Translations under genes and position numbers: made by a program
DNA from: Gammaproteobacteria bacterium
Lineage (GTDB): Bacteria; Pseudomonadota; Gammaproteobacteria; Coxiellales; Coxiellaceae
NCBI GenBank assembly: GCA_013287505.1
Contig: JABDDR010000001.1
Coordinates: 17,931 to 81,930 of the forward strand
Direction: 5' to 3'
DNA length: 64,000 nucleotides
Part shown: positions 1 through 64,000 of the stretch, piece by piece
Layout of the letters: each line of letters begins with the position of its first letter
Numbering within the stretch: the stretch's first letter is position 1
Notes under the pieces: generated by a model
Told to the model about the DNA's origin: nothing
The model's database searches: none
Seen by the model: the letters and a program-made list of their open reading frames with translations, nothing else

Positions 1-699
1 AAGACGACCATGATATTTTGAAAAATCATCCCGATAGGTCGTTAATAAATTTTGATGCACCCGATTGATCATCGACCAATCTCGTTTTTTAATCCAGCTT
101 GAGACGCTTGCCGGCAATCCACCCACAAATAAATACTCTCGAAATTGCGTCAATAGCTGTTTATGTAGCGCTAATGGCACTTCACGTGAAAAATCAATTT
201 GCTGCAAATAATCAAAAGCGGTCTGTTGATCCTGCGCTAATAAAAATTCTTCGAATGACAACGGCTCAAGATGCAAATAATCAATGCGCCCGACCGGCAT
301 GCTGAAAGTGTGTTTTGCCAATACAAACTCAAGGAGTGAGCCCGCCGCAATAACTGGCAACTCAGGCATCTTTTCTGCAAACCAACGCAATTTTGCTAAT
401 ATCTCTGGCGCAGCTTGAATTTCATCCAGAAACAAAATGCTGCCAGGCACATCAATCGGTCGACGATTTTTAACACCCAGTTGCAACAAAATGTCTTGCG
501 GTTCATTGGAATCAAATAACGTTTTAAGGATTGGCGTATCCTCAAAATTAATTTCAATTAACACTTTTCCAACCATTTTGGCAAATTCACGCACCAGCCA
601 TGTTTTTCCTACTTGTCTTGCGCCACGTATGACAAGTGGTTTACGATCATGCTGATCAATCCATTGATTTTTAAGATAATTTAAGGAAATACGGTACAT
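1..699 (-). CDS. AAA+ ATPase, AAA_14/DUF4143-type (COG1373-like); C-terminus runs off the window
   Basis: Own minus-strand translation from ATG at 699-697 gives MYRISLNYLKNQWIDQHDRKPLVIRGARQVGKTWLVREFAK..., with Walker A GARQVGKT and Walker B-like ILFLDEIQ. The frame is open to base 1, so it is missing from the closed-ORF track. Confidence 0.7.
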   Translation of the reverse strand, partial: MYRISLNYLKNQWIDQHDRKPLVIRGARQVGKTWLVREFAKMVGKVLIEINFEDTPILKTLFDSNEPQDILLQLGVKNRRPIDVPGSILFLDEIQAAPEILAKLRWFAEKMPELPVIAAGSLLEFVLAKHTFSMPVGRIDYLHLEPLSFEEFLLAQDQQTAFDYLQQIDFSREVPLALHKQLLTQFREYLFVGGLPASVSSWIKKRDWSMINRVHQNLLTTYRDDFSKYHGRL

Positions 700-810
700 A
701 AAAACACCTATATTTTATTATAAGTATACTATGTTTTAATATTATATCAATATAATACCATGGTGTTTTCATAATTAGATAACTAAATAATTATGGTGTT
801 ATGTGATACA

Positions 811-888
811 TGTCAGGCGCGCTTCGTGTCAGTGCTTCGTGTCAGGCTTGCCTTTTTGCCTTTTTGTTTTTAAAAAAGGCAAGCCTGA
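811..888. repeat. Short direct repeats followed by a 16-bp-stem inverted repeat
   Basis: tgtcag occurs at 811-816, 827-832 and 840-845, and gcttcgtgtcag occurs twice. The arms tcaggcttgccttttt (842-857) and aaaaaggcaagcctga (873-888) are exact reverse complements. The site lies upstream of the ATPase start at 699. Confidence 0.5.
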
Positions 889-1155
889 TCATGGATACGC
901 CCATCAAAACCCAATGGCATGTTTTCTTTGGATAAAATGAAGAAATCATAAATATGCATTATTTTCATAATGTTATTTTATATTTTGAATCATAAAGGTT
1001 ATGTTTTTATTTGTAAGATCGTGCATATACTATACTGAGCAATATTGCAGAGTCATTGGAGGTTGTGATGCGTTATTTTGAATACATAGCACATACAGCA
1101 TCCCATCAGTTGTCAAGCGGTCATTGGCGACATTAAAGCCCAAATAATAAAAATT

Positions 1156-1377
1156 TTGACAAGCATACCTGATAACATGTCGGCGACGGAATTGGCTGCG
1201 CGCGGAATTACATCTGATCGCATAACACAGATGCGCGAGATTTTAAACAAAGAAGTGGGTCGCGGTCCGCATTTTTTTAATACTGTAATGGGTGGAACGG
1301 GATCGTATCGCAATGCAAAGGAGCAGTTAGACAAACTTGATACTATTCTATCTTCGCCATCATCAAGACCACAATAG
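1156..1377 (+). CDS. Hypothetical small protein (possibly a gene remnant)
   Basis: 73-aa ORF only, with no recognisable motif. It sits in an AT-rich, gene-poor stretch. Confidence 0.2.
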   Translation: MTSIPDNMSATELAARGITSDRITQMREILNKEVGRGPHFFNTVMGGTGSYRNAKEQLDKLDTILSSPSSRPQ

Positions 1378-1412
1378 TAAGGGTAAAATCTACTGAGTGC
1401 GTAATTGGGTGT

Positions 1413-2195
1413 TTAAGGCGAGACTGGCACGGTCTCATGCTGCTGATACATCCAAAGAATGGCATTTCTTTCAATGTATTCAAGGCCAGGCGTTGCTTCG
1501 GGATGCGGACTAATTCCGATAACCAATCCTTTTCCAAAATGTCCTAAAACCATCGCAGGGGATTCAACCATAACACCGGGTTCACCGTTTTTACCGACGA
1601 TTTCGTCGCGATAAGTTGCTAATACGCTGATCCCGCGATCCACTGTTTTTTCAAACACAGGGCCATTGTGATAAAGCACCGTCATTACTTTTTCCGACGG
1701 TTTAAAAATTTGCATACCCAAATTCGTGAATTGCACAGGTAACATTTCTTTGCCACGTTTCCAATGTGATGGATCGGCAGTTTTAATAGGTAATAATCCA
1801 AGATAAATGGGTTTTGAACTCGACATAAGATAACTGCCTGCGCAAACACCGATGTATAAACCACCTTGCTCAACAAAATGACGTATTTGATTTCGTCCCT
1901 CTAATTCAATGCCTTTAGATTCTTTAACGGCAGAACCACCGGGCACAAACAATACATCAAAGTTTTTAAGATCGCCTGCGCGAATATTGTCGCCATCAAT
2001 TTCTGTAACTGTCATGTTAGGTTCGTTTCCAAGGACATCTAATATTTGCGGCCTTGGATGTGCACCATCACCTGTAAACAAGGCGATTCTGATTTTATGA
2101 TTCAGCGGATTGTTCGCTTCACCCCAACCATTTGTGCAGAATAATACAATGGTTAATAACGTTAAAATAATTTTTACAGTCCATTGTTTTTTCAA
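1413..2195 (-). CDS. Secreted class I glutamine-amidotransferase-like protein (BPL_N/DJ-1-like fold)
   Basis: N-terminal signal peptide MKKQWTVKIILTLLTIVLFC. FVPGGSA and GGLYIGVCAGSY nucleophile-elbow-like motifs are typical of GATase1-like/BPL_N proteins. Confidence 0.45.
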   Translation of the reverse strand: MKKQWTVKIILTLLTIVLFCTNGWGEANNPLNHKIRIALFTGDGAHPRPQILDVLGNEPNMTVTEIDGDNIRAGDLKNFDVLFVPGGSAVKESKGIELEGRNQIRHFVEQGGLYIGVCAGSYLMSSSKPIYLGLLPIKTADPSHWKRGKEMLPVQFTNLGMQIFKPSEKVMTVLYHNGPVFEKTVDRGISVLATYRDEIVGKNGEPGVMVESPAMVLGHFGKGLVIGISPHPEATPGLEYIERNAILWMYQQHETVPVSP

Positions 2196-3406
2196 AGTCC
2201 ACTCTCCTTTTTAGTAAAGCAAATCGCAATAAACAACACGCCCGCTGCAATCCAAATCGGAAGCGTTGCATACAACGAGATCAACAATCCACCATCAAAT
2301 GCTGTGATCATCCACGCTAAAAATAAAACGGTGCTGGTATAACCCATAATCCAACCTTGGTGATTTTTGGAAGCCTGATTGGAAATTAAAGTTAACAAAC
2401 TCACGTACGCAGTGCCTGTAAAAATCGCCACAAGCCAGACTAAAAACCATTGATAGTGTGGCAATAAAGAACAACTCAATAAACCGATAAAAACAAGCAA
2501 AATACTTGCTGCCATGATTTTTTTAATCGGAAAATATTTTATGAGTATGGGATATAAAAATAATAATCCCAGCGACATGCAAACACCCATCATGGCATTA
2601 AATAGGCTAATTTGCTGCACGGAATAATGAAAAGCCTGCGTTAAAATAAGTGAAACGGTTTGATAATATTGACTCCATCCCAATTCAAGACAGAAAAATA
2701 ATAATAACAATCCACCAATATGATACGTTTTCACCGCTTTTTTAAGGCCAAAAACTACTTCACGCACACTCAGCATTTGTGATCGCATGCTGCCGGATAT
2801 TGTTTCCTTAAAGCAAAATAAAATAATAAAAAAACTGATTACACTAATGATCACTGCTAAATAATACGGCGTTGTCGCATTAAACCAACTGACCAAATGA
2901 CTATCTGATAAATAACCACCTGCAAGCGGTCCTAACACAATCGGCAATGTCATCATCAGTGCAATAAAGCTTAAAAATAAGGCTTTTTCGTCGTCTTTAC
3001 ACAAATCTGCTACCGCTGCTTGTGCAACTGGTTGACTGGATGAACCCACACCACTGAGCACGCGCCCAAATAATACTAAAAAAAGATTTTTTTTCACGAT
3101 GCCGATAATGGGCAATAAGAATCCAAGCGTAATAGCAATCAAACAATATAATAATGTTTTTTTACGTCCGTATTTATCAGACAGATTTCCCACAAAAGGA
3201 GCAGCAATTAACGCTGCTACCGTTGATAAGCAAATCGTAAAGCCCGTTAAAAAATCACGTGTGGCAAGTGATGTGCTTCTGGGCAACAATCCATAATGCG
3301 CCTTAAAAAATAATTCGAGCAATATAGGAATGACGACGAAATAACTGAATGAATCGATAAATATTAATAACAATAAGGGAAATAAGCGTTTAAAATGCTT
3401 TAACAT
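2192..3406 (-). CDS. MFS transporter (drug/H+ antiporter-like)
   Basis: About 12 hydrophobic segments and MFS motif A GNLSDKYGRKK. ATGA-type overlap with the downstream gene. Confidence 0.75.
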   Translation of the reverse strand: MLKHFKRLFPLLLLIFIDSFSYFVVIPILLELFFKAHYGLLPRSTSLATRDFLTGFTICLSTVAALIAAPFVGNLSDKYGRKKTLLYCLIAITLGFLLPIIGIVKKNLFLVLFGRVLSGVGSSSQPVAQAAVADLCKDDEKALFLSFIALMMTLPIVLGPLAGGYLSDSHLVSWFNATTPYYLAVIISVISFFIILFCFKETISGSMRSQMLSVREVVFGLKKAVKTYHIGGLLLLFFCLELGWSQYYQTVSLILTQAFHYSVQQISLFNAMMGVCMSLGLLFLYPILIKYFPIKKIMAASILLVFIGLLSCSLLPHYQWFLVWLVAIFTGTAYVSLLTLISNQASKNHQGWIMGYTSTVLFLAWMITAFDGGLLISLYATLPIWIAAGVLFIAICFTKKESGL

Positions 3407-3476
3407 TTTCGATGCCTCATCTTGCTTTTTGAAATATCAATAGGTGAAACAGTCCAGTAAAAAGAACATTATTTTA

Positions 3477-3920
3477 CTATTGCCAACCTTGACAGGTCAT
3501 TTCCCCGTGTTGGTTACCTTGAATTTGCCATGTCCCATCTGTGAGTTGAACCAACAAGCCAGTTAACTGCACATTTCCATAACCATACTTAGAGTGTTGG
3601 TAATAATGTTGCAATTTTGCAATACAATCTGCGGGTATGGAAACAGTACATTGATTATTTGCGCAAGGCACTCCACCAGTAATTGTAACCGCGCCTGTTG
3701 CAACGTTTAAAATTTTCGAACCAACAAGAAAGCTAGCACCTTTTCCTCTAGCGCTATATGAACCAATCTTTACGCGATAATTCGCGACTTGAGGCTGTGT
3801 CGGATAAAGTGAATCATATGCGATGTTATTATAAAAAGTCACCAACGGCACGGCAGCAAGACCTGAGGAAGCGTACACGAAAGCAGTTGCAAAAAACAAT
3901 AAAACCAATATCTTCTTCAT
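3477..3920 (-). CDS. Secreted hypothetical protein, Cys-containing
   Basis: Signal peptide MKKILVLLFFATAFVYASSGLAA. No recognisable domain. Confidence 0.5.
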   Translation of the reverse strand: MKKILVLLFFATAFVYASSGLAAVPLVTFYNNIAYDSLYPTQPQVANYRVKIGSYSARGKGASFLVGSKILNVATGAVTITGGVPCANNQCTVSIPADCIAKLQHYYQHSKYGYGNVQLTGLLVQLTDGTWQIQGNQHGEMTCQGWQ

Positions 3921-3947
3921 TGAAAAACTTCCTTGTTTGCTTGTTTT

Positions 3948-5273
3948 TTACTCCCCCGCCACTGTCATCCGATCAATTAAAATAGAACTGGCACGAATAC
4001 TATTGCGAACATCCACATCATTGGCAACAGCAACAATGCCTGAAAACATGGATTTTAAATTGCCGGCGATAGTGATTTCCTCAACGGGAAATTGAATCAC
4101 ACCATTTTCCACCCAAAATCCCGATGCACCGCGCGAATAATCACCCGTGGTAATATTCACGCCCTGCCCCATTAATTCAGTCACCAATAATCCGCGATCC
4201 ATTGTTTGTAATAATTGTTGTAACGTTACATCAGTATGCGAGAGGGATAAATTCATCACACCACCCGCATTACCTGTCGTTTGCATGCCTAATTTTCTCG
4301 CAGAATAACTGCTTAAAATATAATTCACCAATTCACCATCACGCACGTAATGCTGATTGATGGTTTCAACACCTTCATGATCAAATGGCGCACTGCCCAT
4401 CGCAGATAATAAATGCGGTTGCTGATAAATATTGATAAATGCGGGAAAAATAGGCTTTCCGAGCGCATTTAATAAAAAAGACGAGTGTCGATATAAATTG
4501 CCACCACTGATGGCTTGGACGAATGAACGCAACAATGATTTTGCAGTGGTTGGATTAAAAATCACAGGGCACGTTTGTGTTTTTATTTTTCGTGCGCCTA
4601 ACCGTGCAATGGTTTTTTCTGCGGCACGCATACCAACAACATCAGCAAAATCTAAATCTTTGGGATTGCGCGCAACGGTATATTCCTCATCACGCTGCAT
4701 TTGATTATTATCGCTTGCAACTACGCAGCAACTGATACCATGCTCAGTACCATGGCGTTCACCTAAAAATCCCAGCGTATTAGCATAAATACTTCGCGCA
4801 TTGATTGTGCTGACGCTCGCGCCTTCTGAGTTAACAATACGCGGGTCAAATGCCATCGCTTTTTGTTCACATGCAATAGCGAGCGCAATGGCGTCTTGTG
4901 TGGAAATATTCCAAGGATGATATAAATCGCAATCAGGGATTGTTTTCGCTAATCGTGCAGGATCTGCCAATCCTGCAAATTCATCAGGATTTGAAAAATC
5001 AGCAATGGTACGTGCTTTTTCAATGGTTGTGTAAAGCGAATCGAGTGAAAAATCAGAGCTTGATGCAGAACCGGTGCATTGGTTGTGATAGACGGTAACC
5101 GAAAAACTTTTTTCGAGGTGATGTTCCAATGTTTCAACGTCAAGCATGCGTGCGGAGACAGAAAATCCACTGGCTTCGCTGATTGAGATTTCGGCGGCGT
5201 CTATGCGGAGTGATTTTATTTTTTGTAAGGCATTTTCGGCAATATCACGGAGATTCATTTTTTTGTCGGCCAC
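3948..5273 (-). CDS. pmbA: Metalloprotease PmbA (TldE)
   Basis: Collinear with E. coli PmbA along its length, for example TVYHNQCTGSASSSD, GDYSRGASGFWVENGVIQFPVEEITIAGNLKSMF. Confidence 0.9.
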   Translation of the reverse strand: MADKKMNLRDIAENALQKIKSLRIDAAEISISEASGFSVSARMLDVETLEHHLEKSFSVTVYHNQCTGSASSSDFSLDSLYTTIEKARTIADFSNPDEFAGLADPARLAKTIPDCDLYHPWNISTQDAIALAIACEQKAMAFDPRIVNSEGASVSTINARSIYANTLGFLGERHGTEHGISCCVVASDNNQMQRDEEYTVARNPKDLDFADVVGMRAAEKTIARLGARKIKTQTCPVIFNPTTAKSLLRSFVQAISGGNLYRHSSFLLNALGKPIFPAFINIYQQPHLLSAMGSAPFDHEGVETINQHYVRDGELVNYILSSYSARKLGMQTTGNAGGVMNLSLSHTDVTLQQLLQTMDRGLLVTELMGQGVNITTGDYSRGASGFWVENGVIQFPVEEITIAGNLKSMFSGIVAVANDVDVRNSIRASSILIDRMTVAGE

Positions 5274-5365
5274 TTGTTACGTTTTCACGAAAAAATATCA
5301 CACTTTGTTGTTACTTTCGATGCGTGAAAACTTCACGCGTGGCTCCGTCCATCGCCCACGCTTAC

Positions 5366-7804
5366 TCAATGCGTTGCATGTTTTGCTTTACTGATTTTTG
5401 CCTTTGGTAATACGCGTTTTTTTGCGGCAACTTCAGTTGGCAGACGTTCTAATGCAATTGCTAACACCTGATCAATCCAACGCACAGGGTGAATATCCAA
5501 CACTTCTAATACTTCTTTGGGGATTTCTTTTAAATCACGCTTGTTTTCTAGTGGAATAATTACCGTTTTAATTCCACCGCGCAACGCTGCTAATAATTTT
5601 TCTTTTAATCCACCAATCGGCAACACTTCGCCGCGCAACGTGATTTCACCCGTCATTGCAACGCTTGCATGCACTGGAATATGTGTAATCGCAGAAACCA
5701 GCGCAACACACATACCAATACCCGCACTCGGTCCATCTTTCGGTGTTGCGCCTTCAGGTACATGCACGTGAAAATCATTGTTTTGAAAATAAGTGTCTTC
5801 AACAGAAAATAAAGGTGCACGACTCCGCACAACTGTCATGGCTGCATTAATGGATTCTTTCATTACATCACCCAAGCTGCCGGTATGTAATAATTTACCT
5901 TTGCCCGCCATCACTTGCGCTTCGATTGTTAATAATTCACCACCCACTTCCGTCCACGCAAGACCAGTCACTTGCCCTACTTGATCACGCTCTTCTGCAA
6001 GACCATAGCGATATTTAATAACACCTAAATATTTTTCGAGATTGCGCACAGTGACCGGATAACACTCTACTTTTTTATTTTTATTTTTTTTGGTCACAAC
6101 AAGACGCACGATTTTACGACAAATTTTCGAAATTTGTCTCTCCAAACTACGCACACCCGCTTCTCGCGTATATGAACGAATAATTTCACGAATCGCCGTT
6201 TCAGAAAAATGAATTTCATCTTTTTGTAAACCCGACTGTTCAATTTGTCTAGGAATTAAATAATTATTTGCGATATGTAATTTTTCTTCTTCGGTATAAC
6301 CCGGCAAACGAATCACTTCCATGCGATCTAACAATGCGGGTGGAATATTTAAAGAATTGGCGGTCGCAATAAACATCACGTCCGACAAATCATAATCCAC
6401 TTCCAAATAATGATCGTTAAATTTATTATTTTGCTCAGGATCTAATACTTCCAATAATGCAGACGCAGGATCGCCACGAAAATCAACGGCCATTTTATCG
6501 ACTTCGTCTAACATAAAAAGCGGATTACGTACTTTGGCGCGCATCATACGTTGAATAATCTTTCCGGGCATTGCACCAATGTAGGTGCGACGGTGACCAC
6601 GAATTTCTGCTTCATCACGAATCCCGCCAAGCGATATACGCGCAAATACACGGCCTGTGGCGTTCGCGATAGATTGTCCGAGAGATGTTTTACCAACACC
6701 CGGCGGACCTACCAAGCATAAAATAGGACCTTTTAATTTTTTGACACGCAATTGCACCGCTAAATATTCAAGAATGCGCTCTTTAACTTCTTTTAATCCA
6801 TAATGATCTGCTTCCAGCATTTTTTCGGCCGCTGTTAGATCCATGTTGATCTTCGACGTTTCTTTCCACGGCACTTGCAATAATGCTTCTAAAAAATTAC
6901 GACTGACAGTGGCTTCTGCCGACATGGGTGGCATCATACGTAATTTTGACAATTCAGATTTTGCTTTGTCCTTTGCCTCTTTCGGCATTCCTGCATTTTC
7001 AATATTTTTTTCGATTTGTTTTAATTCATCTGCTGGCGTACCTTCTTCAAGATCACCCAGCTCTTGCTGAATCGCTTTTAATTTTTCACTTAAATAATAT
7101 TGTCTTTGACTTTTTTCAACTTGCTGCTTCACGCGTCCTTGCACATTTTTTTCTACTTCGATTAATTCAAGTTCCTGCGCAATCAAATCGCGTAATAAAA
7201 GCAAGCGTTTTTTAACATCAAATGTTTCTAAAATTTTCTGTCTAGAATCTATGCTCACCGTTAAGTGTGCAGCGACCGTATCTGAAAAATGCGCGGGTAT
7301 TTTTATATTACGAACCGATGTGATTAATTCAGGCGGAATTTTTTTATTCACTTTTACCAATTGCTCAAATTGCGCAGTAATATTGCGCTGAGCCACCACA
7401 ATTTCGGGGTCTTCAGCGACTTCGAGTTCGTGATAAACATCACATTGTACACGCATAAATGGCGCGTCATCTGTGATATTTAAAAATGCGGTGACGCGCG
7501 CACGCGAAATACCTTCAACCAATACTTTAACGGTGCCATCAGGCAATCTGAGCATTTGTAAAATAGTGGCGATCGTGCCTACAGAAAATAAATCTGCATC
7601 AGTCGGTGAATCAATGGATGCATTCTTTTGCGCAACCAAAGCCACTTGCTTGTCCTTGCTCATTGCAAATTCAAGCGCTTTAATCGACTCAGCGCGACCG
7701 ACAAATAACGGAATGACCATGTGCGGATAAATCACGACATCGCGCAGGGGGATGAGGGGTAATGTGAGAAGATCGTTGGCGATAAGATTCTTTTTTTTAG
7801 ACAT
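5366..7804 (-). CDS. lon: ATP-dependent Lon protease
   Basis: 812 aa. Has the LON N-domain, Walker A GPPGVGKTS and the protease motif PKDGPSAGIGM. Confidence 0.97.
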   Translation of the reverse strand: MSKKKNLIANDLLTLPLIPLRDVVIYPHMVIPLFVGRAESIKALEFAMSKDKQVALVAQKNASIDSPTDADLFSVGTIATILQMLRLPDGTVKVLVEGISRARVTAFLNITDDAPFMRVQCDVYHELEVAEDPEIVVAQRNITAQFEQLVKVNKKIPPELITSVRNIKIPAHFSDTVAAHLTVSIDSRQKILETFDVKKRLLLLRDLIAQELELIEVEKNVQGRVKQQVEKSQRQYYLSEKLKAIQQELGDLEEGTPADELKQIEKNIENAGMPKEAKDKAKSELSKLRMMPPMSAEATVSRNFLEALLQVPWKETSKINMDLTAAEKMLEADHYGLKEVKERILEYLAVQLRVKKLKGPILCLVGPPGVGKTSLGQSIANATGRVFARISLGGIRDEAEIRGHRRTYIGAMPGKIIQRMMRAKVRNPLFMLDEVDKMAVDFRGDPASALLEVLDPEQNNKFNDHYLEVDYDLSDVMFIATANSLNIPPALLDRMEVIRLPGYTEEEKLHIANNYLIPRQIEQSGLQKDEIHFSETAIREIIRSYTREAGVRSLERQISKICRKIVRLVVTKKNKNKKVECYPVTVRNLEKYLGVIKYRYGLAEERDQVGQVTGLAWTEVGGELLTIEAQVMAGKGKLLHTGSLGDVMKESINAAMTVVRSRAPLFSVEDTYFQNNDFHVHVPEGATPKDGPSAGIGMCVALVSAITHIPVHASVAMTGEITLRGEVLPIGGLKEKLLAALRGGIKTVIIPLENKRDLKEIPKEVLEVLDIHPVRWIDQVLAIALERLPTEVAAKKRVLPKAKISKAKHATH

Positions 7805-7823
7805 GGTTGATCTCCTTGATTTT

Positions 7824-7849
7824 GAAACGCGATAAATTGACGTCTCTAC
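7824..7849. repeat. REP-like palindromic unit (degenerate copy) in the clpX-lon spacer
   Basis: gaaacgcgataaattgacgtctctac matches the family consensus gagacgcgataaatcgacgtctctac. The clpX stop codon TAG (7846-7848, minus strand) lies inside its ctctac tail. Confidence 0.7.
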
Positions 7850-9105
7850 ACTATCTTCTTCTCATCACCTTCGTAAATATACAACGGTTTCGTTTTTTCT
7901 TTAATCACATTTTTATCAATGATGACTTGTTTTAATCCAACCATCGACGGAATCTCATACATCGCTTCCAACAATGCGTGTTCCACAATCGATCGTAAAC
8001 CACGTGCACCGGATTTTCGATCAATGGCCAATTTTGCAATTTCATGCAATGCATCTTCACGAAACTCAATATGAACACCTTCGAGTTCAAATAATTTCTT
8101 GTACTGCTTTGTGAGTGCATTTTTCGGCTGTGTCAAAATAGCAAGCAATGCCGCTTCATCCAATTCATCCAATACTGAAATCACCGGCAAACGTCCCACA
8201 AATTCAGGAATTAAGCCGTATTTGATTAGATCCTGATTTTCAACTTTTTTAATAATGTTATTTGTCGTTATTCTTTCTTTGATTTTTACTGCTGCTGCAA
8301 AACCAATACCACTTTCATCGGTACGTTGCTGCACAATTTTGTCCAGATCTGCAAATGCACCACCGCAGATAAATAAAATATTGGTGGTATCTACTTGCAA
8401 ATATTCTTGCTGTGGATGTTTGCGCCCCCCTTGTGGCGGAATCGCTGCAACCGTACCCTCAATTAATTTCAATAATGCTTGTTGCACGCCTTCGCCCGAT
8501 ACATCGCGTGTTAATGAAGGGCTATCAGATTTACGCGCAATTTTATCAATTTCATCGATGTAAATAATACCCGTTTGCGCTTTCGCAACATCGTAATTAC
8601 ATTTTTGCAATAATTTTTGCACGATATTTTCAACATCTTCACCGACATAACCCGCTTCTGTTAATGTGGTGGCATCGGCAATAGCAAACGGCACATTTAA
8701 AATACGCGCCAGTGTTTGCGCCAATAATGTTTTTCCAGAACCGGTTGGTCCAATAAATAAAATATTACTTTTTGTTAATTCCACATCATCGTTTGATGCG
8801 CGGTGATGCAGACGTTTGTAATGATTATAAACGGCGACAGACAATATTTTTTTAGCATCCGTTTGACCAACGACATATTGATCTAATTGCGCATGCAATT
8901 CTTTGGGGCTCGGCAAATAACTTTTATCGGACGAAGCAACGTCCGATAATTCTTCTTCGCGGATAATATCATTGCACAAATTCACGCATTCATTGCAAAC
9001 AAATACAGAAGGACCTGCAATGAGTTTTTTTACTTCGTGCTGACTTTTTCCGCAAAAAGAACAATATAAAATTTCATTTTTATTAGGGGTTTTGTTTTCA
9101 GCCAT
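7846..9105 (-). CDS. clpX: ATP-dependent Clp protease ATP-binding subunit ClpX
   Basis: Zinc-finger [26 protein letters not shown] and Walker A GPTGSGKT. Confidence 0.97.
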
Positions 9106-9111
9106 TGGGAA

Positions 9112-9163
9112 GTTATCCGTAATCAGTTATCGGTTATCGGTTATCGGTTATCGGTTATCGGTT
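9112..9163. repeat. Heptanucleotide microsatellite (GTTATCG)n
   Basis: Five perfect gttatcg units at 9126-9160 plus a partial gtt, preceded by two degenerate units (gttatcc, gtaatca). It fills most of the clpP-clpX intercistronic spacer. Confidence 0.9.
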
Positions 9164-9167
9164 TCAA

Positions 9168-9794
9168 TTACATCTCTTTCCCGCGCTCAACATAAATCGA
9201 ATCAATTAAACCATAATCTTTCGCTTGTTGCGCCGACATAAAATTATCACGATTCGTGTCAGCATGAATTCGCTCTAACGATTGACCGGTATGTTTTGCG
9301 AGAACCTGCGATATCATATCACTCACACGCTGGGTTTCTTTGGCATGAATTTGAATATCAGTTCCTTGACCTTGATAACCACCTAAAACTTGATGGATCA
9401 TGACTGTAGAATTTGGCAAGCAATGACGCTTACCCTTAGCACCCGATGTAAGTAACAATGCCGCCGCACTCGCAGCCATGCCAACACACAGGGTACGCAC
9501 ATCTGGCTTAATAAATTGCATCGTATCGTAGATCGCCATGCCCGCTGTTACAACGCCGCCAGGAGAATTAATGTACAATGAAATATCTTTTTCTGGATTT
9601 TCAGATTCCAAAAAAAGCATCTGTGCAATCACGAGATTTGCCATATTTTCTTCAACAGGACCCACTAAAAAAATAATGCGGTCTTTCAATAATCGCGAGT
9701 AAATATCGTAGGCACGTTCGCCGCGACCACTTTGTTCAATGACCATGGGGACGAGGGTGTTATGGAATTCGCTCATTTGGATCTCCTTACTCAC
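9168..9794 (-). CDS. clpP: ATP-dependent Clp protease proteolytic subunit ClpP
   Basis: [30 protein letters not shown] and the catalytic-Ser context [11 protein letters not shown]. Confidence 0.97.
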
Positions 9795-11122
9795 ACTTTC
9801 TCATTCATAATAGCATCATAGCTTTTTTTTGTTTCAACAACACGTGCCTTAGAAAGCAATATGTCGATCGCTTGCTCTTCCAACACATATGCCTCAACAT
9901 CCGACACCATCTGCCTATTTTTTAAAATAATCGGCAGAATTTCATCAACGCTACCATAACGTGCCGCCATTTCTTTTAAACGGGCTTGCACTTTTTTCTG
10001 ATCCACTTGGATTTTAGCATCTTGAATCACTTCTGCTAACAATAAACCTAAAATCACACGTTTTTTAGCATCTTCAACATATGGTTCACGCGCCAGTGGA
10101 AAATTTTTAATATCAGCATCGGATAATTCACGGCGATATTGGCGAATTTGTTGGCGGGTCATTTCTTGCAAATGTTTAATTTCAGCATCTATTAACGGCG
10201 TTGGCACTTCAATCGGATTTAACGCCATAAGCTTATCAAGCACAATGCGCTTTACTGACGCTTTCGCAGCCTCATTTAATTCAGATTGCATTTTTTCTTT
10301 GACTTGCGTTTTTAATGCATCAAGCCCATCTGCAACACCTATTTTTTTCGCAAATGCATCATCTAAAGGGGGTAGTTTAGGTTCTTGTACTTCATGAACA
10401 ATGACCGCGAAAGTCACTGGTTTTCCGCGCAGTGTTTCAACATGGTATTCCGCTGGAAATGCGATATTGAGTGTTTTTTTCTCGTCTTTTTTACAACCGA
10501 TCAAACCTTCTTCAAACCCTGGAATCATGGTATGCGAACCCAGCTCCAACCACGAACCTGTGGCGCTGCCTTGTTCTAATGGCTTACCATCAATTTCGCC
10601 TTCAAAATCAATTTTAATGCGATCGCCAAGTTTTGATGCACGATCAACCGTCACCCATTCTGCGTGTTGTGTACGCAATTGGATCAACATACCGTTGACG
10701 TCTTCATCAGTCACTTCACCGGATGCCGATTCGATTTCAACATCAGTAAGATCTTTTAATTGTACATCGGGATACACTTCAAAATGCGCTGTGTAATGAA
10801 AAGATTCACCGAGTTTTAACGCCTCATGATCAAAATCAACGTGCGGCGTTCCAGCCAATTTAATTTTTTGTGCTTGTATTTGTGCTTGAAACGTTGAATC
10901 TATAAGTTCAGCAGCACTTTCATGCAATAATCCACGACCAAATTTTTGCTCAACCACATTGGCTGGCACTTTTCCGGGACGATACCCCTTAATATGTGCC
11001 TTGTTAGCTACCTCAGAAAGCTTTTTTTGATAGGCAACACGTAGATCATCCGCTAAGACCGTTATAGCCAATTGTCTTTTAAGACCTTCTAATTGCTTTA
11101 AGGTGCTTTGATTTGCCGTCAT
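9791..11122 (-). CDS. tig: Trigger factor
   Basis: 443 aa. N-terminal GYRPGKVP ribosome-binding motif, and the conserved tig-clpP-clpX-lon order. Confidence 0.95.
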
Positions 11123-11153
11123 GTAAATATCAACCTTTGTGTTATGTATGAAG

Positions 11154-11235
11154 TACGAGAGGAGAGACTCGAACTCTCACGGGTTACCCCGCTGGAACCT
11201 AAATCCAGTGCGTCTACCAATTCCGCCACTCTCGC
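11154..11235 (-). tRNA. tRNA-Leu (anticodon TAG)
   Basis: Reverse complement GCGAGAGTGGCGGAATTGGTAGACGCACTGGATTTAGGTTCCAG...GAGAGTTCGAGTCTCTCCTCTCGTA folds as a cloverleaf with a long variable arm. The anticodon loop is TTTAGGT. Confidence 0.9.
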
Positions 11236-11362
11236 CAATGAAAGCCGACTATTGAACACCATATCTGCAAATTTCACAAGTACTTTACTGATTTGCAAAC
11301 GGACCCACATGCTTTATACTCAAAGTAAATCAATGGGATAATTCATCCTCAAGGAAACGCAT

Positions 11363-12268
11363 ATGAGTTCAGATCTCATAGCAGTACATAAGGATTATTT
11401 TTATGATATGCCCATCGATTTATTTTGTGTGATTGACGTTGCCTCCCAAAAAATTATTCAGGCAAATCCCTCGTTTGAGTATATTCTTGGTTGGAAGCCC
11501 GAAGAAATCACGAACCAACCGTTCAATAACTTCGTCAATGCGGAAAGTGACGCTCCGGGTATTGACAAAGCTTTCTCAAAAATTAAACTGGGCGTTCATT
11601 CACTGACATTTGAAACTGAATTTCGCACCAAAAATAATCTCATCAGAAATATCGACTGGAAGTGCTACATCGATGATGAACAACAAAACGTATTTGCCAT
11701 TGGTCGCGATATCACTGCGCATAAAGAAACAGAAAAAACATTGGCTCAGCAATCACTGATTGACGCGACGACAGGCATTAATAATCGACAATCTTTTTTT
11801 ACACTTCTGCAAAATGAATTGAGCAGCGCGGTACGCTATCATCATTCGACTTCAATCATCATAATTGATATTGATCATTTTAAAAATTATAACGAGAATT
11901 TTGGTCTTCAAAAAGGCGATCATTGCTTAAAACAAGTCGCTAGCGCATTAAAAACCTCTTTGCGTCGAAAAACGGATTTTTTAGCACGCCTTGAGAATGA
12001 TACATTTGTTGTTCTGCTTTCTCATAATGATCTAGAAAAAGCAATTAAGTCCGCGGAATATTTGCGCGCCACACTTGAAAAATTATCGGTTCGTCCAGAC
12101 GATACTACGGGACACCAACCAATCACGATTTCACTGGGTGTTGTTGCTATTCCAGAAACATCAGAAACAGAAATATCCTGTGATCGCTTTTTAGGTGCGG
12201 CGATGCGCGCATTGAGCGTGAGTCAGAGTCGCGGTGGTAATCAAGTCAATTATATTAAGGAGATTTAA
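11363..12268 (+). CDS. PAS domain protein with degenerate GGDEF domain
   Basis: The GGDEF-domain scaffold DIDHFKNYNENFGLQKGDHCL is present, but the signature position reads RLENDTF instead of RxGGDEF. Confidence 0.8.
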   Translation: MSSDLIAVHKDYFYDMPIDLFCVIDVASQKIIQANPSFEYILGWKPEEITNQPFNNFVNAESDAPGIDKAFSKIKLGVHSLTFETEFRTKNNLIRNIDWKCYIDDEQQNVFAIGRDITAHKETEKTLAQQSLIDATTGINNRQSFFTLLQNELSSAVRYHHSTSIIIIDIDHFKNYNENFGLQKGDHCLKQVASALKTSLRRKTDFLARLENDTFVVLLSHNDLEKAIKSAEYLRATLEKLSVRPDDTTGHQPITISLGVVAIPETSETEISCDRFLGAAMRALSVSQSRGGNQVNYIKEI

Positions 12269-12276
12269 AATCCCCC

Positions 12277-12316
12277 CGGTTCGCTAAAGCGAACCGACCC
12301 CCTTTTTCAAAGGGGG
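12277..12316 (+). terminator. Two tandem stem-loops after the PAS-GGDEF gene
   Basis: cggttcgc-taaa-gcgaaccg (12277-12296) and ccccc-tttttcaaa-ggggg (12298-12316) lie immediately after the stop at 12268. The T-tract is weak. Confidence 0.45.
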
Positions 12317-12343
12317 TTATCGCTCCTAAGACCTTCGAACATT

Positions 12344-12518
12344 GTAACAGCTCAGTGCGCCATACTTTGAGCACGTAAAACGTCAATTTTTGTCGAGGTT
12401 GTGTGGAAAAATTTTTTAAAAAGCGGAGCATACACGCTAGTATGTGAGCATTTTTAAAAAATTTTTACGCGCAAGATCGGCAAAAAGTGGCGTTTCCAGC
12501 TACAGAGTGATCTGTTAC
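12344..12518 (+). mobile_element. 175-bp MITE-like palindromic element, copy 1
   Basis: Termini are GTAACAG...CTGTTAC and the whole element is a long imperfect palindrome. It is flanked by the direct repeat cgaacatt (12336-12343 and 12519-12526). A near-identical copy sits at 52631-52805. Confidence 0.8.
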
Positions 12519-13117
12519 CGAACATTTCGAACCACAAACCGCGCTATTTTATTAACTATCATATGGGCTGCTAAATTGGTTGCCATCACACCACTATAAG
12601 GATTATTTTCTGCGCAAGGCACAACCGTTTCAAAAACACGATTCGTCACCACTTGTCCCGTTACCGTATTAATTAATGTCACTTCCATTTCTAATCGCAC
12701 CACACTTTGTGGTCGCAAAAATTCTTGCTGCAGTACTAATAAACGCGTACTGAGTTGATAATCCGTACCACCTACAAAAGGAGAGGTAACAACTGCATGA
12801 AAATAATGTGTTGCGCGCAGTTGATTTGCAATGAGTGGCAACAATAATTCTGCAGGCGGCGCAACCCAAGCATGATCACTAAATGGCTCTAATTGATAAG
12901 GGGTGATTTCATATATCATTTGTGACGATCCGTATCCTGGCGAAGCTGTCGGCTCAGTCACAAATAAAGTTTTGTGAGATAATGCATGGCGCGAACGACC
13001 TATTTTTTTAACGTGATTTGTAATGGTGTACGTTGAGACGTACGCTGTTTTTATCGGCGATAAAGAGCAACTCGATAAAATGATACTCAGAAATAAAATA
13101 ACGATTATCGCTTTCAT
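12515..13117 (-). CDS. ABC-type transport auxiliary lipoprotein (DUF330/YmbA-like)
   Basis: Lipobox ILSSC after a signal peptide. It is the last gene of a permease-ATPase-MCE-lipoprotein operon. Its stop codon TAA lies in the MITE terminus. Confidence 0.65.
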   Translation of the reverse strand: MKAIIVILFLSIILSSCSLSPIKTAYVSTYTITNHVKKIGRSRHALSHKTLFVTEPTASPGYGSSQMIYEITPYQLEPFSDHAWVAPPAELLLPLIANQLRATHYFHAVVTSPFVGGTDYQLSTRLLVLQQEFLRPQSVVRLEMEVTLINTVTGQVVTNRVFETVVPCAENNPYSGVMATNLAAHMIVNKIARFVVRNVR

Positions 13118-13127
13118 TATAACTCCT

Positions 13128-13841
13128 TCACTCCCCTGGTCCTTTCCTGGCCGGTTGTTTTCCTCTGACCAGCATACTTGGATTCTTTTGCAGTTCAGTG
13201 GTAAATTGATTCACGCTATACAATGTACTACTCATAGAATGTAATGCTTGAGAGAAATTTTCAGAATTATTCGACAATGCCTGAGTCACTGCCGAAATAT
13301 TTTTTAATGATGCCTTGATTGATTTCTGATTTTGCTCATCCAACACTTTTCCAATGCTAACACTTAACCGCTTAATTTGCTCCGCTACTTCTGGCAATGA
13401 TTCACTTAATTGCGTTAAAAATGAGGGTTTGGATGGAATGATTGGCAATGGTTGTCCTGGCAACGCTAAAAGTGGTGGCGCATCTTCTGTTCCCGCTTTT
13501 AAATTGACATACACAACGCCGGTCACACCCTGCATATTCAAAACCGCATAGGTGCTTGTTGAAATGGGCGTGCCTTCTTCAATTGCCAAAATGATCTTCA
13601 CTAATTTTGGCCTACTGGGATCTAGGTGAACCGATTTTACATATCCCACTTTTACGCCATTAAAACGCACAGGGCTTTCTACGGCTAAACCGGATACGTC
13701 TTCAGTCATATGCACCATGTAATTATGATATTTTTTGCCATGTGCAATCGTGCTCAACCAAATAATCATGATAACCAGGCAAAAACTAAGCGTAACTACA
13801 AAAATGCCAACGGCAGTATAATTTACTTTACTTTGCATCAC
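13128..13841 (-). CDS. MCE/MlaD-family substrate-binding protein
   Basis: Single N-terminal TM segment, then an MCE-domain pattern (VRFNGVKVGYVKSV). Operon context supports the call. Confidence 0.8.
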   Translation of the reverse strand: MMQSKVNYTAVGIFVVTLSFCLVIMIIWLSTIAHGKKYHNYMVHMTEDVSGLAVESPVRFNGVKVGYVKSVHLDPSRPKLVKIILAIEEGTPISTSTYAVLNMQGVTGVVYVNLKAGTEDAPPLLALPGQPLPIIPSKPSFLTQLSESLPEVAEQIKRLSVSIGKVLDEQNQKSIKASLKNISAVTQALSNNSENFSQALHSMSSTLYSVNQFTTELQKNPSMLVRGKQPARKGPGE

Positions 13842-14595
13842 TCACCTCTTTGCCGCGATGCCCGCTAAAATAATCTCGTATGGCGGGATGTTTATTTTCC
13901 TCGAGTTTTTCCATTGTTTGATCTGCCAGCACTTTTCCTTCACCTAAAAAAAGGACTCGATCAGGCACATAACGCAACGATTCCAGATCGTGTGTCACCA
14001 TAACGAAAGTTAATCCTAAATTTTTGCGCATATCCAGTATTAATTCATCCAAATCGCTGGCACTTTTTGGATCTAATCCCGTGGTCGGTTCATCTAAAAA
14101 AATTAATTCGGGATCCAGTGCAATCGCACGCGCCAATGCGGCACGTTTTTTCATGCCGCCACTTAACTCAGCAGGATATTTAAAAGCCGCCTCTGGTTCC
14201 AATCCACTCAACCCAATTTTTAATCTCGCCAATTTTTTTTTAGCTTGTAATGATAGCGTGGAGTATTCATTTAACACATACATCACATTTTCAAAAACTG
14301 TCAACGAACTGAATAATGCGCCGCCTTGAAACATCACACTCCATCGTTTTTGCACAGATAATAATTGCGCTTCATTCGCGGTCATCACGTTAATACCAAA
14401 AACAGAAATAGCGCCGGAAGTCGGTGTCATTAATTGCAAAATACTGCGCAATAAAGTCGTTTTTCCACAACCACTGCCACCAATAATGGCAACAATTTCG
14501 CCTTGTTTTATCGAAAAATTAATATCTTGGTGGACCCATTTTCCACCGAGGTAATTTTTGAGATGTTGTACTTCTATGATTGATTCGGAGTTCAT
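13828..14595 (-). CDS. ABC transporter ATP-binding protein (MlaF-like)
   Basis: Walker A GGSGCGKTT, signature LSGGMKKR and Walker B LIFLDEPT. The start is set at MNSESIIEV (ATG 14595) because the upstream 27 codons of the ORF are encoded by REP repeats. Confidence 0.85.
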   Translation of the reverse strand: MNSESIIEVQHLKNYLGGKWVHQDINFSIKQGEIVAIIGGSGCGKTTLLRSILQLMTPTSGAISVFGINVMTANEAQLLSVQKRWSVMFQGGALFSSLTVFENVMYVLNEYSTLSLQAKKKLARLKIGLSGLEPEAAFKYPAELSGGMKKRAALARAIALDPELIFLDEPTTGLDPKSASDLDELILDMRKNLGLTFVMVTHDLESLRYVPDRVLFLGEGKVLADQTMEKLEENKHPAIRDYFSGHRGKEVSDAK

Positions 14596-14603
14596 AATAA
14601 TCC

Positions 14604-14664
14604 ATGAGACGCGATAAGCTATGAGACGCGATAAACTATGAGACGCGATAAATCGCGTCTCTAC
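14604..14664. repeat. REP-like tandem half-site array (3 units of 17 bp, last one a full palindrome)
   Basis: atgagacgcgataagct / atgagacgcgataaact / atgagacgcgataaatcgcgtctctac. It fills the spacer between the permease stop (TAG 14661-14663, inside the repeat) and the ATPase start. Confidence 0.85.
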
Positions 14665-15794
14665 AAATCCATCCAATTAAACAAAATAGAAAACAATCCA
14701 TCCGCCAAAATAATCATAAATATCGCTTGCACAGCTGCTTTTGTTGTTCTTTCACCCACACTTTGTGCGCTACCTGATGCTTGCAATCCCTGATAACAAC
14801 CAATACCTGCGATAATTAATGCAAATACCGGTGTTTTTACGAGACCCAAATAAAAATGTTTAATAGCGACTGTTTCTTTAAAACGCTCTAAAAATGCGTG
14901 AAAACCAATACCTATCATACTTTTTGAAATGATCATACTGCCAAAAACACCAAAAATATCACCCCACACGACAAGTAATGGCAATGCAATTAACAATCCT
15001 AATATCTTGGGCAACACCAAACGTTCAATTGGTGATAAACCCATTGTGCGTAGCGCGTCTACTTCTTCATTCACTTTCATGGTTCCAATTAAAGCTGCAA
15101 AAGATGTGCTGGTACGTCCTGCAATAATGACTGAGCAAATCAGTGGTGAAAATTCACGTAAAATCGATACGCCCGATAAATCGACGATATAAACATCGGC
15201 ACCATACACTCGCAATTGCACACCCAATTGATAAGCAACCACCACGCCGATCAAAAGCATCATGACGGCAATAATCGGCAGTGCGCCATAACCGCCCACT
15301 TCAATTTCATAAATCATTGAGCGCAGTTGTAAACGAACGGGATTGGTGATCATTTCAAAAAGGCGCACAAATACTTCGCCTAAAAAAGCAAACGCGAACA
15401 ACATATGTTGGTAATTTTCAACAGTACTTTTTCCAACGCGATAAAATAAATTATAATGTGGCGGCGTTAGCGCTACTTTTTCAATTTTTGCCGATTCATT
15501 CGCAACCACTTTCAAAACCGATTGAAATTTTTCCTGTAATCCAGAAATGGTGATGGCGGGATTTGTCTTTAATAATTTTTGCTGAAGGGAATAAAATAAA
15601 AATGCGCCTGCAGTATCCATTGCAGTAATTTTACTGGCATCAATCGTTTTTATTTTAGGGATTTTGTGATGAGCGCTGAACTGTTGGTACCATGCATCTG
15701 CATCATGCAGTTGGTTATTCAACCAGCTGCCCTTCAGCAGCATACTATCACCTGCGTTATTCAGCTCGATGGAGGCTGAGTCCTTGCGAAGCAT
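14661..15794 (-). CDS. MlaE-family ABC permease with N-terminal STAS-like extension
   Basis: C-terminal MlaE-type TM core (for example GRTSTSFAALIGTMKVNEEVDAL). ATG at 15794 is preceded by AAGGA. The ORF-track start at 15833 is a TTG. Confidence 0.8.
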   Translation of the reverse strand: MLRKDSASIELNNAGDSMLLKGSWLNNQLHDADAWYQQFSAHHKIPKIKTIDASKITAMDTAGAFLFYSLQQKLLKTNPAITISGLQEKFQSVLKVVANESAKIEKVALTPPHYNLFYRVGKSTVENYQHMLFAFAFLGEVFVRLFEMITNPVRLQLRSMIYEIEVGGYGALPIIAVMMLLIGVVVAYQLGVQLRVYGADVYIVDLSGVSILREFSPLICSVIIAGRTSTSFAALIGTMKVNEEVDALRTMGLSPIERLVLPKILGLLIALPLLVVWGDIFGVFGSMIISKSMIGIGFHAFLERFKETVAIKHFYLGLVKTPVFALIIAGIGCYQGLQASGSAQSVGERTTKAAVQAIFMIILADGLFSILFNWMDL

Positions 15795-15856
15795 GAGACG
15801 TCCTTGTAAACATGAATTCCGGATAAAAAACAATTATATCACAAGCAAAAATGAGG

Positions 15857-15930
15857 GGTGGACGATGGGATTCGAACCCACGACGACCAGAGTCACAGTC
15901 CGGGGCTCTACCAACTGAGCTACGTCCACC
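15857..15930 (-). tRNA. tRNA-His (anticodon GTG)
   Basis: Reverse complement GGTGGACGTAGCTCAGTTGGTAGAGCCCCGGACTGTGACTCTGG...GGGTTCGAATCCCATCGTCCACC, with the extra G-1 typical of tRNA-His. Confidence 0.9.
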
Positions 15931-15949
15931 ATGATACCTGTTTTGAATG

Positions 15950-16023
15950 TGCGCCCGACAGGACTCGAACCTGTTACCCCCGGCTTAGAAGGCCGGTGCT
16001 CTATCCGGATGAGCTACGGGCGC
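15950..16023 (-). tRNA. tRNA-Arg (anticodon TCT)
   Basis: Reverse complement GCGCCCGTAGCTCATCCGGATAGAGCACCGGCCTTCTAAGCCGG...ACAGGTTCGAGTCCTGTCGGGCGCA. Confidence 0.9.
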
Positions 16024-16034
16024 AGGTCGGTCCA

Positions 16035-16199
16035 GCAATTCTGAACACAGGAATTTCCATTTTTGGGTGATCTTGGATGATAATTTGATAAGAAAATGCT
16101 CACATACTGCGTGTATGCTCCGTTTTTCTTACCAAATTATCATTCAATCTCACCTCAAAACTGAAAATTCTCTTAGATTCTCATTTCGCGGAGAATTGC
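16035..16199. repeat. 165-bp long imperfect palindrome sharing the core of the 175-bp MITE
   Basis: The arms gcaattct...gatgataatttgataagaaaa and tttttcttaccaaattatcattc...agaattgc pair. The central tgctcacatactgcgtgtatgctccg matches the reverse complement of the MITE core except for a 2-nt difference. It lies between tRNA-Arg and tRNA-Pro. Confidence 0.7.
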
Positions 16200-16224
16200 C
16201 GAGATCAGTCTTTACATTCAATAA

Positions 16225-16298
16225 TCGGGGTAGAGGGATTCGAACTCTCGACATCCTGCTCCCAAAGCAGGCGCGCTACCAGACTGCGCTATACCCCG
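16225..16298 (-). tRNA. tRNA-Pro (anticodon TGG)
   Basis: Reverse complement CGGGGTATAGCGCAGTCTGGTAGCGCGCCTGCTTTGGGAGCAGG...GAGAGTTCGAATCCCTCTACCCCGA. Confidence 0.9.
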
Positions 16299-16505
16299 AA
16301 AGAAATGAATAATACGTTGCAGTAATGCACACGTCAACAAGAAAAATATTCAGGAAGATGTCATGTCGTTTTGATGTTGCTGCAGAAGATAGCCTCAATT
16401 GAAATCTTTAACACTACTCTATTTAACATAACATATCTCTCAACATAACATACCCCGTTTTTTTACGTTATACTAAGGCTAAAATACAAGGAAGGAGTAT
16501 TGATT

Positions 16506-17660
16506 ATGCAAGTAGAAACATTGCAGTACCTGCCAGAAACAGGTTGGTCAAAACCTGTTTTTCCTGATCTTGACTCCGAAAATACATTAATCTTTTTGTT
16601 TTGTGCGCCTCAATTTTTCAAAGACCCTACTCAGATTAAAGAACTTTCAAAACATTATCCAGAATCAAAAATAATCGGTTGCTCCACTGCTGGTGAAATT
16701 TATGGCCCCACTGTTTCAGATAATAGTATTTCCGTTGCTATTATTAAATTTGAAAAAACAACAATCAAATTAATTATAAGCACTGCAAATGACACGACAG
16801 AAAGTTTTAAAGCAGGAGAAGAAATTGCACAAAAATTAAATGGAGAAAAGTTAGCGGGTATTTTTGTTTTGTCAGAAGGATTAAAAATTAACGGATCTGA
16901 ATTGGTAAAAGGCTTAAATTCGATTTGTCGTGATCAAGTTGTCATAACAGGTGGTTTAGCGGGTGACGGCGCTCGATTTAGAGAAACACAGATAATTGAA
17001 AATGGTAATTTCTATTCAGGCAAGGTGGTTTCAGTGGGATTTTACGGAGACCATATTCAATTGGGCCATGGATCTAAAGGCGGTTGGGATATTTTTGGTG
17101 TAGAGCGTCATATCACACGTTCAAAAAATAATATTCTATATGAGCTCGATGGAAAACCAGCTTTAGAATTATATAAAGAATATCTTGGTGATAAATCTAC
17201 GGATTTACCTGCAAGCGGATTATTATTTCCATTAGCAATTCGAAAGGATGCTTCAGATACAAAGCGATTGGTGCGCACCATTCTCGGTATAGATGAAAAA
17301 GAAAGTGCCTTAATATTTGCAGGTGATATGCCACAAGGTTATTTAGCCCAATTAATGCGGGCTAATTTCGATCGTTTAATAACGGGCGCAACAGAGGCTG
17401 GAAAATTGGTGCTGGAATCAAATGGATTACTCAAAGAAAATACCGGACCTATTTTAATTGTTGCAGTGAGTTGTGTCGGTAGAAAATTATTATTGGGTGA
17501 ACGCACAGAAGAAGAAACGGATAGCGTTTTAAATATATTTCCAAAGGACACAAAAATGGTGGGGTTTTATTCCTACGGTGAGTTATCACCTTACGCAAAA
17601 GGGAATTGTGATTTGCATAATCAAACCATGACATTAACATCTTTTTCTGAAAGAGAATAA
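16506..17660 (+). CDS. FIST-N/FIST-C domain sensory protein (stand-alone)
   Basis: IIGCSTAGEI and the C-terminal FYSYGELSP are typical of FIST proteins. AGGAG lies 8 nt upstream of ATG 16506. Confidence 0.7.
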   Translation: MQVETLQYLPETGWSKPVFPDLDSENTLIFLFCAPQFFKDPTQIKELSKHYPESKIIGCSTAGEIYGPTVSDNSISVAIIKFEKTTIKLIISTANDTTESFKAGEEIAQKLNGEKLAGIFVLSEGLKINGSELVKGLNSICRDQVVITGGLAGDGARFRETQIIENGNFYSGKVVSVGFYGDHIQLGHGSKGGWDIFGVERHITRSKNNILYELDGKPALELYKEYLGDKSTDLPASGLLFPLAIRKDASDTKRLVRTILGIDEKESALIFAGDMPQGYLAQLMRANFDRLITGATEAGKLVLESNGLLKENTGPILIVAVSCVGRKLLLGERTEEETDSVLNIFPKDTKMVGFYSYGELSPYAKGNCDLHNQTMTLTSFSERE

Positions 17661-17802
17661 CCCTTGCAGTCTGTCACATATTCCGACTCCTTTTTGATAC
17701 AAGTACATATTACATAAATATTTAACTTGTTTGTTTCTCTTTTAAATTTTAAACTTTTCTGCCCATTTTTCGATAATAGATACCATAATAACGGATAAGA
17801 TA

Positions 17803-18933
17803 ATGTCTAACACACTCTTGCTGGCAAAACAACTCATCAACATCGCATCTATCACACCCAACGATAATGGTTGTCAAAAATTATTAATTGACCGATTAGA
17901 AAAAATCGGTTTTCAGATCACATTATTAAATTCCAATGGCGTCAGTAATTTTTTTGCCATTCGCGGTCATGATGACAAAAAATGTTTTGCTTTTTCAGGT
18001 CACACAGATGTAGTGCCACCCGGTGATATCAGCGAATGGCATTCACCCCCTTTTGAAGCGACAATTCGCGATGAAAAATTATATGGTCGTGGTGCGGCTG
18101 ACATGAAAACCGCACTCGCGGCAATGATTGTTGCCACCGAACGTTTTATAAAAAATCATCCTAATCACACAGGAAAAATAGGCTTTTTAATCACGAGTGA
18201 TGAAGAAGGCAATGCATTAGATGGCACCAAAAAAATTGTCGAGTATTGTCAAAAAAATAATATGACGATTCATTATTGTTTGGTCGGTGAGGCCAGTAGC
18301 AATAAACAATTAGGCGATGTGATTAAAGTGGGTCGTCGTGGATCATTGCATGGTGAGCTCACCGTCTATGGAAAACAAGGGCATATTGCCTATCCCCACT
18401 TAGCAATTAATCCCATTCATCGCAGTTTTCAAGCATTGGATCACTTAACAAAAATAGAATGGGATCAAGGCAACGCATTATTTTCACCCACGAGTTTTCA
18501 AATTTATAATATTAATGCTGATACCGGCGCAAATAATATTATTCCCGGTTCATTAACGGCGCGTTTTAATTTTCGTTATTGTCCTGAAAGCACGGCAGAA
18601 TCGTTACAAAAACGCACGGCGCAAGTGTTTGATGATCATCAATTGCAATATACGATTCATTGGAATGACTCTAGTCAACCATTTCACAGCAAGGAAGGTT
18701 TATTAACAAAAGCATGCTGTGAAGCGATAGAGAACTTATGTAACATTACAACAGTACCCAATACCACGGGCGGCACATCCGATGGCAGATTTATTGCGCC
18801 GATGGGCACTGAAGTTGTTGAGCTTGGTTTGCGTAATGAAAGCATTCATCACGTCGATGAAAATACAGATCTGGATGATTTGGAAAAATTAACGGATTTG
18901 TATGAAAATATATTGGAAAGAATGATTATATAA
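17803..18933 (+). CDS. dapE: Succinyl-diaminopimelate desuccinylase
   Basis: M20 motifs [18 protein letters not shown] and ITSDEEG. Length is 376 aa. Confidence 0.92.
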
Positions 18934-19005
18934 ACTTGATTTCGCAGTTTTTTGTCATTGCTTACAAAAATCAAAGAATCACTGAGCGTAACGTTTCTGC
19001 TGGCT

Positions 19006-19107
19006 ATATAGTTCAGAAGCCGAGCGTTAGCGAATGCGAAAGGTTGGTCGAAGAGTGATTGTTTTACAGGCTTTCGCATTCGCTAACGCTCGGCTTCTAA
19101 ACTATAT
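19006..19107. repeat. Long hairpin: 37-bp arms with 1 mismatch, 28-nt loop
   Basis: atatagttcagaagccgagcgttagcgaatgcgaaag (19006-19042) pairs with ctttcgcattcgctaacgctcggcttctaaactatat (19071-19107). It explains the shared FAFANARLLNY peptide in two opposite-strand ORFs. Confidence 0.85.
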
Positions 19108-19166
19108 GACAAAAACGAGCGGTGGCGTAGTTGGTTTATTTTCAAATAACACTCCAAAGGATATGC

Positions 19167-19733
19167 ATGGATTCTTTTTTACGATCATTATCTCACTCTT
19201 TAGATCAATTAAGAGCGCATCTACCTCTCACTGTTGGCTTTATCGCATTATTATTTGCCATTCAAATCATCAATTTTATCCTGCGATACCGTTTAAATAT
19301 TTTAGGTATCTGGCCCAGAAAAATGTTTGGCTGGATCGGAATCCCCTTTTCGCCCTTTTTACATGGCAATTTATCACATTTAATTTTTAACATGGTGCCG
19401 CTGTTTATTTTTTCTAATTTAATTTTATTGCAGGGTGAAAAAATATTTTTTAAAGTATCGGTGATTATTATTATTTTATCGGGATTGCTGATTTGGGCTT
19501 TTGCGCGCAAAGGTATACACATCGGCGCGAGCAGTTTAATCATGGGTTATTTGGGATTTATTTTAATCGGTATTTATCATAAGCCGAATTATCAATCAGT
19601 CATTGTCGGCATTGCCTGTATTTATTATTTTGCAGGACTCTTTTCAAGTTTGCTGCCGCAAAAAGATAAGCAAATTTCGTGGGAAGGCCATTTATTTGGA
19701 TTTATTGCTGGTGTTGTGGCAGCGTTTTTGTAA
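19167..19733 (+). CDS. Rhomboid-family intramembrane serine protease
   Basis: Polytopic, with the catalytic Ser motif GASSLIMG and His motif GHLFGFIAG. ATG 19167 is preceded by AAGGA. Confidence 0.8.
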   Translation: MDSFLRSLSHSLDQLRAHLPLTVGFIALLFAIQIINFILRYRLNILGIWPRKMFGWIGIPFSPFLHGNLSHLIFNMVPLFIFSNLILLQGEKIFFKVSVIIIILSGLLIWAFARKGIHIGASSLIMGYLGFILIGIYHKPNYQSVIVGIACIYYFAGLFSSLLPQKDKQISWEGHLFGFIAGVVAAFL

Positions 19734-19807
19734 GAAATGGTGCCACGTTTCACGCGCACCCTACCGGGCTGAAGTATCCCCATAAATTTTGAATTGTCGT
19801 GAACTTC

Positions 19808-19968
19808 GTAGAGACGTCGATTTATCGCGTCTCAAATCTCAGAATTACCTCGCCGTATAGTCAATAATACTTACTCAGATGTCAGCGCATTTACAAACAC
19901 CGATGATAATCATGCATTTGAGACGCGATAAATCGACGTCTCTACGAAAGACTGAATCGCGTCTTTAC
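19808..19968. repeat. Pair of REP-like units in inverted orientation (perfect 26-bp inverted repeats around an 86-bp spacer) plus a partial third unit
   Basis: gtagagacgtcgatttatcgcgtctc (19808-19833) is the exact reverse complement of gagacgcgataaatcgacgtctctac (19920-19945). A half-site gaatcgcgtctttac follows. Confidence 0.85.
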
Positions 19969-20076
19969 AACAATGATATTAATTCAAGTGGTTATAAAAG
20001 GATGTGCGTTTTGTAGTGAGCCTAACATCCAGCACAATGAGTGTTTTTTTTCATTCTATTCCGTATACTGAACGCC

Positions 20077-21159
20077 ATGAAAACACCGCAAAACACCAAA
20101 ATTATCGTCGGATTATCCGGCGGCGTAGATTCTGCAGTCACTGCTCTTTTGTTGAAAGAACAAGGCTACGATGTCTCTGGCATTTATATGCAAAACTGGA
20201 TGGCGGAAAAAGACGATCCTTATTGCAGTGCCGAACAGGACATGACGGATGCAAAAAATGTATGCGATCATTTACACATTCCGTTTCACATCGTGAATTT
20301 TTCAAAAGACTATTGGGATAATGTTTTTCAATATTGTCTGGATGAATTTGTCGCGGGTCGCACACCGAATCCCGATATCTGGTGCAATCAATTTATTAAA
20401 TTTGATGTGTTTTTAAAACATGCATTAAATCTCGGCGCAGATTTTTTGGCGACTGGGCATTATGTTCGCCATCATATTCAAAAGCATAATCATCAATTAT
20501 TAAAAGCAAAAGATAAGAATAAAGATCAAAGTTATTTTTTATATACACTAACACAAGAAAAATTATCGCGCGTATTATTTCCGTTAGGTGAATTAACAAA
20601 GCCACAAGTGCGCGAAATTGCCTTAAAAGCAGGTCTTTTAAACGCCAAGAAAAAAGACAGCACTGGCATTTGTTTTATTGGCGAGCGAAAATTCAAAACA
20701 TTTTTGCAGGATTTTATTTTAGCAAAACCTGGATTAATAAAAACACCCGATGGAAAAACCATTGGAAAACATGATGGATTGATGTTTTATACTTTAGGAC
20801 AAAGAAAAGGTTTGAATATTGGCGGTATAAAAAATACCGATGAATCCGCTTGGTATGTCGTTAACAAAGATATCCCGAATAATATTTTAATTGTCGCGCA
20901 AGGACATGACCACCCGTTATTATTTTTATCGGAATTAACCTGCGAAAAAATACATTGGATTGCAAACAAGCTACCTCAAAATTTATCGTGCACCGCAAAA
21001 ATTCGTTACCGCCAAAATGATCAACCCTGCACCATTCAATTATTAGAAAATAATACCGCGCACGTTATTTTCAATGAGCCTCAACGCGCCATCACACCGG
21101 GGCAGTCTATCGTGTTTTATGATGGTGAGGTTTGTTTGGGTGGCGCGATGATTCGTTGA
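20077..21159 (+). CDS. mnmA: tRNA 2-thiouridine(34) synthase MnmA
   Basis: PP-loop IIVGLSGGVDSAV and KDQSYFL. The start is set at MKTPQN (ATG 20077). Confidence 0.93.
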   Translation: MKTPQNTKIIVGLSGGVDSAVTALLLKEQGYDVSGIYMQNWMAEKDDPYCSAEQDMTDAKNVCDHLHIPFHIVNFSKDYWDNVFQYCLDEFVAGRTPNPDIWCNQFIKFDVFLKHALNLGADFLATGHYVRHHIQKHNHQLLKAKDKNKDQSYFLYTLTQEKLSRVLFPLGELTKPQVREIALKAGLLNAKKKDSTGICFIGERKFKTFLQDFILAKPGLIKTPDGKTIGKHDGLMFYTLGQRKGLNIGGIKNTDESAWYVVNKDIPNNILIVAQGHDHPLLFLSELTCEKIHWIANKLPQNLSCTAKIRYRQNDQPCTIQLLENNTAHVIFNEPQRAITPGQSIVFYDGEVCLGGAMIR

Positions 21160-21163
21160 AAAA

Positions 21164-21182
21164 TGTGTATACATAGTATATA
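21164..21182 (+). promoter_or_regulatory. Imperfect palindrome / TATA-rich candidate operator-promoter of the mazEF-like operon
   Basis: gtgtatacatagtatatac lies about 45 nt upstream of the antitoxin start. Symmetry is only partial. Confidence 0.2.
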
Positions 21183-21226
21183 CTTTAATTATCCTCACAC
21201 TTTTTTCAAAACACGGGGTTAATTCC

Positions 21227-21499
21227 ATGAAAATCCACGCTAAAATTCAAAAATGGGGAAATAGCCTTGGTTTGCGCATTTCAGGCCCCCTAAAAACCAT
21301 TCCAAAATTTGAGGAAAATATGCAAGTTACTGTCGATGTCACTTCAGGCGGGATTTATGTGTACCCCCAAAAAAAATTAACGGCACGAGATATTTTGCCG
21401 TTTACCTTAGAGGAATTATTAGCGGATGTGGACGAAGAAACGGTTCGCAGATATCACGATCTACTGCCAAAACTGCTACCCAAGGAATATGACGTATGA
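21227..21499 (+). CDS. Type II antitoxin, AbrB/MazE (SpoVT-AbrB) family
   Basis: KIQKWGNSLGLRISGPL looped-hinge motif. There is a 4-nt overlap (ATGA) with the toxin gene. Confidence 0.8.
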   Translation: MKIHAKIQKWGNSLGLRISGPLKTIPKFEENMQVTVDVTSGGIYVYPQKKLTARDILPFTLEELLADVDEETVRRYHDLLPKLLPKEYDV

Positions 21500-21864
21500 A
21501 AAAACATTATATTCCTGATCAAAACGATATTATTTGGCTTGATTTTGAACCCGTAAAAGGCAAAGAAATAGGAAAATATCGACCCGCTCTCGTTTTATCT
21601 CCCAAAAAATACAATCAAATGTTTGATCTTGTCATCTGCTGTCCAATCAGCACCAGCATTCGAAAGCAATTATTGGAAGTGCCTGTCAATAATTTAGAAC
21701 AAACATCTGTTGTTGTTACCACTATGATTCAAACAGTCTCATGGACAGATCGAAAAATGAAATTTATTACACACGCTGAAGACGGCGTTATGACAGCGGT
21801 ACTGCAACGCATTATTCCCCTGATCGGCGCTGACAAAATAGTATTGGAAGCTGGGCTCAAATAA
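21496..21864 (+). CDS. Type II toxin, MazF/PemK-family endoribonuclease
   Basis: IPDQNDIIWLDFEPVKGKEIGKYRPALVLSPKKYN is the canonical MazF/PemK N-terminal pattern. Confidence 0.85.
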   Translation: MKKHYIPDQNDIIWLDFEPVKGKEIGKYRPALVLSPKKYNQMFDLVICCPISTSIRKQLLEVPVNNLEQTSVVVTTMIQTVSWTDRKMKFITHAEDGVMTAVLQRIIPLIGADKIVLEAGLK

Positions 21865-21941
21865 TTCCATTGACACTAGCAAGGTATTTCTCTAGATTTT
21901 AAAGTGAAGGATTTAATGACTAATAACAAAGGATTGATATT

Positions 21942-22403
21942 ATGTCTCGTCATTCGCCAACAGAAGAAGAAAGAAGAGAACAGAGAGAACAGTTTGAAGC
22001 CAACGAATCAACATTCAGAGAAGAGAGAATAAAACGCGAAAATTTCGTTAGGAAAAATTTGATACTAGTAGACCATCCAGCGCAATTAGCAGAGGCAGCA
22101 GCAGCTCAAGCTATACGAGAAGAAAGTGAAAGACAGGCAGCAGCAGCAGCTCAAGCTATACGAGAAGAAAGTGAAAGACAGGAAGCAGCAGCTCAAGTTA
22201 CAGCAGTTCAGGCTCAAAGAGAAGAAACAGTAGTAACAACAAAGACACAAACGCCGACAGGCAGTCCGACGGCGAGCAATCGGAATCGTCTGATGTCTGC
22301 TCCTGTACCTGCCGCATCCACACCTACATCTAAGCCGACCATTGGATCAAGACCCGAAAAAGAAGAAGTACGCGGCTGCTGCGGGTGGCGGCCCTTCATG
22401 TGA
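21942..22403 (+). CDS. Hypothetical low-complexity protein with 15-aa tandem repeats (E/R/A/Q-rich, then T/P/S-rich)
   Basis: AAAQAIREESERQAA is repeated from a 45-bp DNA tandem repeat (about 22096-22200). The region is visibly more G+C-rich than its surroundings. Confidence 0.5.
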   Translation: MSRHSPTEEERREQREQFEANESTFREERIKRENFVRKNLILVDHPAQLAEAAAAQAIREESERQAAAAAQAIREESERQEAAAQVTAVQAQREETVVTTKTQTPTGSPTASNRNRLMSAPVPAASTPTSKPTIGSRPEKEEVRGCCGWRPFM

Positions 22404-22496
22404 CACCAGACAATCTCGCAGGCGAGCCATATCGCCTGCGCTCTGGAATATACCCGCATTTCTCGCTAGAATCTGCTGTTTTTCTGCGAGCCTATC

Positions 22497-25400
22497 ATGC
22501 ACATTAATCCATTCCATCCCCCACTTCCTAAAGATCATGATAATCAAGTGATATGGGAAGGATTATCAGGCGCTGCGATCAGTTTAAGTATCGCGAGTTT
22601 AGCGCAAGCACAACACAAACCGATCGTGGTCATAACAACGGATGTACACGCCGCAGAAAAATGTTTTCAAGAATTACAGTTTTTTTTAGCAAACACGAGC
22701 ACGCCCATTTATTTTTTCCCTGATCGCGAAACGTTACCCTATGATCATTTTTCACCGCATGAAGATTTAACGTCAGAACGATTACATATTCTGTCGCAAT
22801 TGCCCCATTTAAAAAATGGCATTGTCATCACCGCACTTTCAACATTGATGCATCGCTTGCCGCCGCCTGCATTTATAACCGGGCATCGATTTGATTGGAA
22901 AATAGGTAATCATTTAAACCTATCATCAATTCAAAAAGAATTAATTGAAGCGGGTTATCGTCATGTCGAACAAGTGATTCAACATGGTGAATTTGCCGTG
23001 CGTGGTGCGATCATTGATATTTTTCCGATGGGTAGTGAAATACCTTTTCGTATTGAATTATTTGATAACGAGATTGAAAGCATTCGCACGTTTGACATCG
23101 ACACACAAAAATCCATTGAAAAAACAGAATCGATTCAATTATTGCCTGCGCATGAATATCCACTCACACAAGATGCTATTACGTATTTTCGAACACAATG
23201 GCGCGCGAAATTTCCCGGCAATCCTGCGGAATCACCGGTATATCAGCATATTTCAAAAGCGCAACCGATCGGTGGTATTGAATATTATTTACCGTTATTT
23301 TACGAACATTGCGCGACATTTTTTGATTATTGTCCCGTTGATACTACATTCCTCGGATCTCAAAAAAATTATGAACAAGCCAATACATTTTGGAATGAAG
23401 TTAAAACGCGGTATGCGCAATTAAATGTTGATACAACACGCCCGCTTTGTGAACCTGAAGCAGTATTTATTCCAGTGCCAGAAGTTTTTTCAAAATTAAA
23501 ATCTTTTACGCAAATTAAAATTGAAACTGAAGCGGGGAGACGCGAGAAATATAATCTTCACGAAGATCTCACCGTTGACCATCGCGCCAAAAATCCGATT
23601 GAGAATTTACAAAAATTTATCGCATCACAATCAGGAAAAATATTAATTTGTGCTGAATCCACGGGGCGTCGTGAAATTATTTTGGATTTATTAAAACGAC
23701 ATCATGTGGATATTGCGTTAACGGAAAACTGGGAAACATTTATAAATAGCGATGACAAAATAGCATTAACTATCGCACCGATCAGCGACGCATTATATTC
23801 AAGCGAAATCATTATTATCACGGAAACACAATTATTTGGTCACACGCACATTCCCACGCGCCGCACAAAAAAACGCGCACAAGATCCTGATACGATTATT
23901 CGCAGCTTAGTGGAATTGCAAACCGGTTCACCCGTTGTGCACATTGATCATGGTGTCGGAAAATATATTGGTCTTGAAAAAATCGTAACCGATGGTATTG
24001 AATCAGAATATGTCACCCTTGAATATGCCGATAAAGACCGCGTTTATGTGCCAATTAATGCGTTACATGTGATTAGTCGTTACGCCACATCGCATAGCGA
24101 TAATGTGGTGCTTAATAAATTGGGCACCAACCATTGGGAAAAAGCCAAACAAAAAGCAGCCAAACAAATTCGTGATGTGGCTGCAGAATTATTAAAAATT
24201 TATGCAGAACGTGAAGCGTCTACTGGCTTTGCGTTTCCAAAACCGAATGAGGATTACTTTGCTTTTCGAAATGCATTTCCCTTCGAAGAAACCATTGATC
24301 AGCGCACAGCGATTGATGCTGTTATTACCGATATGACAAAAACAAAATGCATGGATCGATTGGTGTGTGGTGATGTGGGTTTTGGAAAAACAGAAGTGGC
24401 AATGCAAGCCGCATTTTTAGCGGTTATGGGTGGCAAACAAGTGGTTGTCCTCGTCCCTACAACATTGCTGGCCAATCAACATGCACAAAATTTTCAAGAT
24501 CGATTTTCAGATTTCCCTATAAAAATAGGGGTTTTATCACGTTTACAGTCAACCAAAAATCAAAACGAAACCATAGAAAAATTAAAAACAGGCCAACTGG
24601 ATATTGTTATCGGCACACACCGTTTGCTCAACAATCAAATACACTATAAAGATTTGGGATTATTAATTGTTGATGAAGAACATCGCTTTGGTGTGGCGCA
24701 AAAAGAAAAAATGAAAACGTTGCGCGCACATATTGATATTTTAACATTAACGGCAACGCCTATTCCGCGCACACTGAATTTATCCATGACAGGTATGCGC
24801 GATTTATCGATCATTGCAACACCACCGCTGCGACGATTATCGATTAAAACATTTGTCCATGAATTTGATCCTGTATTAATTCGTGAAGCCATTTTGCGTG
24901 AAACGATGCGCGGTGGTCAGGTGTATTTTCTGCATAATGACGTTGATAACATGCCCACCATGATTGAAAAATTACGTGAGATTGTGCCTGAAGCGACATT
25001 CACCTTTGCACACGGACAAATGCCTGAAAAAGCGCTTGAAAAAACAATGGCGGATTTTTATCATCAGCGTTTTCAAGTATTGGTTGCATCAACGATTATT
25101 GAATCTGGTATTGATATTCCCTCTGCTAATACGATTATTATTAACAATGCGAATCAATTTGGATTAGCACAACTGCATCAAATTCGCGGACGTGTGGGAC
25201 GTTCACATCACCAAGCGTATGCGTATTTATTGGTTCGTAATAAAAAAGCATTAACAGCTGATGCGCAAAGACGATTGGATGCGATTTCTGAATTAGAAGA
25301 TTTGGGCGTGGGTTTTCAGTTAGCGACACATGATTTAGAAATTCGCGGTGCGGGTGAATTGCTCGGTGAATCACAAAGTGGTCATATGGAAGCGATTGGA

Positions 25401-25919
25401 TTTTCGCTGTATATGGAGTTACTCGATGAAACAGTTAAGGCTTTAAAATCAGGTAAAACACCGCCTGATACGTTTGCAAAAGACAAAGGTCCTGAGATTG
25501 ATTTACATATTTGTGCGCTATTTCCCGAAAATTATATTCATGATGTGCATGCGCGTTTGACATTATACAAACGATTATCAACCTGCGACAACGCAGACGC
25601 CATTCAAACTATGAAATCAGAAATTATTGATCGCTTTGGATTATTACCAGAACCTGCGCAACATTTATTTGATTGTGCGCACATAAAAATTCGTGCGAAA
25701 AAATTGGGTGTACATAAAATCGATGTAAATAAATTGTTTGGTTATATTCAATTTAATGACAAACCCAATATTAATCCCGCCATTATTATCGAGCTCATCC
25801 AGAAGCAACATAAAACATATCAATTGATGGGTAAAAATACGTTGCGATTTAAAACGGTGTCTGATAAACCGGAAGTGCGTATTCAGATGATAGATGAGTT
25901 ATTGCGGAGATTTGAGTAA
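22497..25919 (+). CDS. mfd: Transcription-repair coupling factor
   Basis: 1140 aa. Has the helicase motifs GDVGFGKTEV and DEEHRFG, and a TRCF C-terminal domain. Confidence 0.97.
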   Translation: MHINPFHPPLPKDHDNQVIWEGLSGAAISLSIASLAQAQHKPIVVITTDVHAAEKCFQELQFFLANTSTPIYFFPDRETLPYDHFSPHEDLTSERLHILSQLPHLKNGIVITALSTLMHRLPPPAFITGHRFDWKIGNHLNLSSIQKELIEAGYRHVEQVIQHGEFAVRGAIIDIFPMGSEIPFRIELFDNEIESIRTFDIDTQKSIEKTESIQLLPAHEYPLTQDAITYFRTQWRAKFPGNPAESPVYQHISKAQPIGGIEYYLPLFYEHCATFFDYCPVDTTFLGSQKNYEQANTFWNEVKTRYAQLNVDTTRPLCEPEAVFIPVPEVFSKLKSFTQIKIETEAGRREKYNLHEDLTVDHRAKNPIENLQKFIASQSGKILICAESTGRREIILDLLKRHHVDIALTENWETFINSDDKIALTIAPISDALYSSEIIIITETQLFGHTHIPTRRTKKRAQDPDTIIRSLVELQTGSPVVHIDHGVGKYIGLEKIVTDGIESEYVTLEYADKDRVYVPINALHVISRYATSHSDNVVLNKLGTNHWEKAKQKAAKQIRDVAAELLKIYAEREASTGFAFPKPNEDYFAFRNAFPFEETIDQRTAIDAVITDMTKTKCMDRLVCGDVGFGKTEVAMQAAFLAVMGGKQVVVLVPTTLLANQHAQNFQDRFSDFPIKIGVLSRLQSTKNQNETIEKLKTGQLDIVIGTHRLLNNQIHYKDLGLLIVDEEHRFGVAQKEKMKTLRAHIDILTLTATPIPRTLNLSMTGMRDLSIIATPPLRRLSIKTFVHEFDPVLIREAILRETMRGGQVYFLHNDVDNMPTMIEKLREIVPEATFTFAHGQMPEKALEKTMADFYHQRFQVLVASTIIESGIDIPSANTIIINNANQFGLAQLHQIRGRVGRSHHQAYAYLLVRNKKALTADAQRRLDAISELEDLGVGFQLATHDLEIRGAGELLGESQSGHMEAIGFSLYMELLDETVKALKSGKTPPDTFAKDKGPEIDLHICALFPENYIHDVHARLTLYKRLSTCDNADAIQTMKSEIIDRFGLLPEPAQHLFDCAHIKIRAKKLGVHKIDVNKLFGYIQFNDKPNINPAIIIELIQKQHKTYQLMGKNTLRFKTVSDKPEVRIQMIDELLRRFE

Positions 25920-25936
25920 CTCAGGTTTGCTGCAAA

Positions 25937-26029
25937 ACGCACACCCTGCCGGGTGTGCTTCTGTAGATCTTCGTATAAGCACGGTGCCGAGTCGAAGCGC
26001 TACGGAAGCACACCCGGCAGGGTGTGCGT
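25937..26029. repeat. G+C-rich nested palindrome between convergent mfd and MFS genes (likely bidirectional terminator)
   Basis: 29-nt arms acgcacaccctgccgggtgtgcttctgta / tacggaagcacacccggcagggtgtgcgt pair with 1 mismatch. Each arm also contains its own hairpin gcacaccc-tgcc-gggtgtgc. Confidence 0.8.
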
Positions 26030-26032
26030 GGT

Positions 26033-27367
26033 TTAATGCTCCGTTTCCGACAACGATTTATTCTTCATCTCCGGCAACAGCATCGTCACAAAAATGCCGA
26101 GAAACGAGACAATGCCCATCACACCCATCATCGAATAAACACCGATTTTTTTTAGCAAAAACGGCAATACAAATACGCCCAAAAACGCACCCACTTTTCC
26201 AACCGCAGCAGAGATACCATGCGCACGTGCACGAATACTCGCAGGATAAATTTCCGAAGGAATTAAAAACGTCGTTGTGTTAGGTCCAAAATTTGAAAAG
26301 AAAAAGCTCACGCCAAACAATCCGATTAACAAGGGAATTAAATGTTCTAAATTAGGAATGAGAGCAATCAACCCATACGTCAACGCCATCATAAAAAACC
26401 CCAAATATTGCAGCGGTTTTCGCCCTATTTTATCGACATATTTTGCCGCCAAGGCATAACCAGGCACTGCAAATATTAAAAATATAAACCCAGCAATTAA
26501 TGTGTGCGCTAACAAAGAAGCGTTCGGATGAATCGCATTGATAATCATCACCGATGAAACCGCGTTGCCATAAAACGCAATATCAAATAAAAACCACGCA
26601 CCTGCTGTGCCTAATAAATATAAAAACCATTTCTTGGTCAACAATGAAGGATGGTTGGGTTGTTTGTCATATGCACTTACACCTTCTTTTGGTAATGCGA
26701 TATCACGCACGACACGACTTACCTCAATAGGGGCTGATTGTTTGCTTTGCACATAATGTGCCGATTCTTGAATATTACGGCGCAAATAAAAAACAGATGC
26801 CGCAGGAATGGCACCCAAACCTAACAAAATCCGCCAAATAATTGCATGTGGGATATGCGTTGCCAATAACAAAGATGCCAAAAAGGGGCCCGCCACAAAT
26901 CCCACCGCTTGCATCGCAAATACCAATAACACCAAAAATCCACGATTTTTACGGGTTGAATTTTCACTCATCACAACGGCACTCGACGGATAATCGCCGC
27001 CAATACCAAATCCAACAATCACGCGTGAAATTAATAAAAAAACAAAATTCGTGGCAAACGCCGACAATATCGCGCCAAAAAATAAAATTAACACTTCAAA
27101 ACCGTATAACTTTTTACGGCCATAACGATCCGAGAAAAAGCTAAAACACAATGCGCCTAATGCGGCGGCTGCTAATGCTGAGCCATTTAATAGCGCAATA
27201 TCAAATGTTGAGAAATGCCATATCGGCCCCAAAATACTGGTGACGATACCGATCACAAAAAGATCATAAGCATCTGTAAAAAATCCAATGCCCGCTGTTA
27301 AAACCATTTTTGCATGGAACTTGCTTAATTTAACTTCTTCGACATTTACTACAGCAGAATTATTCAT
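26033..27367 (-). CDS. MFS transporter (phosphate/sugar:H+ symporter-like)
   Basis: 12 TM segments, with DRYGRKK and GIGGDYPSSAVVMSE motifs typical of the PHS/sugar-porter branch. Confidence 0.75.
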   Translation of the reverse strand: MNNSAVVNVEEVKLSKFHAKMVLTAGIGFFTDAYDLFVIGIVTSILGPIWHFSTFDIALLNGSALAAAALGALCFSFFSDRYGRKKLYGFEVLILFFGAILSAFATNFVFLLISRVIVGFGIGGDYPSSAVVMSENSTRKNRGFLVLLVFAMQAVGFVAGPFLASLLLATHIPHAIIWRILLGLGAIPAASVFYLRRNIQESAHYVQSKQSAPIEVSRVVRDIALPKEGVSAYDKQPNHPSLLTKKWFLYLLGTAGAWFLFDIAFYGNAVSSVMIINAIHPNASLLAHTLIAGFIFLIFAVPGYALAAKYVDKIGRKPLQYLGFFMMALTYGLIALIPNLEHLIPLLIGLFGVSFFFSNFGPNTTTFLIPSEIYPASIRARAHGISAAVGKVGAFLGVFVLPFLLKKIGVYSMMGVMGIVSFLGIFVTMLLPEMKNKSLSETEH

Positions 27368-27465
27368 CAGTGACTCTTTTGATTTTTGCGACAGCAGAGT
27401 ATAGCAAAATAATGTGACAGTTTTGTGACAGACGACAAAATAATTTGATACTATGGCGTTCGTTT

Positions 27466-27538
27466 GGGCCGTTAGCTCAGTTGGTAGAGCAGCTGACTCT
27501 TAATCAGTAGGTCCACGGTTCGATCCCGTGACGGCCCA
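27466..27538 (+). tRNA. tRNA-Lys (anticodon CTT)
   Basis: GGGCCGTTAGCTCAGTTGGTAGAGCAGCTGACTCTTAATCAGTAGGTCCACGGTTCGATCCCGTGACGGCCCA folds as a canonical cloverleaf. Confidence 0.92.
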
Positions 27539-27601
27539 ATGGTTTTACGGTGTTATGATCTTTTTTGTGCAAAAATAGCCAAAATGGACCATTTTAGATT
27601 G

Positions 27602-28681
27602 TCATGCTCTCGGCCACGCACGCATTACAACATCTGCAACCGTGGCCAACGGGATCGCAAAAAACACACCCCAAAATCCCCAAATGCCGCCAAAAACGAG
27701 CACGGATAAAATAATCACGATAGGATGTAAATCCATGGTTTCTGAAAATAATACCGGCATCAGCACATTCGCATCCAGCATAATAATCACGCCGTAAGCA
27801 ATAATTAAATACAATGCATGCACAGATGTCCCCCACTGCATTAATGCGATAACAACCACGGGGATTGTGACAACCACAGCACCAATGTATGGAATAACTA
27901 CTGAGACACCGACAAGCACGCCTAACAATACAGCATATTGCATACCCAAAATTGAAAATGTAACGGCGCTCACAAAACCCACCACCACCACTTCGATCAC
28001 GCGACCGCGCACATAACAACCAATTTTTTTATTCACTTCTTGCCAGACATTCGACACCAAACTGCGGTTTTTCGGCAGAAATTGCGCAAACCAATGCGCA
28101 ATCAGATCATGGTCTTTTAAAAAGAAAAACAGCAATAACGGCACTAAAATAAAATATAAAACAATCGTGATTAAATTGGGAATAAACATCCAAAGATATT
28201 TTAAGGTAATTTGTCCGAGACGAGAAAATTCATTTTGCACAAATGATAGGGATTGCTGAAAACGCGGGTCTGAAAAAACCGCGGGATAACGCTGCATCAA
28301 TGTTGTTACCCATTTATCCCCATGTGTAAATGCGTTGGGAAATTCCCCCACTAAATTCTGCAATTGATGCACAATAACGGGTAATAACCACACTAACGAA
28401 AAAATAACCAACCCTATAAATACCACAAACACAATTCCAACCGCCAAAAAATGCGGAAATTTCCAACGTTGCAATTGACGCACCACAGATTGTAATAAAT
28501 AAGCGAGCACGATACTAATCAACACCGGCATGAAAAAATGCCCGAAAAACTCCAGAAATAACAGAACAAACAACACAGTAAAAAATAAACCGACCGCCGC
28601 AGGATCGGAAAAATTTCTTTGTGCCCAATTTGAAATGGATGCTAGTAATGGATTGGGTTTTCGAAAATGCATAAGATTCAC
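27602..28681 (-). CDS. AI-2E family transporter (PerM/UPF0118)
   Basis: 359 aa, polytopic. The conserved C-terminal region IPYIGAVVVTIP...GGIWGFWGVFFAIPL is present. Confidence 0.75.
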   Translation of the reverse strand: MNLMHFRKPNPLLASISNWAQRNFSDPAAVGLFFTVLFVLLFLEFFGHFFMPVLISIVLAYLLQSVVRQLQRWKFPHFLAVGIVFVVFIGLVIFSLVWLLPVIVHQLQNLVGEFPNAFTHGDKWVTTLMQRYPAVFSDPRFQQSLSFVQNEFSRLGQITLKYLWMFIPNLITIVLYFILVPLLLFFFLKDHDLIAHWFAQFLPKNRSLVSNVWQEVNKKIGCYVRGRVIEVVVVGFVSAVTFSILGMQYAVLLGVLVGVSVVIPYIGAVVVTIPVVVIALMQWGTSVHALYLIIAYGVIIMLDANVLMPVLFSETMDLHPIVIILSVLVFGGIWGFWGVFFAIPLATVADVVMRAWPRA

Positions 28682-28758
28682 CTAAAAGGAGAATAGTTGT
28701 ATTATTTTAATATGAATTGTTTGAAGATAGCTATCCGTATTTCGTGTAATATTTACTC

Positions 28759-29691
28759 ATGAGAAACCTATTCCATGTTCTGAAATTGGTATTATTGTGC
28801 AGTATTGTCGCTTTGCTCTGTGCATGCGCCGGTGCCCGCCCTGATATTGCCATTCCTAATCAATTACCACAATCATTGCAACTCACATACCGTCCACAAG
28901 TCGCGCTGGTGTTAGGCGCGGGCGGTGCACGCGGTTTTGCGCACGCAGGCGCTGTTCTTGTGCTGCAAAATGCGGGTATTCCCATTAATTTAATTGTGGG
29001 TACCAGTGTGGGTAGTTTTTATGGTGCATTATTGGCAGACAGTGGCAATGCAAAAATCGCCGCTAAAATCATGCTGTCAGCCTCATTTTGGGATATCGCA
29101 GATATCGCCAATCTACCCAGCCTTCAAGGTGAAATTCAGGGTTATCGCTATCAAAAATTTTTATTACATCACATGCATGCACGATGGTTTGATCAATTGA
29201 AAATTCCGTTGGTGGTGGTTGCATCCAATCTACATACGGGGAAAAAATTTGTTATTTCAAGCGGGCCGATTGCACCGGCAGCAGAAGCATCTTCTGCGAT
29301 TCCTGGCGCTGTAAAACCAGCCTATTTGTATGGTCATATGCTGGTTGATGGCGGTGTAACCGACCCTGTTCCCGTAGATATCGCAGAGCAATATCATCCT
29401 AAAGTCATTATTGCGATTAATCTTGCGCAACAATTATCAAAAAAAATGCCGTGGTCTGCATTGGGTATTTTCGATAGAAGTTATCAGATTGCGTGGTTAA
29501 CCTTGTCGCGCAAATCAGAGCATGGTGCTGATATCGTTATTCGCCCCAAAGTAGGCAATGTCGGCGCATTTGATGTGGATCAAAAATATCAATTATTTTA
29601 TCAGGGTGAAATTGCGGCATACAAAGAATTGCCGGAAATTAAGCGTATTCTGCGCGAAAAGCATATTGCGCTGTTAAATCGCGCTTGCTAA
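28759..29691 (+). CDS. Patatin-like phospholipase (RssA-like), probable lipoprotein
   Basis: Oxyanion GAGGARGFAH, nucleophile GTSVGS and catalytic Asp motif DGGV. Signal peptide with Cys. Confidence 0.85.
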   Translation: MRNLFHVLKLVLLCSIVALLCACAGARPDIAIPNQLPQSLQLTYRPQVALVLGAGGARGFAHAGAVLVLQNAGIPINLIVGTSVGSFYGALLADSGNAKIAAKIMLSASFWDIADIANLPSLQGEIQGYRYQKFLLHHMHARWFDQLKIPLVVVASNLHTGKKFVISSGPIAPAAEASSAIPGAVKPAYLYGHMLVDGGVTDPVPVDIAEQYHPKVIIAINLAQQLSKKMPWSALGIFDRSYQIAWLTLSRKSEHGADIVIRPKVGNVGAFDVDQKYQLFYQGEIAAYKELPEIKRILREKHIALLNRAC

Positions 29692-29784
29692 CGCAAGTGC
29701 TTCTAAAGTATGTCACTAGCATGTACGTGTTGATAGTTTGTGCCAATGGTAAAGTTTAGAAGCACTTGCGTTAGCAAGCGCGAT
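29678..29784. repeat. 30-bp perfect inverted repeat spanning the stop codons of two convergent genes
   Basis: atcgcgcttgctaacgcaagtgcttctaaa (29678-29707) is the reverse complement of 29755-29784. Both genes therefore end with the peptide RAC followed by TAA. Confidence 0.85.
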
Positions 29785-30355
29785 AAATCAAAACAACACC
29801 CAGCGGCACAAGCAACATCAACGCATTATCATCAATCCATTTTAATGTGGGCCATTCAACCGCAACGGTGATAGGCGCAATAACCATTCCTAACCATAAC
29901 GGAAAATGATAAAACCACGCACAGAAAATCCAAATCATCAATGCCGCCAAAATTCCCGCGGCAATAATTATTTTTTTATGCATATGATGCAAACGCATCT
30001 CGCCCACGAGCGGATCGACGAACGCGCATGTTGCCACAATCGGTATTGACATCGACATCGATGGTGAAAACAACAACAGCAAACCCATCGCTAACATCGT
30101 CCAGGCAAATGCTGAAATATGTGTTGCTTCATGCAAACGTTGACCGAATAAAACCAAGCGCATACGGATACGCAATTTTTCAAATAAAAAAACAAAGAAA
30201 ATAAAAGCCAGAACGATTAAATGCAGAATTTTAATGGGAATGTGAGGAATAAGAAAATAATAATATAAAAAGGGAATTGCGAGCATGGCAATATGAAAAA
30301 TGCGGCGGGCGATGTGTGCGATCGTGCCGCCGTGTGTGAGATGTTTTTCCATCAA
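29771..30355 (-). CDS. Integral membrane protein (possibly polyprenol/diacylglycerol kinase or CDS-like family)
   Basis: About 6 TM segments. The family assignment is weak. ATGA overlap with bamD. Confidence 0.4.
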   Translation of the reverse strand: MMEKHLTHGGTIAHIARRIFHIAMLAIPFLYYYFLIPHIPIKILHLIVLAFIFFVFLFEKLRIRMRLVLFGQRLHEATHISAFAWTMLAMGLLLLFSPSMSMSIPIVATCAFVDPLVGEMRLHHMHKKIIIAAGILAALMIWIFCAWFYHFPLWLGMVIAPITVAVEWPTLKWIDDNALMLLVPLGVVLIYRAC

Positions 30356-31122
30356 TGACGCATTAATCTGCGTAAATTACGCGATTTTGGATAGCTGGCT
30401 TGAAATATTGCCAGCGTATTATTCGCCATTTGTGTCAAGCCTAATTTACGATACGATCTCACCATCAAAGTTAATGCAGGAATCACATAAGGCGAACGAT
30501 CGTAATGCAAAACCACGTCTTTCGCGCGATTCGCGCTAGCAACATACGCTTTGTGTTCATAATAAAATTTCGCAATACCCACTTCTTTTTCAGCGTATAA
30601 ATTACGAATATAACGCATACGTGCAATCGCATCCGGCACGTAAGGACTTTGCGGAAATGTTTCTACCAATTGGTTAAACGATAAATACGCATTTTTTAAA
30701 TATGACAAATCACGTGGCGCAGGATTAACGCCCGCCTTGCGTTGCATCCAAGAAAAGCCTTGTTTAAAGGCAATAACGCCTTTCATGTAATACGCGTAAT
30801 CTGAATAATTGCCACGAGGATACACACTCAAATAACGATCAGCAGCTGCTTGCGCTTCGTCCGCACTGTCATTTTCATAATATGCATAGACCAAATTAAT
30901 TAAACCTTTTTCAGCGTATGCGCCGAAAGGATATAACGCATTTAAAGCTTCTAATTTTTTAACTGCTGCATTGGGATGACCATGTATCAAATCTTTTTTC
31001 GAAGAATGATACAACTCTGACGCTGTTTGATTGCGATAGGTAGCAAATGAATCATGTATTTTATTGCTTGAGCAAGCGGATAACAAAACAGCTAACAACG
31101 ATACGAGTAAAATTTTTCTCAT
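30352..31122 (-). CDS. bamD: Outer membrane protein assembly factor BamD
   Basis: Lipobox LLSACSS and TPR-like repeats. It is divergent from rluD, as in many gammaproteobacteria. The start is set at MRKILLV. Confidence 0.88.
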   Translation of the reverse strand: MRKILLVSLLAVLLSACSSNKIHDSFATYRNQTASELYHSSKKDLIHGHPNAAVKKLEALNALYPFGAYAEKGLINLVYAYYENDSADEAQAAADRYLSVYPRGNYSDYAYYMKGVIAFKQGFSWMQRKAGVNPAPRDLSYLKNAYLSFNQLVETFPQSPYVPDAIARMRYIRNLYAEKEVGIAKFYYEHKAYVASANRAKDVVLHYDRSPYVIPALTLMVRSYRKLGLTQMANNTLAIFQASYPKSRNLRRLMRH

Positions 31123-31207
31123 GGGATTCTCAAATGTCCTGACAATGAATTCTGCCGGCATTATATATTCACCCTTTCAGATAAGAAAGTGATATTATTC
31201 GCAACCT

Positions 31208-32167
31208 ATGAAAACAATCATCTTGCATAATAAAATTACTGAAGCGCAACTCAACCAAAGATTGGATGCCGCACTCGCGCAATTATTCCCCGATTATTCA
31301 CGCAATCAAATTCAACAATGGATTCGTGAAGGATATGTTCGGCTCGATGATAAAATCATTCAAAAACCACGTCACGCCGTTATTGCTAATCAAATCGTCA
31401 CCATTGAAGCGCATTTGCCTGAAAATAAGGCATGGGAAGCTCAATCCATACCGTTGACGATTGTCTATGAAGACGACGCGATCATGGTGATTAATAAACC
31501 AGTTGGATTAATTGTACATCCCGGCGCTGGTAATCCTGATCACACATTGGTGAATGCCTTGCTGCACTATTTGCCGGAATTATCGATGATTCCGCGCGCA
31601 GGGATCGTGCATCGCTTGGATAAAGATACGTCGGGATTGCTCGTGATTGCCAAAACGCTATCGACGCACAATCGACTCATTAAACAGATGCAGGCGCGTG
31701 ACATACACCGTGAATATCGCGCATTGGTGCAAGGTCATATGATTTCAGGCGGCACGATTGATTTGCCGATGGGACGTCATCCGACATTGCGTACCAAAAT
31801 GGCGGTGCGCGATTCTGGAAAAGAAGCCATCACACATTACCGTGTTTTAGAGCATTTTCCGGAGCATACATTGTTAACCGTGGTACTCGATACCGGTCGC
31901 ACCCACCAAATTCGCGTGCATTTAGCCCATATAAATTACCCGCTGGTGGGCGATCCAGTCTATGGAAAACGCGGGCAATATCAATACCCTAAGCTTTCCC
32001 TTGAAGCGCAAACTGCCTTAAAAAACTTCACACACCAAGCGTTACACGCCTATAAACTGGGGTTGAATCATCCAGTCACAAAAGAACCGCTGGAATGGAC
32101 GGCGCCATTACCTAAGGATTTTGAGGGTTTGATTGCTGCTTTGCGGAAAGATAGCAACCCCAGCTAA
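31208..32167 (+). CDS. rluD: 23S rRNA pseudouridine synthase RluD
   Basis: S4 domain followed by the catalytic motif HRLDKDTSGLLV. Confidence 0.92.
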   Translation: MKTIILHNKITEAQLNQRLDAALAQLFPDYSRNQIQQWIREGYVRLDDKIIQKPRHAVIANQIVTIEAHLPENKAWEAQSIPLTIVYEDDAIMVINKPVGLIVHPGAGNPDHTLVNALLHYLPELSMIPRAGIVHRLDKDTSGLLVIAKTLSTHNRLIKQMQARDIHREYRALVQGHMISGGTIDLPMGRHPTLRTKMAVRDSGKEAITHYRVLEHFPEHTLLTVVLDTGRTHQIRVHLAHINYPLVGDPVYGKRGQYQYPKLSLEAQTALKNFTHQALHAYKLGLNHPVTKEPLEWTAPLPKDFEGLIAALRKDSNPS

Positions 32168-32245
32168 GTGAGTTACACGCAAAATACGTATATAATCATA
32201 CTTTATACAGGGATATACTCTTCAAACTGTATTGTATGAGGCTTT

Positions 32246-33568
32246 ATGACAAAAATATTCGTGTTTATAGCATTGTTCATTCCCGCACTATGCTTAGCGC
32301 ATTTACCAACCACGCAAGAAAACGCTAGTAACACCATTGCACCCATGCTCGACAAAGTCACGCCTGCGGTTGTGAATGTGTATGTCAGCGAAGTAAAATT
32401 AACAAAATTAAACGAATTGATTCAAACCCCTGACGACATCACAAAAATCCCCGTAAAAAGTTATGCTGTAGGATCTGGTGTTATTTTTGATGCGGCAAAA
32501 GGCTTAATTGTGACGAACGCGCACGTCATTGCAAATCAAAAAATCATTATCGTGACATTGAAAAATGGACAACGGTATTTCGCAAAATTAATTGCCAAAG
32601 ACAAAGATTATGACATTGCCATTTTACATATCGATGCGAAAAATTTAACCGCATTGCCATTCGCCAATTCAGATAATCTCAAAGTCGGTGATTTTGTCAC
32701 TGCGATCGGTAGCCCGTATGGTTTGGCACAAACGGTGACGTCCGGTGTTATCAGCGCATTAAATCGCACACATCCGAAAATCGAAAGCGATCAGAGTTTT
32801 ATTCAAACCGATGCACCGATTAATCCTGGTAATTCAGGGGGTGCTTTGGTGGATATGAAAGGCGATTTAATTGGGATTAACACGGCCATGGTTGCTCCTA
32901 CGGATGGCAGTATTGGGCTTGGTTTTTCTATCCCCAGCAACATGGTACATAGCGTTATCGAACAATTATTAAAATATGGCAAAGTGGAACGCGGCGTTTT
33001 AGGTGTTGTCGTGCAAAATATCACGCCTGGATTAACCGATGCGCTTCATTTAAAAAATGATAAAGGCGCGATCATTTCACAAGTAATGCCCAATACACCT
33101 GCTGCAGCCGCGGGATTAAAACCCGAAGATGTGATTACTGAAATTGATCAACACCCAGTGGATGGTGCCGCGCAATTGCGAAACACGATGGGATTGATTC
33201 ACCCAGGCACAGCTGTGAAAATTACTTATGAGCGCGGCACACAAACCAATACGGTGAACGCAACAGTGGCTGATCCAAAATCGATACAGCCCGCAGTAAC
33301 AAATTATTTTTCAGGGTTACGCTTACAAGATTTTCATGAATTGGAAGCCGACGGCACGCAATTAAACGGCGTGATTGTAATAAATATGTCTGACAATAGT
33401 GAGGGCGCACTCGCGGGATTAATGCCAGGAGATGTTATTACAACCATCAATGCAACTCCCATTACTTCCATTGAAGCACTGCAAAAAGCGATTGCCAATC
33501 AAACAAACCCACTATTATTGAATGTTGCGCGCGCAGATGAAAATGTGTATTTGGTGTTAGAGAAATAG
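32246..33568 (+). CDS. Periplasmic serine endoprotease DegP/DegQ (HtrA family), two PDZ domains
   Basis: Signal peptide, catalytic TNAHV / DIAIL / GNSGGALV, and two PDZ-like regions. Confidence 0.92.
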   Translation: MTKIFVFIALFIPALCLAHLPTTQENASNTIAPMLDKVTPAVVNVYVSEVKLTKLNELIQTPDDITKIPVKSYAVGSGVIFDAAKGLIVTNAHVIANQKIIIVTLKNGQRYFAKLIAKDKDYDIAILHIDAKNLTALPFANSDNLKVGDFVTAIGSPYGLAQTVTSGVISALNRTHPKIESDQSFIQTDAPINPGNSGGALVDMKGDLIGINTAMVAPTDGSIGLGFSIPSNMVHSVIEQLLKYGKVERGVLGVVVQNITPGLTDALHLKNDKGAIISQVMPNTPAAAAGLKPEDVITEIDQHPVDGAAQLRNTMGLIHPGTAVKITYERGTQTNTVNATVADPKSIQPAVTNYFSGLRLQDFHELEADGTQLNGVIVINMSDNSEGALAGLMPGDVITTINATPITSIEALQKAIANQTNPLLLNVARADENVYLVLEK

Positions 33569-33604
33569 TGACGCTGACACTGTCACTTTATTTAGGTTAT
33601 AACC

Positions 33605-34702
33605 ATGAAAAAAAAATCGATCATCATTGCAATCATTTTATTATTAATCATTACTACCATTTTCTTCGCACACCACCACAAAAAACAAAGCACACCCAAA
33701 AAAACACCCGCAATCCCCGTGCGCGTTCAAAACCCCATGCAACAATCTCTTCCGGTCACAGCAAACGCAACGGGTTATTTGGTCGCGCAAAAAAGCACAA
33801 CCATCACACCCCGCGCACCTGGCTACATTCAATCCATTGCATTTCACGAAGGTGATGTTATTCAATCTGGGCAAGTTTTATTTCAACTCGATAATCAAGC
33901 ACAAAAAGAAGCACTCACCGCAGCAAAAGCCGCTTATGGCTTAAGCAAATTACAATTCGAGCGCGATCAAAAATTCTTAAAAAAAGGATTTATCACGCAG
34001 GATATGTATTACAGCGCAAAGGTCACCTTAAAACAAAATCAAGCGGCGCTTGAAACTGCGCAGATCAATCTTTCTGATCGCACCATCACAGCACCGTTTG
34101 CTGGTACTACCGGTAGCATTAAAACCAGCCTGGGAGATTATGTTAATCCAGGCGCCGTTCTCACGACACTCGTCGACAATAAACATTTACGCGTAGAGTA
34201 TGCCCTGCCCGTTAAAAATTTAAATCAATTAAAAATAAATCAAGCGGTCAGTATTAGTGATGCCACTCAAAAAAATAAAATTACTGCGATCGTTTCATAT
34301 ATTTCACCGCAAGTCGCACAATCATCACAAACAATTTCTGTGCATGCGCGCATTGATAATTCAGCGCAATTATTTAAACCTGGTGAATATGTGACGATCA
34401 CACAAAATTTGGGGTTGCAAAAAAATTCGTTATTATTACCCGAACAAAGTGTGCTTGCCTCAATCAATGGTTATTCCGTTTTTGTGGTAAAAAATAATAA
34501 AGCCGTTCGTGTGCCTGTCACCATTGGTAATCGCATCAATGGCAACGTTGTGATTACAAAAGGATTAACTGCCAAAGATGATGTAATTGTTGCAGGAGAA
34601 AATGAGGTGAAAAATGGTCAACCCGTAGAGACGCGATTCATCGCGTCTCCAAGCGTTATCGCGTCTCCAAGCGTTATCGCGTCTCCGAGCAAGGCGCATT
34701 AA
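33605..34702 (+). CDS. RND efflux periplasmic adaptor (MFP) with repeat-encoded C-terminal tail
   Basis: HlyD/MFP pattern (ITAPFAGTTG). The last 25 aa or so, VETRFIASPSVIASPSVIASPSKAH, are encoded by REP-like units. Confidence 0.88.
   Translation: MKKKSIIIAIILLLIITTIFFAHHHKKQSTPKKTPAIPVRVQNPMQQSLPVTANATGYLVAQKSTTITPRAPGYIQSIAFHEGDVIQSGQVLFQLDNQAQKEALTAAKAAYGLSKLQFERDQKFLKKGFITQDMYYSAKVTLKQNQAALETAQINLSDRTITAPFAGTTGSIKTSLGDYVNPGAVLTTLVDNKHLRVEYALPVKNLNQLKINQAVSISDATQKNKITAIVSYISPQVAQSSQTISVHARIDNSAQLFKPGEYVTITQNLGLQKNSLLLPEQSVLASINGYSVFVVKNNKAVRVPVTIGNRINGNVVITKGLTAKDDVIVAGENEVKNGQPVETRFIASPSVIASPSVIASPSKAH
34625..34686. repeat. REP-like unit plus two 18-bp tandem half-sites, translated in frame
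   Basis: gtagagacgcgattcatcgcgtctcc is followed by aagcgttatcgcgtctcc twice. It lies inside the 3' end of the adaptor ORF. Confidence 0.85.
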
Positions 34703-34703
34703 C

Positions 34704-37700
34704 ATGAAGCTCCCCACCTTCTGCATCCAACGCCCCGTTTTTGCAACAGTCCTCAGTTTAATTCTCGTTATGATCGGCATCATGGGTTATCAACAACTCG
34801 AAACGCGTTTTTTTCCTCGTTTTGCCGCTAATCGCGTACTTATTTCTACAGACTATGCGGGCGCAAGTGCCAATTTAATTGAAAGCAGTATTACCACACC
34901 CTTGGAAAAAGCCATCAGCGGTATTAACGGCATTGACTACGTCACTTCTGACAGCAGCCAAGGCAATAGCGCAATCACGGTGATGCTAAAATCAGGCGTT
35001 AATACTTATAACGTCACGAATAAAATTCGTAATCAAGTTGCGATTGCAGCGTCATCGCTGCCCAACACCATTTCCTCGCCGATTGTGCGAACCGGTTACA
35101 GCAGCATGGATTTAATGGATGTTGGATTTACAACAGACAATGGATCATTAAAGAATTTACGAGATTATCTCGATCGTTTTGTGATTAATCGCATTGAAGA
35201 ACAACCCGGTATTGCAACGATAAATGTGCTTGGCGCAAATAAATATGCATTGCGTATTACATTACACCCCAGTCAAATGACAGCGCGTCAAATCAATTTC
35301 GCTGACGTACAACAAGCGATTCAAAATAACAATTTACAATTACCCGCAGGATCCATTCAAACGCCGAACATGGATTTTCCGATTACCGCAAAAACAACGC
35401 TGCATACCGCAAAACAATTTGGTGATGTGGTTATTAAAAATGATCACGGGCAGTTAATTCGTTTAAAAGACATTGCAAGCATTAAATTAGGAAGTGCAAC
35501 CACCGCCAAATCATTTATACATATCAATGGAAAAGCCGGCATCTTATTAACCATTTTCAATACCGATGAAGCAAATCCAATTGATGCCGCAAAGCATGTG
35601 CGTGAATTGCTCAAAAGAATTTCCACGCAATTGCCGAAAAATATTCACTACACTATTACATTCGATCAATCTACTTTTATGAATGCCAGTATCTCAGAAG
35701 TCTATAAATCAATTGGCATCAGTATTATTTTTGTTGCATTAATTATTTTCTTATCGCTCGGAAAAATTCGTTCTTCATTCATTCCGATTGTGACGATTCC
35801 CATTTGTTTATTAGCCACCATGGGATTTATGTATTTTGTGGGATTTAGCATCAATATGATCACCTTGCTCGCTATTGTTTTATCGATTGGGCTGATCGTC
35901 GATGATGCCATTGTAGTGCTTGAAAATATTCATCGACACATGGAAAAAGGATTGTCGCGCATGGAGGCTGCATTAAAAGGCAGTCAAGAAATTGCAACGC
36001 CCGTGATCGCCATGACATTAACACTGGCAGCAGTCTATGCGCCGATTGGTTTAATTAAAGGAATGGTCGCACATATTTTTTCCTCATTTGCATTTACGCT
36101 GGCTATTGCAGTGATTATCTCCGGGTTTGTTGCATTAACACTGTCTCCCATGTTGTGCTCAAAATTCCTCGTACACGATACAACATCGCAAAATAAATTT
36201 AATCAACGCATCGAATCTTTTTTTCATCGACTCACCGCATTTTATCAAATGTTATTATCGCATGTATTATTGCACCGCTTAAAAATTATTATTGTGACAC
36301 TGATCTTGGCTATTACAGGATTTTATATAGCAAGCACGTTGCAAAAAACATTTATGCCGAAAGAAGATATGGGATTTGTCATTACTGCTTTAACCGCACC
36401 TCCCGGTGGTAATAACCAAATAGCGCAAACGCAATTACAACAATTAAATGGTTTGCTGCAAAAAAATCCTGCTGTAAATACCAACGTGTCGCTCTCATTT
36501 GAACCCGTGGGAACACAGAATAATGACATGCTTTTTTCAACCCTAAAAAATTACAACCAACGCACACAAACAGCTGATCAAATAGCAGCGAGCTTGAGTG
36601 CGGAATATAAAAAAATTCCGGGATTAAACGCAATTTCATTTGCACCAGCCTTTGGTGGATCAACACAAAATCAAATTGCCTTTTATATTATGGCGCCTTC
36701 AAATTACCGCTATTTATATTTGATTGGGAATGCATTAATTAAAAAACTACAGGCATACCCGGGATTTGCGAATCTTTCCAGTAATATTCAATATAACAAT
36801 CAACAATATAATTTAACCGTGAATCGTTCGTTGGCAGACAGTTTGCAAGTCAGTGTAAGCACAATTGATAATACGATTGCAGGATTGTTAGGCGGCGCAA
36901 CGGTATCTACATTTAATATCAATGGGCAAATATACGATGTTGATGTTCGAGCAGCAAAACCTTACTTACAAAGCATTCAAGCAATGGAACAATTTACGGT
37001 GCCTAATGCAACGGGGCAATTAATTCCTTTAACAAATTTAATTTCGGTCACGCCTGTGCAAGCTCAAACGGATTTATTTCATTATAATCGTTTGCGTGCA
37101 GCAGAAATTTCCGGAGAAATTGCGCCTGGTTATACATTAGGTGCTGTTGTGAGTTATTTACAAAAAGCATTGCCTGCCGAATTACCCAGTCAAGTAAAAT
37201 ATACCTTTACCGGTCAAGCCCGCAACATTGCAAAATCATCGCGTTCCATGGGATTGATTTTTTTACTCGCTTTTGTTTTTATTTATTTGGTCTTAAGCGC
37301 GCAATTTGAAAGTTTTATCGATCCATTTATTATCTTGTTATCTGTGCCACTCAGTATTATTGGTGCCCTGATCAGTTTAAAAATGATCAGTGGATCCATC
37401 AATCTTTACACGGTGATTGGATTAATCACGTTGGTGGGATTAATCGCAAAGCACGGTATTTTAATCACGCAATTTGCCAATACACTGCAAAAATCAGGTG
37501 AAAATATGAGGGATGCTTTAATTCATGCTGCGAGTATTCGGTTGCGCCCTATTTTAATGACAACCGCTGCAATGGTATTCGGCGCGCTACCCTTGGTTTT
37601 TGCAACGGGCGCTAGTGCCGTCAGTCGTGAACAAGTCGGCACGGTGATTGTTGGGGGATTATTATGCGGCACTTTCTTTTCGCTGATATTAGTGCCGATT

Positions 37701-37757
37701 GCCTATAGTTATTTTAACCAGTTAAAAGAGGTGTTAGCAAAATGGCGCAGCAATTAG
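34704..37757 (+). CDS. RND multidrug efflux permease (AcrB/MexB family)
   Basis: 1017 aa with 12-TM topology and two large periplasmic loops. The start is 1 nt after the adaptor stop. Confidence 0.95.
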   Translation: MKLPTFCIQRPVFATVLSLILVMIGIMGYQQLETRFFPRFAANRVLISTDYAGASANLIESSITTPLEKAISGINGIDYVTSDSSQGNSAITVMLKSGVNTYNVTNKIRNQVAIAASSLPNTISSPIVRTGYSSMDLMDVGFTTDNGSLKNLRDYLDRFVINRIEEQPGIATINVLGANKYALRITLHPSQMTARQINFADVQQAIQNNNLQLPAGSIQTPNMDFPITAKTTLHTAKQFGDVVIKNDHGQLIRLKDIASIKLGSATTAKSFIHINGKAGILLTIFNTDEANPIDAAKHVRELLKRISTQLPKNIHYTITFDQSTFMNASISEVYKSIGISIIFVALIIFLSLGKIRSSFIPIVTIPICLLATMGFMYFVGFSINMITLLAIVLSIGLIVDDAIVVLENIHRHMEKGLSRMEAALKGSQEIATPVIAMTLTLAAVYAPIGLIKGMVAHIFSSFAFTLAIAVIISGFVALTLSPMLCSKFLVHDTTSQNKFNQRIESFFHRLTAFYQMLLSHVLLHRLKIIIVTLILAITGFYIASTLQKTFMPKEDMGFVITALTAPPGGNNQIAQTQLQQLNGLLQKNPAVNTNVSLSFEPVGTQNNDMLFSTLKNYNQRTQTADQIAASLSAEYKKIPGLNAISFAPAFGGSTQNQIAFYIMAPSNYRYLYLIGNALIKKLQAYPGFANLSSNIQYNNQQYNLTVNRSLADSLQVSVSTIDNTIAGLLGGATVSTFNINGQIYDVDVRAAKPYLQSIQAMEQFTVPNATGQLIPLTNLISVTPVQAQTDLFHYNRLRAAEISGEIAPGYTLGAVVSYLQKALPAELPSQVKYTFTGQARNIAKSSRSMGLIFLLAFVFIYLVLSAQFESFIDPFIILLSVPLSIIGALISLKMISGSINLYTVIGLITLVGLIAKHGILITQFANTLQKSGENMRDALIHAASIRLRPILMTTAAMVFGALPLVFATGASAVSREQVGTVIVGGLLCGTFFSLILVPIAYSYFNQLKEVLAKWRSN

Positions 37758-37796
37758 TCAAAGCAAATGCCCTGTGTCGACCCATTGCTCATTTGG

Positions 37797-38168
37797 TCAT
37801 AATATTATTTTTTGAATGAATTTTACTTTTTCATCGCGCGATAATTGTTTAATTTCAGCTTCTTTTTTCAACGCCTCTGATTTGCTGTCAAACGCAATAG
37901 TTAATACCAATTGTTTGGGTGGAAAGCTTCGCGTGTATTTGCATTTCTCACTGCCGTTTTCATGTTCTTTATACCTTCGATCAACATTGGTTGTATATCC
38001 TGTGTAGTAAGTGCCATTATTACACTCAATGATATAAACGAAATGCTTATTCCGCACTGACAAAATCCATTCTCCAAACCGCACAACACCGTTTAAATTT
38101 ATGACCACTGCCGCAAGGGCGTAGAACCACAGATCAGTTGCTTTTTCAGTATCTGTCTCTCGCAGCAA
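37797..38168 (-). CDS. GIY-YIG nuclease-domain protein (start uncertain)
   Basis: FVYIIECNNGTYYTGYTTNVDRRYKEHENG. The first 40 codons or so have no family resemblance. An internal TTG/GTG preceded by GGAG may be the true start. Confidence 0.7.
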   Translation of the reverse strand: MLRETDTEKATDLWFYALAAVVINLNGVVRFGEWILSVRNKHFVYIIECNNGTYYTGYTTNVDRRYKEHENGSEKCKYTRSFPPKQLVLTIAFDSKSEALKKEAEIKQLSRDEKVKFIQKIIL

Positions 38169-38179
38169 TCTCTTATCAT

Positions 38180-38929
38180 TTATTTTTTATTAAACACAGA
38201 AGACAAAAACTCTAATGGTAACGGAAAAACAATCGTTGATGTTTTTTCGCTTGATAAATCAATTAAAGTTTGCAAATAGCGCAATTGAATCGATGCGGGT
38301 TGTTGCGATAATACAGCGGCGGCTTGTTGCAATTTTTCGGAAGCCTGCAATTCACCTTCTGCATTAATGATTTTGGCGCGACGTTCGCGTTCCGCTTCGG
38401 CTTGTCTGGCGATCGCCCGCACCATACTTTCATCTAAATCCACGTCTTTGATTTCGACGTTAGATATGTTGATTCCCCAGCTGCTTGCCGACGTTTCTAA
38501 AATGGATTGAATATCTTTGCTCAATTTATCTCGTTCTGATAATAAATCATCGAGGTCGTGTTGGCCCAATACAGATCGTAATGTTGTTTGTGCTAATTGG
38601 CTGGTTGCTTCGAGATAATCTTCGATTTGAATAATCGCTTTTTCAGGGTCAATAATACGAAAATAGACAACTGCATTGACACGCACCGACACGTTGTCTT
38701 TTGTAATCACATTTTGACTCGCAACTGACATCACGACGGTTCGCAATTGTACGCGAACCATTTGCTGAAACAGAGGGATCACGATAACCAAACCAGGACC
38801 CTTAACTTTCCAAAACCGCCCCAATAAAAATACAACGCCACGCTCATATTCTTTCAAAATATTAATCGCGCTAAATACCATAATTGCAATAAAAATGGGG
38901 ATGATATAAAAAAGCATGTCACTGTTCAC
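38180..38929 (-). CDS. SPFH/Band 7 (stomatin-like, QmcA-type) protein
   Basis: N-terminal TM segment, then [13 protein letters not shown] and SPFH core motifs. Confidence 0.88.
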
Positions 38930-39070
38930 GGTTTTCTCCCGATGATTTCAACTGGCTCTATTAAATACGTGTTCATTTAAGCAATTTCTCGTTGGTAATA
39001 CCACCCCTTGAAATACATAACAGATATTATTACACTACCACAACTTTTTTACGCGACATATTCAAATCAT

Positions 39071-39649
39071 ATGGCCATCAGCTTACAAACAGCGATCGAA
39101 GTACCTGCAACACTTACCGCGTTTTTAAATATCTATCTGGCCGCACGTGCCAATATTTGGAATTGGTTATTCGGCATTTTCGCCGTTATTCTGTATGGCA
39201 TTATTTTTTATCAATCACGACTGTATGGCGATATGTCATTACAAGCCGTTTATTTATTTTTTCAATTCTATGGCTGGTATCAATGGAAATTCGGTGGCTC
39301 TCATACATCCGCACTATCCATCACCCATATGCCAAAATTGCAATACGCCATTTTAACCGGTGTATTTTTAATTTTATTTGGCATTTTTTATTTTTTATTG
39401 TCCCATTACACCAATTCGAATACGCCCATCATTGATGCCTTTACAACGTCGCTCAGCTTAATTGCGCAGTGGATGATGTGTAAAAAATGGCTGGAAAATT
39501 GGGTTTTGTGGATTGTAATGGATTTGATATCACTCTATATGTATTCTTATAAGCATCTTTACTTAACCACCCTGCTCTATGCGGCTTTTATCGTGCTATG
39601 CGTAATGGGCTATCGCGAGTGGAAAAAGGCGCTCGTCACCCAACCATAA
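39071..39649 (+). CDS. pnuC: Nicotinamide riboside transporter PnuC
   Basis: ANIWNWLFGIF...FQFYGWYQW Trp-rich PnuC pattern. The start is set at ATG 39071; the ORF-track start at 39008 is a TTG. Confidence 0.8.
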   Translation: MAISLQTAIEVPATLTAFLNIYLAARANIWNWLFGIFAVILYGIIFYQSRLYGDMSLQAVYLFFQFYGWYQWKFGGSHTSALSITHMPKLQYAILTGVFLILFGIFYFLLSHYTNSNTPIIDAFTTSLSLIAQWMMCKKWLENWVLWIVMDLISLYMYSYKHLYLTTLLYAAFIVLCVMGYREWKKALVTQP

Positions 39650-39727
39650 CACGCTTGCTATGACTTTTTGCGGTCGTCCTGCTATCATCTTAAGACATAC
39701 ATCCAAACCTTATGAGGTCGCCTTAAT

Positions 39728-40303
39728 ATGAAGATAATAATAATCATTGCAGCGCTCATCGTAATAGGCATGCTCTTTGTCAGCATATACAACAAACTCA
39801 TCGCCTATATCGAGGCTGTCAAAAATAACCAGAAACAGATCGATATTCAGCTGGATCGCCGTTACAAAGTGTTTGAATCACTCACCGACGTTGTTCGTAA
39901 ATACATGGATTACGAACAATCTACTTTAAAACAAGTAGTTGCATTAAGAACCCAAGCCGAAACCGCCAAAGCGGCCGGTGATGAACAAGGTCGTATTGCA
40001 GCAGAAAATAAGATTTCGGGTGTTTTGGGCGGTATTAACGCGGTATTTGAGCAATACCCCGATCTCAAAGCCAATCAAAGTGCGATGCAATTACAGGAAG
40101 AAATTGTCAGTACAGAGAATAAATTAGCTTATGCAAAGCAAGCATTGAACGACAGTATAGAACGGTACAATGCCAATAAAAAATCACTTATTCAATCGAT
40201 GGTTGTCAGCGCTTTTCCTTCAAAGTTAAACTTTGATTTTCCATATTGGCAATTAACGGCTGATCAAGTAAAAACACAAGAAAATTACACGGTTAAATTA
40301 TGA
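39728..40303 (+). CDS. lemA: LemA family protein
   Basis: N-terminal TM segment plus YNKLIAYIEAVKNNQKQIDIQLDRR, the LemA signature. Confidence 0.85.
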   Translation: MKIIIIIAALIVIGMLFVSIYNKLIAYIEAVKNNQKQIDIQLDRRYKVFESLTDVVRKYMDYEQSTLKQVVALRTQAETAKAAGDEQGRIAAENKISGVLGGINAVFEQYPDLKANQSAMQLQEEIVSTENKLAYAKQALNDSIERYNANKKSLIQSMVVSAFPSKLNFDFPYWQLTADQVKTQENYTVKL

Positions 40304-41370
40304 ATGATGATGCGATACACGCTCACGCCACTGATTGGCGTGAGTCGCTGAAACAAAATCAGCGACGCACGACCTTCGTCATCATTTCTTTTATTTTTAT
40401 CTATGCATGCATCGGACTGATTATTGATTTATATATTTGCTCCGGCAGATATCCAACTATCCCATTATCACAATTATTTTATCAGCTCATCACATTTCAA
40501 TTATTCCCGCTTGCAACCATTGTCGCGAGCATAGTCGCATTCATTGCTATTTTTGTGACATTTGCGTTTCACGATAAATTTATGTTACTCGGTTCTGAGT
40601 ACCGCGAAATAACGCCAAAATCTGCGAAAAACGTGCAAGAACAAAAGCTGTATAATGTCGTTGAAGAAATGAAAGTCGCCGCGGGATTGCGATTTATGCC
40701 GAAAGTATTTTTAATCGATGCAGCCTATATGAATGCATTTGCTAGCGGCTACAGTGAAAAATCAGCGATGGTTGCAATCACGCAAGGGTTAATCGATAAA
40801 TTGGATCGTGATGAATTAACAGCAGTCATGGCGCATGAGCTCAGTCATGTGCGTCATATGGATATTAAACTCACATTAATGGCCTGCGTTTTAAGCAATA
40901 TTACATTAATTTTAGTCGATATCTTATTTTGGAATGCGCTTTTTTCAGGACGCGGGAATAATGATCGTGAAGGTTCTGATCGAAATGCATTATTTATTGT
41001 AATTATTGCATTGCGCTATTTACTGCCATTAGTAACTGTATTGCTAATGCTTTATTTAAGCCGCACCCGAGAATATATGGCAGATGCGGGATGTGTTGAA
41101 TTAATGAGAAGCAATGAACCATTGGCAAGAGCACTACAAAAAATTCAAGATGATCATGCGCAAAACAGCGAACAATATAATCAAGCGTATGCATCAACAC
41201 CGCATGAATCTATTCGTCGTCAGGCTTATATATTTGATCCTGTACAGGCCGGCATCGAAACCACAAAATCAGCCAGTGATTTTTTCTCAACACATCCAGA
41301 TATCAAAAAACGCCTGGCCGCGATAGGAATTAATACGCCCTCACCTTCGAATACCACCGCCAATAAATAA
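40300..41370 (+). CDS. M48-family zinc metalloprotease (HtpX-like)
   Basis: HELSHV zinc motif and a downstream EYMAD. Membrane segments are present. ATGA overlap with lemA. Confidence 0.8.
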   Translation: MNDDAIHAHATDWRESLKQNQRRTTFVIISFIFIYACIGLIIDLYICSGRYPTIPLSQLFYQLITFQLFPLATIVASIVAFIAIFVTFAFHDKFMLLGSEYREITPKSAKNVQEQKLYNVVEEMKVAAGLRFMPKVFLIDAAYMNAFASGYSEKSAMVAITQGLIDKLDRDELTAVMAHELSHVRHMDIKLTLMACVLSNITLILVDILFWNALFSGRGNNDREGSDRNALFIVIIALRYLLPLVTVLLMLYLSRTREYMADAGCVELMRSNEPLARALQKIQDDHAQNSEQYNQAYASTPHESIRRQAYIFDPVQAGIETTKSASDFFSTHPDIKKRLAAIGINTPSPSNTTANK

Positions 41371-42676
41371 TACCAGCGCCAATCAACATCCCAATATTTC
41401 CACCCATCTTAAATCCAATCACGCCTGTATGCAGCGGAAACGCAAACCAATAACCAATCGGCAAAACCAAACACCACATAACGATCAATCCAATTTGCAT
41501 TGGAAATTGCGTGTCTAATAATCCCCGCAATGCGCCTGATAACACATCACGCATCGACGATAAAACCAATGTAATCGCCATAATAATAAATAAAATATGA
41601 ATTAAATGCAGAATCGCCACATTTTTCGCAAGGTGAATGTTAATGTAAAATGACGCGAAAAAATTTGGCAGAAAAATAAATCCAGTGCTAAACAATAAAA
41701 CAAGACTCAACGCTAACATAACACTCGAATTGCCAATAGCACGCAACTGATGATAATCACCCGCACCCACCGACTGCCCCACCAAAATCCCCGCCGCTTC
41801 CGACATCGCAAAAATAGGCACAATTAATAAAAACATCCACTGTTGCGTCACTTGTGCTGCCGCGAGTGCATTGGTGCCAAGCCATCCAATCATCATCGTC
41901 ACCACAAAAAACGCGCCTAATTCGCCACCAAATTGCACGCTCATCGGCCAACCCACGCGAAACACTTTTCGCAAATAAATTAATCCCTGGTGTGATCGTG
42001 ATTTTAATAATTCGAATTTTTTAAAATCATTAATAACGTAACAGCATGTCATCAAAATCAAACAATCTATCCATGCTTGAATCGCAAAGCTCAAACCCAA
42101 TCCTTCAACACCTAAGGGCGGGATACCCAATTTCCCAAAAATTAAAACATACGCGATCGGAACAGCCATCACCAAACTGATCGCATTAATAATAATCACC
42201 AGCCGCTGCTTTAAAATGCCATAGCAAAATTGTTCAAGACACGACTGAAACATAATGGGAATGACACCCCACGTGAGCGCATGAAAATATTGACGCACAT
42301 AAACCAGCATTGTCGGCGATTCATGAAACAACGTTAAAAAATCATTGGCATACCAAAAGCAGACCATCATCAATAAACCAAGAAAAAAAGACAGCAACAT
42401 ACTCTGCTGTACCAACGCACCAATTTCATCGTATTTTTTCGCGCCAAATGATTGTCCGACGATAAAACTCAAAGAAAAAACAATAGAAATAAATATAAGC
42501 ATAGTGAAAGAGATGGTCGCATTAATTAACGCACACGACGCCAGCACTTCTCGTCCCAAATGAGCAACCATCATGGTAGAAATAAACCCGCTGAACATTT
42601 GCAAAAATCGCGAACCCGCCATCGGCAACGATAGATTCAGTACACGCTTCATTTGTGATAACGAAAACTGCTTCAT
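41330..42676 (-). CDS. MATE family efflux transporter
   Basis: 448 aa with 12 TM segments and a NorM-like N-terminus LPMAGSRFLQM. Confidence 0.85.
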   Translation of the reverse strand: MKQFSLSQMKRVLNLSLPMAGSRFLQMFSGFISTMMVAHLGREVLASCALINATISFTMLIFISIVFSLSFIVGQSFGAKKYDEIGALVQQSMLLSFFLGLLMMVCFWYANDFLTLFHESPTMLVYVRQYFHALTWGVIPIMFQSCLEQFCYGILKQRLVIIINAISLVMAVPIAYVLIFGKLGIPPLGVEGLGLSFAIQAWIDCLILMTCCYVINDFKKFELLKSRSHQGLIYLRKVFRVGWPMSVQFGGELGAFFVVTMMIGWLGTNALAAAQVTQQWMFLLIVPIFAMSEAAGILVGQSVGAGDYHQLRAIGNSSVMLALSLVLLFSTGFIFLPNFFASFYINIHLAKNVAILHLIHILFIIMAITLVLSSMRDVLSGALRGLLDTQFPMQIGLIVMWCLVLPIGYWFAFPLHTGVIGFKMGGNIGMLIGAGIIYWRWYSKVRAY

Positions 42677-42749
42677 GGAAGGCTCTGCTCACTTGATAAA
42701 AGGTTGCACAGGATACCAAGTGAAATTCCGATCTGCAATACAGGGTTTT

Positions 42750-42794
42750 GTAGAGACGTCGATTTATCGCGTCTCAATTTATCGCGGCTTGTAG
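42750..42794. repeat. REP-like unit plus partial unit upstream of tRNA-Asn
   Basis: gtagagacgtcgatttatcgcgtctc (identical to 19808-19833) is followed by aatttatcgcggcttgtag. Confidence 0.85.
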
Positions 42795-42867
42795 AAAAAA
42801 ACTCATTTTCGTATTGACCCAGCACCGCAGCATCAGTAACATACGGTTTCTTGAGTTTCTACCCAAT

Positions 42868-42942
<75 letters not shown>

Positions 42943-43263
42943 GAATAAACTTTTAAATCAAGATGTTACAGATCACTTCACCTCACTTTATTTTTCCTAA
43001 ACAGCGCATTGTGTCATATTTGTGACATGAATTCGCGTAGCAGCTTCTTTTAAGTGATTACCTGTTTATTTTTAAAAGTAAAAACATAGACAGGGTGATT
43101 TCCCATTTGCTTTTTAAGAATGCTGATTGCATTAAATTCTGATTGGGGAATTATTCGGATTGCCAACACTGGTGATGCAATTATTTTGGGGACAGTGGTT
43201 GAACACAGGGCATATTATTGAAGTCATTTAACCGGTACACTGTCCATCAAAATATTTTTATTG

Positions 43264-43550
43264 TTATTTGATCGACTGCAGCACCGCCGAAAAATACTTC
43301 GGTGGCTCCGGGCGATCAAACCACGCTAAAACCAATGATATATTTAATGTTTTTGCATGATTTAGAATAATGAGCTCTTCATTTTCAACATAAGGTTTTG
43401 CAAATTCCTTGGCAAGCGTTGTATAGCCAATACCATTTGCAACCATCAAAGCTAAATTTTCCGTACGATTGACAAAATAACGACTGTGATTTGCCTCATC
43501 AAATAAATCATAATGCTTGAGATAATCAGCGGTGATAAAATCATTAAAAT
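43264..43550 (-). pseudogene. LysR-family regulator, C-terminal substrate-binding fragment
   Basis: Own translation in this frame gives ...DFITADYLKHYDLFDEANHSRYFVNRTENLALMVANGIGYTTLAKEFAKPYVENEELIIL...LAWFDRPEPPKYFSAVLQSIK. There is no HTH domain and no start. Confidence 0.6.
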
Positions 43551-43904
43551 AACAGTCATACCCTTTTTGATTTTCTGATCTGTGATCGGCGAATATCCTG
43601 ATTGTTTAATATCATCATTCGTAAAAAAAACATGTCGTTGCAAAAGATAAGGATTATGTTCGCTTTTTTTCAAAAATTTAGAAGTACTGTCCATAGGAAA
43701 ACGTTGATTAGCATTAAAATTAATCTGGATGTTATTGTAAGTATCAATAGCCGATAGTCCAATGTGAACATGATGGGTGATTTCTAATCGATGCAGTTTT
43801 TGCGAGACGGTATGCATGATAGCATTGAGTTTGTCTTCACCGGCAAATGCGTTACAAGATAAGAATAAAATGGTCAGTAAAAATAATTTATTAGGTAATT
43901 TCAT
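43551..43904 (-). pseudogene. Class A beta-lactamase, N-terminal fragment fused out of frame to the LysR fragment
   Basis: Signal peptide, the active-site context RFPMDSTSKF (SxxK) and YSPITDQKIKKGMTV. The similarity then stops, and no SDN or KTG motifs follow. Confidence 0.6.
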
Positions 43905-44406
43905 ATTGTTTCATTAACAATTGTAGTAATTTTTTAATACTGCTTTCTTTAGTTTCCAGCAACAACTTTTTAGTAAAATATTTTTCATAATGAGTCATTA
44001 CAGTGGGATCATCGTTTACGAAAGGCAAAAATCGTTTTTTTAATTCCCTTGCATGGCCATGATCTGATTTTCCCAAAACACGCAGCAGCATCGCTTCAAA
44101 ACAGGGTTCTGATGTCAATAGATGAATTGAACGTTTCTCAGCTTCTTTTTGAATCTTTGTATTCCAGCAGGTTGTATCGGTGTCGAATACAACGGCAACA
44201 ACATCATATTGTGCATTAAACGTTTGCCGGATAGTCCAATCAATCACATGTTTTGCACCCTTGCCTTGCGCATTTTTAATTTTGATTTGTCGACCATCAT
44301 TGCGCTGCGAAAATAATTGTTTCACATAATTTAAAAATGCAACTTCGCTATACCCCTCGCCTACGATTAATAATGTTTCTTTGGCTTTCCATGTCGACAT
44401 ATTCAT
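43891..44406 (-). CDS. RloB-like (Toprim-like) protein
   Basis: Three RloB-family motifs are present: LLIVGEGYSE, VVAVVFDTD and SEPCFEAMLL. It lies 5 nt downstream of the ATPase gene. Confidence 0.7.
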   Translation of the reverse strand: MNMSTWKAKETLLIVGEGYSEVAFLNYVKQLFSQRNDGRQIKIKNAQGKGAKHVIDWTIRQTFNAQYDVVAVVFDTDTTCWNTKIQKEAEKRSIHLLTSEPCFEAMLLRVLGKSDHGHARELKKRFLPFVNDDPTVMTHYEKYFTKKLLLETKESSIKKLLQLLMKQYEIT

Positions 44407-44411
44407 TCTTC

Positions 44412-45596
44412 TTATAAATTAGGCACGGCGCCATAGTGACCCGCCATATATTTTGCATAAAAATTATCATCACTGCGAATTCCCTCAACGGCATCTAATC
44501 GACATGCAGTACTTTCACACTGATCATTTTTTTGAACCAACATAATTTGAGATTTGTGAACCAGATTTAAAATTTCAGGAGAATGACAGGAAAATAATAA
44601 TTGTGCGTTATGAGGGTTAGTTTTTGGATTAGCAAATAAATCCAAAATAGGCTCAAGCATATGGGGATGCAAATCATTTTCAAGCTCATCGATAATCGCA
44701 ACACCACCGACTGCTAACGTCGACAAGAGTGGTGCAAGTAGAGAAAACGCTGCCTGAGTGCCGCTAGATTCTTCGGAAAAAGGGAGCGTATATTCTTTCT
44801 TATGAGACTTGTGCTTACCATACGCTTGCCAAATTTTTTGTGTGCTGTTTTCAAAATTGACGTCTTTTTCTATTAATTCAATGCCAGATAATCCCAAATC
44901 CCAAGTCGATAATAACTTTTCCATTTGCTGATAACGTATTTTGTTCTCTGCATAATATTTTGCAGCACCCCAGAAAGCTGTAAGCTCACCACCGTAGACA
45001 CGACCGCCATAAATGGACATATTGCTAATCACCGAAAGATGCGCCATGCGCTGCGCCAGCGGTATACCATATTGCGCTGCAGTGGAAATGAGCGAAGCAT
45101 TTTTTCGTACCTTCAATGCTTCTTGTAAATTAAATTCAAAATCCTGAAGTTTAATGGCATAACACTTTTTTGCATCATCCCATTCACGCACAAAAACATA
45201 ACCAAAACGTTCGCGTTTTTGATACAACGCTTCAAACAAAACTAGCTCTTTTGTACAGCGCAATTCATATCGCCACAATTTGCCATCAAGATCAAATAAT
45301 ATGCTAAATTCGGTTGGTTTATCATCAGCAGAAAAATGGGCTGAAATGGGAATCAATGACTCTGGCGAACTTTGAAAGGAAGCGTTAATAAACCAACCCA
45401 AAAATGCTAACGGCTTAAGTAATGCGGTTTTACCACCACCATTTGCACCAAGAACCGCCATTAACTTTGAAACTCGTTCACCGCTACTGGTTTCGCACAT
45501 CCAGTTGGTCAACTCCACCTTTTTGGTGACAGTCAGATCAACTTCTGTGCGTTCCTTAAAAGATTGGAAATTGGTGAAATCGTAGCTATAAATCAT
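44412..45596 (-). CDS. AAA_21/COG1106 ABC-type ATPase (OLD/AriA-like ATPase module)
   Basis: Walker A GANGGGKT, signature-like ESSGTQ, Walker B AIIDELENDLHP, FSCHSP, and the C-terminal GHYGAVP. ATG 45596 is preferred over the TTG at 45626. Confidence 0.8.
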   Translation of the reverse strand: MIYSYDFTNFQSFKERTEVDLTVTKKVELTNWMCETSSGERVSKLMAVLGANGGGKTALLKPLAFLGWFINASFQSSPESLIPISAHFSADDKPTEFSILFDLDGKLWRYELRCTKELVLFEALYQKRERFGYVFVREWDDAKKCYAIKLQDFEFNLQEALKVRKNASLISTAAQYGIPLAQRMAHLSVISNMSIYGGRVYGGELTAFWGAAKYYAENKIRYQQMEKLLSTWDLGLSGIELIEKDVNFENSTQKIWQAYGKHKSHKKEYTLPFSEESSGTQAAFSLLAPLLSTLAVGGVAIIDELENDLHPHMLEPILDLFANPKTNPHNAQLLFSCHSPEILNLVHKSQIMLVQKNDQCESTACRLDAVEGIRSDDNFYAKYMAGHYGAVPNL

Positions 45597-46152
45597 AGAA
45601 TTATCCGCTATTAATTTAAATAACAAACAGAATCATGTTAATAATAGCAGTTAATATAAAAATAGCTACTGTTTATCGTAAAAAACTCTTTTATCGGATC
45701 CTCGCTATAAAAAAATAACGCAAGGAATTGGGGTGTGTAGCCAAAACGTCACCAACTGTGACTGTTCTACCCTTGTGTTAGACGGTTGTAGACAGTTTTT
45801 CGTCCAATTTTGCATCACAAGTGTTTGATTTATAATGATCTATTGCCAATTTATGATCTAATACACAACTGTATTTGAAAATATCTTAATTTTTTGGCTG
45901 GCGATGCCAGACAAGCCTTCTGAGCCTTGCGTTTAAATTTTCTTTTAAAAATTACGGTCTTGAAATAAATGCAGCATCAAAAAATCATTCTATACAGCAA
46001 GCCAGGCGCATGCCTTTTGCGAAAAAAAGGCTCATAAGGCTTGTATGGTATCGACGCATTTATAAATATCCCAACAAAAATTTATTGTTTTATTTCATTT
46101 TTAAAAGAAAATAATCATTTTTAGAAACTTATTGCGCACTCTGATCAGGTCT

Positions 46153-46797
46153 TCATTCCACTTTTTTATAGAGTTTTATCTGCTTTCCAGTTGACGTGAA
46201 TAACCAATCCCAATCATAACTACCCAATGGTGTATCACCTTTGAATCGATAGCGATGCTGATTAGCAACTATATCACCCTTGTATTTTCCATGCATGACG
46301 ACATGATATTCGTTTCCATCTGTGACAAATCGAGAATGTGTACCAGTGACATTGATAGCATGTATTGCGCCAGATGTTGTCCAAGCTGATGTTTCGAAAT
46401 ATAGCGTTTTTCCATCGGGTGAAAAAGATAAATCCTGTGGGTCAACGATCATTTTGGTTGGTTCACCCGAACAATGATCCTTAACAAGCAGCCTATTTTT
46501 CATGGTTTTTAAATCATAAATCCAGAGCTCATCTGCATATTTGCCGTCAAGATCTGTGGAATCAGCACAACTTTTTGGCATAATATCGTTACTTTTTTTA
46601 ACAAATGCTAGCCATCTTCCGTTGGGCGATAAAATTGGATGACCATTTTTATCATCGTGCGTTAATTGCAGCACTTTATCTGCATTTTTTGAATAGAAAA
46701 AAATATTACCGGATGCAACATAAGTATATATTCCCTGATCTGCATAGGCTGTTGCAAAAAATAAAATGCACACGAAAAAACACATTATTTTTTGCAT
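46153..46797 (-). CDS. Secreted protein with PD40/TolB-like beta-propeller repeats
   Basis: Signal peptide MQKIMCFFVCILFFATAYA, with repeats SPNGRWLAF and FSPDGKTLYF. Confidence 0.55.
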   Translation of the reverse strand: MQKIMCFFVCILFFATAYADQGIYTYVASGNIFFYSKNADKVLQLTHDDKNGHPILSPNGRWLAFVKKSNDIMPKSCADSTDLDGKYADELWIYDLKTMKNRLLVKDHCSGEPTKMIVDPQDLSFSPDGKTLYFETSAWTTSGAIHAINVTGTHSRFVTDGNEYHVVMHGKYKGDIVANQHRYRFKGDTPLGSYDWDWLFTSTGKQIKLYKKVE

Positions 46798-46808
46798 AAC
46801 ATCCTCAG

Positions 46809-47468
46809 TTATTTCCTTATTAATAAATGCAACGGTTTTTGAAATGCGCTATTGGGTGGTGAGCGTAAAAATGTGTTTCCCAAATCGGATGAGCAGACCT
46901 CAAGCTCGAGCTCTCCATTTTTCGCCATGAAGATACACCGAGATTCAGAAACCCAGTTTTGCTCATCTAAATAGAATCGATACAGATTTTTTTGTATTAC
47001 TTCCACGCTAGATACCCGAAAAACTTCGGTTATCTTACCAACTTTATACCCCTCAAAATGCTGGATGGCTTGCCATAATTTTTTAAATTGCGCCGAATTA
47101 AAATTTTTAATTAGTCGATCATCATAGACACCTGTTTTTTCACGCAAAAATTTTTCATATTTTTTTGTAGGGTTATCTTTTGGTGGCGCAAATTTATAAA
47201 TCATCTGGTGGAGCGTTTTATTTCCATAAGTTGTATGCAATGAGTCTAACAATGCATCATGACCGCACTGATCATTTGGAAAAATAGCAAAAAAGTGTGT
47301 TTTTCCAATTTGATCATGCCGTTTGCTGACTGTGTCCGCATATAAATTACCTAAGTTATGGTTCCTCCACGTCCAAGTACCACCTGAAAAACGAAAATGC
47401 CTTCCATCTGTATCTGTATAAATTACAGAATGCTTTACACCACCAACAGCTTTCACAAATTGTTTCAT
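46809..47468 (-). CDS. Hypothetical cytoplasmic protein (GGTWTWRNHNLGNLY motif)
   Basis: 219-aa ORF with no signal peptide, 11 nt upstream of the beta-propeller gene. I cannot assign a family. Confidence 0.5.
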   Translation of the reverse strand: MKQFVKAVGGVKHSVIYTDTDGRHFRFSGGTWTWRNHNLGNLYADTVSKRHDQIGKTHFFAIFPNDQCGHDALLDSLHTTYGNKTLHQMIYKFAPPKDNPTKKYEKFLREKTGVYDDRLIKNFNSAQFKKLWQAIQHFEGYKVGKITEVFRVSSVEVIQKNLYRFYLDEQNWVSESRCIFMAKNGELELEVCSSDLGNTFLRSPPNSAFQKPLHLLIRK

Positions 47469-47504
47469 AATATTATAAAGGTTTAAATTTTTAATTTAAA
47501 TACC

Positions 47505-47538
47505 GTGTTTTTTACGAGTAAAAACACTACTTTTTTTT
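47505..47538. terminator. Stem-loop plus T-run between the AbiE remnant and the unknown cassette
   Basis: gtgttttttac-ga-gtaaaaacac (47505-47527) is followed by tttttttt (47531-47538) on the plus strand. The A/T-rich stem could act in both directions. Confidence 0.35.
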
Positions 47539-47589
47539 ATCACAATAAATAACGATTGATATTTTTTTCAAAAAGCCAGGTCGCGATTA

Positions 47590-47764
47590 TTTTGTGCGCG
47601 CGCTCCCGCTGATGAATGCATTAATTTGTAGACATACCAAACATACCTAAAAATCTCTTTCCACGTTTTGCAAGGTTGTTCCCAATCGATTGGCGGTTGC
47701 AAAAAAATAAGTCTTGTCGTTCGTGTTGCGCGGATGAGAGGATGCGAATAAATTCTGTATTCAT
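47590..47764 (-). pseudogene. AbiEii-type nucleotidyltransferase toxin, 5' remnant (frameshift plus premature stop plus truncation)
   Basis: The ATG at 47764 is 7 nt after the AbiEi stop. Removing one T from the T7 run gives ...RQDLFFATANRLGTTLQNVERDF*VCLVCLQ, resembling the conserved AbiEii N-terminus (VEKDFWVC) with TAG in place of Trp. Confidence 0.45.
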
Positions 47765-47771
47765 GATGTTC

Positions 47772-48434
47772 CTAATGTTTTTTTTGAGCGCTTAAAAGTA
47801 ATTTTTGTATCCATTTTTGCATCCATATTGGCATAGCGTGCAGTCCATCTCGTAAGTCTTTGCAAATAATGTCACCCTGTTTTGTATCCTGTAAAATGCG
47901 GATCAATTTTTTTTGTATGCTTTTTTGTTCCGCTTCTGAAAGCCCTTTGATTGCGTCATGCAGCCAATAAAGTGCTTGCACGATTCGCATACTGGGGCGT
48001 CCTGCCCAATATAGTTTGCCGGGGGTGGTTAATTTAAATTGAATGGTGAGATTTCCCAATTTTATTGGACGCAAGCGACCATCTGTATGTACCACGACTT
48101 TCCCGAGTACTGCATGCGTTAACCCCAAATCATTCGCAGCAGTTAGTCCATCCATTAATATTCGTATTGAATCACGACGAGCAATGGCGTCGATTACTTT
48201 TTGATAACTTGGTACAGAAAGTTGATCAGTGAGCGTATTGATTTTCGGTTGATCATAAAGCCCGCGACTAATGCGGCGTAATTCATGATGGGTGGTGAGT
48301 CGTTGTAGTGCTTTATCTATTGCATCACGCGTACCCATATCCAGAAAATCTGTCGGAGTCCATACATCCCCGTGATCAGCCTTATGAATGCGTTGCATGA
48401 TAAGTGATTTCAGTGTGGTAGTCATAGCAAACAT
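47772..48434 (-). CDS. AbiEi-family (DUF6088-like) type IV antitoxin/transcriptional regulator
   Basis: WTPTDFLDMGTRDAIDKALQRLTTHHELRRISRGLYD wHTH pattern typical of AbiEi/DUF6088 proteins. Confidence 0.6.
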   Translation of the reverse strand: MFAMTTTLKSLIMQRIHKADHGDVWTPTDFLDMGTRDAIDKALQRLTTHHELRRISRGLYDQPKINTLTDQLSVPSYQKVIDAIARRDSIRILMDGLTAANDLGLTHAVLGKVVVHTDGRLRPIKLGNLTIQFKLTTPGKLYWAGRPSMRIVQALYWLHDAIKGLSEAEQKSIQKKLIRILQDTKQGDIICKDLRDGLHAMPIWMQKWIQKLLLSAQKKH

Positions 48435-48687
48435 GCTTATTATTGTCTTAAATTAGTATACACTTTTCGGACAAAAATACCAAGTTTTTATCGAGGATCG
48501 CTTGATGGAAAATCAGTGTTGCTCGATCCGATCTTTTTAATTGCACTTACTGCTGCTTATCGCACTGTGTCATTATTGTGACGTATTTAGAGATATCTAA
48601 CACTGATTGTGACTGTGATAGACTGTTTTTCACCTTGAATTGCATCGCAAGGCTTTGATTTTTCGTACTTTATACCATGGCGATAGC

Positions 48688-48741
48688 GACTGTTAATCAC
48701 TTGGTCGCAGGTATCGAGTCCGGCCCGGGGAGCCGGAATAA
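48688..48741 (+). repeat. Partial copy of the tRNA-Asn 3' half (att-type direct repeat)
   Basis: gactgttaatcacttggtcgcaggtatcgagtccggcccggggagccggaataa compared with 42896-42948 shows two substitutions and one 1-nt insertion. The match extends 6 nt past the tRNA end. Confidence 0.85.
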
Positions 48742-48849
48742 TCTTTTGTTTTGCGTGAAAATCATAACGCTCATCATTAATAAAATTATCAGCACATTAC
48801 ATGGTGTCGCCAGGTATAATAATCATTAACAAATCAATAGGCATGGTCT

Positions 48850-50217
48850 ATGCGGTATATCCCGCTACGAAAAAATGATTTATATCCACTATTAAAATTA
48901 GCAATGCCGCTCGCGCTGATGGGTATTATTGGCGGTTCTGTGGGTTTTTTTCAAACGTTATTTTTAGCGCATATCAATCATGAAACGCTTGCTGCAGGCG
49001 CTTTGGTCAGTTATTTATATGGCACATTTGCCGTTATATTGTTTGGTACGTTAAGCGCCATCAATGTTTTAATTTCTCATAAACATGGCGCACAAGATAA
49101 AATTGGCGTAGCGCATGTGATACGCGATGGATTATTTCTAGCGATACTTCTGACGGTTCCATCATTTTTATTATTTTGGAATATGGCACCTATTTTTCTT
49201 CTATTTGGGCAGAAACCTTCGGTGGTTCTACTGGCAAAATCATATTTGCATGCATTGTCCTGGGGGCTATTGCCCGATTTAATTACATTTGCACTTTTCG
49301 AATTTTTAATAGGATTGGGTAAAACACGGCTTCTTACGTTTTTTACAGTGTTCTGTGTGTCACTGATTATTCTATTTAGTTATATTTTAATTTTTGGGAA
49401 ATTTGGATTCCCGGCTTTAGGTATCGCAGGTGCAGGTTGGGGGATGACAATCGCTTTTTGGATTCTAGCAATAGCACTTGTCATTTTTCTTTTAACACAT
49501 AAAGAATATAAAAAATACTTCCACCGCATTTTTAATCGAAAAAAACCCACTTTTTTACGTGAACTATTGCGTGTTGGCGTTCCAATGGGAGCGATGTATT
49601 TTTTTGAAGTGGGATTTTTCTTTGCGCTTACTTTAGTGATGGGGTCATTTAACAGCGAATTATTAGCAGCTAATCAAATTGTAATGCAATATTTAGGCAC
49701 TTTAATGGGTGTTGTTTTTTCTATTGCGCAAGCTGTTACAGTCCGCATGGGACATTTACTCGGAGCCAAAGAAATAAATTCAGCAAAACAAGCTGGGTAC
49801 GCAGGAATTTATTTATCAGTATTTTTCATGGGGATCATTGCAATTTGTTATTGGGTATTGCCATCCTTGCTCATATCAGTCGATTTTAATATTCATAGTC
49901 CAAATAATATCGCGATCGTCAGTGATATAAAAAAATTATTTATGATTGCTGCCGTTTTTCAAATTTTTGAAGCGATCCGATTGTCATTGTTTGGCGCATT
50001 GCGCGCATTAAAAGATACTAATTTTACACTAATGATATCCATCATTAGTTTTTGGTTTCTTGCGCTGCCAGTTGGATACCTACTCGCTACCTATTTTCAT
50101 TTAAGTGGTGAAGGACTTTGGTGGGGTATGGTGATAGGCGCTAGTTTTAGTGTTTGTTTGTTATTTCGGCGGTTTCAAGAACGTGTCAGGCAAGAGTTAT
50201 TTGACTTATTTCGATAA
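48850..50217 (+). CDS. MATE family efflux transporter (paralogue of 41330-42676)
   Basis: 455 aa with 12 TM segments, collinear with the other MATE protein. Confidence 0.85.
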   Translation: MRYIPLRKNDLYPLLKLAMPLALMGIIGGSVGFFQTLFLAHINHETLAAGALVSYLYGTFAVILFGTLSAINVLISHKHGAQDKIGVAHVIRDGLFLAILLTVPSFLLFWNMAPIFLLFGQKPSVVLLAKSYLHALSWGLLPDLITFALFEFLIGLGKTRLLTFFTVFCVSLIILFSYILIFGKFGFPALGIAGAGWGMTIAFWILAIALVIFLLTHKEYKKYFHRIFNRKKPTFLRELLRVGVPMGAMYFFEVGFFFALTLVMGSFNSELLAANQIVMQYLGTLMGVVFSIAQAVTVRMGHLLGAKEINSAKQAGYAGIYLSVFFMGIIAICYWVLPSLLISVDFNIHSPNNIAIVSDIKKLFMIAAVFQIFEAIRLSLFGALRALKDTNFTLMISIISFWFLALPVGYLLATYFHLSGEGLWWGMVIGASFSVCLLFRRFQERVRQELFDLFR

Positions 50218-50366
50218 AATAGTTTTAATTTTACAATTTTATGATTCTTTGCAATTGATGCTGTATTTAGCGAAACTTAAAACAAGTCAGATAACTCTTG
50301 CCTGACACGCTCATGTAAAGAATACCAAGCGTTAAATAAATTTCTAAAACATAAAGGAGTTTTGAT

Positions 50367-50837
50367 ATGACAATATCCATCGGCAACGTTATTCCACAAT
50401 TTAGCGGCAAAACCAAAGACGGTGTTTTTGATTTTAATGCACTGCATGGAAAAAACATGGTTATTTATTTTTACCCGAAAGACAGCACACCCGGTTGCAC
50501 CATTGAATCAAAAGCATTCCGCGATCATTATGCAGAATTTCAATCAGAAAACACTGAAATTGTCGGCATTTCTCGCGATAGTATTCAATCACATTGTAAA
50601 TTTATCGATAACCATCAATTAAATTTTCCGTTGGTCAGTGACGATGATGAATCTATCTGCAAGTTATTTAATGTACTTAAAGACAAAAGTATGTTTGGAA
50701 AAAAATATAAAGGTATTGAGCGCAGTACATTTTTAGTCGATAAAAAAGGTGTTTTGAGACATGAATGGCGCGATGTATCAGTAATGGGTCATGTAAAAGA
50801 AGTGTTAAATGCTGTAAAACAACTGAATAAGGGATAA
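50367..50837 (+). CDS. bcp: Thiol peroxidase Bcp (peroxiredoxin)
   Basis: FYPKDSTPGCTIE peroxidatic Cys motif. Length is 156 aa. Confidence 0.9.
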   Translation: MTISIGNVIPQFSGKTKDGVFDFNALHGKNMVIYFYPKDSTPGCTIESKAFRDHYAEFQSENTEIVGISRDSIQSHCKFIDNHQLNFPLVSDDDESICKLFNVLKDKSMFGKKYKGIERSTFLVDKKGVLRHEWRDVSVMGHVKEVLNAVKQLNKG

Positions 50838-50912
50838 CCTGCCTCCTTAAATATACGGTAGAGCCAACTACCTATAATCGTGATAGATTGTCGCTTATCA
50901 GAAATTAGAGCG

Positions 50913-52610
50913 ATGGTAAAAACAGCTATGCAGCAAAAAGAAGCATTTGATTTATTAAAAATGGGGAAAAATATTTTTCTCACGGGTGCAGCAGGTTCTG
51001 GTAAAACGTATTTATTAAATCAATATATTCGTTATCTCAAAGAAAATAATGTCGGCGTTGCTGTTACTGCATCAACAGGTATTGCTGCAACGCATCTACA
51101 AGGATCAACATTGCATTCCTGGTCAGGAATAGGTGTAAAAGATAAGCTGGATCAGAATGATTTAGAAAAATTACTCAAGACCGATCGCATCAAACGTAAT
51201 TACAAAAAAACAAAAGTGTTGATCATCGATGAAATATCCATGTTACACAAACATCAGTTAGATATGGTAAATACAATTGCGCGTTATATTTTAAATTCAG
51301 ACAAAGCATTTGGTGGCATGCAAATTATTTTATGTGGTGATTTTTTTCAGCTGCCACCCGTATCCTCTGGTTTTTCCGCAAAAGAAATACAATTTGCTTT
51401 TGAAGCACAAGCGTGGATCGATGCTGAGTTTTATGTGTGTTATTTGCATGAACAACACCGTCAAGGCAATGATCCACTGCTTGCGATTTTAAATGATATA
51501 CGCAGTGGGTCAGCAGGAGAGCATACCAAAGTCCCTTTGCGTACCCGTTACAAAAAAGAGCCTATTGGTCCAACCAAAGCAACCCGATTATATTCGCGCA
51601 ATATCAATGTGGATGTGATAAATGACCAGGAACTCACAAGCCTTAAGGGTAAAGAAAAAATATTTAAAATGGTAACAGATGGATTCAGCACATTGGTAGA
51701 AAGTCTCAAAAAGAGCTGTCTCGCCTTAGAACAATTAAAATTAAAAATTGGCGCTGAAGTCATGTTTATAAAAAATGATGTGTCAGGAAAATATGTCAAT
51801 GGTACGCAATGTATTGTTGTAGATTTTGATAAAAATGAAGGCTGGCCTGTTGTTAAAACACATGCTGGCGAGATTATTACCGCCTTTCCAGAAGAATGGA
51901 CGTATGAAGAAAATGACATTGTGCGCGCAACACTAATACAAGTGCCACTGCGACTTGCTTGGGCGATTACTATTCACAAGAGTCAAGGCATGACACTGGA
52001 CGCAGCGGAAATCGATTTAGGCGATGCTTTTGAACCAGGTATGGGATACGTTGCGTTATCACGAGTGCGCAGTTTAAGTGGTTTAAAACTGATGAATTTA
52101 AATGAAATGGCATTAAAAGTAAATTCTAAAATTCTTGAGCAAGATGACGTCTTTAAAAATAATTCGATGACTCATGTAAATTATTTAAAAACATTATCTG
52201 AAAAAGAAAAAATTGAACATCAACAAAAAATATTAACAGAACGTTTTGATGGCAACAAAACAAAATCCATTGTGAAGAAAAAAAATATCAGCGTGAAAAA
52301 AACCAAAATTCCAACGCATACAACAACATTAGAAATGCTAAAAGAAAATTTATCCATTGCATCAATTGCTGAAAAACGGGAATTAACTATTGGCACCGTC
52401 ATCAACCATATAGAAAAGTTGAAAGGCTTAAAACAGATTGATCATGCAATTATTGAAAATCTAAAAAATGCGATATCAAAAAATGACTTTGATATTATTT
52501 TTACTGCATTAGAAAAATCAGATGATGGTGGGTTAAAGTCGATTTACGAAAAATTTGAGGGGAAATATTCCTATGATTTTATTAAAATCGTCAGATTGTT
52601 TGTGCGCTAG
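50913..52610 (+). CDS. PIF1/RecD-family ATP-dependent DNA helicase with C-terminal HTH region
   Basis: Walker A GAAGSGKT, Walker B VLIIDEISML, LCGDFFQLPPV and ITIHKSQGMT. The start is uncertain (50880 GTG, 50913 or 50928 ATG). Confidence 0.85.
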   Translation: MVKTAMQQKEAFDLLKMGKNIFLTGAAGSGKTYLLNQYIRYLKENNVGVAVTASTGIAATHLQGSTLHSWSGIGVKDKLDQNDLEKLLKTDRIKRNYKKTKVLIIDEISMLHKHQLDMVNTIARYILNSDKAFGGMQIILCGDFFQLPPVSSGFSAKEIQFAFEAQAWIDAEFYVCYLHEQHRQGNDPLLAILNDIRSGSAGEHTKVPLRTRYKKEPIGPTKATRLYSRNINVDVINDQELTSLKGKEKIFKMVTDGFSTLVESLKKSCLALEQLKLKIGAEVMFIKNDVSGKYVNGTQCIVVDFDKNEGWPVVKTHAGEIITAFPEEWTYEENDIVRATLIQVPLRLAWAITIHKSQGMTLDAAEIDLGDAFEPGMGYVALSRVRSLSGLKLMNLNEMALKVNSKILEQDDVFKNNSMTHVNYLKTLSEKEKIEHQQKILTERFDGNKTKSIVKKKNISVKKTKIPTHTTTLEMLKENLSIASIAEKRELTIGTVINHIEKLKGLKQIDHAIIENLKNAISKNDFDIIFTALEKSDDGGLKSIYEKFEGKYSYDFIKIVRLFVR

Positions 52611-52630
52611 TTATGCAACTATTTATTTTC

Positions 52631-52805
52631 GTAACAGCTTAGTGCTCCATACTTTGAGTACGTAAAACGTCAATTTTTGTCGAGGTTGTGTGGAAAAATT
52701 TTTTAAAAAGCGGAGCATACACGCTAGTATGTGAGCATTTTTAAAAAATTTTTACGCACAAGATCGGCAAAAAGTGGCGTTTCCAGCTACGGAGTGATCT
52801 GTTAC
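52631..52805 (+). mobile_element. 175-bp MITE-like palindromic element, copy 2
   Basis: It differs from 12344-12518 at 5 positions by manual alignment. It is flanked by ttattttc / ttattttt and abuts the stop codon of the REC-GGDEF-EAL gene. Confidence 0.8.
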
Positions 52806-54509
52806 TTATTTTTGTTGTGATAACAATTCTGTAAATTTTTCAGCAGTAATCGGCTTGCTAAATAAATACCCTTGCATAATATCGCATTGCTTTTCTTTTA
52901 AAATATCCAATTGCGCTTGTGTTTCAACCCCCTCCGCAACAATGGTTAAACCCAAGCTTTTGGCCATCGCAATAATAGCCGATACAATTGCTTCACTGTC
53001 TTTTGAGGCCACAATATCATCAATAAACGATTTATCAATTTTTAAAACATCAAATGGAAATTTTTTAAGGTAGCTGAGCGACGAATATCCCGTACCAAAA
53101 TCATCTAATGATAATTTGAAACCTAAATTTTTCAATGTTTGTAATAATTTTATGTTTCGTTCTGTATTTTCCATCAGGATACTTTCAGTAATTTCCAATT
53201 CTAAATTTTCCGAAGAAACGTCCGTTGATTTTAGAATCGCCTTGATTAATTCAATTAATCCAGTATGGGTAAATTGTCGTTGTGATAAATTGACAGCAAC
53301 AGTAAGTTCCGTGTAACCCATTGCACGCCACAATTTTATTTGCTCACACACCGCATGAAATACATAGGCACCAATATCTATAATTAATCCCGATTCTTCG
53401 CACAATGAAAGGAACAAATTAGGCGTAATTAATCCACGCGTTGGATGCTGCCATCGTAACAATGCTTCAGCACCCATTATTTTTTTACTTTGAATATCTA
53501 CCTGCGGCTGGTAATACAGCACAAATTCTTTTTTTTCTATGGCATCATGCAAATCAGACTCGAGCGTTAATTTTTCTTTAGGCTTATTTAAACTGGAATC
53601 GTAAATTTGAACATTATTGCCTCCTAGCTTTTTACTATAAAGTAAAGCGAGATTGGCGCATTGTCTGAGAAGATCAGGATTTCTGGCATGTTGCGGATAA
53701 TAACTGACACCCATACTCACGTTGATATATAATTTTGACCCTGCAATCATAAAAGGTTGCTTGAGTCTGTTTGATACTGTCTCAATAAAATCATTAATGG
53801 CAGATAAGTCAAATTCATTGACATAAATAATAGAAAATTGATTGCTGCTCAATCTTGCTACTTCACCTTGATTCACGTCTAGTTGCGATAAACGTATAGC
53901 GATTTCTTTTAATACTTTATCACCATTTTCAAAACCAAAACTATTATTAATTTCTTCAAAGCGATCGACATCAATCGTCAAAAGTGCAAATTTAGGCTCG
54001 CGAGCTTCTGCTTTTTTTATCACAGAAAATAAATTTTGAGAAAAAGACAATCGATTACACAATCCTGTTAATTTATCTTGATACATTAATTTTTCAAGTT
54101 CGCGTTCATTTTCCTTTACTTTTATTTGTTCATCATATTTTTTTAATGCATCATTGACGTCTTTTAACAACAATTCGTCATCCCAGGGTTTTGTCAAAAA
54201 TTTAAAAATTGCGCCTTCATTAATGGCGCTTTGAACCGCATTAAAATCTGCATAGCCACTTAATATCAATCGAACAGTATCAGGATATAATTTTCGAACA
54301 ATTATCAACAGTTGCGAACCTGTCATCGTAGGCATACGTTGATCAGAAATAATGACCTGCACTTTTTCATTCAACAATAATTCAAGCGCTTCTTTTCCGC
54401 TATTAGCCATTAAAACACGATACCCATTATCACTAAACAAGCGTGTCAGTGATCGTAAAACATTAGGTTCGTCATCAACAAGTAATAATGTATTTTGCAT
54501 ATTTCTCAC
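52806..54509 (-). CDS. Response regulator REC - degenerate GGDEF - EAL (c-di-GMP phosphodiesterase)
   Basis: REC LLVDDEPN...ISDQRMP. The GGDEF signature is replaced by RLSSNQF. The EAL set is intact: EALLRW, ELEITES, DDFGTGYSS, KIDKSF, EGVETQ and QGYLFSKP. Confidence 0.88.
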   Translation of the reverse strand: MRNMQNTLLLVDDEPNVLRSLTRLFSDNGYRVLMANSGKEALELLLNEKVQVIISDQRMPTMTGSQLLIIVRKLYPDTVRLILSGYADFNAVQSAINEGAIFKFLTKPWDDELLLKDVNDALKKYDEQIKVKENERELEKLMYQDKLTGLCNRLSFSQNLFSVIKKAEAREPKFALLTIDVDRFEEINNSFGFENGDKVLKEIAIRLSQLDVNQGEVARLSSNQFSIIYVNEFDLSAINDFIETVSNRLKQPFMIAGSKLYINVSMGVSYYPQHARNPDLLRQCANLALLYSKKLGGNNVQIYDSSLNKPKEKLTLESDLHDAIEKKEFVLYYQPQVDIQSKKIMGAEALLRWQHPTRGLITPNLFLSLCEESGLIIDIGAYVFHAVCEQIKLWRAMGYTELTVAVNLSQRQFTHTGLIELIKAILKSTDVSSENLELEITESILMENTERNIKLLQTLKNLGFKLSLDDFGTGYSSLSYLKKFPFDVLKIDKSFIDDIVASKDSEAIVSAIIAMAKSLGLTIVAEGVETQAQLDILKEKQCDIMQGYLFSKPITAEKFTELLSQQK

Positions 54510-54557
54510 ATAGTTCTAACTTGCAAATAAATAGAAAAAAATGTTATTAAGTCATAA

Positions 54558-56180
54558 TCACCGGATAGGTAAATACACGGTAAAGGTAGATCCTTTTCCG
54601 AGAGCACTATCCACTGTAATGACACCGCCATGTATTTTTATAATATTATAACTGAGCGTTAAGCCCAATCCTGATGAACGCCCCATGAGTTTTGTTGTGA
54701 AAAATGGCTCAAAAATATGAGGTAGATTATCAAGCGAGATACCTGAGCCATTATCAGTGATACTCACTTGAATTTCAGACGCATTGGCAGTGGATGTAAT
54801 TGTTATCTCTCCAAAATTTATTATTGATTCTGCTGCATTGATTAACAAATTCACAAATACCACTTCTATTTGTTGTGAATTACAAAAAATATCTGGCACA
54901 GTGTTAAAATTTTTATGCAGTGTGCATTTATTTTTTAATGCATTCCATGACAAAGCGATAGCTGATTCAATGCAAACATTTATATTTTTTTTCTCTGTTA
55001 AGCCTTCAGCATTATTGGAAAATATTTTAAGACTATTAACAATTTTTTGTATGCGCGACAACCCTTCTTCGGTTTCGTGAAAAATATCCGGTATATCATT
55101 ATTTTTTAAAGCATCTGGTTTCTGATCTGAATATAATTTTGAAATACGTTTTTCCAATGCAGCAATATTGCTAACAACGTAACTGAGTGGATTATTGATT
55201 TCATGCGCAATTCCTGCGGCCAATTGGCCCACCGTTGCCATTTTTTCGGATTGCAATAACTGAGATTGCATCTCATTAAGATGTTTCAAAACATCAGACA
55301 ATTGTGAATTTGTTTTCTGTAAATCTTCAGTTTTAAGTGCAATACCCTTTTCAAGATCTGATGTATATTTTAATTGTTGTTGTTGTAGCGCCCCTGTCAC
55401 GCTCAATTGCCGATACTGTGAAACAATTAATGCAATAAAAAACGTAAAACCAATAATTTCAGCAATTAAAATAGCCAAAGCAGTGCGTGAAGCAGCACCA
55501 ATCGCACCATTGAGTGGTGCTGTGCGCGGTAAAAATAAGGCTGATTTCATGCTGATATAATACATTCCAAACATGGCAACGGCCATTATCATTGCACTCA
55601 AAATTTGTTGAATCATTTTTTGATTGATAGATTGTACTTTACTTAAAAAGGCTATCCACAATGCAATTTCAGTGAACAAAAAAGCAACCACAATAGAAAG
55701 TAAAAAGAGTGAGGGTAGGTATACAATATCCACCCGCACCTCTAGGCCTTCCATGCCACTGTAGTGCGTAATAATAATCGCAATACTCAAAACTATACCG
55801 CTCAAAAATAAACGGTATTTTGATGGGTGTTGACGACGAAAAAAACAAAGCGCAATCCCCACGCTAATAATGGCAACCGCAAGAGATTCAATTGTCCAAA
55901 ATAAATCAAATTCTACAGGAACGGGTAACTGATAAGCCATCATGCCAATAAAATGCATGGACCAAATACCGGCGCCAATGACAGTAGCGCTAAAGATATG
56001 CCAAGCAATTTTTAATACCGTATTTTTTTCAGCGCGCAAATGTTCAATCAAATTTAAACCGACGTAGGCAGTAATTACAGCAATAAAATAAGTCAAACCA
56101 ACCAAGCTATTATTAAATACACCGCGTATTGCGTTAGCGGGAACGGGTCCTATTAGAAAATAATTTGTGTCAATATACAT
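54558..56180 (-). CDS. MHYT-domain sensor histidine kinase
   Basis: N-terminal polytopic region with MHYT-type repeats WSMHFIGMMAY / THYSGMEGL / GMYYISMKS, then H-box AAGIAHEINNPL and an HATPase domain (GSGISLDNLPHIFEPFFTTK, GLGLTLS). Confidence 0.85.
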   Translation of the reverse strand: MYIDTNYFLIGPVPANAIRGVFNNSLVGLTYFIAVITAYVGLNLIEHLRAEKNTVLKIAWHIFSATVIGAGIWSMHFIGMMAYQLPVPVEFDLFWTIESLAVAIISVGIALCFFRRQHPSKYRLFLSGIVLSIAIIITHYSGMEGLEVRVDIVYLPSLFLLSIVVAFLFTEIALWIAFLSKVQSINQKMIQQILSAMIMAVAMFGMYYISMKSALFLPRTAPLNGAIGAASRTALAILIAEIIGFTFFIALIVSQYRQLSVTGALQQQQLKYTSDLEKGIALKTEDLQKTNSQLSDVLKHLNEMQSQLLQSEKMATVGQLAAGIAHEINNPLSYVVSNIAALEKRISKLYSDQKPDALKNNDIPDIFHETEEGLSRIQKIVNSLKIFSNNAEGLTEKKNINVCIESAIALSWNALKNKCTLHKNFNTVPDIFCNSQQIEVVFVNLLINAAESIINFGEITITSTANASEIQVSITDNGSGISLDNLPHIFEPFFTTKLMGRSSGLGLTLSYNIIKIHGGVITVDSALGKGSTFTVYLPIR

Positions 56181-56195
56181 AATATTTTCTCTATA

Positions 56196-59081
56196 TTATA
56201 ATTTTGCTATTGCCGCATCCAATTCTTCTTTTTGAAATGGTTTATCCAGATGGGGATTTTTGACTGTTTCTAAAAAATTCTTCAATTCAGGCGTATAAGC
56301 ACCACCACTCATAAAAATAATTGATTTTAATAATGCGGGGTATTTTTCACCGATTTTACGATACACATCTGCACCAGACATTTCTGGCATCATAATATCA
56401 ACAAGCAACACATCAAATTCGTTTTCATTTTTTGCTAATAATTGCATTGCTGATGCACCACTGGTGGCAATCGTAACATCATGCTTATCTTCGAGTAATC
56501 GTTTAAAACTTTTTAATAAGTTTTCTTCATCATCAATAATGAGAATACGTTTTCGTTTTATATTCAAAATATTCTTTTTTACTTCTTGTTTTTTCTTTTC
56601 CTGGGTGGCTAATTGCATTGGAAAATAGACTGAAAAAGTACTGCCTTTTCCAACAACGCTTTTCACCATTATTTTCCCGCCTAATTTATAAATAATATCG
56701 TGACAAATAGACAAACCCAATCCTGTTCCTTGTCCTACTTTTTTCGTTGTAAAAAAGGGTTCAAATATACGAGGTAAATTTTCAGGTGCAATACCTGATC
56801 CTGTATCGCAAATATCCACTCGAATAAAATCACCCTCTCTTTGCGTTGTAATACTGATTTTATTATTTTCAAGATTGTTTTCAGGAATGGCTTGCGCAGC
56901 ATTCATGATCAAATTGAGAAAAACTTGATGTGACTTACCGCTGCTTACCATTAATTTTGGCAGAGAATCTGTAAAGTTTTTTTCAATTTTTGCACGAAAC
57001 TTAAAACTGGGTGATGCCATATTAATCACGGCATTTAATGTATCGTGGAGATTGATGGGTTTGATTTCCACCTCATTCACACGCGCAAATCCCTTTAAAT
57101 CGTGAACTATGCTGCTAATACGAGCAGCACCATCAATTGATTCATTAATAATGGATTCAAATTTTGACATTTCTTTTTTTTGTGCAGGCACTGCATCCTC
57201 ATACAACGTATTCACCTGTGCTTTGATAAAATTTAGATTTGCTAAAATCCATGCAATTGGATTATTAATCTCATGCGCAATGCCGGCACTCAATGTTCCT
57301 ACCATTGCTAATTTATCATTTAACAATGCTTGTGTTCGGAGTTGATTGCGTTCAGTCACATCATTAACTACCACCATAATCAGCAGTTTATTATCAACTG
57401 CTATTCTGACAATCGAGTATTGATGCGTTAGTATTTTTCCCTCAAAAGTTTTTACGCGAGTCTCGCGCATTTCTACAAACCCTTTCTCTAACGCTTCTTG
57501 AAATGCAGCGTGCGCATATTTTAAATCTGCTTCAAACATAAATTCATGGAAATGTTTTCCAAGCATGAATTCTTTAGGACACTCTAATAATTTTTCACCC
57601 TGCTTATTCACTTCTAAAAAAACGCCTTCGGAATTGAGGATATAAATACCGCAACTGGCATTGTCCATCAAGGTCTTATATCGTTGTTCCGATGCAGCGA
57701 TCTGATGAAAGGCATTTGCTAATGCAATCGCATGTCCAATTTGTGCTCCCAGAGTGCGCGCAAATGATAAAGGATCAATACCAGTGACATCGGTCATTTT
57801 TGATCCTAAAAATAATAATCCCAAACACTGTGTATCTGCAATTAATGGAATTAGCAAAGCGGTTTTAAAGTCTGCATCTTTCAACAACAAATTATTAATG
57901 TTTTCTGGAACATCTGACGAGGGAAATCGCAATATTTCTTTTTTTGAAAAAACCTCTGTTAATAAATTAGGTTGTCCAAAAAAGGTATTTAACTGTTCTT
58001 TATCTGTTTTACTATATCCCAATACGTGCTGTGGTTTTAATTTTCCCTCACTATCAGCAAAATATAAAATACCCTTTGAAACACCTGCTGAATCAAGACA
58101 AACAGCCAAAACATCTTTTAATGCTACATCAATTCCTTCTTTGTTTGTTAATGCAGCTGAAATCCCATCCAATAATGACAGTTGTGCTGCTTGTAATGCA
58201 CACCGATTAGAAAGATTCATATTATTTTCAATCTGATGTTCAAGCTGACGAACCAATCGCTGTATATGTTCTTCTTTAAATGCATCGATCGATTCAGTTT
58301 TCTTTATTTCTTTTTTATTTTTAAAACATGAATTGAGTGTCGACACCAAATCTTGGGAATCAGGCGTTCGCGTCAAATAAGCATCAGCTGATACCTTTTT
58401 TGCAAGCGCACGGTCGGCTTCTTCTAGATAATTGGATGAAATTAAAATAACAGGAATATGCGCTGTTTTAGGATTTCGTCGAATCTCAAGACACAATTCA
58501 AATCCATCGAGGTGTGGCATTAATACGTCACTGATAACAGCATCAAACAAGTTTTTTTCAACACAATCTAGTGCAGATTTACCATCAGTAGCAGTTGTTA
58601 CTTCAAAGCCTGCATTAATCAGTTGCATACGCACTAACTTCAACTGAATAGAATTATCATCAGCCAGAAGAATGTGTTTTACAGCATTTTTTTCTTTATT
58701 GATCCATCGCACGGATGGGAGATACAATTGGATGGTTTCTATTAAATACGAAATTTCTACGGGCTTAATCAAATAAGCATTAAAATTAGCACCTGCGGCT
58801 TGCAGCTCATCCATTTTCGATAAAAATCCGGAAAGCGCTAATATGGGAATTTTATCGCCATTGGGTAATGCTCTTAATTGATTATTTAATGTTAAACTAT
58901 CCATATCAGGCAAAATTAAATCTTGTAAAATTAAATTGACCGGATGATTCATTGCCTGATACAAAGCAGTTGCGCCATCTTCAGCTTCTAACACCGTATA
59001 ATTTTCAGATTGTAATGCAAGGCGAAACATTTTTCGCGTTGTTGCATTATCTTCAATCACCAGGATAGTGGGATGTGACAT
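56196..59081 (-). CDS. Hybrid sensor kinase REC-REC-GAF-PAS-HisKA-HATPase-REC
   Basis: Three receiver domains are present: ILVIEDN...QDLILPDM; ILLADDN...SDVLMPHLDG; ILIIDDEE...VDIMMPEMSG. There is a GAF-like and a PAS segment, the H-box AGIAHEINNPI and the G-boxes DTGSGI/GTGLGLS. Confidence 0.88.
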   Translation of the reverse strand: MSHPTILVIEDNATTRKMFRLALQSENYTVLEAEDGATALYQAMNHPVNLILQDLILPDMDSLTLNNQLRALPNGDKIPILALSGFLSKMDELQAAGANFNAYLIKPVEISYLIETIQLYLPSVRWINKEKNAVKHILLADDNSIQLKLVRMQLINAGFEVTTATDGKSALDCVEKNLFDAVISDVLMPHLDGFELCLEIRRNPKTAHIPVILISSNYLEEADRALAKKVSADAYLTRTPDSQDLVSTLNSCFKNKKEIKKTESIDAFKEEHIQRLVRQLEHQIENNMNLSNRCALQAAQLSLLDGISAALTNKEGIDVALKDVLAVCLDSAGVSKGILYFADSEGKLKPQHVLGYSKTDKEQLNTFFGQPNLLTEVFSKKEILRFPSSDVPENINNLLLKDADFKTALLIPLIADTQCLGLLFLGSKMTDVTGIDPLSFARTLGAQIGHAIALANAFHQIAASEQRYKTLMDNASCGIYILNSEGVFLEVNKQGEKLLECPKEFMLGKHFHEFMFEADLKYAHAAFQEALEKGFVEMRETRVKTFEGKILTHQYSIVRIAVDNKLLIMVVVNDVTERNQLRTQALLNDKLAMVGTLSAGIAHEINNPIAWILANLNFIKAQVNTLYEDAVPAQKKEMSKFESIINESIDGAARISSIVHDLKGFARVNEVEIKPINLHDTLNAVINMASPSFKFRAKIEKNFTDSLPKLMVSSGKSHQVFLNLIMNAAQAIPENNLENNKISITTQREGDFIRVDICDTGSGIAPENLPRIFEPFFTTKKVGQGTGLGLSICHDIIYKLGGKIMVKSVVGKGSTFSVYFPMQLATQEKKKQEVKKNILNIKRKRILIIDDEENLLKSFKRLLEDKHDVTIATSGASAMQLLAKNENEFDVLLVDIMMPEMSGADVYRKIGEKYPALLKSIIFMSGGAYTPELKNFLETVKNPHLDKPFQKEELDAAIAKL

Positions 59082-59083
59082 AA

Positions 59084-59482
59084 TTATTTTTTTCCATTTT
59101 TTTTAAAATAACTTGCTACAATATCTGGCAATGCTTGTGTATTGATGGGTTTTGCAATATAACCATGACATCCTGCCGATAGTGCCTTTTCTTCATCGCC
59201 TTTCATGGCATAAGCAGTTACTGCTAAGATAATTGTATTTTTATATTGTGGATTGGCTTTGAGTTTTCGCGTTAACGCTAAACCATCCATGCCGGGTAAT
59301 TGCAAATCCATTAAAATAAGTCGCGGTTGGAATGTAGCAAGAATTGAAAGTGCATCATCAGCATCAATGGCAGTATGAACATCATAGCCAGCAATTTTTA
59401 GTGTTACTTTTGCCAGTTTTAAATTAATGGCGTTATCATCTACGATTAAAATTGATTCACCTGTCATGCCAAACCTCCTCAA
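59084..59482 (-). CDS. Single-domain (CheY-like) response regulator
   Basis: ILIVDDNAINL...ILMDLQLPGMDG...TAYAMKGD. It overlaps the 3' end of the upstream kinase gene. An alternative start is MTGES at 59467. Confidence 0.88.
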   Translation of the reverse strand: MRRFGMTGESILIVDDNAINLKLAKVTLKIAGYDVHTAIDADDALSILATFQPRLILMDLQLPGMDGLALTRKLKANPQYKNTIILAVTAYAMKGDEEKALSAGCHGYIAKPINTQALPDIVASYFKKNGKK

Positions 59483-61421
59483 GTGCTGCCAGCAATCTAT
59501 TCGGGACGACTGGTTTTACGAGAAAATCTTGAATCGCAAACCCCATACTGGCTGATTTTTCAGCAATGACTGTAACGACTATAACAGGAATGTCGCGATT
59601 GAATTTTCCTGCGCGCAAATCACGCAGCACATCCCAACCACTCATATCAGGCAATATTAAATCGAGCGTTACCGCATCAAACTGTCTTTTCTCTGCCAGA
59701 CGCAATGCTTCTGCACCACTGGCAGCAGTAACAACAGCATAACCTGCTTTTTTTAATGTATTCACTATCAGCTCTCTGTCTTTTTCTTCATCTTCAATCA
59801 CTAAAATTGTTTGCATACCTGGCGTTGGGACAGAAACTATTTGTTCTTTTATTATTTTTTCGTCGCTTTCATGTGCAGCAGATTTTCGCGGCAAAATAGC
59901 AAAAAAAGTGCTGCCTTTTTCAACCACGCTTTTAACACCCACGCTACCACCCTGCGCTTCAACAATACGTTTGGTTAACGCCAAACCCAAACCAGTGCCT
60001 TGATATTTTTTGGAAATCGTCGCATCTAATTGTTGAAATTCGACAAACAATTTTTTCAAATCCTCATCGCGTATACCAATGCCCGTGTCTCGAATTTCCA
60101 ATCGAAAATTATTTTTTCCTTCAGCGAGCACACAAATATGAACTTCACCACCATCAGGTGTAAACTTAATCGCATTTGAAATATAGTTATAAAGCACTTG
60201 TTTTAATTTAGCGGGATCAATGATTACCTCGTTAATTTTAGGATCGACACTCACATCCATTTTAATTTGTTTTTTTGAAATTAATGTTCGCAAAATATCA
60301 CGCACTTCGGTAATGATCTTTTCAAGATTGACAGTCTCGGGATGAAATTCCATTTTACCCGATTCCACTTTTGCAAGATCCAGCACATCATTTATTAACT
60401 GTAATAAATGACGCGAGCTCAACAATATATCTCCGAGATATTCTTTATGATCTGCAGAAACGGGGCCCACTTTTCCGTTATACATTAATTCTGCAAATCC
60501 AATAATGCCATTTAATGGCGTGCGTAATTCATGTGACATATTTGCTAAAAATTCACTTTTCAAACGACTGGCTTCTTGCACTCTGCGATTTTGCATTTCT
60601 AATTCTTCATTTTTTACGTGTAATTGTGATTCCAAGCGTTTTTGCTCAGTGATATCTTTTGAAATTAATACATAACCCAACGGCGTACCATCCGTTGCTT
60701 TGCGCAATGTGACGGAAACAGATGCCGTGAAATGTTCTCCATTTTTTCGTACACGTTCAAATGTGCCTTCGGCTTTACCGATTTTTAATGCGGTATCTAA
60801 TAATGCTTTTACGCGACCTGACTTATTATCCTCTTCAGTGTGCAAAATGGATGAGCTTTTTCCAACCATTTCTTCAGCGGTGTAACCATAATTACGACGC
60901 GCACCTTCATTCCAAATAACAATATTGCCCTTTAAATCTTTTGCGATAATTGAATTTTCTGTGGCGCTTTCTAAAATGCTATTTAAAAATGTGGTTGATT
61001 CAGTTAATGCACGATTTTGTTCGAGAATTTGCGATTCTAATTTTTTTTGAACGCTGATATCACGAACAGCTGCCAGAACCAACAAACCCTCGTCGGTTTT
61101 TAAAGGGCTTAAACTGATTTCAATCGGAAACTCAGCACCGTCTTTTTTCAATCCAAATAAGGCAAATCCTTCGCCCATTGATCGGGTGCGTGGCGCTGCT
61201 ATGAAATCAGTACGATGATGCACGTGTCTGCCACGAAAACGCTCCGGCATTAATCGTTCGACCAATTCACCCAGTAAATCAGTGCGTTCATAGCCAAATA
61301 ATTTTTCGGTTTGCTTGTTAATTAATACGATACGACCCTTTGCATCGATAATGACCAGGGCATCTGGCATGGCTTCTAATACAGCAGATAGGCGAAAAAA
61401 ATAAGAAAACTGGTTATCCAT
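59457..61421 (-). CDS. Hybrid sensor kinase PAS-PAS-HisKA-HATPase-REC
   Basis: Two PAS segments, H-box MSHELRTPLNGIIGF, DTGIGI/GTGLGLAL, and a C-terminal REC ILVIEDEE...LDLILPDMSG. The ATG at 61421 has an AAGGA upstream; the ORF-track start is 61457. Confidence 0.88.
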   Translation of the reverse strand: MDNQFSYFFRLSAVLEAMPDALVIIDAKGRIVLINKQTEKLFGYERTDLLGELVERLMPERFRGRHVHHRTDFIAAPRTRSMGEGFALFGLKKDGAEFPIEISLSPLKTDEGLLVLAAVRDISVQKKLESQILEQNRALTESTTFLNSILESATENSIIAKDLKGNIVIWNEGARRNYGYTAEEMVGKSSSILHTEEDNKSGRVKALLDTALKIGKAEGTFERVRKNGEHFTASVSVTLRKATDGTPLGYVLISKDITEQKRLESQLHVKNEELEMQNRRVQEASRLKSEFLANMSHELRTPLNGIIGFAELMYNGKVGPVSADHKEYLGDILLSSRHLLQLINDVLDLAKVESGKMEFHPETVNLEKIITEVRDILRTLISKKQIKMDVSVDPKINEVIIDPAKLKQVLYNYISNAIKFTPDGGEVHICVLAEGKNNFRLEIRDTGIGIRDEDLKKLFVEFQQLDATISKKYQGTGLGLALTKRIVEAQGGSVGVKSVVEKGSTFFAILPRKSAAHESDEKIIKEQIVSVPTPGMQTILVIEDEEKDRELIVNTLKKAGYAVVTAASGAEALRLAEKRQFDAVTLDLILPDMSGWDVLRDLRAGKFNRDIPVIVVTVIAEKSASMGFAIQDFLVKPVVPNRLLAALEEVWHDR

Positions 61422-61541
61422 TGATAGGCATCCTTGCGCACATGTCACCACATTCATCTATTGTATAGAGTTTGTACGCCCTTTACTAAAGTTGTCAAAC
61501 AAGTACTATAGAATATATCCATCAAACTGAGTCATAACACG

Positions 61542-62411
61542 ATGAAACACTCCTTTTCTCGCATTATTATTTTATTATTCTGCTTTACCCTTCGGTGTGA
61601 GGCTAGCGAGAGCGCAGAACCACCGAAAATTGGTAATTTTGCATTGCCAGGATCTCAGCAACCAGGTCCTCTTGTTGGTTTTGGGCAGAATATTCTTGAT
61701 AAGCATGAAACGCAGTTAACTTTATCTGCTAGTGATTATGCAGGCATAGACAAGCATTTTATTGATCTGACGCCTTCTGTCGTATACGGAATCACAGATA
61801 AGCTTTCTGTTTCGGTTAATGTGCCTTATGCAGCGAGCTTTAAAACGGGACCAGATCACTCTACCGGATTTGAAGATGCATCCACACAAGTAGAATATGC
61901 TGTTTATAACAAGTCAACGTCTCGCTTTGAAGATCAAGCAACATTACTCGGCGGCATATCAGTCCCGACTGGCTCAACTCAAAAAATGCCTCAAACAGGT
62001 CTTGGATCACCTAGTTTCTTTCTAGGAACAACCTTTGATCGCACCTATGTCAAATGGTTTGTTTTTGCTGCGCCAGGTGCAGAGTTAACAACAAATGACG
62101 ATGGCACTCAATTTGGCAATAATTATTTGTATCAGATGGGATTTGGAAAAAATATCACAAATGTAAATGGATGGATCTTGGCATGGATGACAGAAGTCGA
62201 TGGAACATATACACAAAAAGACGTTATTAACGGAATAACTGATCCCGATTCAGGTGGCAACGTCATTTACGCGACGCCATCATTTTGGGCTTCTACCAAA
62301 CAATTTATTTTTCAATTCGGTGTTGGACTTCCCATTTCGCAAAATTTGAATGGGGATCAAACACGAGAAACGTATTTGATAGATGCCAATTTGAGTTGGA
62401 GTATTTATTAA
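61542..62411 (+). CDS. Outer-membrane beta-barrel protein (MetA-pathway/transporter-like)
   Basis: Signal peptide, alternating beta-strand pattern, and the C-terminal aromatic ending LSWSIY. Confidence 0.55.
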   Translation: MKHSFSRIIILLFCFTLRCEASESAEPPKIGNFALPGSQQPGPLVGFGQNILDKHETQLTLSASDYAGIDKHFIDLTPSVVYGITDKLSVSVNVPYAASFKTGPDHSTGFEDASTQVEYAVYNKSTSRFEDQATLLGGISVPTGSTQKMPQTGLGSPSFFLGTTFDRTYVKWFVFAAPGAELTTNDDGTQFGNNYLYQMGFGKNITNVNGWILAWMTEVDGTYTQKDVINGITDPDSGGNVIYATPSFWASTKQFIFQFGVGLPISQNLNGDQTRETYLIDANLSWSIY

Positions 62412-62426
62412 AAGGATGTCATTCGA

Positions 62427-62882
62427 ATGGAATCGGATATTCAAGAATATCTTATCCTGCTCTTAGCGCATGAACGGGTTTTACTACCCATTTCCATGGT
62501 TCGCATAGTTTTAGCTATTCCCGCATTGAAAACCATACCAGACCAAGATCCCGCCTTTAAAGGCTTGCTCAATTTCCATGGTACTGGTATCGCTGTATAT
62601 GAATTATCAAAGCTGATTGACCCTTCATTACCCTTTGAAATCACCCTCGATACACCGCTCGTGCTCACGCAAATTTCAGAAGGTGCTATGGGAATTTTGG
62701 TAAGCGAAGTCATCGATATGGTGAAAATTCCAAACGCGTTATTACAAACACCCCTGCCTGATGCCATGCCCTTTGTTAAAGCGATTTACGAAAATCAAAA
62801 TGAAGCAGCTTGGGTTTTGGATTTGGAAAAACTGGTGCAGTATCATCGATTACGATTGAAGCATGAGATGTCGCATGAATAA
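62427..62882 (+). CDS. cheW: CheW-like coupling protein
   Basis: 151 aa with a CheW-domain pattern: LLLAHERVLLPISMVRIV...GLLNFHGTGIAVYEL. Confidence 0.75.
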   Translation: MESDIQEYLILLLAHERVLLPISMVRIVLAIPALKTIPDQDPAFKGLLNFHGTGIAVYELSKLIDPSLPFEITLDTPLVLTQISEGAMGILVSEVIDMVKIPNALLQTPLPDAMPFVKAIYENQNEAAWVLDLEKLVQYHRLRLKHEMSHE

Positions 62883-64000
62883 TTTAATGCAAAAAATGAG
62901 GCTGTGGGTATCTGAGCAATTTGGGATTTGTTTGCAAGAAAATCAACTTTCCAGGATAGAAAAATCATTGCATCAATTGAAGCGGTTATTAAACTTGAGT
63001 GATGATCAATTGCTATCACGATTAAATGATCAGAATGCATCTGTTTTAAATGCTGTTATAAATATTGTTACGGTCCAAGAGAGTTATTTTTTTAGAGATA
63101 AATCTTTATTTAATTTATTGCGTAATGATTACTTACCGTCACTCATTCAAGCAAAAATAAAAAATAATGATTATTCAATACGCATTTGGAGTGCGGGATG
63201 TTCCCGTGGAGAAGAAATATATTCTATTGCTATTTTATTAAATGAATTACTGCCTAATACTTCAAAATGGCATTGTACTTTAATTGGCACTGAAATCTGT
63301 AATTGGGCATTAGAAGAAGCAACGACCGCTGCTTACAGCTCAATCAGCATGCGAATAATTGATGAACGCATACGAACCAGTTACTTCATCGAAAAAGAAA
63401 ACAAATATTATTTGCAGCCACCAATCAACACGCAGGTTAAATTTTATTATCATAATTTAGCAAAAAATGATTATCCGAGCGAAAAATTTGATCTTATTTT
63501 TTGTCGTAATGTTTTTATTTATTTTTCAAACAAAGCCATTGAACACACGCTCAAACAGTTTAATCATTGTTTGGCAGAAAATGGTAGATTATTTTTAGGA
63601 TCGTCTGAGTTTTTAAGTTACATACAGCATCCTTTTCAACAAAAAATAGAACGAGGCGTTACTTATTATTCACATATAACCGCAAAAAAAGAAAAAGCAT
63701 TGCCTATACAAACAGAGGTTATAAAAAGCTACGCTGTCACTCAAGCAACCGCGTCAGAAGAAATGCAAAAAATCAGAACGTTGTTAGAAAATAAACATGC
63801 GGAAAAAGCATTGTTATATATTGATCAGTATATAACGCATCATCCAGAAACATCTTTATTTTGTGAGTATAAAGCACGAGCATTAAGTGAATTGGGTGAT
63901 ATTGTAACAGCCAGAGAGTTTTGTAAAAAAGCCATTTTTCTTAACAATTTGAATAGCAATGCTTATTTATTAAAAGGATTAATTGATTTGTCACTCAAAA
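62875..64000 (+). CDS. cheR: CheR-type SAM methyltransferase with C-terminal TPR repeats (3' end outside window)
   Basis: Own translation from ATG 62875 (8-nt overlap with cheW) gives MNNLMQKMRLWVSEQFGI...QESYFFRD...IRIWSAGCSRGEEIYSIAILL...FDLIFCRNVFIYF, then TPR-like repeats. The frame is open to the window end. Confidence 0.8.
   Translation, partial: MNNLMQKMRLWVSEQFGICLQENQLSRIEKSLHQLKRLLNLSDDQLLSRLNDQNASVLNAVINIVTVQESYFFRDKSLFNLLRNDYLPSLIQAKIKNNDYSIRIWSAGCSRGEEIYSIAILLNELLPNTSKWHCTLIGTEICNWALEEATTAAYSSISMRIIDERIRTSYFIEKENKYYLQPPINTQVKFYYHNLAKNDYPSEKFDLIFCRNVFIYFSNKAIEHTLKQFNHCLAENGRLFLGSSEFLSYIQHPFQQKIERGVTYYSHITAKKEKALPIQTEVIKSYAVTQATASEEMQKIRTLLENKHAEKALLYIDQYITHHPETSLFCEYKARALSELGDIVTAREFCKKAIFLNNLNSNAYLLKGLIDLSLK

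Follow-up and report, generated by a model that had tools for sequence, protein, structure and literature searches.

The GAGACG/CGTCTC repeat of this stretch of DNA belongs to a family of GTAG-tagged REPs, often arranged as REPIN-like doublets, which are probably mobilised as single-stranded DNA by a RAYT-type HUH (Y1) transposase acting in trans. The stretch, referred to here as the window, is 64 kb long and corresponds to C1:17931-81930 of an assembly of 1.37 Mb (57 contigs, 39% G+C, 67% complete). The whole-genome search called for in an earlier note on this DNA, performed here with a tolerance of three substitutions, detected 152 full units, and a reversed-pattern control detected 0. These units make up 108 loci on at least 40 contigs. 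The six loci per 64 kb, which that note had considered a high density, equal the genome average of 152 units in 1.37 Mb.

The unit reads 5'-(TTC)GTA-GAGACG(T/C/-)CGATTYATCGCGTCTC-3', a consensus present at 6/6 window loci, and its exact 26-mer is GTAGAGACGTCGATTTATCGCGTCTC. Genome-wide, units and their flanks follow the profile (T)(T)(C)G97-T97-A99 | GAGACG(n)CGATTYATCGCGTCTC | A-R-A-T-C-T, in which positions -3 to -1 before the stem are G in 97%, T in 97% and A in 99% of units, and the next base is the G of the stem. The GTA is found on exactly one side in 139/152 units, and this is always the side predicted both by the loop, which reads TTTA/TTCA on the tagged strand, and by the bulge, an optional base (T, C or none) that invariably lies in the 5' arm. 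The unit is strand-asymmetric and no symmetric palindrome, comprising a 5' GTAG tag, a 5'-arm bulge and a TTYA loop; the 24-nt search pattern proposed earlier (GAGACGNCGATWWATCGNCGTCTC) returned 0 matches because the extra base occurs in one arm only. As ssDNA, the 25-26-nt unit folds into a 9-bp stem, which may contain a 1-nt bulge, and a 4-nt loop, with a dG (as DNA) of -7.9 kcal/mol when bulged and -10.8 kcal/mol when perfect. Every copy reads TA|GAGACG...CGTCTC|TA, and the conserved flank is GTA/TAC, itself an inverted repeat. A scan with Rfam covariance models yielded chance-level matches only (E at least 2.7).

All 38 unit pairs spaced 9-130 bp apart are convergent, with GTAG facing outward, and the opposite arrangement was found 0 times. 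Doublet spacers cluster at 36-38 nt (13 pairs), 81-83 nt (8) and 86 nt (11), and the short spacers are imperfect palindromes themselves. Solitary units number ~65 against these 38 pairs, and their orientation follows GC skew (44/60, p = 6e-4), as it does when units that supply a stop codon are set aside (31/45, p = 0.018). Such a bias is as expected for single-strand transposition and would put the tagged strand on the lagging-strand template, with gene orientation as a confounder of both statements. The asymmetry, the tag, the loop and the outward-GTAG pairs are the defining features of GTAG-tagged REPs and REPINs.

Within the window, the repeat is present at the six loci described earlier, as three exact 26-mers, one copy with two mismatches and two arrays, where 100 shuffles give an expectation of 0 matches to the 26-mer. 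The inverted pair that drew attention to the family, with two exact reverse-complement copies around 86 bp and a subsequent half-site, was confirmed in every part at 19805-19968. Its left member (19808-19833, plus strand; GTA + GAGACG-T-CGA/TTTA/TCG-CGTCTC) is an exact match that folds with the 9-bp stem, 1-nt bulge, 4-nt loop and dG of -7.9 kcal/mol given above, and its right member (19920-19945, minus strand) is the exact reverse complement. Together they comprise a head-to-head, REPIN-like doublet at 19805-19948 with GTAG outward, whose hairpin cores are separated by 86 nt. Its 33-nt arms (19805-19837 and 19916-19948) show 100% complementarity across a gap of 78 nt, and the doublet can fold as one long hairpin (z = -6.1). 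A degenerate partial third unit follows at 19946-19968 on the minus strand, where it reads GTAAAGACGCGATTCAGTCTTTC.

The remaining window copies lie at or within gene ends, or upstream of a tRNA gene. The unit at 7824-7849 (minus strand, 2 mismatches) provides the stop codon of clpX (7846-9105, minus strand), its TAG being the complement of 7846-7848. At 14597-14664 on the minus strand, a full unit (14640-14664) is accompanied by two extra 17-bp copies of its 3' half, and its TAG is the stop codon of a MlaE-type permease gene (14661-15833, minus strand). On the plus strand, a full unit with two 18-bp copies of the 3' half (34625-34686) lies in frame (VETRFIASPSVIASPSVIASPSKAH) as the C-terminal tail of an HlyD-family adaptor gene (33605-34702), where it is read through in frame 2 for 24 codons, giving a 24-residue tail. 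The last copy, at 42750-42794 on the plus strand, comprises a full unit (exact 26-mer at 42750-42775) and a partial 3'-half copy, ~74 nt upstream of tRNA-Asn (42868-42942). Tandem duplications of the 3' half alone, of 17-19 bp (the arm plus 5-6 nt), were seen at 14604-14639, 34650-34686, 42776-42794 and C53:391-432, invariably on the 3' side of a full unit; hairpin slippage or abortive processing are possible origins.

To the sequence itself the label "genome-specific", applied in the earlier note, does not extend, since the identical 25-26-mer occurs in several phyla; it holds for the burst, which is restricted to this species. A strict pattern matches 113 times here, 0-4 times in each of seven congeners (58-100% complete) and 0-1 times in other genera of the family. 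The coding DNA of the congeners is ~71-81% identical to that of this genome, so "species-specific burst" is a safe wording, and their lone copies adjoin ordinary genes rather than transposases. With ~150 copies, or one per 9 kb in a genome of roughly 2 Mb, the burst can be set against these congeners in a clean before-and-after comparison. In a scan of 185,579 species representatives, exact matches elsewhere, among the matches listed, were found in Nostoc, Calothrix, Fischerella, Oscillatoria, Prevotella and other Bacteroidales; the matches listed also include Flavobacteriales, Saprospiraceae, Cloacimonadota, Omnitrophota, two candidate-phyla-radiation genomes and a Methylobacter MAG. High copy numbers were reached in Prevotella sp. 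P5-108 (182 units), Calothrix NIES-4105 (106), N. punctiforme NIES-2108 (34) and the Bacteroidales chromosome OY782678 (29). The unit was present in 12/101 genomes of a Bacteroidales sample, with a burst in one only. Doublets of other genomes feature the same outward-GTAG layout with unrelated spacers, the 26-nt unit alone being conserved. A full-text literature search for the unit sequence returned primers only.

These other genomes tie the unit to one clade of short RAYTs, which it flanks in Bacteroidales, Prevotella, Calothrix and one genome (G033) from this organism's own class. Plain clustering of the ORFs beside 118 unit-centred loci from other genomes gave no dominant neighbor, and the link surfaced only when these loci were searched with RAYT queries, which found a short RAYT-like ORF in 5/118. 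At four loci (L084, L096, L105 and L102), units or the local variant of their sequence lie on both sides of the RAYT-like ORF. In low-copy Bacteroidales genomes, 7/14 unit loci hold a RAYT that overlaps units or is flanked by them. Prevotella P5-108 (G045) possesses one RAYT (C9:6350-6838) with units at 6261 and 6642, OY782678 (G043) possesses one (C1:1511744-1512280) with units on either side, and G033 encodes a 39%-identical RAYT, with GTAGAGACG...CGTCTCTAC units both within its gene and to each side of it; no further units were found in G033 outside this locus. The clade is characterised by the motifs YF(I/V)TICT, HYFG, VMPNHIHG (the HUH motif) and WQxRF(Y/H)DHIIR (the tyrosine motif). The linker between the HUH and tyrosine motifs is hypervariable and in many cases includes the REP of the enzyme itself as an in-frame copy (L084:6366-6387, L105:429-450, L102:7281-7320, L176:1801-1828 and L216/L219/L226). 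The in-linker variants VETRxIAS, RDAINRVST and VETLQ were also seen to co-vary with the flanking units. The sole NCBIfam match of the clade is REP-associated tyrosine transposase, at 45-52 bits (curated cut-off 80), and the Pfam Y1_Tnp model barely detects it, having missed the RAYT in both Prevotella and OY782678.

A RAYT-type tyrosine transposase is therefore the best candidate mobiliser, as judged from gene neighborhoods. The proposal of the earlier note that the repeat is the substrate of a RAYT encoded elsewhere is borne out in that the same unit flanks one RAYT clade in other genomes, and falls short in that no such RAYT was found in this assembly. Neither a Y1_Tnp search nor tblastn found a RAYT/IS200-like gene flanked by the unit in this genome. 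With six clade proteins as tblastn queries, the assembly returned no cognate RAYT, and a protein search of the seven congeners and eleven other genomes of the family returned none; with the assembly 67% complete, the organism may nevertheless possess the gene. We infer that the burst in this genome was caused by a RAYT of this clade whose gene is not among the assembled contigs; it may reside in the unassembled third of the genome, or the organism may have lost it once the burst was over. The units would be short, non-autonomous DNA hairpins that spread as single-stranded substrates of a RAYT supplied in trans, a single-strand mechanism that we infer by analogy with E. coli TnpA-REP and IS608. 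The recognition module would consist of the 5' GTAG and the GAGACG/CGTCTC stem foot, leaving the inner stem, loop and spacer free to vary. This proposal follows from the conservation of tag and foot across RAYTs 36-60% identical, while the inner stem varies (CGATTYATCG, TTGCATGCAA, TTACATGTAA, CAAAATTTTG). That one REP type, GTAGAGACG...CGTCTC, pairs with a single RAYT clade in Bacteroidota, in Cyanobacteria and in this organism's class points to the same tag and stem foot as the module that is recognised.

The assembly does encode tyrosine transposases of another kind, and it is conceivable, if unlikely, that one of these mobilises the units in trans in place of an unassembled short RAYT. Four intact paralogues of 315-319 aa (L001-L004, at C3:55949-56896, C17:3184-4143, C17:12184-13188 and C31:10276-11232) combine Y1_Tnp with a DnaA C-terminal helix-turn-helix, and one further weak Y1-like protein of 184 aa is present. 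The four are the only clear HUH Y1 enzymes of the assembly, their best NCBIfam match is REP-associated tyrosine transposase at 67-72 bits (below the cut-off of 80), and one unit lies 440 bp from a C17 paralogue. However, a unit would fall within 500 bp of any of the four genes by chance in ~30% of cases, and no GAGACG unit brackets any resident Y1 gene, be it one of the four paralogues or the gene of the 184-aa protein. Instead, each of the four genes is bracketed by its own, different inverted repeats, two of which belong to small dispersed families with 16-17 matches each, suggesting cognate specificity. These two repeats also recur as inverted pairs at 5-6 other loci. The paralogues and their repeats match the 'TIRtron/TIRYT' arrangement as set out in PMC3733652. 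The GAGACG unit is linked to the different, short RAYT clade in other genomes, which again favors mobilisation by an enzyme of that clade.

The positions of the units reveal how they enter genes. The 108 loci comprise 61 between co-directional genes, 17 between convergent genes, 12 in divergent intergenic gaps, ~15 inside ORFs and 3 at contig edges, the intragenic count resting on an ORF proxy. The TAG of the GTAG tag ends an ORF of at least 80 codons in 34 units, against 6 and 10 ORFs that run into a unit in the other two frames. In 7/7 genes compared with orthologues from five or six congeners, the stop has been replaced in place: the REP's TAG occupies the position of a TAA, TGA or TAG, and the protein ends at the orthologue residue position, or within one residue where the C-terminal tail is variable. 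The excess at stop codons could reflect target choice, or the survival of harmless insertions alone in a genome that an ORF proxy rates as 88% coding. In-frame units were also found inside dnaN, polA, priA, ileS and putA, where they encode VETRFIAS or (G/R/K)DA(I/M)NRVS. The dnaN product contains 10 extra residues, (V)ETRFIASHPV, that are missing from 5 congeners; the insertion is without a target duplication, and the empty site in the closest relative reads GTA|AAT. The interdomain linker of polA features 12 extra residues relative to the closest relative. These filled and empty sites at dnaN and polA are direct evidence of insertion, and the single unit in dnaN indicates that singlets, too, can insert or remain. 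The units thus settle exactly on stop codons, where they leave the length of the protein unchanged, and in loops where essential replication proteins tolerate them. For annotation, they account for odd C-terminal tails and short insertions in several genes here.

Could these hairpins be abundant because the host selects for them, for example to stabilise the 3' ends of mRNAs or to attenuate translation termination, rather than because of ongoing transposition? In E. coli, REPs protect the 3' ends of mRNAs, and those lying no more than ~15 nt from a stop codon reportedly lower expression through ribosome stalling. The 34 units that begin at the stop codon itself, and the mild depletion of units between divergent genes (12 observed, ~20 expected by length), are consistent with such a function. 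Against this, the seven congeners possess 0-4 copies and the same genes without units, the in-frame copies in dnaN, polA and priA cannot serve as 3' elements, and no T-run is present 3' of the hairpin. The downstream consensus is ARATCT, which departs from an intrinsic (Rho-independent) terminator and speaks against the terminator role suggested in the earlier note. A host function would also leave the origin of the copies unexplained. We consider it improbable as the cause of their abundance; it would complement mobilisation by a RAYT rather than replace it.

Mobilisation by a RAYT raises the question of what the tag represents. The GTA may often be a pre-existing insertion target rather than cargo, comparable to the TTAC of IS608, although we hold this as a tentative proposal that is possible rather than probable. 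The element would insert 3' of a GTA, genes ending in ...G-TAA or ...G-TAG would be harmless targets, and the TAG stop would land exactly at the old place. Suggestive hints come from the 7/7 in-place stops, from four of these seven genes in which the last sense codon is conserved and G-ending (TTG, GTG, AGG, CAG) and relatives read G-TAA, from the GTA|AAT empty site of dnaN, and from an occupied stop in G003, a second congener other than the closest relative. If true, the proposal offers a mechanistic account of why GTAG REPs so often supply stop codons. The G003 unit (L204, on contig C60) lies on the stop of the orthologue of C3:4462-6954, where this genome contains three units in tandem; that stop is empty in four further congeners, two of which are closer by protein identity. 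The occupancy in G003 reflects either an old insertion common to both genomes or a target that has been hit more than once.

The doublet at 19805-19948 owes its own copy number to a different element. It was described earlier as MITE-like, and our analysis reveals no free-standing MITE but the center of a ~250-bp repeat, termed X, with different, IS10-like ends. The window copy of X (19769-19999, plus strand) begins with CTGAAGTATCCCCAYAAATTTT, lacks its right end through deletion, and sits in another hairpin, with ACGCGCACCCTACCGGG at 19752-19768 and TGTGCGT at 20003-20009. X is present in 11 copies in the assembly (89-99% identity), 7/11 of which contain the degenerate third unit. Complete copies are ~250 bp long with ends CTGAAGTATCCCCAYAAATTTT and its complement, and their terminal inverted repeats of 21-39 bp begin CTGAAGTATCCCC.... 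A target duplication of 9-10 bp (GCCGAGCGTT or variants) flanks 5/7 complete copies, and all these duplications lie within one different hairpin family. X therefore exhibits the two hallmarks of a DDE-type MITE, namely terminal inverted repeats and target-site duplication. Its end sequences were found nowhere else in the assembly, which contains no autonomous partner. IS10 makes 9-bp duplications at GCTNAGC-like sites, and we take the ends of X to resemble those of IS10. In the most symmetric copy (on contig C4) the REP doublet is placed exactly between two 39-bp inverted ends, which identifies the doublet as a passenger amplified with X. The window pair has thus been copied 11 times as the passenger of a separate MITE, and the 22/152 units that X accounts for owe their copy number to it, not to REP mobility. 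No empty site is readable at the pair's own locus, as the rhomboid-mnmA junction is non-syntenic in the congeners. Here, then, a REP doublet is seen hitch-hiking in an unrelated MITE.

That the 26-nt unit is itself the terminal inverted repeat of a DDE transposon, a conventional MITE inserting at TA and duplicating it, is highly improbable and largely refuted: the perfect inverted ends of doublets, the TA on both sides of every copy and the coexistence of a true MITE (X) would fit, but solitary units outnumber doublets, the conserved flank is GTA/TAC and more than TA, the dnaN insertion has no duplication, bulge, loop and tag are each specific to one strand, the spacers of different phyla are unrelated whereas RAYT genes are linked to the unit, and the unit displays neither a target-site duplication nor an autonomous partner, no transposase-bearing element bounded by units having been identified (one '+-' pair at 0.6-3 kb left out).

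Several further features were observed in the window. An unrelated palindrome family at 19001-19109 (37-nt arms, 97% complementary, ATATAGTTCAGAAGCCGAGCGTTAGCGAATGCGAAAG; 41 arm copies genome-wide) is the preferred insertion target of X, with GCCGAGCGTT duplicated inside. Two more hairpin families, at 25937-26029 and 29678-29784, feature the cores GCACACCCTGCCGGGTGTGC and GCGCTTGCTAACGCAAGTGCTTCTAAAG, respectively, and occur at ~13 loci and as 61 arm copies genome-wide; both possess a (T/C)AGAAGC motif beside the stem. Short palindromic repeats of at least six families are thus present in this small genome. At 21227-21864, a gene for a MazF/PemK-type toxin (21496-21864) shares 4 nt with a 90-aa ORF, presumably the antitoxin, which has no Pfam match. 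Moreover, 45-bp tandem repeats at 22095-22241, comprising two near-identical and two diverged copies, lie inside a 153-aa ORF (21942-22403), also with no Pfam match.

Among known systems, Rickettsia palindromic elements (RPE) resemble the present family in being palindromes found in frame inside essential genes, but they measure 100-150 bp and lack a GTAG tag; Di Nocera et al. (PMC3733652) assign rickettsial REPs to the CGTC super-family. The IS200/IS605 elements (IS608, ISDra2) share the HUH Y1 enzyme, subterminal ssDNA hairpins, the lack of target duplication, insertion beside a short specific sequence and an orientation bias relative to replication. In contrast to these elements, REPs are without a transposase, their doublets are inverted rather than direct, and GTA as a target is only suggested here. 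E. coli REP/BIME elements and TnpA-REP (PMC3479197, PMC8266576) likewise comprise a GTAG and hairpin recognised by an HUH Y1 enzyme on ssDNA, whereas stem and loop have other sequences in the present family, its linked RAYT clade is only distantly related, and recognition by that clade is putative.

The closest counterparts are REPINs and the GTAG REPs. As in the REPINs of Pseudomonas fluorescens SBW25 (Bertels and Rainey 2011, PMC3116915), two inverted REPs and a short spacer can fold as one hairpin, spacing falls into discrete classes, and the ends are conserved while the spacers diverge; all 38 close pairs are convergent here. Singlets constitute only 18% in SBW25, against ~65 singlets and 38 pairs in this genome. 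Pseudomonas REPINs are lineage-specific, whereas this REP sequence is found in several phyla, with no resident cognate RAYT found. Our search for the unit string in the accessible text and supplements of PMC3733652 gave no match, the 24 family consensus sequences of that paper lying outside the comparison. The GTAG REP super-family (Di Nocera, De Gregorio and Rocco 2013, PMC3733652) features GTAG in >90% of members, a stem of 6-13 bp with a short 'TY'-type loop, head-to-head dimers 20-100 bp apart with GTAG outward, flanking ORFs that use the tag's TAG as a stop, intragenic copies in replication/repair genes, and a patchy spread over distant phyla, with REP-flanked RAYT genes termed 'REPtrons'. 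The present family is alike in tag, TY loop, dimers, TAG stops, replication/repair insertions and patchy distribution. Its short stem-loops carry GTAG in >90% of copies and are numerous, dispersed and mostly extragenic. A REPtron was not found in this 67%-complete assembly, but the same unit forms such an arrangement elsewhere. By these traits the family is real and ordinary in kind, a GTAG-tagged REP/REPIN.

Follow-up and report, generated by a model that had tools for sequence, protein, structure and literature searches.

A pair of adjacent minus-strand genes in a 64,000-nucleotide stretch of Coxiellaceae DNA, referred to here as the window, is best read, with a probability of roughly 0.8, as an intact anti-phage abortive-infection cassette of the AbiL type (AbiLi/AbiLii, also RloA/RloB-type), located on an islet at tRNA-Asn that is small and decayed. 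The pair is a new member of a family that has already been described, and the locus adds no new principle. An earlier, sequence-only reading had recognised a split module of an ABC ATPase and an RloB/Toprim-like protein on a tRNA island, and phage defence is still the best reading of that module. Its further statement that this pairing lacked experimental characterisation does not stand, as the pairing is that of AbiL, recognised by the AbiLi and AbiLii models of PADLOC and the subject of published work.

Both genes are intact in the ORF list and in the sequence, and together they form one operon, in which the ABC ATPase gene precedes that of the RloB/Toprim-like protein. The abiLi-like gene (44412-45596, minus strand) encodes 394 residues from its ATG, an ABC-type (AAA_21/AAA_15, Rad50/SMC-like) ATPase that is the predicted sensor or regulator. 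The abiLii-like gene (43891-44406, minus strand) encodes a Toprim-like protein of the RloB family, 171 residues long and predicted to be the nuclease effector. The ATPase stop codon, TAA, occupies 44412-44414 and the RloB ATG lies at 44406, leaving a spacer of 5 nt (44407-44411, minus strand), exactly the arrangement that had been noted at the outset. Translation of the two genes is probably coupled. Each has an alternative start. A TTG at 45626, upstream of the ATG, would extend the ATPase to 404 residues; its homologues begin at the position of the ATG, with the consensus MLHSYAFSNFQSF. For the RloB protein, an ATG at 44400 would give 169 residues and a spacer of 11 nt, in agreement with the database version of the protein (169 residues) and with the starts of homologues. 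Two sigma-70-like promoter matches, each at 9 of 12 consensus positions, lie upstream of the ATPase start (45613-45682, minus strand) in an AT-rich region where such matches are common. Neither ORF is a chance occurrence, because full-length homologues are numerous: 131 for the small protein and 2759 for the ATPase, at 46-92% identity.

Family profiles place both proteins firmly. As had been proposed, the larger is an AAA_21 ATPase and the smaller an RloB protein, with Pfam matches above the curated cut-offs in both cases. The AAA_21 match extends over the whole profile (positions 1-304 of 304, 2.2e-29), and the RloB match (PF13707) reaches 1.4e-11 and 45.4 bits against a gathering threshold of 31.5. 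The best of 115 PADLOC matches was that of the ATPase to AbiLi (PDLC02335; 2.1e-72, 241.9 bits). Many PtuA models of PADLOC matched the C-terminal part of the protein, and the AriA models gave 125 bits (generic AriA/AAA_21) and 45 bits, compared with 242 for AbiLi. The small protein matched two AbiLii models (PDLC02338, 2.4e-11; PDLC02337, 2.6e-9), and the GajA model of PADLOC matched it at its Toprim region (E 3e-4).

The ATPase carries a complete ABC motif set, comprising Walker A, Q-loop, signature, Walker B and H-loop, and every motif listed for the two proteins in the sequence-only reading was located exactly. The N-terminal motif FTNFQSF (minus strand) spans residues 7-13. The Walker A motif GANGGGKT is found at residues 50-57 (45426-45449, minus strand), where G50, N52, G55, K56 and T57 are conserved. 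Further downstream, the ABC signature-like element ESSGTQ occupies residues 276-281 (44754-44771, minus strand), with E276, S277, G279 and T280 conserved; the Walker B motif VAIIDE and the D-loop region ENDLHP together span residues 299-311 (44664-44702, minus strand), with conserved D303 and E304; and the H-loop FSCHSP lies at residues 335-340 (44577-44594, minus strand), with conserved H338. In a set of 81 ATPases at 35-66% identity, the conserved residues were G50, K56, T57, Q175, S277, G279, D303, E304 and H338. The C-terminal tail DDNFYAKYMAGHYGAVP (44421-44471, minus strand), which ends in GHYGAVP, is conserved in the same 81 sequences at a level of at least 97% in 15 of its 17 positions.

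The AlphaFold2 (AF2) model of the ATPase has a pLDDT of 81, and its inserted region consists of short helices only. Residues 386-394 fall below a pLDDT of 50, and the end of the tail is thus predicted to be disordered. In a Foldseek search with this model, the Septu/retron PtuA structures (8eea, 8sux, 9n69) and Rad50 led the matches at E values of about 1e-11, and PARIS structures were absent from the top 50. A sequence search of the PDB returned only the C-terminal ABC region shared with PtuA and OLD, and no solved AbiL-like protein.

The RloB protein contains three motifs. The first Toprim-like motif, LLIVGEGYSE, lies at residues 12-21 (44344-44373, minus strand), with E17 invariant and E21 nearly so. 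The DxD motif VVAVVFDTD follows at residues 69-77 (44176-44202, minus strand) with invariant D75 and D77, and the third RloB motif, SEPCFEAMLL, at residues 99-108 (44083-44112, minus strand), where S99, P101, C102 and E104 are nearly invariant. All 35 homologues sampled matched the RloB Pfam family, and E17, D75 and D77 were invariant in 35 RloB proteins. The AF2 model (pLDDT 90) has a four-stranded β/α core, in which strands 10-16, 39-45, 69-75 and 94-99 alternate with helices. The layout is that of a Toprim domain, with a conserved glutamate after the first strand and the DxD motif after the third. Statistically, the Toprim assignment is weak. The best PDB matches to the model in Foldseek were the OLD nucleases 6p74, 6nk8, 6njx and 6njv, at an E value of 0.013 and TM scores of 0.4-0.46, and the Pfam OLD-like_TOPRIM profile scored 15.3 bits, below its cut-off of 23.2. 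An hhalign comparison of the RloB alignment with P2 Old was not significant (E 0.21), though its motif register was right: the first RloB motif aligned with EGKTE (residues 398-402 of P2 Old) and the DxD motif with DCD, so that the E / GKG / DxD register corresponds, at this E value, to Old residues 398-456. Searching PDB sequences with the RloB protein yielded no match for the single sequence, and for the profile only insect chemosensory proteins, a chance result, and no nuclease.

The AbiL assignment is based on the PADLOC HMMs for both proteins, and the link to the Lactococcus prototype is known at the HMM level. The AbiLi and AbiLii profiles both match, and the genes are adjacent and co-oriented with the ATPase upstream, as PADLOC defines the system. 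AbiL is a two-gene abortive-infection system that was validated in Lactococcus lactis (Deng et al. 1999; cited by PMC13064643 and by PMC3985639). With its RloB domain, it has been grouped among the ABC + TOPRIM systems alongside PARIS (PMC11464382; papers 2023-2026), and HHpred relates RloB to OLD_TOPRIM (Ernits et al., PMC10440598). AbiLii of Fusobacterium nucleatum is toxic in Escherichia coli and was not neutralised by its AbiLi supplied in trans; the AbiL proteins of Lactococcus showed no toxicity in E. coli (Dy et al. 2014, PMC3985639). AbiL is reported to be structurally distinct from PARIS (Deep et al.), and reviews up to 2026 urge further work on whether it operates in the same way (PMC13064643; Deep et al.).

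The pair recurs as a cassette in other genomes. Across 80 related loci in Beta- and Gammaproteobacteria, with ATPases 50-63% identical to the present one, an RloB homologue follows the ATPase directly and on the same strand in 78. The alignment gap from ATPase to RloB is 0-53 nt in homologous pairs. The flanks of the 80 loci vary: the 138 neighbouring ORFs represent 148 Pfam families, none occurring in more than three, and a search for a conserved third gene or a restriction-modification context found neither in these loci. The pair is also present on the Vibrio plasmid pMBL287 and in Stenotrophomonas phage BUCT708. It is thus a self-contained unit that moves between unrelated genomic contexts, plasmids and a phage. 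Such mobility, together with the position on a small islet, would also suit a toxin-antitoxin or addiction module that stabilises the islet, a plasmid or a prophage, with the RloB nuclease as toxin, the ATPase as antitoxin and no dedicated role in phage defence. Pairs of AAA and TOPRIM_OLD proteins, tested within the NetFlax toxin-antitoxin network, do occur as toxin-antitoxin pairs (PMC10440598), and one Legionellales MAG has kept the ATPase intact but, through deletion, just a 32-residue remnant of the nuclease, a pattern that fits loss of a toxin. We consider this explanation improbable: the AbiL prototype confers phage resistance, AbiLi from Fusobacterium showed no antitoxin activity when supplied in trans, and toxin-antitoxin behaviour and abortive infection are in any case compatible, PARIS being both.

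The islet carrying the AbiL-type pair measures about 5.8 kb. It is bounded by the tRNA-Asn gene and by a second copy, about 60 nt long, of the 3' part of that gene. The tRNA-Asn lies at 42868-42942 and the left repeat copy at 42894-42954; the two, placed by tRNA search, repeat alignment and Rfam, together span 42868-42954 on the plus strand. The right copy, a partial tRNA-Asn 3' part at 48686-48747 (plus strand), marks the far end and is 94-96% identical to the left; ARAGORN detects no tRNA gene in it. This repeat bears out the tRNA island proposed from the sequence. Rfam found the tRNA as the only RNA on the islet. A tRNA-like repeat at 45758-45775 that would split the islet in two was rejected, its alignment being a chance match. 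No integrase was found on the islet. An AbiE remnant had been said to lie next to the island; an AbiE gene is indeed present, but AbiEi is intact (47772-48434, PADLOC 6e-91), and neither Pfam nor PADLOC supports an AbiEii ORF or remnant beside it. A weak LysR C-terminal fragment lies at 43264-43449, and neither Pfam nor PADLOC supports a family for the ORF at 43452-43904. At its end, the RloB ORF overlaps the beginning of the ORF that follows by a few residues. We found no GajB/UvrD helicase or retron partner near the pair; the nearest helicase gene, at 50880-52610, is PIF1-like and lies off the islet that the repeats delimit.

The islet is small and decayed, with gene fragments and a lost AbiEii. 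In such a setting the two genes could be intact yet functionless, a silent passenger, as the degraded neighbours, the lack of an integrase, the overlap at the end of the RloB ORF and the consensus-level promoter matches might suggest. Against this, both ORFs are full length relative to their homologues and retain all conserved catalytic residues, and homologues from other samples reach identities of 92% for the ATPase and 81% for RloB; silence is considered improbable. An accessory function in a type I restriction-modification (R-M) locus, with the pair working alongside Hsd proteins as in Campylobacter, where the RloB family takes its name from genes inside such loci (PMC10440598; Deep et al.), is very unlikely, although a few homologous loci do have ResIII, DEAD or MmeI-type neighbours (3 of 138 each): neighbours are not conserved across the 80 loci, and domain searches of the flanking ORFs found no hsd or other R-M gene on or adjoining the islet.

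For the AbiL-type cassette, a mechanism can be proposed on the model of PARIS and P2 Old, together with the toxicity published for AbiLii homologues. An oligomer of the ATPase would bind the small nuclease and hold it inactive. The ATPase might then sense a cue derived from the phage and, in an ATP-dependent step, release or activate the nuclease, which would go on to cut nucleic acid, most likely tRNA on the analogy of AriB and Old, or possibly DNA, as GajA does. Translation or replication would halt and the infection would be aborted. PARIS operates by sequestration and release (PMC13064643; PMC12409363), and P2 Old is a tRNase (bioRxiv 10.64898/2026.07.10.737580). Simple sequestration of the PARIS kind is not established for AbiL, because AbiLi from Fusobacterium failed to neutralise AbiLii in trans and no toxicity was seen for the Lactococcus proteins in E. 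coli. The present clade is compact: the ATPase, at 394 residues, has only a short helical insert, and the Toprim protein measures about 165 residues. We speculate, tentatively and at well under even odds, that it may differ from PARIS, either in that the nuclease is held or gated by the strongly conserved C-terminal tail (DDNFYAKYMAGxYGAVP) of the ATPase, which is predicted to be disordered, or in a trigger or target (DNA, or a different RNA) unlike that of AriA/AriB. If this is true, solving it would bring a first mechanistic account of the entire AbiL/RloAB branch, an ABC-ATPase + Toprim branch for which PDB sequence searches return no solved AbiL-like protein. This small, well-conserved proteobacterial clade would be a convenient AbiL model, with many homologues and AF2 models at pLDDT 90 and 81. 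Annotators should label the pair an AbiL-type defence system, not an 'ATP-binding protein' and an 'RloB domain-containing protein'.

Compared with known systems, the pair shares elements with several and is best assigned to AbiL. With Campylobacter RloA/RloB it has in common the RloB Pfam family and the pairing of an ATPase with RloB; membership of an RloAB system within an R-M locus was rejected, the pair not lying inside an hsd operon and the flanks varying across loci. The ATPase fold is closest to the solved PtuA structures of Septu/retron PtuA-PtuB systems, but this similarity is limited to the ABC core, and PtuB is an HNH nuclease, whereas the partner here is a Toprim-like RloB. The OLD family (P2 Old, class 1 and 2 OLD, GajA and the retron Eco8 effector) combines the same ATPase and Toprim chemistries, and OLD C-terminal regions are the best PDB matches of the RloB model. 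In that family, however, the two are fused in one polypeptide, and the similarity between the RloB and OLD Toprim regions lies below significance; with two separate ORFs and no helicase on the islet, membership of OLD or Gabija was rejected. Nor is the pair a member of PARIS. PARIS is likewise a two-gene operon of a split ABC ATPase and a Toprim-type effector on mobile elements, and is the best available mechanistic model. Yet its AriA, at 53-55 kDa (PMC11464382), is larger than the 394-residue ATPase here, which is better described by AbiLi (242 bits) than by AriA (125 and 45 bits), and the effector is an RloB protein with no AriB/DUF4435 match in Pfam or PADLOC at E values up to 1. As for AbiL, the present clade is proteobacterial and probably distant from the Gram-positive prototype, and an annotated abiLI gene from a Klebsiella plasmid aligns at the C-terminal third only, with 33% identity. 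The likeness to AbiL of L. lactis lies in the architecture, a co-oriented ABC/Rad50-like ATPase gene followed by an RloB/Toprim-like gene, and in the occurrence of the two as a stand-alone cassette that a mobile element carries.

The ATPase gene (44412-45596; 394 aa from ATG) and the RloB gene (43891-44406; 171 aa) both lie on the minus strand, and the ORF list and the sequence place them 5 nt apart, as the sequence-only reading had proposed, with the spacer running from the ATPase stop codon (44412-44414) to the RloB ATG at 44406. A second RloB ATG at 44400, which lengthens the spacer to 11 nt, is the start of the 169-aa database entry P0001. Starting the ATPase from a TTG at 45626 would extend it by 10 residues; the starts of its homologues coincide with the ATG position instead. 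Every motif quoted in that reading was located at the expected residues of both proteins, and the pair forms one operon with catalytic motifs intact in each product. The last RloB residues (…KQYEIT) do not follow the consensus of the homologues, as though the cassette abutted the next minus-strand ORF (43452-43904; 150 aa). The ATG of that ORF is 14 nt ahead of the RloB stop codon, and the two genes overlap there. This ORF has a signal-peptide-like N-terminus and an internal S-T-S-K stretch, and matched no family in Pfam or PADLOC. In the 556-nt spacer between a PD40-repeat gene and the ATPase gene sits a 27-nt inverted repeat (45902-45928/46027-46053; 89% complementary) with a minus-strand RNA fold z-score of -3.1 and no match in Rfam, which could be a terminator region belonging to the gene upstream, or else a small mobile repeat.

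Against Pfam, the ATPase matched AAA_21 across the whole profile (2.2e-29) and also AAA_15. The small protein falls inside the RloB family, scoring 45.4 bits (1.4e-11) against a cut-off of 31.5, with only a sub-threshold match to OLD-like_TOPRIM. Judged by profile similarity, the PADLOC library is decisive for naming the pair AbiLi/AbiLii: the ATPase matched AbiLi at 2.1e-72, far above the AriA (1e-36), HEC-01A and PtuA models, and the RloB protein matched two AbiLii models (2.4e-11 and 2.6e-9), with a GajA model reaching 3e-4 over its Toprim region. NCBIfam holds no specific model for the pair and gave only partial MAD3 and PtuA matches. We put the probability that the pair belongs to the AbiL family at roughly 80-85%; it is a real, intact AbiL-type cassette and an ordinary instance of a known family.

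The ATPase has 2759 homologues and the RloB protein 131 detectable ones of about 165 aa. Scanning a single genome per species gave 80 loci, mostly from Beta- and Gammaproteobacteria, with ATPases 50-63% identical to that in the window. In 78 of the 80, an RloB homologue lies 3' of the ATPase on the same strand, its alignment beginning 0-53 nt past the ATPase match; of the two exceptions, one was ended by the contig end and the other has its RloB gene replaced. Among 138 neighbouring ORFs, 148 Pfam families were represented, none in more than 3 loci. Because the immediate neighbours vary, the pair is a self-contained cassette without a third partner or a fixed R-M context. The same pair adjoins an IS481 transposase on Vibrio alginolyticus plasmid pMBL287, and Stenotrophomonas phage vB_SmeS_BUCT708 (locus L083, 2609-4260) carries an ATPase (40% identical) and RloB pair inserted against its neighbours' orientation, beside an MT-A70 methyltransferase. 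ATPase and RloB are strictly co-inherited and mobile. At locus L081 (3676-3768), in Legionellales MAG JAHCLG010000040, a 66%-identical ATPase has no partner and is flanked by folP and ftsH; what is left of RloB is a 32-aa remnant of its 3' end, so the nuclease gene has been deleted and the ATPase left intact. At L073 (7192-8100), in an Aquabacterium MAG, unrelated short ORFs follow the ATPase homologue where RloB is expected, the sole partner-less locus among the 78 with enough downstream sequence.

Across 81 ATPases, at least 97% conservation was found at Walker A residues G50, N52, G55, K56 and T57, the Q-loop-like Q175, signature residues E276, S277, G279 and T280, Walker B residues D303 and E304 followed by E306-P311, and H338. 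In the AF2 model (pLDDT 81), an ABC head is joined by a beta-rich lobe, and the inserted region forms short helices; the best matches among solved structures are Septu/retron PtuA and Rad50/SMC heads (E about 1e-11). Beyond the AAA_21 profile is a C-terminal tail, DDNFYAKYMAGxYGAVP (residues 376-392; 44421-44471, minus strand), with 15 of 17 positions at least 97% conserved among the 81 ATPases; it is still recognisable as DNLYxKYIxGALGxxP in ATPases of 35-40% identity, and its final residues are modelled with low confidence. The invariant residues of the RloB protein are E17, D75 and D77, with E21 and E104 close to invariant. In its AF2 model (pLDDT 90) four strands alternate with helices, and the C-terminal part beyond them is helical; compared with PDB folds, it came closest to the OLD nucleases 6p74, 6nk8, 6njx and 6njv, all weak matches (E 0.013-0.04, TM 0.38-0.46). 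A non-significant hhalign alignment with P2 Old (E 0.21) pairs EGYSE with EGKTE, GKGA with GKGS and DTD with DCD.

The proposed tRNA-Asn island stands, as a 5.8-kb islet bounded by repeats of the 3' part of tRNA-Asn (42868-42942, ARAGORN): the direct repeat of ~60 nt (42894-42954/48686-48747; 94-96% identical) contains that part plus about 12 nt further. Two MatE genes (41330-42676 and 48850-50217) flank the islet, which contains no integrase. Besides the pair, the 150-aa ORF next to it and the PD40-repeat gene, it holds, on the minus strand, a 61-aa ORF (43264-43449) that aligns weakly (E 0.02) with positions 145-204 of the 209-position profile for the LysR substrate-binding domain, at its C-terminal end, and is probably a gene fragment; a 219-aa ORF (46809-47468) without significant Pfam or PADLOC match; and an AbiEi-type gene (DUF6088; 47772-48434). 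The last, previously called an AbiE remnant, is intact and full length (PADLOC AbiEi, 6e-91); no AbiEii toxin gene lies downstream, where short ORFs at 47568-47764 matched no family, and it is an orphan antitoxin or regulator. Rather than a large defence island, the context is a decayed islet that carries two elements of defence type. Just outside, after a peroxiredoxin gene, a plus-strand PIF1-like helicase with a C-terminal HTH_40 domain (50880-52610) has weak PADLOC matches to RecD-like candidate systems.

The view that the pairing was uncharacterised was mistaken, since the AbiL literature already describes it. In lactococci, the two genes abiLi and abiLii make up the abortive-infection system AbiL, which is listed as acting after phage transcription (PMC13064643, summarising Deng et al. 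1999). Fusobacterium nucleatum AbiLii is toxic in E. coli and was not neutralised by AbiLi supplied in trans; the lactococcal AbiL proteins showed no toxicity (Dy et al. 2014, PMC3985639). Pairs of AAA and TOPRIM_OLD proteins were put to the test in the toxin-antitoxin network of Ernits et al. 2023 (PMC10440598), who also connected RloB with AbiLii and OLD_TOPRIM. For working out the mechanism of the family, the compact clade described here would be a workable model.

Deep et al. (PMC10802264) listed AbiL together with a Nostoc pair and Campylobacter RloAB under the ATPase + Toprim systems, set these apart from PARIS in structure and gave their mechanism as unknown; a 2026 review again asked for more study of whether AbiL works as PARIS does (PMC13064643). 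We give a PARIS-like sequestration-and-release mechanism even odds, the chief cautions being the failure of trans-complementation (Dy et al., PMC3985639) and the reported structural differences (PMC10802264). Under such a mechanism, the ATPase would sense infection and restrain the nuclease until a phage cue led to its ATP-dependent release or activation. Cleavage by the nuclease would then abort infection; its target might be tRNA, like that of AriB and P2 Old, or DNA, which GajA is reported to cut.
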